Both the position numbers and the translations under genes were made by a program. Shown here piece after piece: positions 1 through 64,000 of a DNA stretch of 64,000 bases. The DNA is from Rhodothermales bacterium. GTDB taxonomy: Bacteria; Bacteroidota; Rhodothermia; Rhodothermales; JAHQVL01. The notes beneath the pieces are model-generated. The model was not told the DNA's origin. It did no database searches and saw only the letters and a list, made by a program, of their open reading frames with translations. The first letter of the stretch is position 1. Each line of letters begins with the position of its first letter. The stretch covers positions 40,338 to 104,337 of the forward strand of contig JAWXAX010000302.1 of the NCBI GenBank assembly GCA_034439735.1, read 5' to 3'.

Positions 1-110
1 GGATGACGGGATTTTTGATGAATTTGAATTGTTATGTGGCCTGAAACCACGGAAAATATGTAATCCAACTCCTGATTCGCATTACTCGCTAATCGTCTAT
101 TCGCTAATCG

Positions 111-863
111 CTACTCTCCCAGCTCTTCATACACCAGGTCCCGCGCCAGCTCGTTGGCCTCGTGCCACCCCTCCAGCGTGCCGGCATCGCCCCACCAGCC
201 CTTCAGGACGCCGTGCGTGAGCCGGCCCTGGCGCACGTAGGCGCTGCTCACATCGCTCACCTCGTATTCGCCGCGGGCGCTCGGTTTGAGGGCGCGGATG
301 ATGTCGTACACCGTGGCGTCGTAAAAATAGATGCCGGTGACGGAGAAATTACTCGGCGGCTGCGCCGGCTTTTCGATGATCTCGATAATCCGCCCGTCCT
401 CGAACCGCGGGACGCCGTAGCGCTCGGGGTCATGCACTTCTTTGAGCAGGATCCGCGCCCCGCCGCCGTCACGCGCGAGCTGATCCCGGTACGCCGCCAC
501 TTCATCCGTGATGTCCTCGGCGAGGATGTTGTCGCCCAGGATCACCAGGAACGGGTCGGCTCCGGTGTATACCTCACACAGCGCCATGGCCTGGGCGATG
601 CCGCCGGGTTCGTCCTGCACGCGGTACGTGAGGTCCAGCCCCAACGCCCGGCCGCTGCCGAGGAGGTTGACCACGTCGCCCATGTGTTCGGGGCTCGTGA
701 CAATCGCCACCTCGCGCACGCCGGCCCGTCGGAGCCGCATCAGCGGGTGGTAGATCATGGGATACAGCCCCACCGGTAACAGGTGCTTGTTCGTAACCTT
801 TGTCAGCGGATAGAGTCGGCTGCCAGTCCCGCCGGCGAGGACGATGCCTTTTAAGGGGTTCAA
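111..863 (-). CDS. rfbA: Sugar-phosphate nucleotidyltransferase, probably glucose-1-phosphate thymidylyltransferase (short form)
   Basis: 250-aa ORF (TTG start per track). N-terminal pyrophosphorylase signature GIVLAGGTGSRLYPLTKVTNKHLLPV. Lies directly downstream of rfbB on the same strand. Confidence 0.75.
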   Translation of the reverse strand: MNPLKGIVLAGGTGSRLYPLTKVTNKHLLPVGLYPMIYHPLMRLRRAGVREVAIVTSPEHMGDVVNLLGSGRALGLDLTYRVQDEPGGIAQAMALCEVYTGADPFLVILGDNILAEDITDEVAAYRDQLARDGGGARILLKEVHDPERYGVPRFEDGRIIEIIEKPAQPPSNFSVTGIYFYDATVYDIIRALKPSARGEYEVSDVSSAYVRQGRLTHGVLKGWWGDAGTLEGWHEANELARDLVYEELGE

Positions 864-977
864 ATTGGTTGGCAGGTTTCAGGTTGGCAAGTTGGCAGGG
901 GATACGGGTAACAGGTGGCACATGATTGCAGTATAATAACCTGCAACCTGAAAACCTGTAACCTGCAACTACCTACC
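864..977 (-). repeat. GCAGGTT/AACCTGC word hairpin, copy 1 (rfbB-rfbA spacer)
   Basis: Plus strand: arm of GGCAGGTT/TCAGGTT/GGCAAGTT words (about 868-899), about 38-nt spacer, then arm of AACCTGC/AACCTGA/AACCTGT words (938-977). On the sense (minus) strand it starts at the rfbB stop: TAGGTAGTTGCAGGTT. Same design at 29131 and 62257. Confidence 0.8.
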
Positions 978-2049
978 TCCCGTGGTATTGCCTGGTGTAA
1001 TACTCCAGGTACGATTTGTCCACAACGGCCGCAAGCCAGTCCTGGTTTGCCAGGTACCAGTCGACCGTCCGTCGCAGCCCGGTTTCGAGGGTGTGGCGGG
1101 GTTTCCAGCCCAGGGCCTCGGTCAGGCGCGCGTGGTCCATCGCATAGCGGAAGTCGTGGCCGGCGCGGTCGGTCACGTAGGTGATCAGGCGCTGGCTGGT
1201 GCCGGCGGGTGAACCCGTGAGTTCATCCACGAGATCCAGCAGGAGCCGGACGAGTTCGATGTTGGGCCGCTCGCTGTCGCCGCCGATGGCGTACGTCGCG
1301 CCCGTTTCGCCATGGAGGAGGATGGTTTCGATGGCCTCGGCGTGGTCCTCCACATACAGCCAGTCCCGCACATTTTTCCCCTGGCCGTAGACCGGCACCG
1401 GTTTTCCGTGCAGCGCGTTGAGGATAAACAGCGGGATGAGCTTCTCGGGAAACTGGTACGGGCCGTAATTATTCGAGCAATTGGAGAGGACAACCGGCAG
1501 CCGGTAGGTGTGGTGGTAGGCACGCACGAAATGGTCGGACGCCGCCTTGGAGGCTGAGTACGGCGAACGGGGGTCGTAGGGGGTCGTTTCGCTGAAGGAG
1601 CCCTCGTCGCCGAGGCTGCCAAAGACCTCGTCGGTGGAGACGTGGTAGAAGCGGTAATCGCCCCCGTCCGTCCAGTGCCGGCGGGCGGCCTCCAGCAGCG
1701 CCATCGTCCCCATCACGTTCGTCCGCGCAAACGCCAGCGGGTCCAGGATCGAGCGGTCCACATGCGACTCCGCCGCGAGGTGGATCACCGTCGTGAAGCG
1801 GTGTTCGTCGAACAGGGCATGGAGCGCCTCCAGATCCCCGATATCTCCCTGCACGAAGTGGTAGTTGGGCGCCGTCTCGATGGCCCGCAGGTTCGCCAGG
1901 TTGCCGGCGTAGGTGAGTTTATCCAGATTGACAAACACCACCTCGGGATGCCGTGGCACCAAGTGAAGCAGCAGGTTGGACCCGATGAAGCCGGCGCCGC
2001 CCGTCACCAGGACGCGCTCTGGGCGATGGGTTGTATTCGTCTGTCGCAA
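973..2049 (-). CDS. rfbB: dTDP-glucose 4,6-dehydratase
   Basis: Rossmann motif RVLVTGGAGFIGSN, catalytic YSASKA, SDR-extended pattern throughout. The track ORF runs to 2184 through an intergenic repeat, so I trimmed to the in-frame TTG at 2049 (MRQTNTTHRPERVLVTGG). Confidence 0.85.
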   Translation of the reverse strand: MRQTNTTHRPERVLVTGGAGFIGSNLLLHLVPRHPEVVFVNLDKLTYAGNLANLRAIETAPNYHFVQGDIGDLEALHALFDEHRFTTVIHLAAESHVDRSILDPLAFARTNVMGTMALLEAARRHWTDGGDYRFYHVSTDEVFGSLGDEGSFSETTPYDPRSPYSASKAASDHFVRAYHHTYRLPVVLSNCSNNYGPYQFPEKLIPLFILNALHGKPVPVYGQGKNVRDWLYVEDHAEAIETILLHGETGATYAIGGDSERPNIELVRLLLDLVDELTGSPAGTSQRLITYVTDRAGHDFRYAMDHARLTEALGWKPRHTLETGLRRTVDWYLANQDWLAAVVDKSYLEYYTRQYHGR

Positions 2050-2065
2050 ATTCCTTTTCCAGGCG

Positions 2066-2137
2066 TCATCCCCGACCCCGATCGGGGATCCAGCCGACTT
2101 GCAATTCGTCTGGATCCCGCATCGAGTGCGGGATGAC
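2066..2137 (+). repeat. Two-hairpin intergenic element, copy A
   Basis: ATCCCCGA-n6-TCGGGGAT, then CCAGCCGACTTGCAATTCGTCTGG, then ATCCCGCA-TCGAG-TGCGGGAT followed by GAC. Near-identical copy at 2229-2284 and a diverged copy at 17523-17593. Confidence 0.8.
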
Positions 2138-2228
2138 AAGTTTACATTGGGAGGATTCTGGCCAAAACATAGGTGACTCTCCAACGACGCTAGCCCGGTT
2201 CGGGTTCGGTGCCTGCCGCAGGCTTAGA

Positions 2229-2284
2229 ACGGGGATTCATCCGGCTTGCAATTCGTCTGGATCCCGCTTCAAGTGCGGGATGAC
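2229..2284 (+). repeat. Two-hairpin intergenic element, copy B
   Basis: CGGGGATTCATCCGGCTTGCAATTCGTCTGGATCCCGCTTCAAGTGCGGGATGAC. Aligns base-for-base with copy A apart from a few substitutions. Confidence 0.8.
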
Positions 2285-2357
2285 GAGAGGGCGATTCGCG
2301 AAATCCCACGGCCCCTTCGTACATTGCCTCCCCGTTCCACTCGACCAAGCTTCCGCC

Positions 2358-5159
2358 GTGGCCACCAACAACACCCTCTACCTTCTGGACGCGATGGCCC
2401 TCGCCTATCGCTCGCATTTTATCTTCATCAGCCGGCCCCTCATCAACTCCAAAGGACAGAACACCTCCGCCACCTACGGCTTCGCCTCGGCGCTGTTGAA
2501 ACTCATCGAGGACCACAAGATCGACCACATCGCCGTCGTGTTCGACGTGATGGGCGAAGGCGGCACCTTTCGCGACGAGCTGTATGGCGACTATAAGGCG
2601 CACCGCGACCCGCCCCCCGAAGAACTCCTCGCCAACATCCCGGTCATCAAAGCCCTCGTCCAGGCGTTCGACATCCCGGTCGTCGAACGGGAAGGGTTCG
2701 AGGCGGATGACGTCATCGGCACGCTGGCCCGCCTCGCGGAAGCGGACGGACAGAAGGTGGTCATTGTCTCTCCCGACAAGGACTTCCAGCAGCTCATCTC
2801 CGAAAAAATCACCCAGTACCGGCCGGCGTACCGGGGCGAGGAGTTCGACCCGATCACGCTCGAACGTTTCCGCGAGAAATTCGGCGTCGAGCCCATCCAG
2901 TTTATCGACATCCTGGCCTTGATGGGGGATACGGCCGACAACGTCCCCGGCGTGCCAGGGATCGGCGAAAAAGGGGCCATCCAGCTCGTGCAAGAATACG
3001 GGAGCGTCGAGGCGCTCGTCGAACGCGCTCCGGAGATCAAGGCCAAACGGGCGCGCGAAGGGCTCATCGAACACCGCGAGGCGGCGCTGCTGAGCAAGAA
3101 GCTGGTAACGATCGTGACGGATCTGGATGTGGATCTCGACTGGCACCAGCTACGCATCGAGAAGCCAAACCTCACCGAGATCGACCGGATCTGCCAGCTC
3201 ATGGAATTTGGAGGCCTCCGTGAAAAACTGCTCACGAAGGCCCGGATGATCCTCGGCGAAGAAGACGCCGGCACCCTGTTCGCCCGGCCGAAAGCGCCGG
3301 CGGAGCCCGAGGTGGGGCAGACCCTCTCGCTCGACCTCGGCGCGCCCGAAACCCTCCGCCGCCACGACCCCGCACGGGCCCGCTACCAGATCGTCCGCAA
3401 CCGGCAGGAGCTGGAGGGAGTGGCGAAAACCCTCGCCGCGCAGCCGCGGTTCGCCTTCGACACCGAAACCACCTCCGTCGACGCCATGTCCGCCGCGCTC
3501 GTCGGGATGTCGTTCGCATGGGAGGCCGACCAGGGCGTCTTTATCCCCACGCCGCTGCCCGACGGTACCTCGACTCCAGATATCCTCGCCGTTATTGGTC
3601 CGTTATTGCAAGTTAAAAAAGAGAAGATCGGTCACAACTTGAAGTACGACATCACGGTATTCCGCCGGCACGGGGTGGAGGTGGTGGGGCCGTATTTCGA
3701 CACGATGATCGCGCACTACTTGCTGGCGCCAGACGAGCAACACGGGCTCGACTTCGTCGCCCAGGCGGTCCTCGGCTACAAGATGATCCCGATCAGCGAC
3801 CTCATCGGGACCGGCAAAAACCAGATGTCGATGCGCGACGTCCCGCTCGACCAGATCGGGCCGTATGCCGCCGAGGATGCGGATATCGCCCTGCAGCTGG
3901 CGGACATCCTCGCGGCGGACCTGGACCGGGAAGACCTCCGGAAGATCGCCGACGGCATCGAATTTCCGCTGATGGATGTCTTGGTGGAGATGGAGATGAC
4001 GGGCGTTCGCGTGGACCGCGACGTGCTTGCCCGGCTTTCGAAGCAGATGGAGATCGACATCGCGGCGTTCGAGAAGCAGATTTACGAGGCCGCCGGCGAA
4101 TCCTTCAACATCGGCTCGCCCGTTCAACTCGGTGTCATCCTGTTCGATAAACTGGGCCTGCCGGTCATCGAAAAAACGCCGAAGGGCCAGGCCTCGACCC
4201 GTGAGCGCGTCCTCGAGGAGCTGGCGACCGAACATCCGCTACCGGGCCTCATCCTGGACTGGCGCGAGCTGGCCAAGCTCAAAAGCACGTATGTCGACAG
4301 CCTGCCCGAGCTCGTCAACCCCGAGACCGGCCGGATCCACACGAACTACAACCAGACGATCGCGGCGACGGGCCGGCTCTCGTCCACCAACCCGAACCTC
4401 CAGAACATCCCCGTCCGCACCCCGCAGGGCCAGGCTGTCCGCAAAGCCTTTATCCCCATCGAAGGCCATGTGTTGATGGCGGCGGACTATGTCCAGATTG
4501 AACTCCGCATCCTCGCTCACATGAGCGGCGACCCGGGGCTCAAGGCCGCGTTCGAGAAGGGGGAGGACATCCACACGGCCACCGCCGCGCTGGTCTATAA
4601 AATCCCCATCGACCAGGTGACGAAGGACCAGCGCCGGAAGGCGAAGGAGGTGAACTATGGCATCCCGTACGGCATCTCGGCCTTTGGGCTCGCCCAGCGG
4701 CTGCGGTGCCCGCGTGCCGAGGCGCAGATGCTGATCGACCAGTACCAGCAGGCTTACCCGGCGGTCGCCGGCTTTCTGGCGGCCCAGGTGGAAAAAGCCC
4801 GTGAAAAAGGGTATTGCGAGACGCTGCTCGGGCGCCGGCGGTATGTCCCGAACATCAACGCCCGCAACCGGAACGAACGTTCCTCCGCCGAGCGGATCTC
4901 CGTCAACATGCCCATCCAGGGCACCCAGGCGGACATGATCAAGCTCGCCATGATCCGTATCTACAACCGCCTCCACGCCGAGCAACGCGCCGCCCGGATG
5001 ATCCTGCAGGTGCACGACGAACTGGTGCTCACGCTTCCGCCGGCGGAAGTGGATGCGATCCGGGGACTCGTAGAACATGAAATGGTCAATGCGCTGCGTC
5101 TGGATCTGCCGATCGAGGTAGACATCAACGTGGCGAACAACTGGCTGGATGCCCATTGA
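2358..5159 (+). CDS. polA: DNA polymerase I
   Basis: 5-prime nuclease N-terminus (TLYLLDAMALAYRSHF), exonuclease-like middle, polymerase motifs (RRKAKEVNYGIPYGIS; ILQVHDELV). The track start at 2031 reads through the repeat elements, so I trimmed to the in-frame GTG at 2358 (MATNNTLYLLD), giving 933 aa. Confidence 0.9.
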   Translation: MATNNTLYLLDAMALAYRSHFIFISRPLINSKGQNTSATYGFASALLKLIEDHKIDHIAVVFDVMGEGGTFRDELYGDYKAHRDPPPEELLANIPVIKALVQAFDIPVVEREGFEADDVIGTLARLAEADGQKVVIVSPDKDFQQLISEKITQYRPAYRGEEFDPITLERFREKFGVEPIQFIDILALMGDTADNVPGVPGIGEKGAIQLVQEYGSVEALVERAPEIKAKRAREGLIEHREAALLSKKLVTIVTDLDVDLDWHQLRIEKPNLTEIDRICQLMEFGGLREKLLTKARMILGEEDAGTLFARPKAPAEPEVGQTLSLDLGAPETLRRHDPARARYQIVRNRQELEGVAKTLAAQPRFAFDTETTSVDAMSAALVGMSFAWEADQGVFIPTPLPDGTSTPDILAVIGPLLQVKKEKIGHNLKYDITVFRRHGVEVVGPYFDTMIAHYLLAPDEQHGLDFVAQAVLGYKMIPISDLIGTGKNQMSMRDVPLDQIGPYAAEDADIALQLADILAADLDREDLRKIADGIEFPLMDVLVEMEMTGVRVDRDVLARLSKQMEIDIAAFEKQIYEAAGESFNIGSPVQLGVILFDKLGLPVIEKTPKGQASTRERVLEELATEHPLPGLILDWRELAKLKSTYVDSLPELVNPETGRIHTNYNQTIAATGRLSSTNPNLQNIPVRTPQGQAVRKAFIPIEGHVLMAADYVQIELRILAHMSGDPGLKAAFEKGEDIHTATAALVYKIPIDQVTKDQRRKAKEVNYGIPYGISAFGLAQRLRCPRAEAQMLIDQYQQAYPAVAGFLAAQVEKAREKGYCETLLGRRRYVPNINARNRNERSSAERISVNMPIQGTQADMIKLAMIRIYNRLHAEQRAARMILQVHDELVLTLPPAEVDAIRGLVEHEMVNALRLDLPIEVDINVANNWLDAH

Positions 5160-5335
5160 TCCGTTCAGCGGACTCGAATAAATCGAAAAACGCGCCGTAC
5201 GGATGTAATAAAACGCCTCTTGAATACCGGAACCCGGGGTGTATTCTCTTTTGCTTAGCCCGAGACGCGCGATGGCCGGGAAAAGCCTGTGGGGAGAAGC
5301 CATCGCGTGGCCTTACGGTACCTTCATATAAATTG

Positions 5336-7582
5336 ATGTCGAAATTTGTTGTATTTCTGCTGCTGTTGAGCGTGACCGGGCGACATGTGGGAGCTCAGGA
5401 AGTGGGCGGGGTGCTGGAGATCACGCGCCTGACGGAGGCCGTTAACCTGGACGGAGTCGTGGACGAGGCGGCATGGGACGCCGTCGCACCGCTGCCGCTT
5501 ACCATGTAAGAGCCGAGCTTCGGTGGGGTGAAAACCGAACACACGGAAATCCGCATTGGATACGACGATCAGTTCCTGTATGTATCGGGAAAGATGTTCG
5601 ACTCGGAGCCGGCCGGCATCCGGGCGAACTCCATGTACCGCGACCTGTACAGTGGGGACGATACGTTCGCGCTGATCGTGGATACCTTCAACGACCGGGA
5701 AAACGCGTTGTGGTTCATGACCACACCCAACGGCATCCGGCTCGATCTGGCGATTTCGAACGATGGTGAGATGGGGGGCGGCGGCACGAACCGAGCAGCG
5801 CCTTTCGGGCGCAACGTCAGCTCAAGCTGGAACACCTACTGGGATGTCGCCACCACCCGAACCGCCGAGGGCTGGTTCGCCGAAATGCGTATCCCGTTTT
5901 CAAGCCTCGGTTTCCAGGACCGCAATGGCGTGGTAGAAATGGGCATCAGCGCCCACCGGTATATCGCGCGTAAAAACGAACGCCACGTATTTCCGGCCGT
6001 ACCGCCTAATTGGATGCAGGCCTTTCTAAAACCCTCCCTGTTCCAGGCTGTCCGCCTCCGGGGCGCTCGTAGCCAGCGGCCGCTATACGTAACGCCGTAC
6101 GCCGCCGGCGGGCTCTCGCAGGTGAATGCCCTTAATCCGGACGGAACCGCGTACGTCCGCGGCGATGACGCCACCGGGGACGTGGGGGTGGATCTCAAGT
6201 ATAACCTGACCAGCAACCTCACCCTCGACCTGACCGTTAATACCGATTTCGCGCAGGCCGAGTCCGACGACGAGCAGGTGAACCTCACCCGGTTCTCGCT
6301 GTTTTTCCCCGAAAAACGGCAATTCTTCCAGGAGCGAGCCGGCCTGTTCGATTTTCGAACGCAGGGCCGCGACGACCGCCTCTTTAACACCCGCCAGATC
6401 GGCCTATACGAGGGCCAGACCATCCCCATCATCGCCGGCGCACGCATGGTGGGCCGGGTAGGTAAGTGGGATATGGGCCTCATCGACATGCAAACGGCCC
6501 GGCACACCCTGCTGCCGTCGGAGAATTTCGGGGTGTTCCGGTTCCGGCGGCAAGTGCTTAATGCCAATTCGTACGGGGGCGGCATGTTCACCTCACGCCT
6601 CGGAGAAGATGGCAGCTCGAACTACGCCTACGGGCTCGACGCGATCGTACGCGTCGGGGCAGCCGAGTACATGGAGATCAAGTGGGCGCAGTCCTTTGAC
6701 GACTCCACCAACAACGGCCGCGGGTACGCCCCTTCCCAGACCGGATACGGGCGCGCCCGGATCGAACGACGCGGAGTGATTGGCCTGTCCTATATCGCAT
6801 TGGTAACCTGGCAGGGGGCCGACTTCAACCCGGGCATCGGGTTTGTGTCGCGGACCGACTTCGTGCAGCCCTTTTTTCGGGTGTCGTATGGCTGGTTCGC
6901 CGGCGAAAGCTCCCGCATTCGCTCGCTGCGGCCCGGCCTCTTCGCCAATACCTATGTACGCAACGCCGACGGCGTCCTCGAGTCGGGCATGTACCAGGCC
7001 GAATTCGAGATGCTCATGAAGTCCGGCGATATGCACACGTTACAGATCGAAACCGCCTATGAAGACCTCCGCGAACCGGTCGATTTTCCTGAAAATACCC
7101 TGGTACCCGCCGGTGACTACCTCTATCCGTCGGTCCAGTGGGAATTCCGGATGCGTGACGGCAGTCTGCTCCGCACCAACGCCCAGGTGACGGCCGGCGC
7201 GTTTTTCGACGGCTGGAACGTAGGCATCCAGGCCGAACCTACCTGGAACGTGTCGCGCTTGCTCGAGTTGGGGGCCACCTACCAGTTTAACCGCGTTCGA
7301 TTCCCCGAGCGCCAGGAGGAGTTTTATGTTCACCTCGCCCGCGTGCGTGCACAACTCGGTTTCACGACGAGGATGTCGCTGAGCACCTTCTTGCAATACA
7401 ACACATCCACGGATTCTTTTACCAGCAATTTTCGATTCCGGTATAACTTCCGCGAGGGGAGCGACCTCTGGCTGGTGTACAACGAAGGACGATTCACGGA
7501 CCGCTACGCCGTGACGCCTATCTTGCCTGAACTGGACTTCCGGACAGTGCTGGTGAAGTACACGTACACGTTTATCCGGTAA
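5336..7582 (+). pseudogene. DUF5916 / CBM9-like secreted protein interrupted by an in-frame TAA
   Basis: The signal-peptide ORF (ATG 5336, MSKFVVFLLLLSVTG) and the 684-aa ORF (5528-7582) share one frame. Only TAA 5507-5509 separates them: PLPLTM*EPSFGGVKTEHTEIRIGYDDQFLYVSGKMFD. The junction reads like the conserved N-terminal core of the family. Confidence 0.65.
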
Positions 7583-7649
7583 CGAAAGGGGGATTGATGG
7601 TCGATTGTTCATGGTCGATGGCAGAAAATCATCCATCAACCATCTCCCT

Positions 7650-9197
7650 TCACCCATCCGTACATCCCGCCTCGACCGGGAAACACGTCCGCAGGCCGGC
7701 GACGAATTGCAGGATCAGCGCGGCGTCAAACGCAGATACGTCGCCATTTCCGGATACATCACCCACGGCCAGCGAAGCCGGCTCGAGCAGGATCTGCCCG
7801 ACGGCGTGGATGAGAATCTGTGAGGCGTCCAGCGCGGAGATCGTACCATTCAGCGACACATCGCCCAGCGCCGGCCCACCGCCTCCGCCTGCGTAGAAGA
7901 AGGCCGTGGCCGGGATCTCGGTTTTCGAAAAGCCCGGTCCGGCCCAGCTGGTGGATAACGCGGCGTCGCCGGTGCGCTCGAAATAGCCGACCGTGATGGC
8001 GTGCAGGCCGGCCTTGAGCCCGATCGTTCCGCTGCGTTCCTGAATGGACTGGATGCTGTCATTGTCCACCACCAGCCGGTCCCCGATATACATTTGGCTA
8101 CCGTCGTCGGAGGCGGTGTAGAGCGTGTACTGGCCGTCGTTAGGGGCGTTGAGGTAGCCGGTGAAGCGGAGGAGGTAGCCGTCGGCGATGATCGACTCGT
8201 CCAGGTCGATGTCATCTGTCACACCCGTCGCGACTGGCGTCAGAGCGTCGAAATCCCCCAGAAAATCCCAGGTCTGCTCATAATACTCGAACGCGATGCC
8301 CTGCACGGCGCCGGCCGGGTTTTCGGGCTCGCGCAGGTCGCCCACCGTCCCTTCGTTCTTGTACGTTGCCGTGATAGACACGTCAAACGCCGGCATCGTG
8401 AGGGTCGTCGTCGCGGCCAGGGCGTTGGCGAGGTGCGTCGTGGCGCCGGTCCACCGATCGAACACCTGGTCGGCCGGCGCGGCGTCGGCGCGGACCGTGA
8501 TCGTCGTTCCCGGCGGGTACGTGCCGTCTCCCGTGCCATTTACCACGGTGAGCGAGCCGCTGCCGCCTCCGGCGCCTTCTTTTGGCGATTCCGGGTAGGT
8601 GAGATTCTCGGGATCGGAGACGCCCGAGCTTTTGTAAATGTGGATGCGGTCCACACGGAAGTTGTTCGAGCGGCCGGACAGATAGACGGTGTTGACGCCG
8701 GCGGCGAGATCAAACAACGGGCTGGTGAACACGCCGCCACTGGGCTCCATTACGGTGTGGAACGTGAATCCCTCGTTCATGCGGCCGCTCGGGTGAACGG
8801 CTTTGTCCCAATCGCCGTCGTTCACCTTCAGCCAGCAGTCGTTTTCCTGGTCGCCGGCCGGCGCCCCCAGATGCGACATGCGGAGCTTGACAAAGTACTC
8901 GCCGGGATCATCCACCCGAAACGAAAGGGCGAGCGTCCCGTTGCCGGGTGTGTTCAGGGAGTTCGGACCGTCATATCGCAGATAGCCACTTCCGGTGTGG
9001 CCGGCCTCGGAGGACTCGATTACCCATTGGCCCGTCAGGGGCAGCGACTCGGCCTGCACCACTACAAGGCCGTTCTGCGGCAGATACACCGCGCCCTGGG
9101 CGAGGGTGTAGCGGGGCCCGGCAACGAGGGCAACGAGCGCGAGAAATAGCGCCGGCAGGCGGCTGGCGAAATGTGAAGCGGATGGCGTGAACGTCAT
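7650..9197 (-). CDS. Secreted multidomain protein: CBM-like N-domain, Ig-like repeat, PA14 domain, C-terminal dockerin-like repeats
   Basis: Signal peptide from ATG 9197 (MTFTPSASHFASRLPALFLALVALVAG). PA14-like block (GYLLRFTGYLNAPNDGQYTLYTASDDGSQMYIGDRLVVDND). C-terminal pair GDVSLNGTISALDASQIL / GDVSGNGDVSAFDAALIL resembles dockerin type I Ca-binding repeats. Confidence 0.65.
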   Translation of the reverse strand: MTFTPSASHFASRLPALFLALVALVAGPRYTLAQGAVYLPQNGLVVVQAESLPLTGQWVIESSEAGHTGSGYLRYDGPNSLNTPGNGTLALSFRVDDPGEYFVKLRMSHLGAPAGDQENDCWLKVNDGDWDKAVHPSGRMNEGFTFHTVMEPSGGVFTSPLFDLAAGVNTVYLSGRSNNFRVDRIHIYKSSGVSDPENLTYPESPKEGAGGGSGSLTVVNGTGDGTYPPGTTITVRADAAPADQVFDRWTGATTHLANALAATTTLTMPAFDVSITATYKNEGTVGDLREPENPAGAVQGIAFEYYEQTWDFLGDFDALTPVATGVTDDIDLDESIIADGYLLRFTGYLNAPNDGQYTLYTASDDGSQMYIGDRLVVDNDSIQSIQERSGTIGLKAGLHAITVGYFERTGDAALSTSWAGPGFSKTEIPATAFFYAGGGGGPALGDVSLNGTISALDASQILIHAVGQILLEPASLAVGDVSGNGDVSAFDAALILQFVAGLRTCFPVEAGCTDG

Positions 9198-9448
9198 AGG
9201 GCTGTACGTGGGGGATGGGGCGGAAAGCAAAAAGGCATTACCCAAGGAATATGCCAGATCCTACCAAAAACATAGTTATGCGCCAAAAGCGCATGCCGCG
9301 ATACGCCATACCTCCCGACTTTCGACCCGCGAGACCCCTGGCGGAGGTTTGCCGCCTTCAGCCGTCCGACGGAAACAGCGGCGAGAGGCTTCGGTTAGAC
9401 GACAGGAATCTCCCCATCCCTGTTTCGATCTCACGCTGAACCGGATTC

Positions 9449-10774
9449 ATGTCCCACTCTTCCCATGACGCGCCCACGCCGCCGGCCGGGTTCCGTTTTG
9501 TCGAAACCTCCGGCGGCGTTTCGCACTACGTGCTGGATACCAATGGCCTTACGGTCCTCGTCCTGCCGAACGCTGCCGCGCCCGTGGCCACGTTCATGAT
9601 CACCTACCTGGTAGGCAGTCGAAACGAGTCGATTGGAACTACGGGCGCCACCCACTTCCTCGAACATCTCATGTTCAAGGGTACCGAGCGCTATAATAAA
9701 ACGGCCGGCCTGACGATCGACCGTGCCCTCCAGCGCGTCGGCGCGCAGATCAATGCGACGACCTGGAACGATCGCACGAACTACTACGAGTTGCTGCCGC
9801 GCGAAAGCCTCGGCCTGGCCATCGACATCGAGGCGGATCGGATGCGGGGGGCGCTGATCGATCCTGTTGAGATGGAACATGAACGTACTGTTATTTTGAA
9901 CGAGTACGACCGGGGGGATAACGAGCCGTTTCGGAAGTTGTACCAGACGGTCTGGAGCCTTGCCTACCTTGCTCATCCCTACCATCATCCGACGCTCGGC
10001 TGGCGGTCCGACATTGAGCAGGTGACGCCGGCCGGCCTCCGCCAGTTTTACGACACCTACTACTGGCCGAACAACGCGGTGATCTCTGTCATCGGAGATG
10101 TGGATACCTACGACGTGCTCCGCCAGGTGGCGGAACGCTTCGGCGCCATCCCCGCTTCACCACATCCCATTCCCACACTTCGCGTCGATGAACCTGAGCA
10201 GCGGGGCGAGCGGCGTGTCGTCGTCAAAAAGGCCGGCGAACTCGGCTCCCTCATGCTCGCCTACAAAGCTCCCGAGGCCCGCCACCCGGACGCCGATGCG
10301 CTTGACGTCCTCTCGGTGGTACTTGGCAGCGGCAAACGAAGCCGACTTTTCCAGCGGCTGACGGATCGTGGCCTCACCACCAATGCTTCCGCCTCGATGA
10401 CCTCGTTCCGCGACCCCGGGCTGTTTTCCCTGTACGCGTTTCTGGCGCCAGATTATACCCACGCGCAGGTGGAGTCCGCTCTCCGGGAAACCATCGCTAT
10501 CCTCAGGAAGGATGGGGTCACCGAGGATGAACTGGCGCGCGCAAAAAGTGTTATGCACGCCCACGAAGCGTTCGGCCGGGATGGTCCGTTTGCGGTTGCC
10601 TCTCACCTCAACGAAGCCATCGCCGCCGGCGATTGGAAACTGTATACCTCGTACATGGAACGCGTCAACCAAGTGACAACGGAAGACGTTCACCGTGTCG
10701 CCCAAACCTATCTGATCGACGACCGCTGCACCGTCGGATACTATGTACCGGAAGCGGGGGAGAGTGGCGATTAG
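9449..10774 (+). CDS. M16 (pitrilysin) family zinc peptidase, active subunit
   Basis: Inverted zinc motif HxxEH in GATHFLEHLMFKGT. 441 aa, paired with a second M16 gene downstream. Confidence 0.85.
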   Translation: MSHSSHDAPTPPAGFRFVETSGGVSHYVLDTNGLTVLVLPNAAAPVATFMITYLVGSRNESIGTTGATHFLEHLMFKGTERYNKTAGLTIDRALQRVGAQINATTWNDRTNYYELLPRESLGLAIDIEADRMRGALIDPVEMEHERTVILNEYDRGDNEPFRKLYQTVWSLAYLAHPYHHPTLGWRSDIEQVTPAGLRQFYDTYYWPNNAVISVIGDVDTYDVLRQVAERFGAIPASPHPIPTLRVDEPEQRGERRVVVKKAGELGSLMLAYKAPEARHPDADALDVLSVVLGSGKRSRLFQRLTDRGLTTNASASMTSFRDPGLFSLYAFLAPDYTHAQVESALRETIAILRKDGVTEDELARAKSVMHAHEAFGRDGPFAVASHLNEAIAAGDWKLYTSYMERVNQVTTEDVHRVAQTYLIDDRCTVGYYVPEAGESGD

Positions 10775-10848
10775 CGATCAAGAAGTAGCGATTATCGATT
10801 GGAATACGACCTGTTTTTCCTTTTCTCTTTTTCCTTTTTCCTTTCCCC

Positions 10849-12132
10849 ATGCGTTTTCAAGATAGGATTCACGAGCATTCCATCGGGTCGGGCAAGCTCT
10901 ACACGTTGCAGACCGGGATCGAGGACGTCGTCTCCTGGCGGGGAGTGATTGTGGCGAATCCGGTGTTTGATCGGGGGGATGAGATGCTGATGCATCTCCT
11001 GGTCGCGTTGCTGGATAAGGGCACGAAGCGGCGGGATCGATTCGCCATCGCCGATGTGCTCGAAAACCGCGGGGCCCAGCTGGGCTTCAACGTCAGCGGG
11101 TTGCGGATCGGGTTCTGGGGGCGCGCGCTTAAGGGAGATGTGTCGACCGTTCTGGGCGTCATGGCCGAGCAGTTGCGGGAGCCGTTGTTTGACGCCGATG
11201 AATTTGAGAAAGCCCGGCAACGGCTTACGGCGTCCGTGCGTCGTGGGATGGAAAGCACCGGGCATCAGGCTTCGAGCCAGATCCTGCGCCGGCTTTATCC
11301 GCCGGCCCACCCGAACTACAGCCTGTCGTCCGAGGAAGAGCTCGACCAGTTGCGGCGCGTCCAACGCGAGGAGGTGATCGCGTTTTACGAGCGCCATGTG
11401 GGCGCGAACGAGCTGCTGATGGTCATGGTGGGCGACCTCGACGAGGGCCAGGCGCTGAACGCCGCCCGCGAGGGGCTCGAGTCGTGGGAGGGGCGCCCGA
11501 CGCCGGCCGGTTATGCTGCAGAGGCCCATCCGACAACTGGCGGCGCCCGCCTCGTGCATGCCATGCCGGACCGCATGAATCTGGATGTCCGCATCGGCCA
11601 CGCGCTCCGCCTACGTCGCGATTCGCCCGACTACGCGCCGCTGTATCTGGCCAATCACATCCTGGGAGGCAACTTTTCATCTCGCCTGATGGACATCGTG
11701 CGGGACGATATGGGCCTCACGTACGGTATCCACTCGACCATTGCAGGAATCTCCTCGCGGTACGACGGCCACTGGAACATCTCCGTCACCCTCAGCCAGG
11801 AAAACCTCGAGCGTGGCATCGCGGCCACCCTTGCCGAGGTGACCCGTTTCGTGGACGAGGGCCCGACCGCGCGCGAGTTAGAAGAAAACATCACCACGAT
11901 TACCGGCTCATACAAGGTCAAGCTTGCCACGACCGGTGGGTTGGCCGATGCCATCCTGGGAGGGCTAAAGATCGGGGCCGGGACAGGGCATCTGGACGCT
12001 TGGCCAGAGCGAATCGCGTCGCTGACAGAGGCCGAGACGCGCGCGGCCATCGCCCGGTATTTTGCGCCCGATCACTTCGATGTCGCCATCGCCGGCACCC
12101 TGCCCGACAGGAGCGTTATCCCTCCGGAATAA
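10849..12132 (+). CDS. M16 family peptidase-like protein, non-catalytic partner subunit
   Basis: 427 aa with M16-like length and layout. No HxxEH at the equivalent place (LMHLLVALLDKGT). Adjacent to the active M16 gene. Confidence 0.7.
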   Translation: MRFQDRIHEHSIGSGKLYTLQTGIEDVVSWRGVIVANPVFDRGDEMLMHLLVALLDKGTKRRDRFAIADVLENRGAQLGFNVSGLRIGFWGRALKGDVSTVLGVMAEQLREPLFDADEFEKARQRLTASVRRGMESTGHQASSQILRRLYPPAHPNYSLSSEEELDQLRRVQREEVIAFYERHVGANELLMVMVGDLDEGQALNAAREGLESWEGRPTPAGYAAEAHPTTGGARLVHAMPDRMNLDVRIGHALRLRRDSPDYAPLYLANHILGGNFSSRLMDIVRDDMGLTYGIHSTIAGISSRYDGHWNISVTLSQENLERGIAATLAEVTRFVDEGPTARELEENITTITGSYKVKLATTGGLADAILGGLKIGAGTGHLDAWPERIASLTEAETRAAIARYFAPDHFDVAIAGTLPDRSVIPPE

Positions 12133-12307
12133 CCACCGCGAGGATGATGTAGAGGATCAGCCCGGGAAAGCCCACCATGATGAAGCTGAGCAGCACATAG
12201 GCCACACGCACCAGGGTGGGGTCGATTTCAAAATAATCCGCCAGCCCGGCGCAGACGCCGGCAATCATCTTGTTGTCCATCGATCGATGGATTTTTTTTT
12301 CGCTCAT
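12116..12307 (-). CDS. PspC-domain small membrane protein
   Basis: MSEKKIHRSMDNKMIAGVCAGLADYFEIDPTLVRVAYVLL matches the PspC N-terminal domain pattern. ATG at 12307 chosen inside the track ORF. Confidence 0.75.
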   Translation of the reverse strand: MSEKKIHRSMDNKMIAGVCAGLADYFEIDPTLVRVAYVLLSFIMVGFPGLILYIILAVVIPEG

Positions 12308-12402
12308 GGTCCGCCTCGTTTGCTTGGGAAAGCGATTAAAAGTCAAAAATTGGACATTACAGACGATGATTGATCAGGTAACTGCCCAATCATCGTAATT
12401 TC

Positions 12403-12445
12403 CACTTTCCACTTTTCACTTTTCACTTTTCACTTTTCACTTTTT
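12403..12445. repeat. Tandem heptamer CACTTTT x6 between the two PspC genes
   Basis: CACTTTC then CACTTTT x5 read directly (AAAAGTG on the minus/sense strand). Begins 6 nt after the stop of the 12451-13083 gene. Confidence 0.9.
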
Positions 12446-12450
12446 AGTGA

Positions 12451-13083
12451 TCATCCCTGATCCCGAATGATGGTGATCTGTTTCTCCCGGGGGCGGGATT
12501 CGGGCTTGGGCATCACGGCGGAAAGAATAAGGTAAGCCAGGAGGAAGCCGCCTTCGGTGACGATGGTACCGATCACAAACGCGATGCGAACCAGCGTGGG
12601 GTCGATGCTGAAATATTCCGCGATCCCGCCGGCAACGCCGGCCACCTTTTTATCACGCGACTTCCACAGTTTCCGCTTCTCCTTTCCGGTGACCTCGGGG
12701 GGCGCCTCGGTTTCGATGGTGCGGCTGGCTACCCGGACCTTGACCTTGCTCTTTTTCTTTTTCGGCCGCCACGAGAGCACGCCGAAGCCGAGCAGAATGA
12801 TCAAGATGCCGGCCAGCCAGGGCAACATGCCCACGAGGGCGTCCAGGTTCGGAAAGCCGATGCCCTGCCACCCGAGCTCCTGCAGAATGTAGGCGATGCC
12901 CACGAGAATGAGCGAGAGGCCGGCGACGGTCGGGAGGTTAAATATCCCCTCCTTCTTTTTGGGCTCGTCCTCGAACAACAAGCTCTCCAGTTCCTCATCC
13001 GACAGCTGTTCGAGGTTCAACTCGTTGTTTTCGGATCCGAAACTGAGATGGTCTTCGTTCTGTTTTCGTGTGCGTGTCTTCAT
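12451..13083 (-). CDS. PspC-domain membrane protein (long form)
   Basis: C-terminal PspC block KKVAGVAGGIAEYFSIDPTLVRIAFVIGTIV. Central TM helices and an acidic N-terminus. Confidence 0.7.
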   Translation of the reverse strand: MKTRTRKQNEDHLSFGSENNELNLEQLSDEELESLLFEDEPKKKEGIFNLPTVAGLSLILVGIAYILQELGWQGIGFPNLDALVGMLPWLAGILIILLGFGVLSWRPKKKKSKVKVRVASRTIETEAPPEVTGKEKRKLWKSRDKKVAGVAGGIAEYFSIDPTLVRIAFVIGTIVTEGGFLLAYLILSAVMPKPESRPREKQITIIRDQG

Positions 13084-13175
13084 GGTACAGGTTGCTAAAC
13101 AGGTACCCGGCCGTTACGAGGCCGATGACCGGGATGTTGCGTCGATTTTAGGAGGGGTGTTACGCATCGACGGGA

Positions 13176-13205
13176 GTAGAGACACAAAACATCGTGTCTC
13201 CGTAC
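13176..13205 (-). repeat. GTAGAGAC-type hairpin downstream of the MTHFS gene
   Basis: GTAGAGACAC-AAAACATC-GTGTCTCCGTAC. Stem GAGACAC/GTGTCTC. Same flank and stem design as the GAGACGC/GCGTCTC hairpins at 50050, 63590 and 63765. Confidence 0.6.
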
Positions 13206-13221
13206 AGCCCACGCGTAACGT

Positions 13222-13836
13222 TCACTCAAGAACGCGGAGTAGACGACTTTCCGTCGCAAGATACGAAACCGGGATGTCATGCGGTTCATGGGGTAGTAGA
13301 TCAACCACACACGCATCGAATACCGGACAGACGACCGTCGCACCGAGGCCGGCCAGGAAGCTATCGTAATATCCTTTTCCATAGCCCAACCGAAAACCCA
13401 GCAGATCCGCTCCAAGCGCTGGCGTCAGAACCAGGTCGATCGCCTTATCTGGAACGGTTTTGCCCTCCATGGGTTCATGCACGCCCCACGGACCCGGTTG
13501 GAGCCGATCTTCGCCTTCAAAGAGGCGGTGTGTCATACGGGGCGTCATACGGGGCGTCATAACGGCGCCCTGGCTCGATGTGACCGCCGGCAGCAGAATT
13601 TGTTTTCCGGCACGGTGGCCGGCGAGCAGAAGCGGGCGAATATCGATTTCGCCGCGGTGGACCATCGGCCAGTAGGCATGAATACATCGAGCGGACCGGT
13701 ATGCCGGCAAGGCCTCGATGCGTTCGACAATGGCGGCTGAACAGACGGCGTGGGTATCGGCGCTCAGACTACGCCGATAGGCATCAAAACGGGCGCGATA
13801 GCTGTTTTTTTCGTGCTGGGCTGTGGAGGTCGTCAA
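13222..13836 (-). CDS. 5-formyltetrahydrofolate cyclo-ligase
   Basis: 204 aa, C-terminal family motif GFRLGYGKGYYDSFL. Contains an in-frame 12-bp tandem repeat (MTPRMTPRMTHR). Confidence 0.8.
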   Translation of the reverse strand: MTTSTAQHEKNSYRARFDAYRRSLSADTHAVCSAAIVERIEALPAYRSARCIHAYWPMVHRGEIDIRPLLLAGHRAGKQILLPAVTSSQGAVMTPRMTPRMTHRLFEGEDRLQPGPWGVHEPMEGKTVPDKAIDLVLTPALGADLLGFRLGYGKGYYDSFLAGLGATVVCPVFDACVVDLLPHEPHDIPVSYLATESRLLRVLE

Positions 13837-14102
13837 GGTGGTAGGCGCAAAAATGAAGGCGTGGCGAGGGACGTGCGTTCCCTAACTCGTCAAAAATTCG
13901 ATGTTTGTTCAGAACGTGAAAGCGTCGGCGACGTTGGATTAGCCGTTTGTATCATCTATTTTGGCCTTTCTACGCTGTAGAGTAAACGCGCGATGTAAAC
14001 GAAGCGAAGGAAGCGAGCCATACGTTAAGCGCCAATGAATGGGCCTGGCACCTGCGAGCTCACTGATCGCACGCGCTGAATACATCACCTGGAAATCCCG
14101 GA

Positions 14103-15452
14103 ATGTTCGAAAATCTGAGCGACAAGCTGGACGTTGCGTTAAAGTCCCTCGCGGGGCAGGGGCGCATCAACGAACTCAACATCGCCGAGACGATGCGTGA
14201 GATCCGGCGTGCATTGCTCGATGCGGACGTCAATTATCAGGTGGCGCGGGAGTTTACGGACAAGGTAAAAGACCAGGTTCTCGGGAGCAAGGTGCTCAAC
14301 GCGGTCTCGCCGGGGCAGCAGCTCGTGAAGATCATCTACGATGAGCTGGTGGACCTGCTCGGGTCGGTCCAGGTAGAGATCAAGACGTCGGCCAAGCCGC
14401 CGACGGTGGTGCTGGTCGCCGGCCTCCAGGGCTCAGGAAAAACGACGTTTTGCGGTAAACTCGCCGCTTATTATAAAGCCAAAGGTTTTGCCCCCATGCT
14501 CGCCGCGGCGGACGTATACCGTCCCGCGGCTGTGGATCAGCTCAAAACCCTCGCCGCCTCCATCGACGTGCCGGTGTATGCGATCGTGGAGGACGGGGTG
14601 GTTGTCCGCGATGCCGTTCGCGTGGCCCGTGAAGCGCTGGCTGAAGCGCGTCGGACCGCGCGTAACCTGCTCATCATCGACACCGCAGGCCGCTTGCATG
14701 TGGATGAGGAGATGATGCGCGAAGTCGAGCAGATCAGGGACGCCGTTTCGCCTACCGAGATCTTGTTCGTCGTCGACAGCATGACGGGTCAGGATGCCGT
14801 CAATACGGCGCTCGAGTTTAATAAGCGGCTGAACTTCGACGGCGTCGTGCTTACGAAACTCGATGGAGACACCCGCGGCGGCGCTGCGCTCTCTATCCGC
14901 TCGGTGGTTCAGAAACCGATCAAGTTTGCCTCGACGGGTGAGAAGTTAGACGCGCTGACGCCGTTTTATCCGGATCGGATGGCGCAGCGGATTCTGGGTA
15001 TGGGGGACGTCGTCTCCTTCGTCGAGCGCGCCCAGGAGCAGTTCGATGAGAAAGAGGCCGATAAACTCCAGCGGCAGATCCGCTCGGAGGATTTTAACCT
15101 CGAGGATTTTTACGAACAGCTGCAGCGCATCAAGAGCATGGGCTCGCTGAAAGATCTGCTCGGCATGATCCCTGGAGTCGGCAAGCAGGTCCGAGACCTG
15201 GACGTGGACGACGACGCGTTTAAACACATCGAGGCCATCATCAACTCCATGACCCCCCTGGAACGGCGCAAGCCGGATCTGCTTAACGGTAACCGTCGCC
15301 GGCGCATTGCCGACGGCTGTGGCATGGAGGTCAAGGACGTCAATCAGCTCATCAAGCAGTTTCATGAGATGAAAAAGATGATGAAGACGATGTCCAAGTT
15401 GATGGGTAAAGGTAGAAATGTCGACCTCCAGGGGCTCCTGGGGGCGCGATAG
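14103..15452 (+). CDS. ffh: Signal recognition particle protein Ffh
   Basis: SRP54 N/G domains (GLQGSGKTT, DTAGR, TKLDGD) and a Met-rich M domain (MKKMMKTMSKLMGKG). Confidence 0.95.
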   Translation: MFENLSDKLDVALKSLAGQGRINELNIAETMREIRRALLDADVNYQVAREFTDKVKDQVLGSKVLNAVSPGQQLVKIIYDELVDLLGSVQVEIKTSAKPPTVVLVAGLQGSGKTTFCGKLAAYYKAKGFAPMLAAADVYRPAAVDQLKTLAASIDVPVYAIVEDGVVVRDAVRVAREALAEARRTARNLLIIDTAGRLHVDEEMMREVEQIRDAVSPTEILFVVDSMTGQDAVNTALEFNKRLNFDGVVLTKLDGDTRGGAALSIRSVVQKPIKFASTGEKLDALTPFYPDRMAQRILGMGDVVSFVERAQEQFDEKEADKLQRQIRSEDFNLEDFYEQLQRIKSMGSLKDLLGMIPGVGKQVRDLDVDDDAFKHIEAIINSMTPLERRKPDLLNGNRRRRIADGCGMEVKDVNQLIKQFHEMKKMMKTMSKLMGKGRNVDLQGLLGAR

Positions 15453-15514
15453 CCGTACGAGCACAACACGAGTTCACTTCGTAACCAAGAAGCGATACAA
15501 AGGAGAGAAGCAAG

Positions 15515-16186
15515 GTGGCAGTAAAACTCCGTCTACGCCGCATGGGGCGTAAAAAACACCCGATCTACGCCGTAGTGGCGACCGATGAGCGCAACCCCCG
15601 CGATGGTAAATACATCGAGGACCTGGGCCGCTATTATGCCGTCGATGAGCCGGTTCGTGTTGAACTTCAGCGCGATCGGATCCTCTACTGGCTCTCACAG
15701 GGCGCGCAGCCGACCGATACCGTGCGCAGCATCTTCAGCCGGCATGGCCTCATGCTGGCGGCCAACCTGCGCCGAAAGGGCAAATCCGAAGCGGAAGTCG
15801 AGGAAGCCGTCCAGGCGTTCCTGACACAGCGCGCGGACAAGCAGCCGCGTAAGCGCACGGTCGCCGACCAGCGTCGCGACGCGCTCGCCCTCGAACGCCA
15901 GGAAGCCTCCAAGCGTGAAGTCGAGAACGCAAAGGCCCGCGCCGAAGCCGAGGCGAAAGCCGAAGCCGAAGCCGATGCCGCGCGCCGAATGGCCGCTGAA
16001 GAGCGTCTGAGGCAGAAGGAAGCCGCTGCGGCCGAAGCCAAAGCCGCGCAGGAAGCAGCCAATGCGGCTCAGGCCGGCGCGGAAACGCCGGCTGAAGCAG
16101 CGCCTGCCGCCGACGCTGCCGCTGAGGCGCCCGCAGAAACGCCTGCCGCTGATGAACCCGCGGCCGGTGAGACCAACGCCAGCTGA
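15515..16186 (+). CDS. rpsP: 30S ribosomal protein S16 with long Ala/Glu/Lys-rich C-terminal extension
   Basis: GTG start. N-terminus VKLRLRRMGRKKHPIYAVVATDERNPRDGKYIEDLG is S16. The last ~140 aa are low-complexity. Confidence 0.9.
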   Translation: MAVKLRLRRMGRKKHPIYAVVATDERNPRDGKYIEDLGRYYAVDEPVRVELQRDRILYWLSQGAQPTDTVRSIFSRHGLMLAANLRRKGKSEAEVEEAVQAFLTQRADKQPRKRTVADQRRDALALERQEASKREVENAKARAEAEAKAEAEADAARRMAAEERLRQKEAAAAEAKAAQEAANAAQAGAETPAEAAPAADAAAEAPAETPAADEPAAGETNAS

Positions 16187-16206
16187 CACGCGCCAGAGGC
16201 CATCCC

Positions 16207-16746
16207 ATGTCAGCTACGGACGCGCATTCGTTACGCCGCATCGGGCGGATCTTACGCGCGCACGGCGTCCTGGGGGAGCTGAAGGTATTGCCGTCGGTTG
16301 CGGATATCGAGGGTCTGGCGACACTCCCTCGGGTCTGGATCGGCGGAGCGCCGGATCAGGCAACGGCACACGCCGTGGAGTGCGTCCGCTTTCAGCATAA
16401 CGCGAAAGGCCGGCTCGTTCTCCTGCGAGTGGCCGGAGTCGTGGGCCGCGAGGCCGCGGAGGCGATGCGTGGTCGCGAGGTATTCGCGGCGGCGGCAGAC
16501 CTACCGGTATCCGATGGCGAAGCATACGATCGCGACCTGCTGGTCGGGCTCGAAGCCTTTGCCGACGGCGCGCCCATTGGCCGTATCCACGATGTGCTGG
16601 AAATGCCCGCGCATCACGTGCTCGTGATTGCGCGGGAAGGTCGGCCCGATGCCCTCGTGCCGGCTGTGCCAGCGTTCATTGAAACGATTGATCTTGCCGC
16701 CGGCCGTCTGGTCATCCGGCCCATCGAGGGCCTGTTGGAAGACTGA
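16207..16746 (+). CDS. rimM: 16S rRNA processing protein RimM
   Basis: [17 protein letters not shown]-terminal pattern, PRC-barrel-like C-terminus, conserved rpsP-rimM-trmD-rplS order. Confidence 0.85.
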
Positions 16747-16772
16747 GGCGAGCGCATACCGGGTTCCGATCC

Positions 16773-17471
16773 GTGCGAATCGATATCGTCACCGCACTGC
16801 CGGACATCGTCCGCGGTCCGCTCGAACACAGCATCATCCAACGCGCCCGCGCTGCCGGGATCGTGTCGATTGTTGTGCACGACATACGGGACTTCACGTT
16901 CGATAAGCATCGACAAGTGGACGATTACCCGTTCGGCGGAGGCGCCGGCATGGTGCTCAAGCCGGAGCCGATCTTCGCCTGCATCGAAGCGATCCAGGCG
17001 GAGGCGGAACAGCGCGGCGAACCGGTAGACGAGGTAGTGTACCTCACGCCGGATGGCGAAGTGTTCCAGCAAGCGATAGCCAACCAGCTCTCCTTGCGGC
17101 GCCATCTGATCCTGCTCGCCGGCCACTATAAAGGCGTCGATCAGCGTGTGCGCGATGCCCTCGTTACCCGCGAGATTTCGATCGGGGACTATGTGCTGAG
17201 CGGTGGTGAGCTGCCTGCCCTCGTCCTCGTCGATGCCCTCGTTCGGCTTGTGCCGGGGGTGCTCGGCGATGCGTCGTCGGCGCTAACCGATTCGCACCAG
17301 GACGGCCTCCTTGCGCCACCCGTCTACACCCGCCCCGCTTTGTATCGCGGGCTCGAGGTGCCGGACGTGTTGATGTCGGGAGATCACCGGGCTATCGATG
17401 CCTGGCGGGACGAACAGAGCCTCGCGCGGACGCGCGAGCGCCGGCCCGACATGCTCGACGCGGCGGATTGA
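16773..17471 (+). CDS. trmD: tRNA (guanine37-N1)-methyltransferase
   Basis: [20 protein letters not shown] and [30 protein letters not shown] motifs. Confidence 0.9.
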
Positions 17472-17522
17472 GATCAATCGTAACGAAGTGACAAGTGAGG
17501 GTCGAAGTTATTCGCTCTCGGC

Positions 17523-17593
17523 TTCCCCGCGAAAGCGGGGATCCATGCAACCAGTCGGTCTTGCTTGGATCCCCAATCGAGTTGGGGATGACA
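17523..17593 (+). repeat. Two-hairpin element, copy C (trmD-rplS spacer)
   Basis: TCCCCGC-GAAA-GCGGGGA, then TCCATGCAACCAGTCGGTCTTGCTTGG, then ATCCCCA-ATCGAGT-TGGGGAT followed by GAC. Second stem differs from copies A/B by paired substitutions. Confidence 0.75.
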
Positions 17594-17668
17594 ACTACCT
17601 GTGGGACCCAGTTTTTGCTGATTCCCGCGTACATAAAAGAGTACTAAATCGATAAGCGGAGGTGGCCC

Positions 17669-18031
17669 ATGGCTAAGGACCTGATTGGGATCATAGAAGC
17701 GACCCAGTTTCGCGACGATGTCGTCGCTTTTACGCCCGGAGATACGGTCAATGTGCATGTGCGCGTCGTCGAAGGCGACAAGGAGCGTATCCAGCAGTAT
17801 CAGGGTGTCGTGATCGGCATCCAGAACAGCGGCTCCAACCGCACGTTCACCGTCCGCAAGATTTCGAACGGCGTTGGCGTCGAGCGTATCTTCCCGATCT
17901 TCTCCCCGAAGGTTGCGAAGGTGGAAGTCGTTCGTCGCGGTAGCGTCCGTCGCGCGAAGTTGTATTACCTGCGCAACCTGCGTGGTAAGGCGGCCCGCAT
18001 CAAAGAGAAGATGTACGATCGCGCCCACTGA
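17669..18031 (+). CDS. rplS: 50S ribosomal protein L19
   Basis: [37 protein letters not shown] and [10 protein letters not shown] are typical L19. Confidence 0.95.
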
Positions 18032-18050
18032 TCCCCTCGATCGATCCACG

Positions 18051-18872
18051 ATGCGCATTGCCATCTGGGACGAGCCGGCACTCGATGTATTTGCGGTGGC
18101 GATGGAGCAAAGCGGACGCTTTGCTCCATCGGCTATCCGCAGGGGCACCCGCGCCCAGTGCCGAAATTGGATCGTCCTCGGTGAAGTGGATGTGGCTCTC
18201 GTGCCCACCCTGACGTTGTTCCGGGAGCAGGCGCTTTTCGATGCACTGCCGGCGGTGGCCATCTCGACGTGGGAATCCACTCTGGTGGAGATCGTGCTCA
18301 ACCGTCCGCTCGGCGAAGGCGTACGCACGGTCAGCTTCGATCCTCGCTACGCCCAGGAAGTGCTGCTAACGCAGATCGTGCTAAAAGAGCATTACCAGAC
18401 CGTCCCGGTGTTTAGACCGGTCGATGCGGAGTCGGTTAACCAGTTGCTCGAAGCGTCGACGGATGCCGCCATCCTGGTTAATGCCGCCTCCGACGCTGGC
18501 GCGGCGGCTACTTACCGGATGGACCTCGGTCGGGAGTGGTTCGAGTTGACGAACTACCCGATGGTATGGGGAATCTTCGTCACCCCTCGCGGGGCCGCGA
18601 ACAGCGATCACGTGCGCCGGCTCACGACGTATGCCGGCATGGCCGAGCAACTCACCGAGTCGTGGCTCGCCGATCGCGTGCTGGACGAACGTCGCGCGGC
18701 CTTCTACCGATCCCACATCCGGTACCGGTTGGACGACCTCGCCGTCGCCAGCTTCACAGCCCTCCAGGATTACCTCTACTTCTACCTGGCCACCGACGAC
18801 ATCGCCCCGGTTTCGTTCTACCAGGTCCCGGAGTCCGAAGCCGACGATTCCGACGACATCCCTCTGTTGTGA
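18051..18872 (+). CDS. MqnA/MqnD-family (PF02621-like) menaquinone-via-futalosine protein, probably chorismate dehydratase
   Basis: ATG 18051 inside the track ORF. Family-like blocks GEVDVALVPTLTLF, VSFDPRYAQEVLLTQIVLKEHY, YRMDLGREWFELTNYPMVWGIFV. Assignment by eye only. Confidence 0.5.
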   Translation: MRIAIWDEPALDVFAVAMEQSGRFAPSAIRRGTRAQCRNWIVLGEVDVALVPTLTLFREQALFDALPAVAISTWESTLVEIVLNRPLGEGVRTVSFDPRYAQEVLLTQIVLKEHYQTVPVFRPVDAESVNQLLEASTDAAILVNAASDAGAAATYRMDLGREWFELTNYPMVWGIFVTPRGAANSDHVRRLTTYAGMAEQLTESWLADRVLDERRAAFYRSHIRYRLDDLAVASFTALQDYLYFYLATDDIAPVSFYQVPESEADDSDDIPLL

Positions 18873-18879
18873 TTGCGCC

Positions 18880-19344
18880 ATGAGTGAGGAGATTAAAATC
18901 GTTGCTTCCAACCGCAAGGCGCGCCACGAATTCAGCATCGAGGAGTCGCTCGAAGCCGGCATGGTGCTCCATGGGACCGAAGTGAAGTCCCTCCGCGAAG
19001 GCAAAGTCAACATGTCGGACGCGTTCTGCATCGTCCAGGGCGGCGAGATGATGCTTTTGAACTGCCATATTTCGCCGTTTAAACACGGCGGGCACTTCAA
19101 CCACGAGGCCGTCCATCCGCGCAAATTACTCCTCCACCGCAAGGAGATCGAGAAGTGGCGCGAGGCGATCGAGCAGAAAGGGTTTACGATCGTGCCGCTC
19201 AAGATCTACTTCAAAGCCGGCCGCGCGAAGATCGAGATCGGCCTCGCAAAGGGTAAAAAGCTTTTTGACAAGCGTTCCGACATCGCGGACCGTGAATCGA
19301 AGCGCCGGCTCGAACGCGTCATGCGAAGTGGTAAAGACGAGTAG
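18880..19344 (+). CDS. smpB: SsrA-binding protein SmpB
   Basis: ATG 18880. IVASNRKARHEFSIEESLEAGMVLHGTEVKSLREGKVN and a basic C-terminal tail. Confidence 0.9.
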   Translation: MSEEIKIVASNRKARHEFSIEESLEAGMVLHGTEVKSLREGKVNMSDAFCIVQGGEMMLLNCHISPFKHGGHFNHEAVHPRKLLLHRKEIEKWREAIEQKGFTIVPLKIYFKAGRAKIEIGLAKGKKLFDKRSDIADRESKRRLERVMRSGKDE

Positions 19345-19390
19345 CGCCGATATTCACGCCTTCAGTCGCTGTTATTAGCCTCTAATATCC

Positions 19391-20611
19391 ATGTTTTTAC
19401 CCGTCGACGAACAGCTTGCGCACATCCGCCGGGGCGTCCAGGAAATCCTCCCCGAAGCGGCCCTCCGCGAGAAACTTCAGCGCTCGTACGATACCGGTAA
19501 ACCCCTCATCGTTAAACTCGGGTGCGACCCGAGCCGGCCCGACCTCCACCTCGGCCACTCCGTCGTCCTCCGTAAGCTCCGCCAGTTTCAGGATCTCGGC
19601 CATCAGGCCATCCTCATCGTGGGCGACTTCACGGGCATGATCGGCGACCCGAGCGGGAAGTCGAAGACCCGCCCGCCCCTCTCCCTCGAAGAGACCCGCC
19701 TCAACGGGCAGTCGTACTACGAACAGGCCTCGAAAATCCTCGACGGCGGCAAAGCGCGTATCCTGTACAACTCCGAGTGGCTGGGACCGATGAGCTTCCG
19801 CGACGTGATCCAGCTCGCCGGCAAATACACCGTCGCTCGGATGCTCGAACGAGACGAATTCGAGCGGCGCTACAAGGGCGGCGAGCCGATCGGGGTGCAC
19901 GAATTCCTGTACCCGCTCGCCCAGGCGCAGGACTCGGTGGCCATCCAATCCGACATCGAACTCGGCGGCACCGACCAGAAATTCAACCTGCTCGTTGGTC
20001 GCGACATCCAGATGGCGAACGGGATGCCGGCGCAAGTCTGCATCACGCTACCGCTTCTCGAAGGCACGGATGGGATCGAGAAAATGTCGAAATCGCTCGA
20101 CAACTACATCGGCATCTCCGAACCGCCCGAGCAGATGTACGGGAAAACGCTGTCCATCCCCGATACGCTCATCTACCGGTATTTCGAACTCGCCACGGAT
20201 CTGTCCACGGACGAGCTGCCGGCGCTCAAGGCCTACGCCGAGCGCGACCCCCGGAATGCCAAACACGACCTCGCGCTGCGCCTCGTCCAGATGTACCATG
20301 GTGCCGAAGCCGCCCGCCAGGCCCGCGCTCATTTCGAAAAGACCATCATCGGCGGGGGAGTGCCGGACGAGATCGAGTCGTTTACGCCCGAGGCGGAAAC
20401 CGGCTCTTCGATCAATCTCGTGAAGCTGATGGCACAGGCCGGCCTCGCGTCTTCTAACGGCGAAGCCCGCCGGCTCGTGCAGCAACAGGCCGTCTCCATC
20501 GACGGCGAACGCGTCGACGACCCGCAACTCGAGATCGACCTCGCCGTCCGCGCTCCGTTTGTGGTGAAAGTGGGCAAACGCCGCTTCGTTCGGATTATGT
20601 GGAAGGGCTAG
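19391..20611 (+). CDS. tyrS: Tyrosine--tRNA ligase
   Basis: Class I motifs HLGH and KMSKS, tyrosyl-type GDFTGMIGDPSGK, S4-like C-terminal domain. Confidence 0.9.
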   Translation: MFLPVDEQLAHIRRGVQEILPEAALREKLQRSYDTGKPLIVKLGCDPSRPDLHLGHSVVLRKLRQFQDLGHQAILIVGDFTGMIGDPSGKSKTRPPLSLEETRLNGQSYYEQASKILDGGKARILYNSEWLGPMSFRDVIQLAGKYTVARMLERDEFERRYKGGEPIGVHEFLYPLAQAQDSVAIQSDIELGGTDQKFNLLVGRDIQMANGMPAQVCITLPLLEGTDGIEKMSKSLDNYIGISEPPEQMYGKTLSIPDTLIYRYFELATDLSTDELPALKAYAERDPRNAKHDLALRLVQMYHGAEAARQARAHFEKTIIGGGVPDEIESFTPEAETGSSINLVKLMAQAGLASSNGEARRLVQQQAVSIDGERVDDPQLEIDLAVRAPFVVKVGKRRFVRIMWKG

Positions 20612-20690
20612 CTTCACCAGTCAGACGAGCACCTGAGGCCAATCGTACTCGATCCACGTCCATCGGATGACGCCGTCCTTCAGGTGTTAA

Positions 20691-20756
20691 TTATTTAGCA
20701 CTAGTGCTTGACAGGCGCCCGTCCGTCCGTTATCTTTCTGCTAAATATTTAGCACG
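20691..20756 (+). promoter_or_regulatory. Sigma70-like promoter overlapped by dyad operators upstream of the blaI-like gene
   Basis: TTGACA (20708-20713), 17 nt, TATCTT (20731-20736). Perfect 12-bp palindrome AGCACTAGTGCT (20697-20708) abuts the -35. Perfect 16-bp palindrome TGCTAAATATTTAGCA (20739-20754) sits just after the -10. 10-bp direct repeat TATTTAGCAC at 20692 and 20746. Confidence 0.6.
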
Positions 20757-20805
20757 CGTAACCCGGTGGAGCCGGGGGACGTACGGACACACCAGGAAGG
20801 TACGC

Positions 20806-21192
20806 ATGACCACGCCCCAGCACGAACACCTCAGCCGCCGCGAACGGCAAATCATGGATGTGATCTATCAAAAGGGAAAGGCGACGGCCGCCGAAGTGAT
20901 GGATCAGATCCCGGACGCCCCCAGCTACTCTGCCGTGCGTGCGCTGATGCGCATCCTGGTCGAAAAGGGCCACCTGTCGTACGCCCTATCGGGGAATCGG
21001 TACATCTACAAGCCGACCGTGTCGCGGCAGACCGCCAAGCACAACGCGCTACAACACGTGTTGTCGACATTCTTCGAGGGATCCGTTTCGCAGGCGATGG
21101 TGGCGTTGTTGGATCTGACGGACGAGTTGCCGGAGGATGAACTGGAGCGCCTGTCGGTGTTGATCGAAAAAGCCAAAAACGAAGGAAAATGA
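20806..21192 (+). CDS. BlaI/MecI/CopY-family transcriptional repressor
   Basis: ATG 20806 with AGGAAGG 6 nt upstream. LSRRERQIMDVIYQKGKATAAEVMDQIP winged-helix pattern. ATGA overlap with the M56 gene. Confidence 0.85.
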   Translation: MTTPQHEHLSRRERQIMDVIYQKGKATAAEVMDQIPDAPSYSAVRALMRILVEKGHLSYALSGNRYIYKPTVSRQTAKHNALQHVLSTFFEGSVSQAMVALLDLTDELPEDELERLSVLIEKAKNEGK

Positions 21193-23861
21193 CCATGGAC
21201 AACCTGCTCTTCTCGCCGGCCTTCACCCGTGAGGCCTTCGTCGTGCTTTTCGACTACGCACTCAAGGGCGTGATCATTCTTTTGTTCGCCAACCTGCTCG
21301 TCTACCTGCTTCGGCCGGCCTCCGCGGCGATCCTGCATGCGATCTGGACCGTAGCGATGGTGCTGCTGATCCTGGTGCCGATCGCGCCGCGACTCGTGCC
21401 GGGTCTGGACCTGGCGATCCTCGACCCGAGGGCCCTGCCGGGGGTGAGTGGCGCCACGGGATTGGCTGGTGAAAATGCGCCCGAGGATGCGGTAGTTGCC
21501 TACTGGCCCTCGCAAGGCGACTCATATGGGGTATTGAACCGGAATGTGCAGGAGCAGGCTGCACTGGAAGAATCCATGGCCGCGGTGAGGGACAAACAAG
21601 GCTCGGGTGACGCATACATCGTCCGTTCGCCTGACGCCGGCTACCGGATCGAGCCGGCCGCGCCCATTGCTCCTTTGCTTCGAACGCAGACGGCCATGCC
21701 TGTTCTGGACGCTGTGTTGTTGTTTGGGATGACGGCGGGATGGTCGGACTGGATGCTGCTCGTCTGGCTGGGCGGCGTGGTGTTTCTGATAGGATGGATG
21801 ATCTCGGGCGTCGTGGGGCTGTTCTGGCTGCGCCAGCGGTCGACTCATCTGATGGGGGAGGACTGGCAGGATCTCATCGATGAAATCTCCGAACGATATG
21901 CGTTGCGTCGGCCAGTAGCCCTCATGACGAGTGGCCGCATCGCGATGCCGATGACGTGGGGGGTGTGGCGTCCGGTGGTGATGTTGCCCGTCGACGCGGA
22001 GGACTGGCCGGCGGAGCGGCGGCGCTCCGTGCTCCTACACGAAGTGGCCCACATCGCGCGCTGGGATTACCTGACCCAGAGCCTCGCCTATGCCGTGTGC
22101 GCCGTAAACTGGTTCAACCCGCTGGTGTGGCGCGCCGCCGGCCAGATGCGACTCGAACAGGAAAAGGCGTGTGACGACCGGGTGTTGTCCCATGGCATGA
22201 AGGCGACCGCGTACGCCTCGCACCTGATGGACCTCGCCCGGACCGTGCGCTCCGCGTTTGTATCGCCATCCGCTGCGATGTCGATGGCGCGTCCGTCTCA
22301 GCTTGAAGGCCGGCTGATCGCCATCCTGGACGATCGGCACGACCGGCGGACCCCCTCGTGGCGCCGGCTTGTGGGGACGGCGGCGGCATCTTTCGTGCTC
22401 ATTCTACCGCTTGCGGCGATGCAGGTCTGGCGCCCAACGGCAGAGACCGTTTCCGCGAAACCGGCCCGTTTCAGCATGCTCGCGCCGGCGCCCGAGTATG
22501 AAAAGATCGCGGAGGACGCTTCCCTTGCCGCGTTGGCAGAACTCGAGGCCGTACATCTCAACCTGGAGGCGTTGGAGATTGCGAACCAGGAGCTGTACTT
22601 CACGCTGGATATCTCCACGGACACCACCGATGAGCAGCGAAAAGCCGCGCGCCGTAAGGCGATTGTCGCGCTACGCAGCGCGCTGGACGACGAAAACGAG
22701 GCTATCCGGCGCGACGCCGTGATCGCGCTGTATCAGATCGGCGGGGCCGATGCCGTCGATGCCTTTGTTGAGGTCGTCCGCAACGACCCGAGTGCGGACG
22801 TACGCCGGCAGGCCGTCATGGCGCTTAGTCGGGCCAGGGGCGAAACCGCGGAGCAGGGTCTGATCGCCGCGTTGTCCGACGCCGACCGGGATGTCCGGCG
22901 CGACGCGCTGATCGCGCTGAGCAGCCGGGAGGTGACCGAAGCGACGCCGGCATTTGAGCAGGCGTTAAAGGATGAGGACGCCATGATCCGCGCGACGGCC
23001 GTACGGGCCATGGCCGCCCATCCGGCGGAAGGGACCGTCGATGCGCTGGCGGATGTGCTCGCCAACGATGCCTCGCGCGACGTCCGTATCGCGGCGGTGC
23101 AGGGGCTCGGGATGATGCGCGATATCCGCGCGGTGGACGCGCTTTCCGCCGCACTGGAGGATGAGGATGTGGATGTGCGCCGGCTGGCAGCCCAGGCGCT
23201 CAGCCAGCTCAACTATGGGGGGGATGAGCAGGTTCGGCGTACGGTGGGTCGGGCCTGGGGCGGCGTCCTGGCGCCCGGTCAGATTCGGAGTGGGGCAGGT
23301 CCGGGGACGATTTTTTCATCGGCGGAGGCGCCGGCCGTCTGGGGGTATAGCCGGGGCTTGAACGACAGCGCGCGGGTGATGGCGTATTCGGATGATCTGG
23401 CGCGTGTTGGATCGCAGGCACGGGACAATGAGCATATTCAGTTGTTGAATGAGAAGGCATTATGGGAGAACGAACGCAAGCGGGAGGCCATCGAACAAGA
23501 AATGGAAGCATTGCGTGGATTCATAGAGCGCAGTCAGACGGAGGGCGGGGGAGAACAGGATAGTCGCGAACTTATGAAACGCCTGGAGGCGCTGCAGATT
23601 GAACGGGATCTTTCGGATTCTGCACTTGAACACCGACTCCGAATATCTCGATGGCCGCAAGCCGGCGAGACCTTCACTGCAGCCCCCGGTGCTTCGCAAG
23701 AGGAATTGAAGGAAGCACGGATCAGCGAGATGATCCGGTTCATCGAAGAGCAGCCGTCGGGCCCTCGGTGCAAGGAGTATGTTAAGCTGCTCCAGGACAT
23801 GAAGGACAGTAACCCGCGCGCGAAGATCGCCGTGGAGACCCTCAGCTGCGAGAAAGAATGA
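21189..23861 (+). CDS. BlaR1-like M56 membrane metallopeptidase with C-terminal HEAT-repeat and coiled-coil region
   Basis: M56 zinc motif LLHEVAHIARWD after several TM helices. The C-terminal half has at least five DxDVRRxAxxAL HEAT/PBS-lyase-like repeats. No penicillin-binding transpeptidase-like sensor recognisable. Confidence 0.8.
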   Translation: MTMDNLLFSPAFTREAFVVLFDYALKGVIILLFANLLVYLLRPASAAILHAIWTVAMVLLILVPIAPRLVPGLDLAILDPRALPGVSGATGLAGENAPEDAVVAYWPSQGDSYGVLNRNVQEQAALEESMAAVRDKQGSGDAYIVRSPDAGYRIEPAAPIAPLLRTQTAMPVLDAVLLFGMTAGWSDWMLLVWLGGVVFLIGWMISGVVGLFWLRQRSTHLMGEDWQDLIDEISERYALRRPVALMTSGRIAMPMTWGVWRPVVMLPVDAEDWPAERRRSVLLHEVAHIARWDYLTQSLAYAVCAVNWFNPLVWRAAGQMRLEQEKACDDRVLSHGMKATAYASHLMDLARTVRSAFVSPSAAMSMARPSQLEGRLIAILDDRHDRRTPSWRRLVGTAAASFVLILPLAAMQVWRPTAETVSAKPARFSMLAPAPEYEKIAEDASLAALAELEAVHLNLEALEIANQELYFTLDISTDTTDEQRKAARRKAIVALRSALDDENEAIRRDAVIALYQIGGADAVDAFVEVVRNDPSADVRRQAVMALSRARGETAEQGLIAALSDADRDVRRDALIALSSREVTEATPAFEQALKDEDAMIRATAVRAMAAHPAEGTVDALADVLANDASRDVRIAAVQGLGMMRDIRAVDALSAALEDEDVDVRRLAAQALSQLNYGGDEQVRRTVGRAWGGVLAPGQIRSGAGPGTIFSSAEAPAVWGYSRGLNDSARVMAYSDDLARVGSQARDNEHIQLLNEKALWENERKREAIEQEMEALRGFIERSQTEGGGEQDSRELMKRLEALQIERDLSDSALEHRLRISRWPQAGETFTAAPGASQEELKEARISEMIRFIEEQPSGPRCKEYVKLLQDMKDSNPRAKIAVETLSCEKE

Positions 23862-24207
23862 CGTCGTAGTACGCGAGGGCGGCCGGCGTCGCGACGAGGC
23901 GGGTGCCGTTGAGATCGACTTCGAAGAGGGAGGCCTGGCGGGTTTGCCGGGCCTTCCATGTTAACATTCGCTCCACGACAACCTGGACGGCGCCGTCATT
24001 GGAGCGTTCCGCCAGCGCCGGCCCGTCGAGCCCCAGCTCGTCCTGCATGAACACGAGCCAGCTGCCGTCGGACAGGACGGCGCGCACATGACCGTCCTGC
24101 ACATACAGCTGGCGGATGGCGCGGGCCATCACAGGATAGATGTGATGATGCAGCCGGGCTGCCGGCACGGGCCGGCCGCGGGCTTGCAGCGAAGGAAGGC
24201 GAGGCAT
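23842..24207 (-). CDS. Hypothetical protein (last gene of the envelope operon)
   Basis: 121-aa ORF starting 14 nt after the receiver-gene stop on the same strand. No motif recognised. Its 3-prime end overlaps the convergent blaR1-like gene by 20 nt. Confidence 0.4.
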   Translation of the reverse strand: MPRLPSLQARGRPVPAARLHHHIYPVMARAIRQLYVQDGHVRAVLSDGSWLVFMQDELGLDGPALAERSNDGAVQVVVERMLTWKARQTRQASLFEVDLNGTRLVATPAALAYYDVILSRS

Positions 24208-24220
24208 GAGGACACGGGAG

Positions 24221-24604
24221 TCACGCGGCGAGGAGTTGGGTAATGGTTTCGAGTAGCTGTTTCTGGGTGAAAGGTTTGCTCACATAGCCGTCGAACCCCA
24301 TGTTGAGGAACCGGTTACGATCTCCGGGCATGGCGTAGGCAGTAAGCGCGATGATCGGAATGGATGCGTAATGACCCTTCTGGCGGATCATGTTGAGCAG
24401 ATCGATGCCTGTACGCTCTTCGCCGAGGTGAATATCAACCAGGAGCAAGTCAAACGTATGCTGCGTTGTCAATTGCAGCGCCTCATCGATTTTGCACGCG
24501 ATGTCGATTTTGTATGAAGCCTGCAGAAAATACCGCAACAGGATCTGTGTGTCGGCATTGTCTTCGACCACCAGAATATGGGTAGCTGCCGGCTTTATAC
24601 TCAT
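24221..24604 (-). CDS. Single-domain CheY-like response regulator receiver
   Basis: ILVVEDNADTQILL, phospho-acceptor context FDLLLVDIHL, conserved ALTAY and K in GFDGYVSKPF. No output domain. Confidence 0.85.
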   Translation of the reverse strand: MSIKPAATHILVVEDNADTQILLRYFLQASYKIDIACKIDEALQLTTQHTFDLLLVDIHLGEERTGIDLLNMIRQKGHYASIPIIALTAYAMPGDRNRFLNMGFDGYVSKPFTQKQLLETITQLLAA

Positions 24605-24668
24605 CGTTCGCTCTGGGCCTCATCTATGCCTCAGCTGCGGGCGAAGGCAAAAGTAGATAGTGATAGGA

Positions 24669-26750
24669 CTATGAATCGTGCTTCCAGCGTAGCTGCATGC
24701 GCACCGTGCGGAACCGAGGGCCCTCGAACAGATCCGGCCCGCTGCCGGCCCGACGATCCACCGGGTACGACGCACGCTCGAACTTGACTTCAAACGTCAA
24801 GGCAGGGCCTGCCCGGTAGGACATCAGAATATAAAACCGATCGCCATTCCCCGCATACTGTGCAACGATAAAGCGTGAATATACATCGTCCTCATAGGCA
24901 AAAGCCGTCGCGTCCGCACCTGTGGATGCGAACGAGGCAAACCGGGTGGTGAGGCGAAGCCACGTCGCCGGCCTCCAGGTAATGTCGCTATACAGCAGGA
25001 CCCCGCGCTGGCGCTTGCCAGGCCTGTCCGCCAGGACCCAGTCCGCCCGCATACGAAGGAGCAACGCGGGGCTATGCGTGTAGCTGGCGTGGAGGCGGAA
25101 GGTGCGTCTCCGTGTGGCATATAACCCATCGACCACGCGACCGGCTGCATCCACATACATGCCGCCGGTTTCAGTCTGTTGTTGGCGGTATTGGAGGTAG
25201 CCGCCGATGTACGGCGCCGGCTCGACATTGAGGCGGATACTGGCTTCACGGCCCTGACCGGGGAGGGGGAGGCCGGTGCGTGGCCACGGGTGCCCGAAAC
25301 GGTCGATATACCCGGCCATAGACCACCGCCGCGACGGGGTGATGCGTATCGCGAGGTAGACGCCCTCCTCGTTCTGAGGGATGGACCCCGCGGCGCGAAA
25401 GGCATTGCCATACAATGGGGCGAACGCCGGCTGGAAGCGCCGCGCCACGAACAGCGCTTCGAGGCGCGGATCGGGCACGATCTGGCCTCCGACAATCAGC
25501 CCATCGCCACCTCCGGCCGTGCGGCCATACTCGGCGAACAGGTGGGCGGATCGGGAGCCATACCTCGCGAAGGCGCTGGAGGCGGACTGACGCCTGCCCC
25601 GGAAGTCGAAGGCCTCATAGAGGGCGTCGCCAGCAGCGATGGGCATGTCGAACTGGCCGAGGACATGCACGATCCCGACGCTCCACGAACGGGCGGCGGC
25701 AAGCAGGCGGAACCCGGCCGTATTCGAACGCAGAACGCCGCGCCGGGCGCGTTCGGTGGCCGTCCTGTGGAGGCCGGTCCGGTTGATGGCCCGTACCTCG
25801 GCCAGTGGGCCCGTATCGGTCAGGACGGTGTCGATCGAGGCGGCGAGTGCGCGTCGGGAAGCAAATACCAGGAGTTGGGTCCCACGTAGCGGAGCCACTT
25901 CCACGGCCGCGCCACGGAAGAAGGCGCTTTCGCCGGCACTACCGTACGGGCTGAGCCCGCTGCCCGAAACAAGCGGATCGAGGGTAGGCGCGGCGCCGGC
26001 GATCGCGCGATATGGCGCCCCGAGGAGCAATCCGTGCCCGGCCTGCGCCAGGTAATCCCCCACGACCAGGCGACGAAGCCAGCGGCGGCCGGACCACGAA
26101 ATGCTGCCAGCAACGTGATCCATCCCCAGGACTCCCCGGTTGGGCTCCCAGCTCAGTGCCTCGCCGGCGTCTTTCTCCATTGCAAACCGAACCGAGGCGC
26201 CGCCGCGATCGAGGCGGAGGCGCGTATACGCCGCCAGCGGCGACCCCGAAAAAGCCGGCCCGATGGAATCGCCGGGATCGGAACGGAAGCCGCTGCGGAG
26301 GTCGAGGTCGCGGCTGAACCGTTGCAGGATTTCGATGCGCGTGCGGGGCGGGCTCCTGTCAGCTCCTGGTGTCTCCGGGTCAGTGAAAGCCACGAAAGGG
26401 GCCAGCCGGCGGGCGGTATCGGCATCGAAGCCGGGGAGTCCCGCCAGAGCGTCGAGGGACGCGAGAGCAGGGGATAGCGAGAGTCGCGCGGTGAGCGCCG
26501 CTTTTTGTATGGCGCTCAGGTAGGGCAGGCGGTCGACGTCGCGCACGGCGGCGGCATCCAGTAAAAGGGGCTGTTCGAGAAGCGTCTGCCAGAAGTGGAG
26601 GAGAGCTTCCGCATCCGATTCGTCCGTCGGGAGGGATTCCAGCAGGTCGTCCCATCCGGCGAATAACGACTCGGGCGTCTGTGCCCTGGCCGACGTTGCG
26701 GACATTCCGCAGAGCAGGATCAGGCAGGCAACAAGTAGTGACGAAGGCAT
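24669..26750 (-). CDS. Helix-hairpin-helix (ComEA-like) domain protein fused to a large predicted outer-membrane beta-barrel-like region
   Basis: Signal peptide. Two HhH-like segments (VRDVDRLPYLSAIQKAALTARL; LDALAGLPGFDADTARRLAPFV). The remaining ~550 aa have an alternating Tyr/Arg/Gly-rich strand-like pattern. Confidence 0.6.
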   Translation of the reverse strand: MPSSLLVACLILLCGMSATSARAQTPESLFAGWDDLLESLPTDESDAEALLHFWQTLLEQPLLLDAAAVRDVDRLPYLSAIQKAALTARLSLSPALASLDALAGLPGFDADTARRLAPFVAFTDPETPGADRSPPRTRIEILQRFSRDLDLRSGFRSDPGDSIGPAFSGSPLAAYTRLRLDRGGASVRFAMEKDAGEALSWEPNRGVLGMDHVAGSISWSGRRWLRRLVVGDYLAQAGHGLLLGAPYRAIAGAAPTLDPLVSGSGLSPYGSAGESAFFRGAAVEVAPLRGTQLLVFASRRALAASIDTVLTDTGPLAEVRAINRTGLHRTATERARRGVLRSNTAGFRLLAAARSWSVGIVHVLGQFDMPIAAGDALYEAFDFRGRRQSASSAFARYGSRSAHLFAEYGRTAGGGDGLIVGGQIVPDPRLEALFVARRFQPAFAPLYGNAFRAAGSIPQNEEGVYLAIRITPSRRWSMAGYIDRFGHPWPRTGLPLPGQGREASIRLNVEPAPYIGGYLQYRQQQTETGGMYVDAAGRVVDGLYATRRRTFRLHASYTHSPALLLRMRADWVLADRPGKRQRGVLLYSDITWRPATWLRLTTRFASFASTGADATAFAYEDDVYSRFIVAQYAGNGDRFYILMSYRAGPALTFEVKFERASYPVDRRAGSGPDLFEGPRFRTVRMQLRWKHDS

Positions 26751-26804
26751 GGTACGGGCGGCCGGAGGAAGGGGGCTCTACCCGTACTAGACAGTTTTTG
26801 GAGA

Positions 26805-27074
26805 TCAGGCGTACCGTCTGTCGCGCATATTTTTTGCGAGATAAAAGGCGAGGGCTCCGAAAAACGAGACGAACCAGACGACGAAGGTCGCGCCGAAGAG
26901 GAATCCCGGCCGCCCCGATGGAAGGGCGAGCAGCACCTCGAATCGGTGCGCGTACCAGGCGCCGATGGCGTAAAACAGCCAGTAGAGCGACATCAAGGCG
27001 GCGAAGGCGCCGGCTTTACGAGAGATCGCGTTGGATGTGGGCGTCATAAGCGAGGCCAGGAGGCGGAGGGTCAT
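26805..27074 (-). CDS. Small integral membrane protein, unknown function
   Basis: 89-aa ORF with three hydrophobic helices, lying between two same-strand envelope genes. Confidence 0.5.
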   Translation of the reverse strand: MTLRLLASLMTPTSNAISRKAGAFAALMSLYWLFYAIGAWYAHRFEVLLALPSGRPGFLFGATFVVWFVSFFGALAFYLAKNMRDRRYA

Positions 27075-27182
27075 GGGAGCGGGGGCGAGTGGGAGCGGAA
27101 CCGGTTACAAGAAACGAAACACGCGGGCAAGGACGGGGTCGGGCGCACGCAATCCACACTCGCCTTTGGCGCGGCTTATATG

Positions 27183-28031
27183 CTACAATGCGCCACGTCC
27201 ATGGACGTATATGGCCACGGCCGGCGTCCACCCCAGCGCATAGTGCCGTTCGGCGGTGGCTTCGGCGTGAATCCACGTGGTTCGGACGGCCACGCCCGCC
27301 GATAGCCGCCATGGTTCCCCGGTCGCGCCGGCGCGCAGCGCCAGCGCCCGCACAGGACGCCACTCGAGGCCGGCATGGAGCGACGTCGACGCGCGGCCGC
27401 TCCGTCGGAGGGCGAGGAGGAGTGCGGTCTCGGGTGTCGGCTGGTACAGCGCGCCCAGGGCAAACCGCCGGGACAGGGGCTCGCCCGCAGCCCATCGGGG
27501 GCCATTGACGTTCTCCGCCGCCGCGCCCAGGCGGAGCGTGGGGACGACATCCACCTGCCAACCGGCGGAGAGTCCAATGGCCGTGGCGTTGCCGTAGTCC
27601 TCGATCGTAACCCGGTGCAGGGCGATACGGACGCCCATGGCGATGGGGCGATGGGTGCCGGGGAACAGGGGTCGCGCCACGCCGGCCAGCCAGCTGGATT
27701 CGCGGTAGGCCGCGTCGCCGAAACTGGCGGCGCCGGCCGCGACGACCGTCCGCCCAAGCGGCACCGCGACACGCGCGGCGCCTTCGCGTAGCTCGGGAAG
27801 ACCAAACCCCTCCGCGGCAAAGAAGCCCGCCGTCGCCGAGCGAATGGCCGCCCAGGACGCCGGGTTGGCGATCCCCCAGAGGTCGCCGCCGAGAGCCGGC
27901 GTGGCCCCGCCCAGAGCGATGGCGGCCGCGCCTTCACGCGCCGGTTGGGCGCCGGCGGCCCGCATGGGAAGGAGCAGAAGAAGGGCGATCACGCCGCGCA
28001 GTGCGGCGGAAGCTGGAGGCGAAGTGTGCAT
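27183..28031 (-). CDS. Putative outer-membrane beta-barrel, PorV/PorQ-like
   Basis: Signal peptide. AAAIALGGATPALGGDLWGIANPASWAAI resembles the N-terminal GG...NPA motif of PorV/PorQ/FadL-like barrels. Alternating strand pattern. Weak, by eye. Confidence 0.45.
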   Translation of the reverse strand: MHTSPPASAALRGVIALLLLLPMRAAGAQPAREGAAAIALGGATPALGGDLWGIANPASWAAIRSATAGFFAAEGFGLPELREGAARVAVPLGRTVVAAGAASFGDAAYRESSWLAGVARPLFPGTHRPIAMGVRIALHRVTIEDYGNATAIGLSAGWQVDVVPTLRLGAAAENVNGPRWAAGEPLSRRFALGALYQPTPETALLLALRRSGRASTSLHAGLEWRPVRALALRAGATGEPWRLSAGVAVRTTWIHAEATAERHYALGWTPAVAIYVHGRGAL

Positions 28032-28188
28032 CGGATACGATAGAGGCTGATGGACCGTTTCTCCTACTAGACGTATGTGCGTGCTCCCGCATACCGTCCG
28101 ACACAGCCAGTGCCCTCGCCGGCTGGAAACAGCACCCGCACTCGCTCGTAACAGCCTCGATTCGGAACCGTCAGTCTATCCTAACCGC

Positions 28189-29130
28189 ATGCCGAACCCA
28201 ACCCGACGCACGTCTCGCTTTTCTTCTCGCCTTATCCGCTTCCTGCTTCTGGGGTTGGGGGTTATGGTAGGGGCGCCGGCTACCGCGCCGACGGCCCACG
28301 CACAGGAATTTAACTGCCAGGTCACGGTCTCCATCGCCCAACTCACGGGCTCCGAGTTTACGTTCTTGCAGGAGCTTGGCGAACAGATCGAGCTCTATAT
28401 GAACGAGCGGTCTTTCACGCAGGACCGGTACCTGGATGTCGAGCGCATCGACTGCCTCATGCAGGTGATCTTCGAGGAAGCGGTCACCCTCACCAGCTTT
28501 CAGGCCCGGATCGTGTTATCCAGCCGGCGACCCATTTACGGTGTGCCGCAGGTCTCGACGGTCCTTCAAATCAGCGATACCGGCTGGCAGTTTAACTACG
28601 CCCAGGGGTCGCCGCTGGTATTCGATCTCGAGAAGTTCGATCCCCTGACGTCGGTGCTCAACTTCTACGCCTACATCATGCTGGGCTACGACTACGACAC
28701 ATTTGCGGAATTTGGAGGCTCCGCCCACTTCGAGCGGGCGCGGCGCATCGCGGCGCTGGCGGAGTCCCAGAACGCGCTCGGTTGGGTCGATCTGGGTGAC
28801 AACCGGGGCCGGAAAGATCTGATCGAGCAGGTGCTGGATCCCCGCTTTAAGCCACTCCGGAAGGTCTATTTCGACTACCACTACGCCGGCCTTGACGCCT
28901 TCGTCTCGGAGAATGAGGCGGCGCGAGGCAGTATTCTCGCGGCGATTGAGAGCCTGGACGCTCTTTATGATGAGATGTCGCGATCGTATGTGTTCGACAT
29001 CTTTTTCTCAAGCAAAGCCGAGGAGATCGCCGCGGTGTTTGACGACTCTCCCCTGAGTTCACAGGCGTACGATGTGCTCCGCCGTGTCGACCCCGCGAAC
29101 CTGTCGAAATACGATAAGCTGGTGAACTGA
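28189..29130 (+). CDS. DUF4835 family protein (T9SS PorD-like)
   Basis: ATG 28189. After the signal peptide, AQEFNCQVTVSIAQLTGSEFTFLQELGEQIELYMNERSFT ... ERIDCLMQVIF follows the DUF4835 pattern over the full length. Confidence 0.75.
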   Translation: MPNPTRRTSRFSSRLIRFLLLGLGVMVGAPATAPTAHAQEFNCQVTVSIAQLTGSEFTFLQELGEQIELYMNERSFTQDRYLDVERIDCLMQVIFEEAVTLTSFQARIVLSSRRPIYGVPQVSTVLQISDTGWQFNYAQGSPLVFDLEKFDPLTSVLNFYAYIMLGYDYDTFAEFGGSAHFERARRIAALAESQNALGWVDLGDNRGRKDLIEQVLDPRFKPLRKVYFDYHYAGLDAFVSENEAARGSILAAIESLDALYDEMSRSYVFDIFFSSKAEEIAAVFDDSPLSSQAYDVLRRVDPANLSKYDKLVN

Positions 29131-29250
29131 GGTAGTTGCAGGTTGGCAAGTTGGCATGTTGCAGGTTACGACCGATCGGAAACCTATCTACCTGCAACCC
29201 GCCAACCCGCCAACCTGCAACCTGCCAACCTGCAACCTGCCAACCATTCC
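29131..29250 (+). repeat. GCAGGTT/AACCTGC word hairpin, copy 2
   Basis: Starts right after the porD-like TGA: GGTAGTTGCAGGTTGGCAAGTTGGCATGTTGCAGGTTA. Spacer, then CCTGCAACCCGCCAACCCGCCAACCTGCAACCTGCCAACCTGCAACCTGCCAACC. Ends 3 nt before the convergent tRNA-Leu. Confidence 0.8.
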
Positions 29251-29253
29251 ATG

Positions 29254-29335
29254 TGCGAAAGGGGGGACTCGAACCCCCACTCCCTGAGGAACTAGATCCT
29301 AAGTCTAGCGCGTCTACCAATTCCGCCACTCTCGC
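29254..29335 (-). tRNA. tRNA-Leu (anticodon UAG)
   Basis: Folded by hand: acceptor GCGAGAG/CTTTCGC, D-arm GCG-GAATTGGTAGA-CGC, anticodon stem CTAGA/TCTAG with loop CTTAGGA, long variable arm, T-arm GGGGG-TTCGAGT-CCCCC, discriminator A. CCA not encoded. Confidence 0.9.
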
Positions 29336-29444
29336 ATGAGCGAAAATGATATGGCGCTGCACCCCTGGAGGTTCCGATGCCGCTTCGGCGGCGCGGTGGC
29401 CGGCCGGCAATGATGAACTATTTTCCCACCCAGACTACGACGTT

Positions 29445-31622
29445 ATGATCACTGGTATCGAGGCCCGCGGAAAGAGCCTGCTGGGCCTTCTGCTCTTGAG
29501 CGGTACGTTGCTTTCCGCTCAGGCGCAGCCCGAGCAGAACGACCCCTTGAAAGCGGGGCGGTTCGACAATGGGAAGATGTGGACGTTCGACTATCCGCCG
29601 GCCGACTACTTCGAGGAGGCCTATGGTTTTTCGCCGGATGAGGCCTGGTTCGATCGGGCGCGTCTGGGGGCGCTTCGCATCCCGGGCTGCACGGCGTCGT
29701 TCGTTAGTTCGACGGGTCTGGTGCTCACCAACCACCATTGCGGCCGCGGTCCGGTGGCTCAGGTGACGCAGGCCGGCGAAAACCTTTTGGACGATGGCTT
29801 TTATGCCCCCTCGCTGGCCGAAGAGCGGATCGTTCCCGGTTTCTATGCGGATCAGATGATCGCCATCGCCGATGTGACCGACGAGGTTTTCGCGGCCCAG
29901 CAGGGCATGGAGACCGACGCGGAGCGGGCGGCGGCGCGCGATGAGGCTGTACAGCGCATCCAGGACCGCCTCACGACGGAAGCCGGCGGCGCCGAAGCCG
30001 GCATCGTGGTCGAGGTCACCCCCCTGTACCACGGAGGTCGCTACTCGGCCTACACCTTCCGCCGCTACCCGGATGTCCGCCTCGTGATGGCGCCGGAACT
30101 CCAGATGGGCTTTTTTGGCGGCGACGATGATAATTTCACCTTTCCCCGATACGCGCTCGACATGACTTTTTTCCGGGTGTACGACGACGCCGGCGAGCCG
30201 CTCGAAACGGAGCACTACTTCACCTGGAGCCTCGAAGGCGTGCAGCCGGGGCATCCGGTGTTCGTCATCGGCAACCCGGGTAGCACGAGCCGCCTCGAGA
30301 CTGTCGCCCAGCTTGACCTCCGCCGCGACGTGACGGACAAAAGCCTGCTCGCGTTTGTCTCCAGCCGCCTCGCCGCCCTCGAACGGTACCAGGAATCCCT
30401 GCCGCCGTCGCAACGTTCGGACGCGACGCGCAATCAGATCTTTTCGCTGCGGAATGCCCAGAAGGCGTATACCGGGCAGCAGGCCGCACTGGTCGATCCC
30501 GTGGTGGTCGCGCGTAAAAAAGATGCCGAGCGCGCGTTTATGGAGGCGATCCGGGCGGATGCCGCGTTGACCGCCACCTATGGGTCCGTGATTTCGGAGA
30601 TAGCCGAAACCCAGACGAGCTTCCGCGAGCTCGGCGCTGAATACGGCGCATTCTTCGGCCTCACCAGCGCCGCCTATTCTTCGGCGCTGATGCGGCGGGC
30701 GATAGCCGCCTACACCTACCTGGAACGCCGGGCAGCTGGCCAGCAAGGCGCGGCCCTCGACCCCCTTGAAACGCAGATCAACGGCATCGCCGATCAGCCC
30801 GAGGGGCTCGCCCGTGAACTGCTCGCGACCCGCCTGCACGATTTTTTGACGTACTTCGGAACGGAGGACACAGTGGTGCAAACTGCGCTCGCCGGCGCCT
30901 CGCCGGAGGACCGCGCCGCGGCGCTCCTCGCGTCGTCCGCCCTCGCCACCGCCGAGAAGACACAGCAGGCGATGGCAAATGAGACGCTCACGATGGAGGA
31001 TCCCGCGGTGATCCTGGTCGGCGCCTTCATCCAGCGATATCGTGACTTTCAGAGCGCCTCGGCCGGGCTCACCGGCCGGCAGAACGAACTAGCCAGCCAA
31101 CTCGGCCGGGCGCGCTTCGCGGTGTATGACACGGACGTTCCACCCGACGCCACGTTTTCGCTCCGCATCGCCGACGGGGTCGTCGCCGGCTACCCCTACA
31201 ACGGCACCTTTGCCTCGCCGTTCACCAGCTTCTACGGGTTGTACGATCACTATTATTCCTACGGAGCAGGCTCCGCGTGGGACCTGCCGGCGCGCTGGCT
31301 CAAGCCGCCGGCGACCTTCGATATGGGGGTACCCATGAACTTCGCCTCGACGAACGACATCATCGGCGGCAATTCCGGCTCTCCGGTCTTGAATCAGGAC
31401 CTCGAACTGGTGGGCCTCATCTTCGACGGCAACATCGAGAGCCTCGCCGGCGAGTTTATGTATCTCCCCGAGAAAAACCGCGCGGTGTCTGTTGATGCCC
31501 GCGGTATACTGGAGGCGCTGGATGAGATCTACGATGCGGATCGGATCGTCCTCGAACTCACGGAGGACGAACTCGTCCCTACCGAGGACGAGGCCGACCG
31601 TAGCCGCGGCAGCCAGCGCTGA
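29445..31622 (+). CDS. S46 family dipeptidyl-peptidase (DPP7/DPP11-like), paralog 1
   Basis: ATG 29445 with type I signal peptide. Catalytic His block GLVLTNHHCG and Ser block IIGGNSGSPVLNQDLELVGLIFDGN. Confidence 0.85.
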   Translation: MITGIEARGKSLLGLLLLSGTLLSAQAQPEQNDPLKAGRFDNGKMWTFDYPPADYFEEAYGFSPDEAWFDRARLGALRIPGCTASFVSSTGLVLTNHHCGRGPVAQVTQAGENLLDDGFYAPSLAEERIVPGFYADQMIAIADVTDEVFAAQQGMETDAERAAARDEAVQRIQDRLTTEAGGAEAGIVVEVTPLYHGGRYSAYTFRRYPDVRLVMAPELQMGFFGGDDDNFTFPRYALDMTFFRVYDDAGEPLETEHYFTWSLEGVQPGHPVFVIGNPGSTSRLETVAQLDLRRDVTDKSLLAFVSSRLAALERYQESLPPSQRSDATRNQIFSLRNAQKAYTGQQAALVDPVVVARKKDAERAFMEAIRADAALTATYGSVISEIAETQTSFRELGAEYGAFFGLTSAAYSSALMRRAIAAYTYLERRAAGQQGAALDPLETQINGIADQPEGLARELLATRLHDFLTYFGTEDTVVQTALAGASPEDRAAALLASSALATAEKTQQAMANETLTMEDPAVILVGAFIQRYRDFQSASAGLTGRQNELASQLGRARFAVYDTDVPPDATFSLRIADGVVAGYPYNGTFASPFTSFYGLYDHYYSYGAGSAWDLPARWLKPPATFDMGVPMNFASTNDIIGGNSGSPVLNQDLELVGLIFDGNIESLAGEFMYLPEKNRAVSVDARGILEALDEIYDADRIVLELTEDELVPTEDEADRSRGSQR

Positions 31623-31640
31623 GCGCGCCGCCTGCCCCCT

Positions 31641-31690
31641 CGATAGCGTTTGAACGATAGCGTTTGAACGATAGCTTTTGAACTATCTTA
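31641..31690. repeat. 14-bp tandem repeat CGATAGCGTTTGAA x3.5 between the S46 paralogs
   Basis: CGATAGCGTTTGAA CGATAGCGTTTGAA CGATAGCTTTTGAA CTATCTTA read directly. Ends 4 nt before ATG 31695. Confidence 0.9.
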
Positions 31691-31694
31691 GCCG

Positions 31695-33941
31695 ATGATT
31701 TTCATGACAGCATTCGCGCGCCCAGCACTCGTCGCCCTCGCCCTGGTTCTGATGACCGGCTGCGCCACGACGACCAGTGAGATGGCCGTCATCACCGAGC
31801 GCCCCCGGCCAGCCGCGCCCCCAACCGTCACGCCGGCGGCCGACGTGACGACGCCCGCCCCTGAAGAGACCATCCAGCCCGGCCGGTTTGATGGCGGTAA
31901 GATGTGGACGTTCGACAACCCGCCGCTCGAGTACTTCCGCGAAGCGTACGGTCTCGAACTGAATGATCAGTGGTTTGAAGTCGCCAGCCGGAGCGCTCTG
32001 CGTTTCGGCGAGAGCTGCTCAGCCTCGTTTGTCTCCCGTCGCGGCCTTGTGATGACCAACCACCACTGCGCCCGTGAGAGCATCACCAAAGTAAGCGGCG
32101 CCGGCGAGTCCTTGCTCGATGACGGGTTCTACGCGACCTCCCTCGACGCCGAACGGAAAGTGGAGGACCTGTATGTCGATCAGCTGCTGTTTATCGCGGA
32201 CGTGACGGATAAGCTTACCGATGACATCCCGGACTATCAAAACGACGAAGAGGAGGCCGACGCGCGCGAGCGCGCCATCGAAGCACTCGAAGAGCGGATG
32301 ACCCGCGACGCGCGCGGTCAGGATACCACGCATATCGTGCAGATCGTCCCGCTGTACAACGGCGGTAAGTATTCGGCCTACACGTTTAAGCGCTACAGCG
32401 ACGTGCGCCTCGTGGTCGCGCCTGAGCTGCTGATGGGCAAGTTCGGCGGCGATCCGGACAACTTCACGTATCCGCGGTATTCGCTGGACATGACGTTCTT
32501 CCGGGTGTATGGCCCCGACGGGGCGCCCATAGAAACCCGCTATTTCTTCCCGTGGAGCACCGCCGGCGTGCAGGAAGGTGACCCCGTTTTTGTGGTCGGT
32601 AACCCTGGCTCCACCAGCCGGCTCAATACCATCAGCCAGCTGGAGTATGAGCGCGACTTCGACCTCCCGCAGCAGCTCGAAGTGCTGACCGCGTTCGCCG
32701 GCATCATGAAGACTTACCTCGATACCCAGCCACCCGGTGACGCGAACGGGGACATACGGAACGATTATTACTCGCTCTCCAACTCGATCAAGGCGATGGA
32801 GGGCCAGCTTGCCGGTCTCCGCGATCCCGCGCTTATGGCGCGCAAACGCGCTGCCGAGCAGAACCTCCGCCGCGCCATCGACGCCGACCCGAAGCTGAAG
32901 GCCGACTACGGGAACGTGCTAGATGACCTCCTTGCCGTGCAGGCTTCTAAGAAGGCAACGGCCCGCCAGGCCGGCGCGCTCACCTTTTATGGCTCCGCGC
33001 TAGGGTCGCGCATCCTCACTCGCGCACTCTACGGCTATGCCTACACGCTCCTCAAACAACGCGGCGCTACGCAAACAACCCTCGACGAGCTGCTCAAGGA
33101 CGCCAACGAACTGAAAGATTACCCGCCTGAAGTGGAACGCAGCCTCATCGTGGCCCGCATCCGTCAAATGGAAAGATACCTCGGCCGCACGGACCCCACC
33201 ATTCGTGGCATGCTCCAGGGCCTCACGCCCGAAGCGTTGGCGGATACCCTGGTCGCCACCTCCGCCCTCGTCGATTCCGCCCGATTCGTCGTCCTGCTGG
33301 ATGGCACCTACCTCTCCAGCAAAGACGCGTCGGTGCCCGTCATCAACGCCCTCGCGCCCCTGTATTTTACGCTCGGCCAGCAGATCGGAAGCTTTGGCGA
33401 CCGCGAGGGCAATCTCAACGCCGAACTCTCCCGCGCTCGCTTCGCCGTCGACGGCTTCACCAGCCCGCCGGACGCGACCTTCTCGCTGCGCCTCACCGAT
33501 GGCGTCGTACAGGGTTATGCCTACAACGGAACAGTCGCACCGTACAAGACGACTTTTTATGGTGTTTACGATCACTATGTGACCTACGGCCCGAACTCCG
33601 AGTGGGATCTGCCCGAAGCCTGGAAGCGTGTGCCTCCTGGCCTCGACCTGTCTACCCCGCTCAATCTGGTTTCCACCAACGACATCACCGGCGGTAACTC
33701 TGGCTCCCCGCTGCTCAACAAGAATCTAGAAGTGGTGGGATTGATCTTCGACGGCAATATCGAATCGCTGCCCAACGAGTATGTTTATACCGACAAAGCC
33801 GCCCGCGCCATCTCGGTTGACGCTCGCGGGATTCTGGAAGCGCTGGATGAGATGTACGACGCCGATCGGATCGTCCTCGAGCTGACCGCCGGCCAGATGA
33901 CGGCGACAGAGCAGGAAGCGGATGCGGTGAGAGGGGAATGA
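31695..33941 (+). CDS. S46 family dipeptidyl-peptidase, paralog 2 (lipoprotein signal)
   Basis: LVLMTGC lipobox. GLVMTNHHCA and ITGGNSGSPLLNKNLEVVGLIFDGN. Collinear with paralog 1. Confidence 0.85.
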   Translation: MIFMTAFARPALVALALVLMTGCATTTSEMAVITERPRPAAPPTVTPAADVTTPAPEETIQPGRFDGGKMWTFDNPPLEYFREAYGLELNDQWFEVASRSALRFGESCSASFVSRRGLVMTNHHCARESITKVSGAGESLLDDGFYATSLDAERKVEDLYVDQLLFIADVTDKLTDDIPDYQNDEEEADARERAIEALEERMTRDARGQDTTHIVQIVPLYNGGKYSAYTFKRYSDVRLVVAPELLMGKFGGDPDNFTYPRYSLDMTFFRVYGPDGAPIETRYFFPWSTAGVQEGDPVFVVGNPGSTSRLNTISQLEYERDFDLPQQLEVLTAFAGIMKTYLDTQPPGDANGDIRNDYYSLSNSIKAMEGQLAGLRDPALMARKRAAEQNLRRAIDADPKLKADYGNVLDDLLAVQASKKATARQAGALTFYGSALGSRILTRALYGYAYTLLKQRGATQTTLDELLKDANELKDYPPEVERSLIVARIRQMERYLGRTDPTIRGMLQGLTPEALADTLVATSALVDSARFVVLLDGTYLSSKDASVPVINALAPLYFTLGQQIGSFGDREGNLNAELSRARFAVDGFTSPPDATFSLRLTDGVVQGYAYNGTVAPYKTTFYGVYDHYVTYGPNSEWDLPEAWKRVPPGLDLSTPLNLVSTNDITGGNSGSPLLNKNLEVVGLIFDGNIESLPNEYVYTDKAARAISVDARGILEALDEMYDADRIVLELTAGQMTATEQEADAVRGE

Positions 33942-33959
33942 CCCCTCACCCCCACACCC

Positions 33960-34391
33960 CTACCTCTGCCTTTCCCACTCCTCGAATTTCTTGATTTCCG
34001 GCCTGAGAGCCTGGTAGAGGAGCGCGATGACCGTTGCGTCATCCAGATAACCGATGCCGGGCAGGAAATCGACGATCAGGTCCATGGGGCTGATGAAATA
34101 CAGCAGGCCGGCCGTGATGAGCACCAGCGGAGTCTTGGAGAAGCTGGTGTATTCCCCACGCAACCACCGATAGAGGAGACGGGCGAAGGCGCCGACTTCG
34201 GTGCGGAAGCGCGGGAGAAGCGCCGGCGTGTGGCCCATCTTGTCGACCACCTTGCGGAGCAGGTTCCATAACCTCACTCGCCGGCCGATCAGGCCATGCG
34301 CCTTTCCGATGCTTCGCCGCAACAGGGGTTTAAAAACCTTGAAGAGAAGCGCCGGCGCGAGTCGGCGGGATCCGGCGGAGCGATGATTCAT
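33960..34391 (-). CDS. DUF1232 (YkvA-like) membrane protein
   Basis: LLYFISPMDLIVDFLPGIGYLDDATVIALL is the DUF1232 core motif. Confidence 0.75.
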   Translation of the reverse strand: MNHRSAGSRRLAPALLFKVFKPLLRRSIGKAHGLIGRRVRLWNLLRKVVDKMGHTPALLPRFRTEVGAFARLLYRWLRGEYTSFSKTPLVLITAGLLYFISPMDLIVDFLPGIGYLDDATVIALLYQALRPEIKKFEEWERQR

Positions 34392-34498
34392 GGGGGCCCT
34401 GGGAGGTAAGCTTGCAGATCAGCCATAGAATAGCGATTCTGCGGCAAAAATCACAGCCCGGCGTCTTTCTTCAGCCCCCGGCCCTTGCTTCTGAGGGG

Positions 34499-34678
34499 CA
34501 GACACTGTTTCACACGCTGCGGCCGACACTGCGGCAGACACTGCGGAAGACACTGTTTCACACACTGCGGCAGACACTGCGGCAGACACTGCGGCAGACA
34601 CTGCGGCAGACACTGCGGCAGACACTGCGGTAGACACTGTTTCACACACTGCGGCAGACACTGCGGCAGAAACGGTGG
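34499..34678. repeat. 12-bp-period tandem array (15 phased units) of CAGACACTGCGG with three CACTGTTTCACAC variants
   Basis: Read directly: 9 short units plus 3 double-length units CAGACACTGTTTCACAC(G/A)CTGCGG. Unit junctions create the 9-bp palindrome CTGCGGCAG every 12 bp. All six frames are open across it. Confidence 0.9.
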
Positions 34679-34889
34679 ACCGACGCGGCGTTTCCGGTAA
34701 TGGGGAGACGTCGGGACGTACACGATCGAGGTGACTCGGGAAGGCGCGAAGGCGCGCGAAACGCTCGTGATTGAGGCCGCCGTCCGGCGTTGAGAAAAAA
34801 ACGTGTCAGTGTCGTGCAGAAGCGCTATTTTCGCCCTATCCACCAAACACGCCAGACGCGCGACGCGGTACATGCAAGGAGAAAAAGAT

Positions 34890-35546
34890 ATGGCGCCGAT
34901 CCGGGTGGTCCTCGCGGACGACCACCCGCCGCTCCGCGCCGGCATCCGGATGCGTCTCGAGCAGGAGCGAGACATCACCGTCATCGCCGAGGCCGACAAC
35001 GGCCGCGACGCGTTGCGGCTGGTACGCGATCTCAAACCTCATCTGCTGGTGCTGGACATGGAGATGCCCGACATGACGGGGTTGGATGTCGCTCGACAGT
35101 TGCGAGAGTCGGACGATACGATCCGCATACTCATCCTCAGCGCCCACGAAAACGACGACTATCTCGAGCAGCTCTTCGAGAGCGGCGCGGCGTCGGGTTA
35201 TCTCACCAAACAGGAATCTCTCGAGACGATTGTGGCCGCCGTTCGCGGCGTGGCGCGTGGTGAGGAGGGCTGGCTGAGCCGCGAGGTGGCGGCGGCCATG
35301 ATGAAGCAGCGCCGGGGCGGATCGCACAAGGCGGACCCTGCGATGCAGGAGTTAAGCCGGCGTGAGATCGAAGTCCTCAAGATGGTCGCCCGCGGTTTCA
35401 ACAACATCCAGATCGGCGATGAGCTGTTCATCGCGGAAAGTACCGTCAAAAAACACGTCAGCAACATCTACACAAAGCTCGAATTGGGCTCGCGCGCCGA
35501 AGCGGCGGCGTGGGCCTGGCGGCAGGGTCTGGTCGAGAAAGACTGA
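34890..35546 (+). CDS. NarL/FixJ-family response regulator (receiver + LuxR-type HTH)
   Basis: ATG 34890 preceded by AGGAGAAAAAG. IRVVLADDHPPLR, HLLVLDMEMPDMTG, and HTH LSRREIEVLKMVARGFNNIQIGDELFIAESTVKKHVSNIYTKL. No histidine kinase adjacent. Confidence 0.9.
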   Translation: MAPIRVVLADDHPPLRAGIRMRLEQERDITVIAEADNGRDALRLVRDLKPHLLVLDMEMPDMTGLDVARQLRESDDTIRILILSAHENDDYLEQLFESGAASGYLTKQESLETIVAAVRGVARGEEGWLSREVAAAMMKQRRGGSHKADPAMQELSRREIEVLKMVARGFNNIQIGDELFIAESTVKKHVSNIYTKLELGSRAEAAAWAWRQGLVEKD

Positions 35547-35718
35547 TCCAGAGTACGAATCATTTCGGCACAGTGTTTGACAAAGGATTTTCAGAAATCG
35601 AAACTCTGTGGTCACGCTGCGCATGGACCCTTACGTGCACGGATGACGCATGGAACGCCGTAAACGGCGCCCCTGACCATTCGCTTTAGGTCTCGCGGGC
35701 GCATCGCTCTGAAAGGCC

Positions 35719-36732
35719 TTGTTGGATAACGTTCACCTCGTATCGCTTGTCGTGCTCCTTGCGGTTTGTGCGATGGGGTGCGACAGCGCGCTGATGCGGG
35801 AGGTCGCCTACCACGAACGTGTCGGTAACCTGGAGGAAGCCCGTACGGCCGCCGAGCGCGCCGCCCAGTCGGATCCTGCGAATAGTGAAGCGCACTTCTT
35901 ACTTGGCCGCACCTGGTTGGCGCAAGGAGCGTACCCGGAAGCCCACGCCGCCTTCGAACGCGCTAACACCCGCACGGCCCGGTATGCGGACCAGATCGCC
36001 TTTTTGCTTGAATCCGCCTATCGAACCGCGATGGCGGAGGGGGCAACGGCCTATGGGATGGCCCGTTTCGCGGACGCCGCCGCCCACTTCGCCGCCGCTA
36101 CCCGCGTCGATACCGTCGCCCTGGATGCGTATCGCGCGCTGGGCCACGCCTCGGTCCAGGCCGGCGATCGGACCTCGGCCATTGCCGCCTACCGCACCGC
36201 CAGCCCCCTCGCCCCGGCCGACGTCGAACTGTGGAATAACCTCGCCGAACTGACGACCCTTGAAGCCGATTACGAGGCCGCGCTCGTCTACTCGCGCCAG
36301 GTGCTCCAGCTGGATCCAGCCTTTCGGCCCGGTCTGCGCCGGCTGGCCTACGTCGAAGAAAAGCTGGGCCATGACGACGAGGCCGAGGCGCACTACCGCC
36401 AGCTGGTCGACGGCGGCCACACCCAGGCCGACGCCCGCAATTTTGCCTTCTTGCTATACAACCGTCAGAACTACGCCGAAGCGCTGCCACATCTCGAGAT
36501 CCTGGCGGACCACGGGCAGCCCGACTGGGACGTGCTCAAGGTGTTGTGCGAGAGTTATCTGGCTGTTGAAGACTTCGCACGGGCAATCGATATAGGCATC
36601 CTGCTGCACGATCGCCGGCCCGAAGACCGCGACGTGGTGAGTAATCTGATCCTGGCGTACGAAAAGGTGGGCGACAACAAGCACGTGGTGCTGTACCGCG
36701 AGCGTCTCGCGCGCATGGAGGACGAATTATGA
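35719..36732 (+). CDS. TPR-repeat lipoprotein (first gene of the ten-gene operon)
   Basis: TTG start per track. LLAVCAMGCDS lipobox-like signal and multiple TPR-like A/Y/L repeats. ATGA overlap with the next gene. Confidence 0.7.
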   Translation: MLDNVHLVSLVVLLAVCAMGCDSALMREVAYHERVGNLEEARTAAERAAQSDPANSEAHFLLGRTWLAQGAYPEAHAAFERANTRTARYADQIAFLLESAYRTAMAEGATAYGMARFADAAAHFAAATRVDTVALDAYRALGHASVQAGDRTSAIAAYRTASPLAPADVELWNNLAELTTLEADYEAALVYSRQVLQLDPAFRPGLRRLAYVEEKLGHDDEAEAHYRQLVDGGHTQADARNFAFLLYNRQNYAEALPHLEILADHGQPDWDVLKVLCESYLAVEDFARAIDIGILLHDRRPEDRDVVSNLILAYEKVGDNKHVVLYRERLARMEDEL

Positions 36733-39700
36733 AGCATCCTATCCACCGGACGCGCGTTGCCCTGATCATCGGGTGCCTGGTTATCGTGGTGGGCCGTGAC
36801 GCCGTGGGTCAGACGCTGCTTCCGGCGTTGATCGAGCCGGCGCCGTACTCGGCCAGTAGCCTGCCGTTTGATCCCATTCGACTGACCTTCGACACCCCGA
36901 TCGACACGACCAGCTTCGCGACGGCGGTCTTCCGGGTATATGGCAGCCAGACCGGCCTGTACGAGGGCACGCTTTCGTACGACGAGGCGACCCTCACCGT
37001 CATCTATACGCTTCCCTGCGCCCTCAAGGAAGGGGAGCGCGTTTCAGTCACGGCGGCGGGGATACGGTCGATGTCCGGCGGCGTGCTCGCGCCGTTTCAG
37101 TGGCAGTTCATCCCGGCGGTCGTCTACGGCAGCGGCCGGTTTGAAGGGCCGGATCAGTTCGACCTCGGCCTGGCCGATGCGCCGGCGTTTGTGTTTGCCG
37201 GCGACCTCGATGGCGACCTCCTGCCGGACGCCGTCGTCGCCAACAGCGGCTCGGGCTCCATCGGCATCTACCTCAACCAGGGCATCCGTGCGCGTCGGTT
37301 TGCACAGCGCACCGATGTGCGCGTCGGCTCGGGTCCGTTTGCGATCTCGGGCGGCGACTGGAACGCCGACGGCCGGCTCGACCTCGTCGTGAGCAACCTG
37401 CTTGAAAGCTCGCTCACCCTGGTCGTGAACGACGGCAACGGCCTGTTCTCGACCTCGACGATCGAAACCGGGGAGCGCCCCGTGCGCACCGCGGTAGGCG
37501 ACTTCGACAACGACGGCGACGAAGATATCGCGGTGTCCGCTTTTGGCGTCGATCTGATCTACGTGCACCTCAACAACGGCGACGGCACCTTTGCGTTGCC
37601 GGCGACCTATCCCGTAGGCGCGTCGCCGGCCGGCCTGGTGGCGGGCGATTTCGATAACGACGGCGACCTGGACCTCTACGCCGCCAGCCTCGGCGATCAG
37701 CGGTTGGATTTTCTTCGCAACGATGGCGCGGGCGCGTTCGGGGTCTCCGTCACGACGCCGCTGCCGTTTTCGCCGGCGGCCATCGAAGCCGCCGACCTCC
37801 TCAGCGCCGACACCACCCGGTACAGCGACTCCCGGCTGGACCTCGTCGTCTCCGCCCAGGATTCGCGGGAGGTGCTCATCCTCCAGAATACCGGCAACGG
37901 CGCCGCGCTCCAACTGGCCGCGCCGCTACCCGTCGATTCGTCCTCCTCCCAGGCGCTGGCCCTCGTCGTGGCCGATATCGACAGCAGCGATGCCCTGGGG
38001 GCGTTCCGCGGTCTCGGGCAGGATTTTGACCTCGATATCGTGACGGCCCACCTGGCGGCCGGCGAGATCCGACCGTTTATCAACACCGCCGCGCAGGGCT
38101 TCGAGCGCGGGTTGCCGGACGTGTATCCGACCGCCGCACTCGCGCAGGACCGTAATCCGATCTCAATCGCCTCCACGGATGTCGATGGTGATGGCGACCT
38201 GGACCTACTAGTAGTGAACGGGACGTCGGGCAATCTGGCTGTCTTTTATAATATCGGGGGCCGCGAGGCGCCCGTCGAAGCGTTCCCCCCGATCCTCAGC
38301 TACGGTGAACTGTGTGTGGATGAAGATTCTACCCAGACCGTGCAGCTGCGCAATACCACCAACCATCCCATTTCGGTGGAGATCAGCGTCCGCCCGGACG
38401 CCGGCGTCTATTTTCCGGACACCTCGGCGGTCGTGCTCGCTCCCGGCGAAACGCGTAGCGTGGCCGTGCGGTTCTCGCCGCTGGCGGCGGAGGACTACTT
38501 CGCCGAACTTGTCCTCCGTACCCGCATCCTGGCCGAGTTGTGCGGGATCGACGCCCAGCAGAGCATCGTCGAAGTGACCGTCCCACTCGTCGGCCGCGGC
38601 ATCGCCACCCGCTTCTCCGCCGTCCCCGATACGCTCGATTTCGGGATTGTTGTCGTGGGCGACTCACTGGTGCGCTCGTTCGACCTGCTCAATGATGGCA
38701 ATATCGGGGGCGATATCGCGAGCTTCCTCTCGGGCAATCCGCTCTTCACCGTCCTGGCGCCTCTCACGCCGCAGACCGTCGCGGCCGGCGGCCGGCAGCC
38801 CGTAGACGTCCAGTTTCAGCCCCTCATCGCCGGCGTGTACTTCGATTCGTTGCGGGTGGCTACGGTCGATTTGTGCGGGCGCGACACCCTCACCGTCTAC
38901 CTCCGCGCGCGATCCGTCGACCCCTTACCCGATCTCCTGCCGCTGAACCTGGCGTTGGTCGCCGGCCAGACCCTCACCGGACTGCGGGTGGGGGATGCCC
39001 TCGATGCGCAGGTCGACCTCCAGAATCAGTTTTACGCCGTGCCCGATACCTTCCTGAGCCGGTTCGTGCTCATCCGCCCTGACGGCGTCAGCCAGCCCGC
39101 CGGCGACATTATCACGGAGGGGATAGGCGTGGAGACGATCGTCGGGCTGTCTAGCCCGGCGATTACGCTGACCCAGCCCGGCCGGCACCAGCTCTGTTTC
39201 GATGCCGACGCCCTCGACGCAGTCCTCGAGGCCGTCGAGGATAACAACCGCCTCTGTCTGGAGGCTTTCGACGTGCGTCCGCTCCTGCCGGATCTGCTCG
39301 CTGCCGACCTCGTTCGCGCGGACGGCATTACCGACGCCATCCGGCGGGGGCAGACGCATGACTATACCGGCACCGTCCGTAACATCGGCGATCAGGACGT
39401 CGCCGCACCGTTTCAGGTCGAGATCCTGCTCAATGACCTCGTCGTCGAGTCGCTGACGCTCGAAGGGCTGGCCGTGGGCGCGGAGGCAACCTTCACCGCG
39501 GCCGTGGACTTCCCCGATGTGGGCGCCTACACGCTCATCTTCCGGGTGGACGCCGGCTTCGGGATTGATGAGATCCTGGAGGATAACAACGACTTCATCC
39601 TCGGCCCCTTCGATGTCGAACTGCCCGACGCGCTGCCGGTGGGTCCGAACCCCTTTACGCCGAACAACGACGGTTTTAACGACCGCGTGGCGTTCCGCAT

Positions 39701-39908
39701 CGAGGAGTTCGGGCTCGCCCAGCCCGTCGTGCGCATCTTCAGCTTCGAGGGCCGGCTTCTGCGCACGTTCGACGAAGTAGTGGAGGGCGCACTCGCCTGG
39801 GACGGCCGCGATGACGAAGGGCGCGAGCTGCGGCCCGGCGTCTATCTCTACACGGTGGAAGAGGCGCGCGAAACCGTCGCCACCGGTCATATCACGCTGG
39901 CGAGGTAG
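36729..39908 (+). CDS. FG-GAP/VCBS-repeat, ASH-like and CARDB-like surface protein with T9SS type-B (gliding-motility-associated) C-terminal domain
   Basis: At least five GD(F/L/W)(D/N)xDGxxD(L/I) FG-GAP repeats. N-terminal SbsA-type Ig-like segment. C-terminus PNPFTPNNDGFNDRVAFRI...RIFSFEGRLLRTF...WDGRDDEGRELRPGVYLYTV matches the type-B CTD pattern. Confidence 0.7.
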   Translation: MKHPIHRTRVALIIGCLVIVVGRDAVGQTLLPALIEPAPYSASSLPFDPIRLTFDTPIDTTSFATAVFRVYGSQTGLYEGTLSYDEATLTVIYTLPCALKEGERVSVTAAGIRSMSGGVLAPFQWQFIPAVVYGSGRFEGPDQFDLGLADAPAFVFAGDLDGDLLPDAVVANSGSGSIGIYLNQGIRARRFAQRTDVRVGSGPFAISGGDWNADGRLDLVVSNLLESSLTLVVNDGNGLFSTSTIETGERPVRTAVGDFDNDGDEDIAVSAFGVDLIYVHLNNGDGTFALPATYPVGASPAGLVAGDFDNDGDLDLYAASLGDQRLDFLRNDGAGAFGVSVTTPLPFSPAAIEAADLLSADTTRYSDSRLDLVVSAQDSREVLILQNTGNGAALQLAAPLPVDSSSSQALALVVADIDSSDALGAFRGLGQDFDLDIVTAHLAAGEIRPFINTAAQGFERGLPDVYPTAALAQDRNPISIASTDVDGDGDLDLLVVNGTSGNLAVFYNIGGREAPVEAFPPILSYGELCVDEDSTQTVQLRNTTNHPISVEISVRPDAGVYFPDTSAVVLAPGETRSVAVRFSPLAAEDYFAELVLRTRILAELCGIDAQQSIVEVTVPLVGRGIATRFSAVPDTLDFGIVVVGDSLVRSFDLLNDGNIGGDIASFLSGNPLFTVLAPLTPQTVAAGGRQPVDVQFQPLIAGVYFDSLRVATVDLCGRDTLTVYLRARSVDPLPDLLPLNLALVAGQTLTGLRVGDALDAQVDLQNQFYAVPDTFLSRFVLIRPDGVSQPAGDIITEGIGVETIVGLSSPAITLTQPGRHQLCFDADALDAVLEAVEDNNRLCLEAFDVRPLLPDLLAADLVRADGITDAIRRGQTHDYTGTVRNIGDQDVAAPFQVEILLNDLVVESLTLEGLAVGAEATFTAAVDFPDVGAYTLIFRVDAGFGIDEILEDNNDFILGPFDVELPDALPVGPNPFTPNNDGFNDRVAFRIEEFGLAQPVVRIFSFEGRLLRTFDEVVEGALAWDGRDDEGRELRPGVYLYTVEEARETVATGHITLAR

Positions 39909-39911
39909 CCG

Positions 39912-41714
39912 ATGGATAGCCGCATGAGACCTCAACGCGTGACCCTGCGCCGGCTGCTGGCCGCGGCCGGCCTGGTACTTTTTTACTGGTCCGGGGGGAC
40001 TCCCGCCCGAGCGCAACAGCCCCTGATGGGGCCGTCGCTGAGCATGGAAGATCCGATGGCGGTGTTCGCTAATCCCGCCATCCTGTCGTTTCAGCGCGCG
40101 CGCCTTGCGCTGGGCGCCAAGGCCTATCACCTCGGCGTGAGCGAGGCCGGCGGCGTGCCGCTGCGCCAGGGGGCGTTTGTGCTCTCGACGCCGTTTTTGC
40201 TCTCGGACCGCTTCGGCGCCGGCGCCCTGGTGCAGTACTTCGACAGCCCCATTTTCCAGCGGACCTCCATCGGCCTGGGCGTTTCGGCTCGGGTGCTCCG
40301 CTTTGTGTCGGTCGGCGTCCAACTCGCCGCCTTCAACCTGTCGTACGACGCGGCGAATTTCATCGAGTTCGATCCGGCCGACCCCGTGTTCGCCGGCGGC
40401 TATAGCCGCACCGTGATCAACGCCTCGCTGGGCGCGTACGCCCAGCCGTTGCCGGCGCTGAGCCTGTCTCTGGGCGTGCGTAATGCGAACAGTCCCGATC
40501 TATCGCTGGTGGGCGACGGGGTCCTGTTATCGCCCGAGCCGTTTATCGGGGCCGGTTATGCCGTCGGGCCCGTGCGGGCGCTGCTCGAGCTGGTCGGCAC
40601 CCCGTACGGCGCCGAAACGCGGTGGAGCGTCGAAGCCGTGTCGTTGGCCGGCTCGTACCTCCGGTTCAGCAGCAACACGGCCTTCGACCAGGCGCGGGTG
40701 GAGGGGCTGCTGCATGTCGGCGGCCCGATCAGCGTCAGTTATGGCTACGAACTACCGTTCGGAGCCCTCGGCGGCGCCACGAACGGATCCCATACCGTGA
40801 GTGTAGTCTATGAGTTCGGCCGCACGCCCGATCTGCCCGACCCGATCGTACCGCCTGCCTTCCTGTATACCACCGAGTTGCCGGCGCTCGACCCCGTCCT
40901 GAGGCCAAGGGTCTATACCAGTGCGACAAGCGACTACCTCCGCTATTACGAGCAGATCATCGTTCGGCAGATCGACAGCGACGTGCCTGATGAGGCGTTG
41001 CGGCAGCTCACCGAGGCCGATCTCGGCGCGCTCGATAGCGTGCTCGTGGCGCGTCCGCCGGCTTATGCACCGGCGCCGATCTACGACCCGAACGAACGGG
41101 TGGTGATGACCGGATCGTATTCGTCTCAGTATGAAGCTTCATTGCGGGAAGCCGGACGCGTTGTGGGACGTGACGAAACACAGACCATACGGGTGACGGC
41201 GCCATCGGGCGACGTGCTGCGCGCCACGGGAATCCGTAACCGGCTTGTGGCACAGGGAATTCCCGAGAACCGCATCGAACTGTCCCCGGCGCCGGCGGAT
41301 TCGATGCTCGAGCCGGCAACACAGGAGAGCTTTTTGCCAGAGGCTTACATGCTCCGACTCGAACCCGCCGAGACCGTGCTGTATTTCCTCGGCGCCAATC
41401 AGGATAGTGCCGCCGTGGACTGGGAAGTGCGGGTCGAAGACGCCGACGGACGGGTCGTCAGGTCCTTCTCTGGCGCCGGCGCCGTGCCGGACCAGCTGAT
41501 GTGGGATTGGATGGACGAGACTGGAGCCGTGATCGCGCCGGGCGTCTACCAGTACCGGATGAGTTGGACCGACCGGCAGGGCGAGCGCCACGTGTCGAAC
41601 CGGCGCACGCTGTATGTCCAAAAATTCCTGAGAAAAACGACCGTCCGCGTCACCCGCGACCCCGAGGCGCTGCGGCGGGAGGCCGACCGCATTGAACTAC
41701 GTATTCAACACTAG
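39912..41714 (+). CDS. PorP/SprF-like outer-membrane protein with long C-terminal extension ending in a FlgD-Ig-like domain
   Basis: Signal peptide then AQQPLMGPS...AVFANPAILSF, resembling the PorP/SprF N-terminus. Position directly after a type-B CTD gene is the usual cargo/PorP pairing. C-terminus WDWMDETGAVIAPGVYQYRM is FlgD-Ig-like. By eye, moderate. Confidence 0.5.
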   Translation: MDSRMRPQRVTLRRLLAAAGLVLFYWSGGTPARAQQPLMGPSLSMEDPMAVFANPAILSFQRARLALGAKAYHLGVSEAGGVPLRQGAFVLSTPFLLSDRFGAGALVQYFDSPIFQRTSIGLGVSARVLRFVSVGVQLAAFNLSYDAANFIEFDPADPVFAGGYSRTVINASLGAYAQPLPALSLSLGVRNANSPDLSLVGDGVLLSPEPFIGAGYAVGPVRALLELVGTPYGAETRWSVEAVSLAGSYLRFSSNTAFDQARVEGLLHVGGPISVSYGYELPFGALGGATNGSHTVSVVYEFGRTPDLPDPIVPPAFLYTTELPALDPVLRPRVYTSATSDYLRYYEQIIVRQIDSDVPDEALRQLTEADLGALDSVLVARPPAYAPAPIYDPNERVVMTGSYSSQYEASLREAGRVVGRDETQTIRVTAPSGDVLRATGIRNRLVAQGIPENRIELSPAPADSMLEPATQESFLPEAYMLRLEPAETVLYFLGANQDSAAVDWEVRVEDADGRVVRSFSGAGAVPDQLMWDWMDETGAVIAPGVYQYRMSWTDRQGERHVSNRRTLYVQKFLRKTTVRVTRDPEALRREADRIELRIQH

Positions 41715-41731
41715 TATCAAACACGAGCATC

Positions 41732-43363
41732 GTGAGATCCATGAACCGACTACTGCGCATTTTCCTGGTGATTGTTGCCGCCGGCGTGCTGGAGGCGCCG
41801 GGCGGCGTCGGCCAAACGGCCCTCGCGGCCGGCGTGATGCCTCAATCCGTACCCGAGGGGACGGCGGAAGGGTTTACGATGAGCAACATGTGGACCCTCA
41901 CCGAGCAGGCCGGGCCGCTGCGCTGGCCGATCTTTGGCGTATTCATCATCGGCATGTTTCTCGTTTGCCTGAAGTGGTTCGAGTTGATGTCCGACCGTCG
42001 GGAGTCTCGCACGCTGGAGCACATCGACTTTCGCCTGATGGGGTTGCCGCAGATCATCAAGACGATCTCCGGCCAGAAGGACAGCATGCTGGCCCGCCTG
42101 CAGGCGACGATGCTCAACGTCTTCCAGTCGCAGCAGTCGCAGGCCGATCTGCACGACGAGATCGCAAACTACATCCGGTATCAGCAGGATCGGTTCGACA
42201 CGTTCAAGCGGCGGGTGGATTTTATGTCCGACACCGCCGGCGCCCTCGGTCTGCTCGGCACCGTCTGGGGCATCTTTACGGTGTTCTCCCAGGGGTTGTT
42301 GGACGATCAGGTCATCCTCACCGGCATGGGCTTCGCGCTCATCACAACGTTGATGGGCCTCGTCGTGAGTATCATCCTGAACCTGAGCTCCACGGAGGTG
42401 TTCGGCTTTTTCAACCGCCGGCTGGAACGGATCGGCGGCAAGTCGGACGAACTGCGCTTCCGTCTCATGGAGCTCGCCCTCCCGCAACAGAAAGGCGGCG
42501 GGGATACGCATCTGGACATCGACACCATGCTCACCGAGACCCTGGCACCGGTGGTGTCGGTCTCGGGCAGCCCGGTCGTCAAAACCGAATCCATGCGGCC
42601 GGCCCCCGAAGGTAAACCCATCGCCCATGTAGAGGCCGTGTTGCAGGATCGTTTTTCGAACAGCCTGTACGGCGACTCGGGCACCTCGGCACTTCGGAAG
42701 TCGATCCAGTCGGCGACCGTCGACGTCACCCGGGCGCCGTACGCGCTTCGTGTGCTGAACGCGCCCAAGGAAGAGGCGGCGGGGCGGACGGTGAAGCATG
42801 TCGTACTGCAACTCGTGGATGAAGCCGATGGCCCCGTGGCCGGCCGCAAGGTCGTGGTGACGGTCGACAAAGGGGAGAGCAGCCTAAACGGGGGCGAGCC
42901 CGAGGTGTCGGCCACGACGGACGAACGCGGGGAAATCCGGTTTGATTGGAATCTACCTCAACGCGCCGGCCTGCAGACATTTACCGCCAGCGTGCCTGGC
43001 GCCGAGGCGCCGGGGCTGTCGATCAAACACACCATGATGGCGCGCCCCGGTCTGCCACGCAAACTCAAACAGTTTGGCAACAATCAGGGAGGCCCCGCCG
43101 GCGAAAAGCTACCGAAGCCGCTCAAGGTGCTGGTGCTGGATGAGTTCGAGAACCCGATCTCCGATTGGCCCGTCGTGTATGTCGTGGAACTGGGCGATGG
43201 CTCGTTCGACAATGGGAAGCAGGAGATCAAAGCGAAGACAGACAAACGCGGTGAGATCGGCATCACGTTTCGCGTGGGCACCGAGCCCGGTTTCAACACC
43301 GTGAAGGTGACGGTCGATGGCGTCGGGCGGGACCTGAAGTTCCAGGCCATGTCCATGTCGTGA
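41732..43363 (+). CDS. MotA/TolQ/ExbB-family proton channel protein with ~290-aa C-terminal extension carrying two Ig-like repeats
   Basis: ExbB core FMSDTAGALGLLGTVWGIFTVF ... LTGMGFALITTLMGLVVSIILNL. After the last TM, two ~80-aa repeats of Big_1-like pattern (VVLQLVDEADGPVAGRKVVVTV...TDERGEIRFDW...; VLVLDEFENPISDWPVVYVV...TDKRGEIGITFRV...). GTG 41732, alternative ATG 41741. Confidence 0.75.
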   Translation: MRSMNRLLRIFLVIVAAGVLEAPGGVGQTALAAGVMPQSVPEGTAEGFTMSNMWTLTEQAGPLRWPIFGVFIIGMFLVCLKWFELMSDRRESRTLEHIDFRLMGLPQIIKTISGQKDSMLARLQATMLNVFQSQQSQADLHDEIANYIRYQQDRFDTFKRRVDFMSDTAGALGLLGTVWGIFTVFSQGLLDDQVILTGMGFALITTLMGLVVSIILNLSSTEVFGFFNRRLERIGGKSDELRFRLMELALPQQKGGGDTHLDIDTMLTETLAPVVSVSGSPVVKTESMRPAPEGKPIAHVEAVLQDRFSNSLYGDSGTSALRKSIQSATVDVTRAPYALRVLNAPKEEAAGRTVKHVVLQLVDEADGPVAGRKVVVTVDKGESSLNGGEPEVSATTDERGEIRFDWNLPQRAGLQTFTASVPGAEAPGLSIKHTMMARPGLPRKLKQFGNNQGGPAGEKLPKPLKVLVLDEFENPISDWPVVYVVELGDGSFDNGKQEIKAKTDKRGEIGITFRVGTEPGFNTVKVTVDGVGRDLKFQAMSMS

Positions 43364-43397
43364 GCCGGCCCTCCCCACACACCAACTGAGCGATGGA

Positions 43398-43796
43398 ATG
43401 ACGAATTCCGGTTTCATCATGCGATTCGTCGATGTGGTGCTGATCATGTTGTTCGGCTTCATCACCATATCGAACCTGCAAGATTCCGAAGTCGCGCTCC
43501 CCGAAAGCGGCGAGACCGACTTGCACCCCATGGATACCGAGGAAGTCGAGTTTATCGGCATCCTGCCGGACGGCACGTTTCTAATCGAGGACGAGCAGAC
43601 GCTCATCAGCAGCGTCGAGGCGCTGCGCGGGTTTCTGGCCCAGCGCCGGGCCGCGGCTGGCGTCGCGTCGCTAAAGATCCGCATCCGCAGCAGCTGGGAC
43701 GCTCCGGTGCATTATGCGCTCGATGTGGCGGCGCTGTGCGACGAACTGGGCCTCCAGAAATCGATCGAAGTCGAACTCAACCTCAACGGCGTCTAA
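43398..43796 (+). CDS. ExbD/TolR-family biopolymer transport protein 1
   Basis: 132 aa. N-terminal TM FVDVVLIMLFGFITISNL and an ExbD-like periplasmic domain. Confidence 0.8.
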   Translation: MTNSGFIMRFVDVVLIMLFGFITISNLQDSEVALPESGETDLHPMDTEEVEFIGILPDGTFLIEDEQTLISSVEALRGFLAQRRAAAGVASLKIRIRSSWDAPVHYALDVAALCDELGLQKSIEVELNLNGV

Positions 43797-43813
43797 CGAC
43801 TCCACGAAGCAGG

Positions 43814-44245
43814 ATGCAACGCAAAGGATATATCATTCGCTTCATCGACATCGGGCTGATCATCCTGTTCGGGTTTTTGATGATCAGCGACCTGACCGTG
43901 ATCTCGCAGATCCAGCTTCCGGGAAGCGAGCAGGATCGTCCCGCGGATCCACCAGACGACAACACACGGATGATTGGCGTCGTAATCGAAGAATCGGGTC
44001 TGTACCGGATTCGCGAAATGGCCACCGATGTGCCGTTATTTGTAAATGTCGAGCAGATCGCGGATCTCGAAGTCCTCGTTCGCCGGCTCGTCGAGGAGCA
44101 CGAGGCGGTGGGGGGGGCGATCGAAGTCGTGATCGAGCCGCATCCGAATGCCGTCATGCAGCGGCTGGTGGATGTGCACGACCTCTGCGAACGGCTCGGC
44201 GTCAAAAAGAACATCAACACCGCGATCGGGCGGGGCGGGCCATGA
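43814..44245 (+). CDS. ExbD/TolR-family biopolymer transport protein 2
   Basis: ATG 43814. FIDIGLIILFGFLMISDL TM and an ExbD-like C-terminal domain. Confidence 0.8.
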   Translation: MQRKGYIIRFIDIGLIILFGFLMISDLTVISQIQLPGSEQDRPADPPDDNTRMIGVVIEESGLYRIREMATDVPLFVNVEQIADLEVLVRRLVEEHEAVGGAIEVVIEPHPNAVMQRLVDVHDLCERLGVKKNINTAIGRGGP

Positions 44246-45294
44246 TATTACCGGAACCCAGAGGCGACACGGCCGGCCGACGCGGCCGCGCCTTGCTGAC
44301 CACGGTCGTGTTTAGCGGGGTCTGTTATGGCCTGCTCGTGGCTGCCTCGTATTCCATCGATAAGCCCACGCGAGAACTCTTCCGCGAGGTGGATTTTGCG
44401 CTGTTCGCGCCGCCGGCGCCCGTGCTCGCGCCTGAGCCGGCCGCTTCCGAGAGTGAAGCGCCCGAGACGGCGCCCCGCGAGACGACCCGCGAGCCAAATG
44501 CCTCGGCGGTGAGCGCGCTGGATCAGCTGGATCTGAGCGCCTTCTTGCCGCAGGAGCTGGACTTGCCGGTGGAGGATGCGCCGGAGGCGACGCGCTCGCG
44601 CCAGCCCTCGGCCGGCGCCGCCGGCGTCGAAACCGCCGACGCCCTCTCCGGCATCGGCGACCTCAGCGCGCTCGATGGGCTCAATACCGCCCAGCCCACC
44701 GGCAGCCGCGGACGCGCCGGCGCCGGTAGGACCGCGGACATCGCGCTGGCCTCGGGCGCTGGAGGAGAAGGGGGGACCCGCCTCGGCGAACAGGTCGGCG
44801 GGGACACCCGCGTGGTGGGGGGGCAGCAGGCCCGGCAGGTGACCGGTTTACAGCAGGGGCCGGCGGTCGAGCGGATCTCATTGGATGCACTCGGCGACGC
44901 ATATTCGAACCTCGAGGTCCGCGAACTCATCGATTGGATGAAAAAAAATCCGGCCGAATTGCCGATTGGCATTCGTCAACTCGTGCGTCACCGCCCCTCG
45001 TTCCTGTCTTCCGTCGCTTCGTTTTCCATCGATGGGAAGGCCTACGAGCTCTACCTGATGTGCAAGGAAAGCCTCTATGAGGTACACATCGTGCTGGTGG
45101 AGCAGGAGGAGGCCACCTACCTCGTCGACCGTAGCTTCCAGAAACTCAGCACCTATCTCCGGGAGGGCGGGGTGCGCCGCGACGGGCGCGATATTGTCGC
45201 CGTCAACTCCCGGCGCGATGCCGCCTCGAGCGAACACTCGCGTGAATTTTATGGTCTCTTTCTCTCCTGGTGGGAGCAGGCGCGCACGGAATAG
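44242..45294 (+). CDS. Membrane-anchored protein in the TonB position (Pro/Ala/Glu-rich linker, unrecognised C-terminal domain)
   Basis: ATG 44242 (ATGA overlap with exbD2). One N-terminal TM (LLTTVVFSGVCYGLLVAASY). Linker APPAPVLAPEPAASESEAPETAP. C-terminal ~130 aa without the TonB C-terminal pattern I know. Confidence 0.5.
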   Translation: MILPEPRGDTAGRRGRALLTTVVFSGVCYGLLVAASYSIDKPTRELFREVDFALFAPPAPVLAPEPAASESEAPETAPRETTREPNASAVSALDQLDLSAFLPQELDLPVEDAPEATRSRQPSAGAAGVETADALSGIGDLSALDGLNTAQPTGSRGRAGAGRTADIALASGAGGEGGTRLGEQVGGDTRVVGGQQARQVTGLQQGPAVERISLDALGDAYSNLEVRELIDWMKKNPAELPIGIRQLVRHRPSFLSSVASFSIDGKAYELYLMCKESLYEVHIVLVEQEEATYLVDRSFQKLSTYLREGGVRRDGRDIVAVNSRRDAASSEHSREFYGLFLSWWEQARTE

Positions 45295-45329
45295 CGGCTT
45301 CGCCGTGTTTCGAGCGTCTTACTTTTGGT

Positions 45330-46847
45330 ATGCCATCTGACCCCGTACGTATGATAACCCTTTCTCGTATCGTCCTCGTCGCCAGCCTGCTGCTGGCCGG
45401 CTGTTCGGGCTCCCGGAACGCGACGCGGCCCACCGGCCCGCCGCCCACGGCGGAGGTGCTCGTCATTCCCGCCGGCGTCGACAGCACCGTCGCTGCCTAC
45501 GCCGACTCGCTCAGCAAGGCTTCGTTTGTCTCGATCCCGGATCAGGAGCAGGCGAGTGGCGCCCGCGAGGAGGCGGTGACGTGGACGGCCTTCAGCGATA
45601 CCCTCTGGGAATACCTCGAGCTTGCCGGCGACAGCGCCGGCCGGGTGGATGCTCCCGCCGCCGACGCCGCGTTGCGCGCCGCCAACCAGGCGGCAGGCCC
45701 GCTGAACGAGTTGATCCAGCTATCCCGTGCCGGCGACCTCGATACCGAGCAGGGGCTCCGCCGGCAGGGCGTGTTGTTGGATCAGGCGCAACAGGCCCTC
45801 GAGGCGTCGATCCGGCTCAACCCGTTCGACGAACAAACCCAGAGCGTCCTGGCCCGGGTGTATACGGCCCAGGCGCAACGCCTCGGTCGCGAGGATGCGT
45901 ATGATGCCTCCATACAGGTCCTGGAAAAGCTGACGCGTCTGCGCCCCGATCAGCACAGCCTGTTCCTTGCCCTCGCCAACAACTACTACCAGACGCGCCA
46001 GTGGGGGCCGGCGCTCCAGCACTACGAACGCGCCGAGTATGTCTACCTTGCCACGTACGACCTCGTGCCGGATCCGGCCGAGGCGGCGCTGGACTCCATG
46101 TTGCTCTTCCAGTACGTCACCCGCCAGGCCGACGTCCACGTCTGGCGTTACGACGCGCCGGCGGCGCTCGCCGCGTACGAACGCGCCCTCGCGCTCGCCA
46201 GCATCCCCGAGGACGTCGATTTCGTCCGTGGCGAAATGCAGTGGATCGGGTGGGATAATGGCAACATCGCCGCCAGCTTTGCGCGTGATTCGCTCGTCAT
46301 GATCGAGCAGGAGGGCCAGCTTGTCGAGGCCGAGCGCGGGTTCAGCCGGCTCCTGGGAGAACTTGCGACCCAGCCGGCGCGCGACGAAACCGAGTGGCGG
46401 CTGGCGGCCGTCCAGTATAAAAACGGGAATGGGGACGAGGCGGCCAACCGGCTCTTGGGCCTCGTGCAGCGGACCCGCGTCGATGCCGCCGGCGTGCCGG
46501 TGGATACGCTTTCTACCCGGTATTTCGACACCTTCGGGACGATCTGCTTCAACCAGGCCATGATTTATCTGGGAGAAAAACGGGATAACCGGACGGCCCT
46601 CAAGTACCTCGAGCAGGCGGCGTCGATCCCCTGGCAGGACCGGCCGCGCGCGTACCTCGAGAGTGCGAAGCTGCTACGGAGCAACGTCGCCGAGGCCAAA
46701 CGCCGGGCCGAGAGGGCGCTGGAGGAGGTCGAACGGCTCTCCGGCGAGGACCAGAAAGCCCTCTACGGCCTGCTGGCCACCTTCCATCGCACCGAAGGGA
46801 ATTTCGCCGAGGCCCGGAAGTACCTCGAACTCTACCGCGCGATGTGA
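45330..46847 (+). CDS. TPR-repeat lipoprotein
   Basis: ATG 45330 (or 45351). LLLAGCSGS lipobox. TPR-like repeats throughout. Confidence 0.7.
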   Translation: MPSDPVRMITLSRIVLVASLLLAGCSGSRNATRPTGPPPTAEVLVIPAGVDSTVAAYADSLSKASFVSIPDQEQASGAREEAVTWTAFSDTLWEYLELAGDSAGRVDAPAADAALRAANQAAGPLNELIQLSRAGDLDTEQGLRRQGVLLDQAQQALEASIRLNPFDEQTQSVLARVYTAQAQRLGREDAYDASIQVLEKLTRLRPDQHSLFLALANNYYQTRQWGPALQHYERAEYVYLATYDLVPDPAEAALDSMLLFQYVTRQADVHVWRYDAPAALAAYERALALASIPEDVDFVRGEMQWIGWDNGNIAASFARDSLVMIEQEGQLVEAERGFSRLLGELATQPARDETEWRLAAVQYKNGNGDEAANRLLGLVQRTRVDAAGVPVDTLSTRYFDTFGTICFNQAMIYLGEKRDNRTALKYLEQAASIPWQDRPRAYLESAKLLRSNVAEAKRRAERALEEVERLSGEDQKALYGLLATFHRTEGNFAEARKYLELYRAM

Positions 46848-46903
46848 TCAGGCGCGGTCAGGCCGCGCACGCACCCTTTTTGTCGACGAATCGAGCCACC
46901 GAC

Positions 46904-47683
46904 ATGACGACGTCCATCCAACCCTTTGCCATTACCGCGATTCTGGCGGGCGCCATGCTGGCGGCTGCGACGCCGGCGTTGGGCCAGGCGCGGCTCGATT
47001 TTAGCCAGGTCACGCGGCCCGTCGTTGAAGTCCAGGATCCCCAACTCGTCGCCTTCCTCCTCGATGCGCTCATCATCCTTACCGAAGGCGAGACGACTTC
47101 CCTTGAAGTGATCGACATCACTCGGAACGGCTTCGGCCCGGACGACGTGGTCGTCGTCCACCCCTCCATGGAAACACACAAGCTGCCGCCCGTCCTCCCG
47201 TTAGATGTGCAGGACCTCATGAACGGATGGGAGCTCGAGGCCAACACCCAGTACGACGGCGCCAACGACCGCGCATCCGTCTATGACCCGGAGCGAGACC
47301 CCGAACTTCGCACAAGCCGGCAGAAGGCCGAACGCGCCGTGTTGTACGACCTCCTCCGCTCGCTCGAACGCAACTACCGCGACGCGCCCCTGAGCATCCT
47401 GTTCGAGCGCAACGAGGAGGCGTTTACGTTTCAGATGTGGGACTACAACGAGGACGCCCTCGCTTACACTCCGCCGCCTCCGGCCCAGCCGGACACCGTC
47501 AACGCCTACGATATGCTGTTCGTCCTCCGCCAGGATTCCCTCATCATCGCGGACACCGTACTCTACGACCTATTTTATCTCCAGAAAACCGTCGAAGAGA
47601 TCATCTGGATGCCCGATATCCCCGAAAACCGCACCGGCCCGACAGCTGCACGGTTTGTCGATTCGCCGTTTCGCCGGCAGTGA
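46904..47683 (+). CDS. Secreted hypothetical protein (last gene of the operon)
   Basis: ATG 46904. Signal peptide AITAILAGAMLAAATPALGQ. No motif recognised. Confidence 0.5.
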   Translation: MTTSIQPFAITAILAGAMLAAATPALGQARLDFSQVTRPVVEVQDPQLVAFLLDALIILTEGETTSLEVIDITRNGFGPDDVVVVHPSMETHKLPPVLPLDVQDLMNGWELEANTQYDGANDRASVYDPERDPELRTSRQKAERAVLYDLLRSLERNYRDAPLSILFERNEEAFTFQMWDYNEDALAYTPPPPAQPDTVNAYDMLFVLRQDSLIIADTVLYDLFYLQKTVEEIIWMPDIPENRTGPTAARFVDSPFRRQ

Positions 47684-47810
47684 GGGGGATCCGTGTCACG
47701 TTGCGCGTTTTTGCGTTGAACGTTTTGTGTGTTGGTACGCGCTATCTGGCTGTAGAGCGTGATTCCAGGATGCAACACATAACGCGCAACGGATCAACGC
47801 GTAACGTTGG

Positions 47811-48215
47811 TTACTTCGGCAGCCCGAACATATCCTCGATCGCGTTCCGGACCATCGGGTCGTAGCTGACGCGGTGGATCAGGATGATGCTACCCTGGTG
47901 GTACACCTCGTAGAGCGCGAGCGTCTCCGCAACGTTGGACTCCTTTTTGGCCTGCTCTTCGTCCCGGAAGAAATACACATCGACGATGTCCCGCTCGTTT
48001 AGCAGCAGCCGCTCGCCAAAAGTGGACGTGATGGTCGTCTCAGAAACCGGACCCTCTTCACGCGCCGTGATGCCCTGCATCGAGAGCTGCTGCATGAAGT
48101 CCGACAGATGAAGGCGAGATGGGTTCTGCCCCGTTTGTTTGAAGCTGGCGCAACCGTTCATGATCAGTAGCGCGATGAACGAGGCGGCAAGCGTAACCAA
48201 TGAGCGATGTCGCAT
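47811..48215 (-). CDS. Hypothetical lipoprotein
   Basis: ATG 48215. FIALLIMNGCASF lipobox. No motif recognised. Confidence 0.5.
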   Translation of the reverse strand: MRHRSLVTLAASFIALLIMNGCASFKQTGQNPSRLHLSDFMQQLSMQGITAREEGPVSETTITSTFGERLLLNERDIVDVYFFRDEEQAKKESNVAETLALYEVYHQGSIILIHRVSYDPMVRNAIEDMFGLPK

Positions 48216-48559
48216 GGAGCAGAGGAGATGAGTGGATGAACTCGTTGCGCCGGCCCTACCGATAAACTGGACCCAACGGTAGGATACGATTTTCTCCGAT
48301 GAACTCATATCTTACCAGACAAACCACGGCCGGCGGGGTTGCCGAACGCCATTTAAGTAATGTCGCTGAATAGCCGATCCCCTATGCATCCAGGCCGCGC
48401 TCGGCGATTTGGCGCCTGAAGTTCGATCGGCGGCCTGTCAGCAGGAAATCTCGGGGCAGAAGTTTTTCCTCTTTCTGGAGATATTTTGCCCCGCGATGAT
48501 ACTGTATGATGAGAAAATGATGAGCGTTTAAAGTTTCTCGTTAGCCATCCGAATCCACC

Positions 48560-49213
48560 ATGGTCCACGCTAAAAAGCTCTTTCTACTCGGCGGTCCGCC
48601 GGTCGCCGGGAAATCCTATCTCATGGACAAAATCCACGCGGGGGGACTCCCCGGCATCGTCAAGGCGCTAAATCTCGGCGACCCGGAGCAGCTTGTGTAT
48701 GCCCGCGCCGCCACCTTGAAAGATATCGCCGAGCCGGTGGTCGAGCGGCTCGTCCTGCATTATGACTTCCTGGGGCCGTTCGTAAACGGCAAGCAAGAAT
48801 ACTTTGCGCAGGATGCGCTGGGTCTCATCGCGGACTCGGACGAGGTGGTGTTTGTCACCCTGTGGGTGCCGCAGCCCGTGCTTTCGAAGCGAATCCACGA
48901 ACGACGCGTGCGCGAGACCATCGCCTTCATGCCGAAGCTGGCGCTCGGTAAGGAGGGATTCTCGCAACAGATCCACAAGCTGAAACGGTTCAAGATGATC
49001 CAGGATCTGTACGATAGTCCGGAGCGTCTCGGTCTGCAGTACGCCAAATGGTTGACCTTCTGCGCCCAGTACCCGGGCCGGCCGCATCATGTACTCGTCA
49101 ACATGAAAAATGAAGAGACGTTGTTGCCGATCGAAACGTGGAATGAGATCCAGAAAGATTACAAACACGTCATCCGGTCACACCGCCCCATGGCGACCAG
49201 CCTTGTGATGTGA
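48560..49213 (+). CDS. P-loop NTPase-like hypothetical protein
   Basis: Walker A-like LFLLGGPPVAGKSYLM at the N-terminus. Nothing else recognised. Confidence 0.45.
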   Translation: MVHAKKLFLLGGPPVAGKSYLMDKIHAGGLPGIVKALNLGDPEQLVYARAATLKDIAEPVVERLVLHYDFLGPFVNGKQEYFAQDALGLIADSDEVVFVTLWVPQPVLSKRIHERRVRETIAFMPKLALGKEGFSQQIHKLKRFKMIQDLYDSPERLGLQYAKWLTFCAQYPGRPHHVLVNMKNEETLLPIETWNEIQKDYKHVIRSHRPMATSLVM

Positions 49214-49289
49214 TTTCATGTTCACGTCTCGGTCTCGTGGCGTATCATGAGGGCATGGTTTGGCCTTCTTCCTCGTTATAAAGACACCC

Positions 49290-50036
49290 ATGAACGTGTC
49301 CCACGCTGCTGCCTGGCTTCTCTTCCTCTGCCTCGCGCCGGGATCGGGGGCTGCCCAGCCGACGGCCTCGACCGATGTGGTGGCCCGTAGCCTGGCGCTA
49401 CACGATCCAGGCGGCGTATGGTACCAGCGTGCCCATCGGCTCCAGCTCCGAGAAACCCGGCCGGAGGCCGAAGACCGATTGACGGAGGTCGTCCTCGACT
49501 ATCCTGCCGGTCTGTTTGTCATGACCACCGTACGCGAGGGCCGGCGGATAGAAATGCGCCTGCAGGACGAAGGGGGATGTGTTGCCACGCTGGACGGCTC
49601 GACGGAAATCGCGGAAGTCGACCGGAAGAAGTACCGGTTGGATTGCGAGGGTGTCGCCTGGTGGCGCGGGTATCAGGAATACTTGTACGGGCTACCGATG
49701 AAAATTCGAGACGCCGGCGCCACGCTCGAAGCCGAGGCCAAAACCGCCACCTTCAATGGCCGCGAGGCCCTCTCCGTCCGCGTCACCTACGACCCGACCG
49801 TCGGCGGGGACGTCTGGTATTTCTATTTCGACCCCACCACGTTCGCGCTCGTCGGCGCCCGATTCTACCACGACGAGGCCAAAAACGACGGGGAGTACCT
49901 GTATTTTGAGGAGCAAATCTCGGCCGGCGGCATCACGCTGCCGCGAGTCCGCGCGTGGTACTACAACAGCGACGATCGGTATCTGGCCAAAGATATCATC
50001 GAATCGTACGAGCAGGTGCCATCAGGCCAGAATTGA
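49290..50036 (+). CDS. Secreted hypothetical protein
   Basis: ATG 49290 with signal peptide AAWLLFLCLAPGSGAAQP. No motif recognised. Confidence 0.5.
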   Translation: MNVSHAAAWLLFLCLAPGSGAAQPTASTDVVARSLALHDPGGVWYQRAHRLQLRETRPEAEDRLTEVVLDYPAGLFVMTTVREGRRIEMRLQDEGGCVATLDGSTEIAEVDRKKYRLDCEGVAWWRGYQEYLYGLPMKIRDAGATLEAEAKTATFNGREALSVRVTYDPTVGGDVWYFYFDPTTFALVGARFYHDEAKNDGEYLYFEEQISAGGITLPRVRAWYYNSDDRYLAKDIIESYEQVPSGQN

Positions 50037-50049
50037 CCCCGGCACGCCC

Positions 50050-50078
50050 GTAGAGACGCTCCTGTGAAGCGTCTCCTT
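50050..50078. repeat. GTAGAGACGC-type hairpin between convergent genes
   Basis: CGTAGAGACGCT-CCTGTGA-AGCGTCTCC. Stem GAGACGCT/AGCGTCTC. Same core as the palindromes at 63590 and 63765. Confidence 0.65.
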
Positions 50079-50111
50079 CCCGAAAACCGATCGCCAGTTT
50101 GTGTCGTGGCC

Positions 50112-51359
50112 CTACGGGAGCAATGGGGCGAGATCAGCCTTCATCTTCTCGAACTCCGGCCGTAGCGAATCGGGCAGGGGTTCGGCCGTGTCGGGCAACT
50201 CTTCGCGGAGCGGATCGACCTGGGTGCCGTTGCGCCAGAACCGGTAACACAGGTGCGGCCCCGTGGCGAGCCCCGTGCTGCCGACGAACCCGATCACGTC
50301 GCCCTGCTTGACGAAGGCGCCGGCCTTCACACCGTCCGCGATGCCGGAGAGATGCAGGTAGCCGGTGGTGTAGGTGCTGTTGTGTTTGATCTTGACGTAG
50401 CGGCCGTTGTTTTTTGTGTACGCCGCTTCTTCGACGACCCCATCGGCCGTGGCGCGTACGGGCGTGCCGACCGGCGCGGCGTAGTCGGTGCCGAGGTGCG
50501 CCCGGTACAGCTTCAGCACCGGATGGAACCGGTTGCCGGAATAGCGGGAGCTGATGCGGGAGTAGGAGAGCGGTGCGCGGAGAAACGGCCGGCGCAGGCC
50601 GTTGCCGTCTGCATCGTAATAATCCACCCGGCCCTCGTGTTCGAAGCGGTAAGCGGTATACGTCCGGCCCTGGTGCACGAAGCGCGCGGCCAGCACCTTA
50701 TCCACACCGATCGACTCACCCTCGATATACTGCTCTTCGTACACCGCGGCGAAGGAGTCGCCCCGCATGATCCGGTAGAAGTCCACCTGCCAGGCAAACA
50801 CATCGGACAACGCGACGGCGAGTTGTGGGTCCTTGTCCTGGTTCTGTAGCGTCACATACAGCGACCCGTCGATCGCTCCGCCGGCCTGTTGGCGGCGAAC
50901 GCTCACCTCGCGGTGGCCCTCGAGGATGCGGAGACTGTCGGAAAGGTCGAGGACGACAAAGTCGATCGCGTTCTTCGCGTATACGAAATAGCGAGGCGCT
51001 TTGGGGGCGTCGGGCGCAAAGTAGAACCGATAGGCATTGCCGGCGCGCATGCGCCGGTCGTCGAGCATGGGCCGGGAGGTTTCGGCGATCGTGTGGATGC
51101 GATTAGAAGCGACGCCGTGCCGGGTGAGGAGGTCGGAGAACGTCTCGTTGCGCTGGACCCTGCCATCCGTTATCGCAAAAGCCCCTTCGCGCATGCCGAA
51201 CGCGTCGAACATGAGCGGCAGGCCGGCGGAGGTGAACGGTATGGGCGGCGCGCCCGTGGTCCCGATCGAGGCGGTCGATCGCGGATAAAACAGGAAGAGG
51301 CAGACAAATAACAGGTAGGTGCCCAGGAGGGCGAGCACAGAACGTCGTCGGTGGGGCAT
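50112..51359 (-). CDS. M23 family (LytM-type) metallopeptidase
   Basis: ATG 51359 with N-terminal TM. HLGTDYAAPVGTPVRATADGVV, GYLHLS, GFVGSTGLATGPHLCYRF. Confidence 0.85.
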   Translation of the reverse strand: MPHRRRSVLALLGTYLLFVCLFLFYPRSTASIGTTGAPPIPFTSAGLPLMFDAFGMREGAFAITDGRVQRNETFSDLLTRHGVASNRIHTIAETSRPMLDDRRMRAGNAYRFYFAPDAPKAPRYFVYAKNAIDFVVLDLSDSLRILEGHREVSVRRQQAGGAIDGSLYVTLQNQDKDPQLAVALSDVFAWQVDFYRIMRGDSFAAVYEEQYIEGESIGVDKVLAARFVHQGRTYTAYRFEHEGRVDYYDADGNGLRRPFLRAPLSYSRISSRYSGNRFHPVLKLYRAHLGTDYAAPVGTPVRATADGVVEEAAYTKNNGRYVKIKHNSTYTTGYLHLSGIADGVKAGAFVKQGDVIGFVGSTGLATGPHLCYRFWRNGTQVDPLREELPDTAEPLPDSLRPEFEKMKADLAPLLP

Positions 51360-51477
51360 GCGAAAGTGCCTGATAGCGCCTGTAGGGGGATTACACGGCG
51401 TTGGAGGGAGTTTCGTTGACGGGGCGGGTGTCGAAACTACGAACGGCCGGCGAGAAAAGCACCTCCCGGGCTTTACT

Positions 51478-52032
51478 TCATCCAGGGATCCAGGGCGTTT
51501 CGCCCGAGCCATCCCGATGGTTGGCCCAGCGGGCGAGAACGAAAAGGAAGTCCGACAACCGGTTCAGGTAGATGGCCGATTGCTGGTTGACCGCCTCCTG
51601 CTCGGCGAGCGCCACGACCAGTCGCTCGGCCCGGCGGCAGACGGTGCGGGCGACATGCAGCGCCGCTCCGGCTGGCCGGCCACCCGGCAGGATAAAGTGC
51701 TTGAGCACCGGCACCTCGGCCTCGTACCGGTCGATCTCGGCTTCGATGCGAGTAACCTGATCGGGCGTCGTGCGGGGCACGGATGCCCTGGCTTCGAGCG
51801 GCGTCGCGAGGTCGGCCCCGAGCGTGAACAGGTCTTTCTGGATACTCGTCAGCACCTCGACGAGTCCATCCGCCTGTGGATGCCCCGCGGCATGGGCGAT
51901 CGCCAGGCCGAGGAAGGAATTCGTTTCGTCGACCGACCCGTAGGCTTCGATGCGGAGGTGGTGTTTGGAGACGCGGCCGCCGCCGAAGAGGCCCGTTGTG
52001 CCGTCGTCGCCCGTTCGGGTGTAGATTTTCAC
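51478..52032 (-). CDS. PduO-type ATP:cob(I)alamin adenosyltransferase
   Basis: GTG start. MKIYTRTGDDGTTGLFGGGRVSKHHLRIEAYGSVDE is the family N-terminus. 4-nt overlap with the upstream ABC ATPase gene. Confidence 0.85.
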   Translation of the reverse strand: MKIYTRTGDDGTTGLFGGGRVSKHHLRIEAYGSVDETNSFLGLAIAHAAGHPQADGLVEVLTSIQKDLFTLGADLATPLEARASVPRTTPDQVTRIEAEIDRYEAEVPVLKHFILPGGRPAGAALHVARTVCRRAERLVVALAEQEAVNQQSAIYLNRLSDFLFVLARWANHRDGSGETPWIPG

Positions 52033-52814
52033 AGAGGTAGGGTTTGATGAAACAGGATGGTAGGGCGCTGCGCGGCATCGAGGGCGACGTCCGCCTGCAT
52101 GCGGAAGACATCGGCGAGGAGGGTCGGCGTGAGCACCTCCGCCGGCGACCCCTCCGCGGCCAGGCGCCCATCCTGGAGGACAAGCACGGCGTCGGCGAAG
52201 CGGGCGGCGAGGGCGAGGTCGTGCACGACGGCCAGGACGGTTTTGCCGGCCTGAACGAGTGCTTCGAGCCGGCGCATGAGGTCGTACTGATGGTACAGAT
52301 CGAGGTGTAGTGTCGGCTCATCGAGCAGCAGCACCTCGGTGTCCTGCGCCAGGGCCTGGGCGAGGAAGAGACGCTGCTGTTCGCCGCCGCTGAGGCGGGT
52401 AGCCGGCGCGTCGGCGTAACGCGTCAGGTCCAGCGCATCGAGCAGGGCATCCACCTGACCTTTCTCGGCCGGCGACGAACCACCCAGCCAGGGCCGGTGT
52501 GGGGTCCGGCCGAGGGCGACGAACTCGCGCGCCGTGAAGTCGAACGAAACGGCCGCCGACTGACGGACGAAGGCCAGCGTGCGGGCCAGTTCGCGGGCTG
52601 GCCACGCGGCCACCTCGCGGCCCGCGAGGGTGAGGGATCCGCTATACGGTAACAACCCACCGATCGCCCGAAGCAGCGTCGTCTTGCCGCTGCCGTTGGG
52701 GCCGATGAGTGCCGTGAACTTCCCGGGCGCTACCTCGAACCCCGGGCCGGCGAGGACCGTCCGCTGGCCGAGGTGGACGTAGAGCGCCTCGGCGGCGATG
52801 CGCGGTGCGTTCAT
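52029..52814 (-). CDS. ABC transporter ATP-binding protein, FecE/BtuD-like class
   Basis: Start trimmed to ATG 52814 (MNAPRIAAEALYV). Walker A GPNGSGKTT, signature LSGGEQQR, Walker B LLLLDEPT. The longer track ORF (to 53291) overlaps the kinase gene in another frame. Confidence 0.85.
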   Translation of the reverse strand: MNAPRIAAEALYVHLGQRTVLAGPGFEVAPGKFTALIGPNGSGKTTLLRAIGGLLPYSGSLTLAGREVAAWPARELARTLAFVRQSAAVSFDFTAREFVALGRTPHRPWLGGSSPAEKGQVDALLDALDLTRYADAPATRLSGGEQQRLFLAQALAQDTEVLLLDEPTLHLDLYHQYDLMRRLEALVQAGKTVLAVVHDLALAARFADAVLVLQDGRLAAEGSPAEVLTPTLLADVFRMQADVALDAAQRPTILFHQTLPL

Positions 52815-54328
52815 CGGAGGAGATCGGCGAAGGAGGCGTCGAGCCGGCGGTAGAGGGTGTCGAATGCACGGTACCGGTCCGTATACACGGCGTGTCGCTC
52901 TGCATCGGGTTGGCACACGCGGTCGACCGCGAAAAGGGCGTCTAACGCCTCCCGCGGGATGGGTTCCCCCACAGCTTCCCAGCCGAGGATGCAGGCGCCC
53001 AGCGCGGAGGCATCGCCTGTCGCGAGCAAGTGGACCGGTTGGCCGAATACGTCGGCCAGGATTTGCGTCCACAATGGAGAATGGACGAACCCCCCGGTGG
53101 CATGGAGTGCCGTCACGGGCGGCGCGTTCGCGGCGAGGCGCTCGGCGATGGCATACAGGGTAAAGATAACCCCCTCGAGCGCGGCCCGGAGGAAGTGGGC
53201 GAGGGTGTGCTGGATGCTGATCCCGAAGTATACGCCGCGCGCACGAGCATTCCAGTAGGGGGCCCGCTCGCCCAGGAGGTAGGGGAGACACAACAGGCCG
53301 TCGGCGCCGGCCGGCAGGGTGCCGGCTTCACGGAGCAGCGTGTCCATGTCCAGGGGAGATCCACCCGGAAAGCGCTCGGCGAACCACTGGTAGACGATGC
53401 CGCCGTTGTTGATCGGGCCGCCCTGGATGTAGGTCGTTTCGTCGAGGATATAACTGAACAGCCCGCTGGCCGTGTCGAAGTCCGCCCGCTGTGTGGCGAT
53501 ACGCACCGCGCCGCTGGTGCCAATCGTCACGGCCAATCGGCCCGGCTCCAGCGCATCGACGCCCAGGTTGGCAAGGCAGCCATCGCTGGCGCCGACGATG
53601 ACGGGGGTGTCGATGGGAAGCCCGATGGCGGCCGCGGCGGCGGGAAGGAGCGCGGGGATGCGGTGCCGGGTCGGGACCGGCGGCGCGAGCCGGCCCGCGT
53701 CGATGCCGGCCAGGGCGAGTGCGCCGGCATGCCACTGGCGCGTTCGGATATCGAACAGTCCCGTCGCCGAGGCGAGGGAGGCGTCGGCGGCCAACTCGCC
53801 GGTGAGCGCGTGGAGGACAAATTCCTTGATCGAGACGAAACGGTGGGCGCGGCGGTGGAGGTCCGGGTGATCTTCCCTTAGCCAGATCAATTTGCACAGG
53901 GGCGTCATAGGATGGATCGGCGTCCCCGTTGCGGCGTACACGCTGTCGCCGGCGGGTGTGCCCCGTAGGGCGTCGGCCTGGCGTCGGCTGCGTGTATCGG
54001 CCCACGTGATACACGGCGTCAGAGGGCTTCCGTCGGCATCGAGCGCGATCAGGCTGTGCATGGCGCTGCTGAATGACAGGCCCCGGATAGGCGCCTCGGT
54101 TAGCGAGGCCACCAGTTCGCGCAGCACCTCGAACGCGGCATCGCGAATGGCGATGGGGTCCTGCTCCGCCGTGGCGTCGTCCGGCGTGAGGAGCGGGTAA
54201 CCGACCTCCCGCCGGCCCCGAACGCGGCCGGCCCGGTCGATGGCGACGGCCTTGGTGCTCGTCGTCCCGATATCGACGCCAATACAGACCTCATCGCTCG
54301 TCAACCCTACCTTCGTTTCCATACCCAT
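52811..54328 (-). CDS. FGGY-family carbohydrate kinase (gluconokinase/xylulokinase-like)
   Basis: IGVDIGTTSTKAVAID N-terminus and C-terminal ATGGFVHSPLWTQILADVFG pattern. 505 aa. Confidence 0.8.
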   Translation of the reverse strand: MGMETKVGLTSDEVCIGVDIGTTSTKAVAIDRAGRVRGRREVGYPLLTPDDATAEQDPIAIRDAAFEVLRELVASLTEAPIRGLSFSSAMHSLIALDADGSPLTPCITWADTRSRRQADALRGTPAGDSVYAATGTPIHPMTPLCKLIWLREDHPDLHRRAHRFVSIKEFVLHALTGELAADASLASATGLFDIRTRQWHAGALALAGIDAGRLAPPVPTRHRIPALLPAAAAAIGLPIDTPVIVGASDGCLANLGVDALEPGRLAVTIGTSGAVRIATQRADFDTASGLFSYILDETTYIQGGPINNGGIVYQWFAERFPGGSPLDMDTLLREAGTLPAGADGLLCLPYLLGERAPYWNARARGVYFGISIQHTLAHFLRAALEGVIFTLYAIAERLAANAPPVTALHATGGFVHSPLWTQILADVFGQPVHLLATGDASALGACILGWEAVGEPIPREALDALFAVDRVCQPDAERHAVYTDRYRAFDTLYRRLDASFADLLR

Positions 54329-54356
54329 GGTACCCGTCCTGTCCCGCGACTATCGT

Positions 54357-54920
54357 ATGAAACTCATCCGTATCCTGCGCGCAGGTGTCCCGCGTAGTGG
54401 TGCCTTCTGTTTGTGTCTGGCGTTGGCGCTGGCCGGCTGCGACACCCAGGAGGCCCAGGAGGAATTCGTGGATGACGCCAATCAGCTCCCGGCCGGGGCC
54501 ACCGTCATCCTCGACGACAGCTTTGGCGGCGCCATCTGCCGCGAAGACGCCGACGACTGGCGGATCGCGCCGGTCTACAACGGCGTCGTGTTTGTCGATC
54601 GCCCGCCGGCGCCCAACCCGGTCTCCAGCGCCCTGGTAACCGTCACCCTGCGCGTGTTGCAGTTCGATCGCGTGCGTGGCGGACTCGTCCTCCGCGCGTT
54701 CGGCGCGGCCAATACGCTGCTTGTGCTCGATACGATCCTCGATGCCGGCGCGCCAGGCGAGTATATCTTCCAGTTCAGCCCCTCGCTGTTGAGCGAAAAC
54801 GGTATACATCGGCTGTACATTTTCGATTCATTCAGCGAAATCGTCTCCTACGGCGATCTCTTCGTCGTCGCCCAGCCGGCGCCCACCTGCTCCGTCGCGA
54901 TCACGCTGATCGGGGGATAA
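54357..54920 (+). CDS. Hypothetical lipoprotein
   Basis: ATG 54357. LALALAGCDTQ lipobox. No motif recognised. Confidence 0.5.
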   Translation: MKLIRILRAGVPRSGAFCLCLALALAGCDTQEAQEEFVDDANQLPAGATVILDDSFGGAICREDADDWRIAPVYNGVVFVDRPPAPNPVSSALVTVTLRVLQFDRVRGGLVLRAFGAANTLLVLDTILDAGAPGEYIFQFSPSLLSENGIHRLYIFDSFSEIVSYGDLFVVAQPAPTCSVAITLIGG

Positions 54921-54926
54921 TAGGTT

Positions 54927-55892
54927 TCACCCCTTAGCCGCGCGCTCCAGCCGGTCCATCAGGGCCCGTCCGATGCCCTCGGGCTCGACGCGCTGGCAGT
55001 AGATCGTCTCGATGTCGGCCCGATCCGAGCGACGGAAAAACTGGAATAGGAGGCGGGCGTAGGCCGTGGTATCAGCCGGCGTTTCGTGCAGGCCCAGCGC
55101 CTGGGGGCGGGCATGGGTCGTGAGGCCGATAAAGGCATTGCCCTCGTTTACCGGGACCTCTGCTGGCGTGTCGATCAATACAACGCGGGCCTGCGGGGCG
55201 TAGTGGCGATGGCGGAGACCCGGGCTGCGCACCTCGGTGAGGCGGCTCAGATCTGCGTACCGGATGCCGGGCGCCACCGCCTGCAGGTCGGCCAGCGTAA
55301 CGCCCCCGGGGCGGAGGATCAGCGGCTCATCGGTGGTGCAATCGACCACCGTCGACTCGAGGCCCACGTCGGAGGGGTCCCCCTGGAGGATGCAGGCGAT
55401 CCGGCCCATCATGTCCGCATAGACATCTTCCCAGGTCGTCGGGCTCGGCCGGCCGGAGCGATTGGCTGACGGGGCCGCGACGGGCGTGCCGCACGCTTCG
55501 AGGAACGCGCGGGCGACGGGGTGGCGCGGCATGCGGATGGCGATGGTCGACAATCCGGCGCTCACGCCCGCCGGCACGTCGGCGCGGCGGGGCAGGACGA
55601 GCGTGAGCGGCCCCGGGAATAACGCCTCTATCAGCGCATGGGCCACGGAGGGGACGGTCTCGGCGAGTTGCTCGATCTGCTCGATGGAGGCGATGTGGAC
55701 GATCAACGGGTTGTCCGCCGGCCGGCTCTTGGCGCTGAAAATGGCCTCGATGGCCGCCGGCTGGAAGGCGTCGGCGCCGAGGCCGTAGACGGTCTCGGTC
55801 GGAAAAGCCGCCAGCTGGCCGCGCCGGATGAACGCGGCGGCCTCCTCGGGCGACTCGGTGACGACGGTGGAAAGCGGTAGCTGGAAGGTCAT
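54927..55892 (-). CDS. tsaC: L-threonylcarbamoyladenylate synthase (Sua5/YwlC long form)
   Basis: Start trimmed to ATG 55892 (MTFQLPL). YrdC motifs AAFPTETVYGLGADAF and KSRPADNPLIVHI, plus a Sua5-type C-terminal domain. The track ORF extension overlaps the RND gene. Confidence 0.85.
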   Translation of the reverse strand: MTFQLPLSTVVTESPEEAAAFIRRGQLAAFPTETVYGLGADAFQPAAIEAIFSAKSRPADNPLIVHIASIEQIEQLAETVPSVAHALIEALFPGPLTLVLPRRADVPAGVSAGLSTIAIRMPRHPVARAFLEACGTPVAAPSANRSGRPSPTTWEDVYADMMGRIACILQGDPSDVGLESTVVDCTTDEPLILRPGGVTLADLQAVAPGIRYADLSRLTEVRSPGLRHRHYAPQARVVLIDTPAEVPVNEGNAFIGLTTHARPQALGLHETPADTTAYARLLFQFFRRSDRADIETIYCQRVEPEGIGRALMDRLERAAKG

Positions 55893-55900
55893 GCCCCGCA

Positions 55901-58900
55901 TCACGCCCCATCGCTCGATTTGATTCGCGCCGCGTACCCGACCCGCCGGCTCCACTCCCGCAAGTCGTCCAGCACGATGTAGATCGTGGGCAGGATGATG
56001 AGGGTCACGACGGTCGAAAAGGTCAGCCCGCCCACGATGGCTCGGGCCATCGGGAAGTACGGCGGACCGTCGCCGCCGATCTGGGTCGATCCAAAACAAA
56101 GCGGGATGAGGCCGAGCACGGTCGTCGCGGCCGTCATGACAATCGGGCGAAAACGGTCGTGGCCGGCCTGGAGGATCGCCTCCCGTCGGGCCAGTCCGGT
56201 GCCGCGGAGGTAGTTGACGTGGTCGATCAATACAATCCCGTTGTTCACCACCACGCCAATCAGGATCAGCACCCCGATCCACGCCATAATCTGGAGGGTG
56301 GTGTTGGTCAGAAAAAAGAACCAGAAGACGCCCACGATGGCGAAGACGATGGACGACCAGATCGCGGCCGGATGGATGAGCGACTCGAACAGGGCCGCCA
56401 TCACCAGGTAGATGAGCATCAGCGCGAGGACGATGTTGATCAGCATCAGCTGCTCGCTGGTCGCCTCGTCGCTCCGTCGCTGGGTGTAGCCCCATTCGTA
56501 GCCGGCCGGCAGCTCGTAGTTCGCCAGCACGGCCTCCAGACGCTCCCGGCCCTCGTCCTTGGTGAGGCCGACGAGGTTGACTTGCACACCCAGCATCGTG
56601 ATCCGGTTTTCGCGTTGGATCGACTGCGGGCCGCGGCGGGCGTCGAGCCGGGCGATGGAGGCCAGGCGGACGGAGGCGTTATCCGGCCCCTGAACAGTCA
56701 GGTTTTCGAGATCCTCCAGGCTTTCCTGGTCGGTCCGCTGGAACGCCAGCCGCATGTCCACCTCGCCGTCCGGAGTCCGGAATCGCCGCAGGTTGTACCC
56801 GCGCATCGCCGTGGAGACGGTGCTCGCGATCTGCTGCGTCGAAAAACCGTACTGCCGCGCCCGTTCCCGGTCCACTACCACCTGAATCTCCTCATCCCCC
56901 CGCGCCGCTTCGGAACGGACATCCACGAACCCATCCACCCGGCTCAGGACGCGCGCGACTTCGTTCGTGATTTCGACGAGCCGCTCGCTGGATTCACCCG
57001 AGATCATGATGCGGAGCCCTTCTTCGTCGTTGCCGCCCTGCCAGCTGAAGGAGGGATTGGCGATGGCGAGCTTCGGGAGGCCGGCGCGAATCGAGTCCTG
57101 TATGGCCTCAAGCGAGCGTACGGACGAGTCCGCCGATACCAGTAGGAGCGAAGACTCGGCGTAACCAGGCTCGAAAAAGGTGTAGACCGATTCGATCTCA
57201 AACGCTTCTTTATTGGCGAACAGGAACGCTTCGACCTGTTCGACAGCCTCTTCCACCCGTTCCAGCGTGTACGAGCCGTTGATGTGGTAGTGCAGGTCGA
57301 TGCGTCGCTCCGTGCCATCGTTGTCGGGGAAAAAATCCATCGTGACGAACCGCGCCGGGATGACGACGCTCACCAGGGTAGCCAGGGTGATGCCCACCGC
57401 GGTCCAACGCCGATCCACCAGCCACTCCAGCACCCGGTCGTACACGCGAACGACGGCATCGATCGCGGTTTTTTTCTCGACCAAATCGGGCGACGGCTTG
57501 AGGCGGGCCATGAGCAAAGGCACGACCGTCAGCGACATGAGCAGCGAGACGCCGAGTGCGATACAGATGGAGATCGCGACGTGTTTCATGAACAGCGTCA
57601 CCTCGTCGGCCGGGCTGACGATGAAGGGGAGGAAGACGATGGCGGTGGTGAGCGTGCCGGCTGTCACGGCCAGGGCCACTTCCTTCACTCCCCGCCGTGT
57701 CGCCTCAAATGGCGCATCCGGGTCCATCACCTGATGTCGATGCACACTCTCGGTCACCACCACGGCATTATCCACCAGCATCCCCACGGCTAACATCAGT
57801 CCCATCATCGACAACACGTTGAGCGACAAGTCAAGGAAATAGAGGGCGCCGAGGGTGATGATGATCGATATCGGGACGGCCAGGGTGACGATGAGCGTCG
57901 TGCTCATCCGACGGAGAAAGATGTACAGCACGATGAGAGAAAGCACGGCGCCGATGACGCCGCTCTGGAGCAAATCCGTGAGCGAGGAGATGATCCCGTC
58001 GGCGGCGTTTTCCATGTAGTAGATGTTGACGCCGAGCAGTTCGGGATCCGCCTTGATCGACTCGATCTCCGCCTCTACCAGCCGGCTCACCGCGACGGTG
58101 TTGGCGCCGGACTCCTTCTGGATGTTCATACCGATGGCGTAGGTCCCGTTAAGGTGCCGGCCTTCCGTCCGCTCCGGCTGCTCGAAGGAGACTTCCGCGA
58201 TGTCGCTGAGCCTCAAGCCATCCGGGTTGAGCACGAGATCGCGGATCTCCTCCAGCGTGTGCAGTTCGCCCAGCGGCCGCAGGGTGAATCGGCGGTTGCT
58301 GTCGGTGATGCGGCCGGCGGTCAGCGAAAAATCGCTCTTACTGAGCTGGTCGGCGAGGTCGACGAGGTTGATCCGGTGCGCCGCCACCCGGTCCGCCCGC
58401 AGCTCGATTCGCACCTCGCGGGGATACACGCCATACAACTCCACCTGCGAGACGCCCTCCACGCGCTCTAGACGCTGCTTCACCTTGCGGTTGAGCAGTT
58501 CGTAGGCGCCCGAGAGATCCTGCTCCGAAGAGATGCGCATCATCAGGATCGGCATGTCCGACGTCGAGAACTGGAACGTGTAATACCGCTCTACATCCGA
58601 CGGCCACTGCCGCTGGATGCCATCCAGCTTCTCGCGCACCTCCAGCCCCTTGAGCGTAGTCTCTTCACCCCAATCGAACTGGAGGAATATATCCGCCCCG
58701 CCCTCGTGCGAGGTGGTGCTGAGCGCTTTCAGCCCGCTGATCGTGGCCAGTACTTCTTCCGCGGGCCGGGTGATCTGTTTTTCAACTTCCTCCGGCGTGG
58801 ACCCCCGGTAGGGTACCTGGACGAAGATGCCCGGGAAGTCCACCGACGGAAAATACTCCAGCGCCAGCAGCCGTGCGGCGATGAGGCCGACGACGACGAG

Positions 58901-58960
58901 CGACAGGTACGACATGACGACCGTCACCGGGCGCCGCAACGAAAGATCGGTGAGGCTCAT
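55901..58960 (-). CDS. Efflux RND transporter permease subunit (second of a tandem pair)
   Basis: 1019 aa, AcrB/HAE-type layout with 12 TM and two large periplasmic loops. 4-nt overlap with the upstream RND gene. Confidence 0.9.
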   Translation of the reverse strand: MSLTDLSLRRPVTVVMSYLSLVVVGLIAARLLALEYFPSVDFPGIFVQVPYRGSTPEEVEKQITRPAEEVLATISGLKALSTTSHEGGADIFLQFDWGEETTLKGLEVREKLDGIQRQWPSDVERYYTFQFSTSDMPILMMRISSEQDLSGAYELLNRKVKQRLERVEGVSQVELYGVYPREVRIELRADRVAAHRINLVDLADQLSKSDFSLTAGRITDSNRRFTLRPLGELHTLEEIRDLVLNPDGLRLSDIAEVSFEQPERTEGRHLNGTYAIGMNIQKESGANTVAVSRLVEAEIESIKADPELLGVNIYYMENAADGIISSLTDLLQSGVIGAVLSLIVLYIFLRRMSTTLIVTLAVPISIIITLGALYFLDLSLNVLSMMGLMLAVGMLVDNAVVVTESVHRHQVMDPDAPFEATRRGVKEVALAVTAGTLTTAIVFLPFIVSPADEVTLFMKHVAISICIALGVSLLMSLTVVPLLMARLKPSPDLVEKKTAIDAVVRVYDRVLEWLVDRRWTAVGITLATLVSVVIPARFVTMDFFPDNDGTERRIDLHYHINGSYTLERVEEAVEQVEAFLFANKEAFEIESVYTFFEPGYAESSLLLVSADSSVRSLEAIQDSIRAGLPKLAIANPSFSWQGGNDEEGLRIMISGESSERLVEITNEVARVLSRVDGFVDVRSEAARGDEEIQVVVDRERARQYGFSTQQIASTVSTAMRGYNLRRFRTPDGEVDMRLAFQRTDQESLEDLENLTVQGPDNASVRLASIARLDARRGPQSIQRENRITMLGVQVNLVGLTKDEGRERLEAVLANYELPAGYEWGYTQRRSDEATSEQLMLINIVLALMLIYLVMAALFESLIHPAAIWSSIVFAIVGVFWFFFLTNTTLQIMAWIGVLILIGVVVNNGIVLIDHVNYLRGTGLARREAILQAGHDRFRPIVMTAATTVLGLIPLCFGSTQIGGDGPPYFPMARAIVGGLTFSTVVTLIILPTIYIVLDDLREWSRRVGYAARIKSSDGA

Positions 58961-61900
58961 GTGGGTTCGGTGGTCGGCGTGGCGTCGGGCTTGCGGTCGA
59001 CGAGGGTGTACATGACGGGGATGACGACGAGGGTCAGCAGGGTGGAGACCGACAGGCCTCCGATGACGGTGATGGCCATCGGGGCGCGGATCTCGGCGCC
59101 ATCGCCGATGCCCAGGGCGAGCGGCGCGAGGCCGAGTACGGTGGTAAGCGTCGTCATCAGGATCGGCCGCAGCCGCAGCCGGCCGGCTTCGAGCACGGCT
59201 TCCGCGCGCGGCATCCCATCTTGCCGAAGCTGATTGATGACATCCACCAGAATGATGGCGTTGTTGACGACGATGCCGGCGAGTAAGATCATCCCGATAA
59301 AGACGACGACACTGATGGTGGAGCCTGTCACCCAGAGCGCCAGCACGGCGCCGATCAGGGCCAGCGGGATGCTAAAAAAGATGATCAACGGGTGCAGCAA
59401 CGACTCGAACTGCGACGCCATGATCAGGTACACCAGGAAAACGGCCAGCACGAGGGCAAAAAGGAGCGAGCGGAAGCTGCGTGTCATCTCCTCGCTCTGG
59501 CCGCTGAGCCGCACCGACAGTCCTGCCGGCATCGCCACACGGCCGATCACCGCGTCTATCTCCTCCGCTGCCGCGCCCAGATCCCCATAGGCCAGGTTCG
59601 CCGAAACGATGGCCACCCGTTCCTGCCCGACCCGCCGGATCTCTCCGGGGCCGACATTCACCACCACCTCGGCGACGGCCGACAGCGGGATGGGGCGGTC
59701 GCTTTCCGGGTTGATGATCAGCTCGCGGATCCGGTCGATGTCCTGCCGATCCCGCTCCTGTACCCGTACGAGCACGTCGATCTTGCGGTCGCGCCACGAA
59801 TACCGCGTCGCCACATCGCCCCGGACGCTGCTTACGACGCGGCGCGCCAATTCGTGCACAGGCAGGCCGAGCGCCGCGGCGCGGTCGCGGTCGAAGAAGA
59901 TCTGGACCTCGGGGTTGCCGGTCTCCATGGTGGATTTGACGTCGGCGAACCGATCCGTGTCGGCCAGGCCGGCGGCGATAGCCTGGGAGACCTCCTTTAG
60001 CCGCGTCAGGTCGTAGCCCGAGACCTCGATTTCTATCGGGGTGTCGAACGTAAAGAGGGTTGGGTAGCTGAATTCGTACTGTACCCCGGGCTCGCCGCGC
60101 AGCGAAGTGCGGAGGGCGTCCATGGCCGTGGCTTCGCCGTCGGAGCCGGCGGCGGGGTCCAGGGCAATATGCACCTCGCCCCAGTTCTCTCCGCCCTGAT
60201 CCGGGTTGGCGTCCATCCGGTTGCCCGTGCCGGCGACGGCGAAGGACGATTGGATGGCCGGCACGTCCAGCGCGGCTCGTTGCATCCGGGTCAGGACCTG
60301 ATCAGTCTGCTCCAGCGGCGTTCCGGGCGCGAGGCGGAAGGACACGTTGAATTCTCCCTGGGTGAGCTGCGGGATCAGTTCGATCCCCAGCCGGGGCACC
60401 AGGGCCAACGATCCCCCGAATGCCAGAAGCGCGAGACCCAGCACGACGGCGCGGTGACCGAGCGACCACCGGAGCAGGGGGAGGTACCGCGCGGCGAGGA
60501 AACCGTACCCCGCGTTGAAGCCGGCCACGAGCGGAGAAAAGGCGATTCGCGCGCCCCGCGAGACCAGTCTGAAGAAGCCGTACACATAGCGAGCGACGGC
60601 GTCTGGAAACCGCTGGAACACCGCCAGCCGCGCCGTCCGCATCGCCCGGCCGAAACGCGTCTTCGGCTCTTTAAGGACAGGTACCGGCGGCGGCTCCGCT
60701 ACGCCCGTTTTTCGGAGCGACGCCATCATTGGAATCAGGGTAATCGCCACGAGCAACGACGCCAGCAGCGAAAACGTTACCGTAAGCGCCTGGTCGCGGA
60801 AGAGCTGGCCGGCGATGCCCTGCACAAAAACGAGCGGGAAAAAGACGGCGATGGTCGTCAACGTCGAGGCGACTACGGCCTGCGTCACCTCCGTTGCCCC
60901 GGTTCGCGCGGCCTCAACGGGGGAAGCGCCGAGTTCGCGATGGCGCGCGATGTTTTCGAGCACGACGATCGAGTTGTCCACCAGCATGCCGATACCCAGC
61001 GCGAGGCCGCCGAGGGACATGATATTCAGCGACAGATCGAAGCCGTACATCATGTTGAAGGTGGCGATGATTGACACCGGGATCGAGACAGAGATGATGA
61101 CCGTCGTCCGGAAATCCCGCAGAAACAGATACAGGATGAAGATGGCCAGCAGGCCCCCGAAGAGGCCGGCGTTCACCACCTCGTTGACGGCGCTTTCGAT
61201 GAAGGTCGATTGATCGTATACCTTCTCGACCGCCATGCTCGACGGCAGACTGCTCTGGATCGCCTCCAGCCGGCGTTCGATGTTGCGGGCGACGTCCACC
61301 GTGTTGGCGTCGCCTTCTTTGTAGATGGCGACTTCGACGGCCTCCCGACCGTTGATCCGGGTGATGGCCTCGCGCTCTTTATAGCCGAGGTTCACCGTGG
61401 CGATGTCGTGGAGGTATACCGGCGCATTCCCGTCCGGCACGATGATCACGTCGCCGATTTCCTCGACGGTGCCGAACTCGTTGACCGTCCGCACCAGGTA
61501 TTCCTGTACGCCTTCTTCGAGCCGGCCGCCCGAGAGGTTGACGTTCTCCGCGCTCAGCACCTGGACGACCTGCCCGGTGGTGAGGTTGAGCTGGGAGAGC
61601 TTTTTCTGGTCGAGAAGCACCTGGACCTCGTCTTCCAGCCCGCCGCTGATTTTCACGGCCGCGACGCCGGCGGTCGATTCCAGGTCCTTTTTGAGCTGCT
61701 CGTCGGCGAATCGGCGAAGCTGTTTGAGTTCGCTGTCGTTGAACGTAGGCTCCTCGGTCGCTCTATCGTCCCCGGCCAGGGCGACTGGCGTGGCGCCGGC
61801 GTCCGCCATGAGTGGGGCATCCGGCTTACGGAACAGCCCGAAACGCATGATGGGATCCAGGCTCGGGTCGAACCGGAGCAGCACCGGTCGCTCCGCTTCG

Positions 61901-62256
61901 AGCGGGAGCTGGAGCGCGTCCAGTTTCTCTCGGACTTCCATCCGCGCCACGTCGATGTCCGCCCCCCAGGCGAATTCGAGGACGACATCCGACTGCCCCG
62001 TGCGCGAGATCGACTCGATCTTGACGAGGTTCTTCACGACTCCGAGGGCCTCCTCGACTGGCTTTGAGATCAGATTTTCAACCTCCGCCGGCGCCGCGCC
62101 GTCGTAGGCGGTGCGGACGGTGAGTGTCGGAAACGTGAGGTCGGGCAGCAGGTTCAGCGACAGCCGGCTCAGGGAAACCCCCCCGAACAATAACACCGCC
62201 AGCGTGAACATGGCGATCGTGACCCGCCGGCGGATGGATAGGTCGATCAGGGACAT
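58957..62256 (-). CDS. Efflux RND transporter permease subunit (first of a tandem pair)
   Basis: 1099 aa, AcrB-type. N-terminus MSLIDLSIRRRVTIAMFTLAVLLFG parallels MSLTDLSLRRPVTVVMSYLSLVVVG of the downstream paralog. Confidence 0.9.
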   Translation of the reverse strand: MSLIDLSIRRRVTIAMFTLAVLLFGGVSLSRLSLNLLPDLTFPTLTVRTAYDGAAPAEVENLISKPVEEALGVVKNLVKIESISRTGQSDVVLEFAWGADIDVARMEVREKLDALQLPLEAERPVLLRFDPSLDPIMRFGLFRKPDAPLMADAGATPVALAGDDRATEEPTFNDSELKQLRRFADEQLKKDLESTAGVAAVKISGGLEDEVQVLLDQKKLSQLNLTTGQVVQVLSAENVNLSGGRLEEGVQEYLVRTVNEFGTVEEIGDVIIVPDGNAPVYLHDIATVNLGYKEREAITRINGREAVEVAIYKEGDANTVDVARNIERRLEAIQSSLPSSMAVEKVYDQSTFIESAVNEVVNAGLFGGLLAIFILYLFLRDFRTTVIISVSIPVSIIATFNMMYGFDLSLNIMSLGGLALGIGMLVDNSIVVLENIARHRELGASPVEAARTGATEVTQAVVASTLTTIAVFFPLVFVQGIAGQLFRDQALTVTFSLLASLLVAITLIPMMASLRKTGVAEPPPVPVLKEPKTRFGRAMRTARLAVFQRFPDAVARYVYGFFRLVSRGARIAFSPLVAGFNAGYGFLAARYLPLLRWSLGHRAVVLGLALLAFGGSLALVPRLGIELIPQLTQGEFNVSFRLAPGTPLEQTDQVLTRMQRAALDVPAIQSSFAVAGTGNRMDANPDQGGENWGEVHIALDPAAGSDGEATAMDALRTSLRGEPGVQYEFSYPTLFTFDTPIEIEVSGYDLTRLKEVSQAIAAGLADTDRFADVKSTMETGNPEVQIFFDRDRAAALGLPVHELARRVVSSVRGDVATRYSWRDRKIDVLVRVQERDRQDIDRIRELIINPESDRPIPLSAVAEVVVNVGPGEIRRVGQERVAIVSANLAYGDLGAAAEEIDAVIGRVAMPAGLSVRLSGQSEEMTRSFRSLLFALVLAVFLVYLIMASQFESLLHPLIIFFSIPLALIGAVLALWVTGSTISVVVFIGMILLAGIVVNNAIILVDVINQLRQDGMPRAEAVLEAGRLRLRPILMTTLTTVLGLAPLALGIGDGAEIRAPMAITVIGGLSVSTLLTLVVIPVMYTLVDRKPDATPTTEPT

Positions 62257-62432
62257 GAGAGGTTGAGGGTTGGCAGGTTACAGGTTGCAGGTTTGCAGGT
62301 TTGCAGGTTTGCAGGTTTGCAGGTTGCAGGTTTGCAGGTTGGCAGGTTACAGGTTGGTTTTATCGTCAGGGCAAGGGCAGCGCCTTCATCTTGAGAAACC
62401 TGCCAACTTGTAACCTGCCAACCTGCAACCTA
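62257..62432 (-). repeat. GCAGGTT/AACCTGC word hairpin, copy 3 (MFP-RND spacer), with a tandem 7/8-mer run
   Basis: Fills the whole 173-nt spacer. Sense strand: TAG GTTGCAGGTTGGCAGGTTACAAGTTGGCAGGTTT, then ~40-nt spacer, then AACCAACCTGTAACCTGCCAACCTGCAAACCTGCAACCTGCAAACCTGCAAACCTGCAAACCTGCAAACCTGCAACCTGTAACCTGCCAACC, ending a few nt before the RND ATG. Confidence 0.85.
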
Positions 62433-63488
62433 TTGCCAGATCACCTCCACCTTGCTGCTGTCGCGTAGGCTGGACTGGCCGGCGGTGATGACGGTGTCGC
62501 CCTCGGCGAGGCCGGCGAGGATTTCGTAATGCTGCGTGTCGCCGTAGCCGCGCTCGATATCCAGCCGGAAGGCTTCGCTGTTACGCACGACGTAGACGGA
62601 GGCGACTTCATCTTCCACGATTACGGCCTCTTTTGGCACGAGGAGGGCGTTGTCGCGGGTGTCGTACACAATCTGGATCCGCCCGAACATGCCCGGCTTG
62701 AGCTGCCGGCTCGCATCCCGCACCTCGATCGTCACCTTGAACGTCCCGGTCGCGGGGTCGACGATCGGGCTGATGCGCTTGATCGAGCCGGTGAAGACGC
62801 TGCCACTCATGGCGTCCACGCCGAGGCGCGCCTCCTGCCCGACACGCAACTTGCCCAGTTCACGCTCCGGCGCGTGCATAACGGCAAGTAGCGGGTCGAA
62901 ATCGGAGATATGGAAGGCCGGATCGCCCACCCGCAGGCTATGGCCGATCTTGATGAACCGCTGGGCGATGATGCCGGCGATGGGGGCGGTGATCATCGTG
63001 TAATCGAGCTCCAGTTTCGCCAGGTTATACGCCGCCTGTTGAGCCTCGAAGTCAGACCGGATCCGCTCGTATTCCTCGACACTGATGAGTTGCTTCTCGT
63101 ACAGCCCTTCGTTGCGCAGGTGTTCGCGTTTGAGTTTGTTGAGATTGACCTCCGTGCGGGCGAGCTCGAGCGCGAGGCGCTCGCCGTCCAGCTTCGCAAG
63201 CGGCTGGCCGGCTTTGACATACTGGCCTTCCTCGACAAACAACTCGGTTACGACGCCACCGGCCTTTGTGGCAACACTGGCCTCTTCTTCTGCTTCCAGG
63301 GAAGCGGTGCCCGTGTAGTAAGCGGATATGGTCCCGCGAGAGGCCGACACGGCTTCGACGGGGATCGTCGTTTCTTCCGCCTTTTCTTCTTCGGGGGATT
63401 TGGATTGAGCTTCGCCGCTGCAGCCGGCGTTGGAATAAGAGAGCAGGGACAACAGCAGGACAACGGCGGTGGATTCTACGGCACGCAT
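62430..63488 (-). CDS. Efflux RND transporter periplasmic adaptor (MFP/HlyD family) lipoprotein
   Basis: ATG 63488. SYSNAGCSG lipobox. Coiled-coil hairpin (LARTEVNLNKLKREHLRNEGLYEKQLIS) and beta-barrel domains typical of the family. Confidence 0.85.
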   Translation of the reverse strand: MRAVESTAVVLLLSLLSYSNAGCSGEAQSKSPEEEKAEETTIPVEAVSASRGTISAYYTGTASLEAEEEASVATKAGGVVTELFVEEGQYVKAGQPLAKLDGERLALELARTEVNLNKLKREHLRNEGLYEKQLISVEEYERIRSDFEAQQAAYNLAKLELDYTMITAPIAGIIAQRFIKIGHSLRVGDPAFHISDFDPLLAVMHAPERELGKLRVGQEARLGVDAMSGSVFTGSIKRISPIVDPATGTFKVTIEVRDASRQLKPGMFGRIQIVYDTRDNALLVPKEAVIVEDEVASVYVVRNSEAFRLDIERGYGDTQHYEILAGLAEGDTVITAGQSSLRDSSKVEVIWQ

Positions 63489-63589
63489 GGACGGCTCCAG
63501 GAGAATGAAAGGCGAGATCGGAACGACGGGATCTACGGATGCCGCGCCGCCGATGTTACAGAGGGGCCGTGGTTCGGTCGTCCCCCGTC

Positions 63590-63791
63590 GTAGAGACGCA
63601 ATACATTGCGTCTCCATCGCGTCGCCGCCATCGCGTCGCCGCCTCACGTCGCCGCCTCACGTCGCCGCATCATGTCGCCGCATCGCGTCGCCCCATCGCG
63701 TCGCCGCATCATGTCGCCGCATCATGTCGCCCCATCGCGTCGGCCCATCGCCCCGGCCGTCCATTGGAGACGCAATGTATTGCGTCTCTAC
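63590..63791. repeat. Composite element: 27-bp perfect inverted repeats (each a near-palindrome) flanking ~11 tandem 13/14-bp units
   Basis: Left GTAGAGACGCAATACATTGCGTCTCCA (63590-63616). Right TGGAGACGCAATGTATTGCGTCTCTAC (63765-63791) is its exact reverse complement. Core is (C)ATCGCGTCGCCGC / CTCACGTCGCCGC / ATCATGTCGCCGC units. The right repeat contains the stop codon of the TonB-dependent receptor gene. Confidence 0.85.
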
Positions 63792-64000
63792 AAGGTCACG
63801 TTCACACCGGCCTGGATCGACCGGCCGGGCGACGGCTCGAAAAACCGTCCGCCGAAGGCATTTACCACCACCGAGCCGGCGTATTTCCTATCGAAAGCAT
63901 TGGCGAGCCGCACGAACGGCGTGGCCTGGACCCCTCCTGCGTCGATGCGGGCGCCGAGGTTGAGGTCGATGAGCGTATAGCCGTCGTTTTTCTGCGTATT
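63788..64000 (-). CDS. TonB-dependent receptor, C-terminal fragment (gene continues beyond the window)
   Basis: My own minus-strand translation: NTQKNDGYTLIDLNLGARIDAGGVQATPFVRLANAFDRKYAGSVVVNAFGGRFFEPSPGRSIQAGVNVTL*. This is a typical TBDR terminal beta-strand region. Not in the ORF track because no start lies in the window. Confidence 0.75.
   Translation of the reverse strand, partial: NTQKNDGYTLIDLNLGARIDAGGVQATPFVRLANAFDRKYAGSVVVNAFGGRFFEPSPGRSIQAGVNVTL

Follow-up and report, generated by a model that had tools for sequence, protein, structure and literature searches.

Near one end of a 64,000-nt stretch of a Rhodothermales MAG, hereafter the window, two perfect inverted repeats enclosing a tandem array lie between a TonB-dependent receptor gene and an RND efflux operon. 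What this composite is, how it came to lie there and what its repetitive core represents are the questions raised by the locus. A preliminary description, made from the sequence alone, proposed either a non-autonomous, MITE-like mobile element or a REP pair (BIME-like) with an expandable core. REPs are small non-coding elements moved by a domesticated tyrosine transposase, and they are among the most abundant non-coding repeats of bacteria. The element and its immediate surroundings comprise the following features (loci and contigs used for comparison are cited throughout by L numbers):

63590-63616, plus strand: left arm (REP-L), with a GTAG foot at 63590-63593, the hairpin GAGACGCAAT-AC-ATTGCGTCTC at 63593-63614 and a footless inner end, ...CCA
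63617-63764, plus strand: spacer, a tandem array with units TCGCGTCGCCGCCA, TCGCGTCGCCGCC, TCACGTCGCCGCC and others
63765-63791, minus strand: right arm (REP-R), the exact reverse complement of REP-L, with its GTAG foot at 63791-63788 on the minus strand
63788-63790, minus strand: TAG stop codon of the TonB-dependent receptor, inside the right arm, where it forms the last three bases of the REP-R GTAG foot
63562-63589, minus strand: 28-nt stretch between the element and the conserved block, aligning loosely with 12 nt of the empty site of the 93% relative (see below)
63489-63561, minus strand: conserved block, 73 nt shared with the 93% and 90% relatives, reading CTGTAACATC...GTCC before the ATG
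62430-63488, minus strand: RND efflux periplasmic adaptor (MFP), the first gene of the operon, starting at 63488
58957-62256 and 55901-58960: two ACR_tran pumps, following the MFP gene

The arms (63590-63616 and 63765-63791) are 27 nt each, 100% complementary and separated by 148 nt, and both contain a 10+2+10 palindrome, GAGACGCAAT-(AC/GT)-ATTGCGTCTC; the preliminary description of exact reverse complements, each near-palindromic, thus holds at 27 of 27 positions. The last G of each GTAG doubles as the first base of the stem, which consists of 10 perfect base pairs and two central nucleotides. As single-stranded DNA the arms are predicted to fold into 9-10 bp with a 4-nt loop at ca. -10 kcal/mol, with a hairpin z of about -4.3 to -4.9. 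The feet of REP-L and REP-R both point outwards, forming an HH dimer, and the inner side of each hairpin ends in ...CTCCA. Each hairpin is therefore single-footed, and GTAG and CTAC bound the composite only as a whole. The 22-mer pattern has two matches in the window against 0.00 expected, a shuffled window never yielding it. The element is flanked by CCTTG and GACGG, and no target-site duplication, as already observed from the sequence, is found in these flanks or on comparison with an empty site.

Between the arms, Tandem Repeats Finder (TRF) reports a period of 13 over 63615-63751, with 10.5 copies, 87% matches, a score of 167 and a degenerate tail beyond. Placed in register over 63617-63764, the array contains one 14-nt unit, nine 13-nt units and a 17-nt degenerate end, in agreement with the eleven or so units of 13/14 bp first counted. 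Structure prediction, which had been proposed at the outset, gives a fold of -128 kcal/mol (z = -5.1) for the sense transcript, with the two arms paired with each other. Scans of the element detected neither an intrinsic terminator nor a sigma-70-like promoter. The sense strand after REP-L reads CGACGGGGGA and holds no U-tract, and Rfam returned no match at E <= 1 for the element region. This region has the same sequence in eight independent assemblies made from different samples (JGI and Logan); seven cover all 411 nt, and L003, whose contig begins inside the region, covers the last 351 nt. Unit count does not vary among these 8 assemblies of the population.

The genes around the element are all on the minus strand and, by Pfam, encode the receptor (Plug/TonB_dep_Rec), which ends in ...GVNVTL before its stop codon, the adaptor (BSH_RND) and the two pumps (ACR_tran). 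The receptor TAG does lie in the right arm, at 63790-63788, and the left arm is 101 nt from the MFP start, which had been estimated at about 100 nt and is fixed by full-length homologues. A coding array was considered and rejected, since a period of 13 nt is not divisible by 3 and those homologues set the MFP start at 63488. The conserved block at 63489-63561 is likely to represent the 5' UTR of the efflux operon or its proximal control region. The element, which the preliminary description placed in the efflux promoter region as a putative modulator of operon expression, does not interrupt this block, which lies intact between it and the MFP start. A histidine kinase/LytTR pair is found in the neighbourhood, both here and in the relative with 80% MFP identity, with LytTR encoded 4 kb upstream. 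Near this pair, SpoIID and the receptor block, a DDE_Tnp_IS66 transposase fragment is located at L001:9-563, approximately 9-10 kb past the high end of the window, with no evident relation to the REP element.

Related genomes show the site without the element. The closest relative, GCA_041738655.1, with an MFP 93% identical, has an empty site and an intergenic region of 84 nt, reading ...CTGTAG / GGGCCGGACGCC / CTGTAACATC, while the window reads ...TTG TAG / AGACGC...CTCTAC plus 28 nt / CTGTAACATC... at the same place. A second relative (90% MFP identity) has 132 intergenic nucleotides and no REP, and in those with 80% and 76% identity an asparaginase gene occupies the other strand, again with no REP in the compared DNA. 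Since the 93% and 90% relatives have the empty site, parsimony on these sequences makes it most likely that the element was gained in the lineage of the window, without target-site duplication. The G-TAG of the receptor stop is already present in the empty site of the 93% relative, so the receptor C-terminus was left unchanged by the element. Of the comparison of orthologous loci that had been suggested, the differences in presence and absence were thus borne out, whereas differences in unit count were not, the eight assemblies being identical. As a separate observation, the asparaginase gene of the more distant relatives (Asparaginase_2, opposite strand, between receptor and MFP, at L129:8849-9817 and L133:968-1963) is missing from the window and from the 90-93% relatives, which indicates that the receptor-MFP intergenic region was remodelled more than once.

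Within the window, the arms are not the only hairpins of their type. The pattern GTAGAGAC-N(4-20)-GTCTCC gives 4 matches at 3 intergenic loci in the 64 kb, against 0.01 expected, namely the two arms and two singletons, all of the single-foot form (...GTCTCC):

13176-13201, plus strand: diverged singleton REP GTAGAGACACAAAACATCGTGTCTCC, in an intergenic gap between minus-strand ORFs
50050-50076, plus strand: singleton REP GTAGAGACGCTCCTGTGAAGCGTCTCC, in a 75-nt gap between convergent ORFs

The copy at 13176 matches REP-L at 22 of 27 positions (13176-13202), with one compensatory change of a stem pair from G-C to A-T. The copy at 50050 starts 14 nt past the stop of the ORF at 49260-50036 (plus strand), and the convergent ORF is at 50112-51512 (minus strand). 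Both singletons keep the foot and basal stem and differ from the arms in the apical part. A search for the 27-mer, as had been advised, thus recovers hairpins of the family in the window as diverged singletons; no second doublet or full-length composite occurs within the 64 kb. Furthermore, an HMM search for RAYT genes was negative for the window, for the 10 kb past its end (L001) and for the loci of the relatives, and since neither the window nor these 10 kb contain one, the element may be a relic. Elsewhere in the window, at 18096-18135 (plus strand), a perfect palindrome with 15-bp arms, CGATGGAGCAAAGCG-GA-CGCTTTGCTCCATCG, follows directly on GTGG at a place where long ORFs run on both strands, and may represent a second, GTGG-footed REP type or an intragenic REP.

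The hairpin is far from confined to this genome. An identical 22-nt core occurs in at least 120 genome stretches, with one genome per species scanned, and the matches listed come from Bacteroidota, Planctomycetota, Anaerolineales, cyanobacteria, Desulfobacterota, Coxiellaceae, Leptospirales and others, in loci with a GC content of 30% to 66%. Among the same matches, the commonest form is a 28-nt double-foot palindrome, GTAGAGACGCAATGCATTGCGTCTCTAC (GTAG...CTAC), at 87 of 125 sites, and the single-foot form accounts for 29 of 125. The sites are mostly intergenic, 23% of those in the matches listed falling in open stretches of at least 200 aa versus 74% of random positions. A metagenome scan for the single-foot form, GTAG...CTCCA, returned 76 stretches; it missed the window's own locus, the collection apparently being without those samples, and is therefore uninformative on copy number in the window genome. 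Only 2 matches to the motif were found in viral contigs, giving no sign of phage carriage. Rfam gave no match at gathering score for 18 related loci, and the sole match of a literature search with the exact sequence was an unrelated primer. At the orthologous loci L179:10601-10627 and L206:1541-1567 the flanks are only 87% identical and the 27-nt REP is unchanged, so the hairpin is more strongly conserved than its surroundings. It had been held that a 27-mer found only as isolated hairpins would speak against the proposed composite; paired and composite copies do exist in other genomes. In addition, at 7 of the 87 double-foot sites (L074, L087, L090, L119, L122, L124 and L058) the palindrome extends by at least 4 bp into locus-specific flanks. 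These extensions resemble an inverted duplication of the flank around the REP, for which fold-back priming is one possible cause.

Clustering of ORFs over the 120 genome loci identifies one family with the hairpin inside the ORF, and this family links the REP to an enzyme. An HMM built for this RAYT-like family finds it in 12 of the 120 genome loci (matches listed) and in 11 of the 76 metagenome loci, and at all 23 RAYT-bearing loci the REP lies inside the gene or at most 300 nt from it. Across loci, a Y1 HUH transposase is the only gene family enriched beside the hairpin. The RAYT-like protein scores 55.9 bits with NCBIfam REP_Tyr_transpos, under the cut-off of 80, the match being split by an insertion; Pfam gives no Y1_Tnp match, probably because this insertion splits the domain. 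JGI labels relatives of the protein 'REP element-mobilizing transposase RayT'. No named Rhodothermales was found among the 120 homologues listed of 5685 matches. The motifs NHFH, WQ and YIxNNP, together with the in-gene REPs, fit subclass 2.4, for which 'long' and 'double foot' REPs, REPs inserted in tnpA-REP and short repeats in a variable linker have been described (Quentin 2018, PMC6006769). Enzymes of group 4, the corresponding class of Bertels et al., occur in 17 bacterial classes (PMC5581495). In two metagenome contigs of 98-99% identity, L134:2540-2575 and L192:3200-3270, the RAYT linker differs by a REP-bearing segment, with 61 nt in one and 13 nt in the other, an in-frame difference of 48 nt. 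This sequence comparison indicates a recent gain or loss of a REP inside the transposase gene, of which it is direct evidence.

The array in the window also has counterparts. Its units are in phase with the 3' arm of REP-L, CATTGCGTCTCCA, and resemble it. The TRF consensus CATCGCGTCGCCG, which corresponds to the units adjoining the REP, agrees with the arm at 10 of 13 positions, which is significant, as 0.3% of shuffles and 1.1% of window 13-mers score as high; the majority consensus agrees at 9 of 13, which is not significant, as 5.9% of shuffles do equally well. This similarity is modest, and a derivation of the array from the REP-L 3' arm is suggested by the sequence and draws its support mainly from the analogy with other loci. 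At many metagenome single-foot sites, tandem copies of the 3' arm are found on the CCA side. Over 67 non-redundant single-foot sites, a tandem repeat adjoins the REP on the footless side in 12 and on the GTAG side in 1, and a second complete REP follows in 13. In the unbiased genome set (matches listed), a tandem repeat lies within 6 nt of 17% of hairpins versus 4.8% of random positions. Individual loci illustrate the range:

L185: seven 21-nt units, CCATAGCGCATTGCGTCTCCA, after the REP, arm-derived
L183: at least 10 units of 18 nt ending in CTCCA, up to the contig end
L193 and L186: arm-derived arrays similar to those of L185 and L183
L136, L162, L182 and L200: a second REP ending in CTCTAC follows the first
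L209: the complete architecture, in which a REP and three decayed arm units are followed by a closing REP

On the plus strand the window element has the same polarity as these footless-side arrays, and because of the 12 of 67 against 1 of 67 bias elsewhere, its array fits a recurring architecture of a REP with an array on its footless side. The 'expandable core' of the preliminary description therefore gains comparative backing from the 12 of 67 sites elsewhere but not at the locus itself, where the eight assemblies are identical. At orthologous array loci in other genomes, the usable pairs have identical unit counts or are cut by contig ends. Larger units that each contain a REP were also seen, of 145 bp in ca. 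3 copies at L114:2168-2621 and of about 60-70 nt in at least 7 copies at L208:3908-4330. Polar, apparently arm-derived arrays bounded by two feet are not described in the REP/RAYT papers cited here.

REPs are defined by GT[AG]G located 0-2 nt 5' of the hairpin foot, a basal stem paired throughout its 7-20 nt and a loop of 2-5 nt, with G or C in three or more of the first four stem positions or a stem G+C of at least 50%; further, copies should be many, dispersed and mainly extragenic, with a cognate RAYT/TnpA-REP flanked by or containing the REP (Quentin 2018, PMC6006769). The window arms show the foot tetranucleotide, stem length and loop so defined. Their first four stem bases, GAGA, contain 2 G/C and fall short of the first G+C option, and the whole stem, GAGACGCAAT, with 50% G+C just reaches the second. 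REPs of subclass 2.4 resemble them in having a perfect hairpin with GT[AG]G at its foot, in the 'double foot' that is also the commonest cross-genome form here (the 87 of 125 sites among the matches listed), and in a host range of Bacteroidota, cyanobacteria and scattered phyla. The window copies differ in that they are single-footed, a 5' GT[AG]G and a 3' C[TC]AC not occurring on the same hairpin, in the outward-footed dimer around a 148-nt array, and in the absence of a RAYT gene within the window. In addition, Quentin et al. regard REPs as species-specific (PMC6006769), whereas the 22-mer is identical across phyla; one REP sequence with such a distribution, as it appears from these matches, is not described in the REP/RAYT papers cited here.

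Doublets of this kind recall the REPINs (Bertels and Rainey 2011) and the BIMEs of E. coli. Inverted REPs can be folded into one long hairpin, the arms of the doublet are perfect and the singletons diverged, as the REPIN decay model predicts, and the element is intergenic, downstream of a gene and without target-site duplication. Against an identity as a REPIN, for which a short spacer common to many doublets is typical, the window has a single doublet with an array as spacer, and its 148 nt exceed the usual 20-100 nt; there is no second copy of the doublet to show that the 148-nt spacer belongs to the mobile unit. Descriptions of REPINs moreover concern groups 2 and 3 in Gammaproteobacteria and include neither group 4 nor Rhodothermales. 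The super-family of GTAG-tagged REPs (Di Nocera, De Gregorio and Rocco 2013, PMC3733652) shares the unpaired GTAG tag, HH dimers with GTAG termini outside, a location between co-directional ORFs and downstream of coding regions, and a mention of tandem-reiterated clusters. It differs in its spacers of 20-100 bp, in listing Bacteroidetes only under CGTC repeats and in describing no arm-derived arrays on the footless side. The ends of IS200/IS605 elements (IS608, ISDra2) likewise have a subterminal hairpin and a 5' guide tetranucleotide, are recognised as ssDNA by a Y1 HUH enzyme and insert 3' of a short target without duplication, but the window hairpins are identical inverted copies instead of distinct left and right ends, with no transposase gene between them.

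The evidence assembled above bears directly on the two readings originally offered. As a classical MITE, the element would be a deletion derivative of an IS, with 27-bp TIRs recognised by a DDE transposase around a repetitive core. Its perfect 27-bp inverted termini, total of about 200 bp, intergenic position and presence or absence between related strains are indeed features of bacterial MITEs such as Nezha, ERIC and RUP, and the IS66-family transposase fragment is some 10 kb away. MITEs are, however, recognised by a target-site duplication and by termini common to an autonomous IS and several full-length copies, and here there is neither a duplication nor a cognate DDE insertion sequence, and a second full-length copy was not found in the window. 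The supposed TIR is itself a palindrome that is mostly solitary in more than 190 loci, and the only gene family enriched beside it is of the Y1 HUH type, not DDE. This reading is largely refuted and very unlikely. The element is instead a REP pair, not a TIR-type MITE: the BIME-like option of the preliminary description stands, with GTAG-footed hairpins, a RAYT-tied family, paired copies elsewhere and empty sites in close relatives.

Explanations without a mobile origin were also considered. A host-evolved regulatory region, with two terminator or attenuator hairpins and a variable-number repeat upstream of the efflux operon, would suit a position between two co-oriented transcription units, the strong predicted RNA structure and the role of E. 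coli REPs as 3' UTR regulators. Local evolution offers no explanation, however, for an identical 22-nt core in genomes of many phyla and 30-66% GC; the G+C-rich stem-loop followed by a U-tract that characterises an intrinsic terminator is absent, close relatives are without the element and the 8 assemblies show no length variation, which leaves such an origin unlikely. The 13-bp units could otherwise be iterated sites for a DNA-binding protein, e.g., a LytTR regulator, with the hairpins incidental, and eleven direct repeats upstream of an operon, with the histidine kinase/LytTR pair close by here and in the 80% relative, might suggest as much. Relatives nevertheless keep the two-component system and operon without the array, a 13-bp period sets successive sites on different faces of the helix, and arrays of unrelated units adjoin the same hairpin in unrelated genomes, which points to a structural origin and not to a shared binding site; iterated binding sites are thus highly improbable. 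Finally, short-read metagenome assemblies can mis-resolve tandem repeats, and the composite could in principle be a chimeric or collapsed repeat. The structure is not an assembly artefact, since two pipelines arrived at the same sequence in eight independent assemblies of different samples, the array being in addition shorter than a read pair and carrying phased variants; the probability of such an error is negligible.

The element is, in our assessment, probably a REP doublet, REPIN/BIME-like with its GTAG feet out, of a GTAG-tagged REP family cognate to RAYT/TnpA-REP subclass 2.4 (Bertels group 4), and this estimate extends to the mobilisation, array growth and host effect proposed as follows. 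A Y1 (HUH) transposase acting on single-stranded DNA would have placed the doublet directly 3' of the receptor G-TAG. The REP 3' arm would then have been duplicated in tandem, so that the spacer lengthened in place, either through replication slippage provoked by the hairpin or through successive rounds of cutting and rejoining at the CA/CT that immediately follows the stem on its 3' side. We know of no experimental study of group 4 or subclass 2.4 enzymes. Mobilisation by a Y1 enzyme on ssDNA is inferred from work on TnpA-REP of groups 2 and 3, enzymes that GTAG directs to cleave at CT or CA on either the 5' or the 3' side of the stem (PMC8266576), and the cleavage chemistry assumed for subclass 2.4 would likewise be an extrapolation from those groups.

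For the host, an effect at the RNA level would be the most plausible consequence of the REP doublet, by analogy with E. coli, where a REP cluster between tandem genes acts as a partial, partly Rho-dependent terminator and stabiliser of upstream mRNA (bioRxiv 10.64898/2026.03.23.713779). The sense transcript would carry a long stem of at least 27 bp directly after the receptor stop codon. As in the E. coli REPs, this stem would make the upstream mRNA more stable and reduce read-through into the efflux operon, whose conserved proximal region stays intact. The stakes for the host are small and may amount, at most, to a tuning of the balance between the TonB-dependent receptor and the downstream RND efflux operon.

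A bolder proposal, which we regard as possible but doubtful, would see in the composite a footprint of REP processing by subclass-2.4 RAYTs. A nick at CA/CT 3' of the stem, followed by rejoining or by priming from a folded-back end, would multiply the 3' arm until polar minisatellites arise and would also make the CTAC foot and the locus-specific extensions of the palindrome, and the in-frame REP within the gene would be a seed travelling with it. If true, such a gene-borne seed would explain how one 22-nt REP can be identical across more than ten phyla. How RAYTs disseminate REPs has been called unsolved (PMC8266576), and the arrays would, in the same event, offer a sequence-level handle on this process.

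Taken with the window, approximately 200 related loci present one REP common to very distant phyla and tied to one RAYT subclass, a gain without duplication at a defined site that is empty in relatives and immediately follows a G-TAG stop, and a footless side prone to arrays derived from the hairpin arm. These features of the locus yield concrete predictions for the biochemistry of the family, with regard to the cleavage site, strand transfer and fold-back priming.
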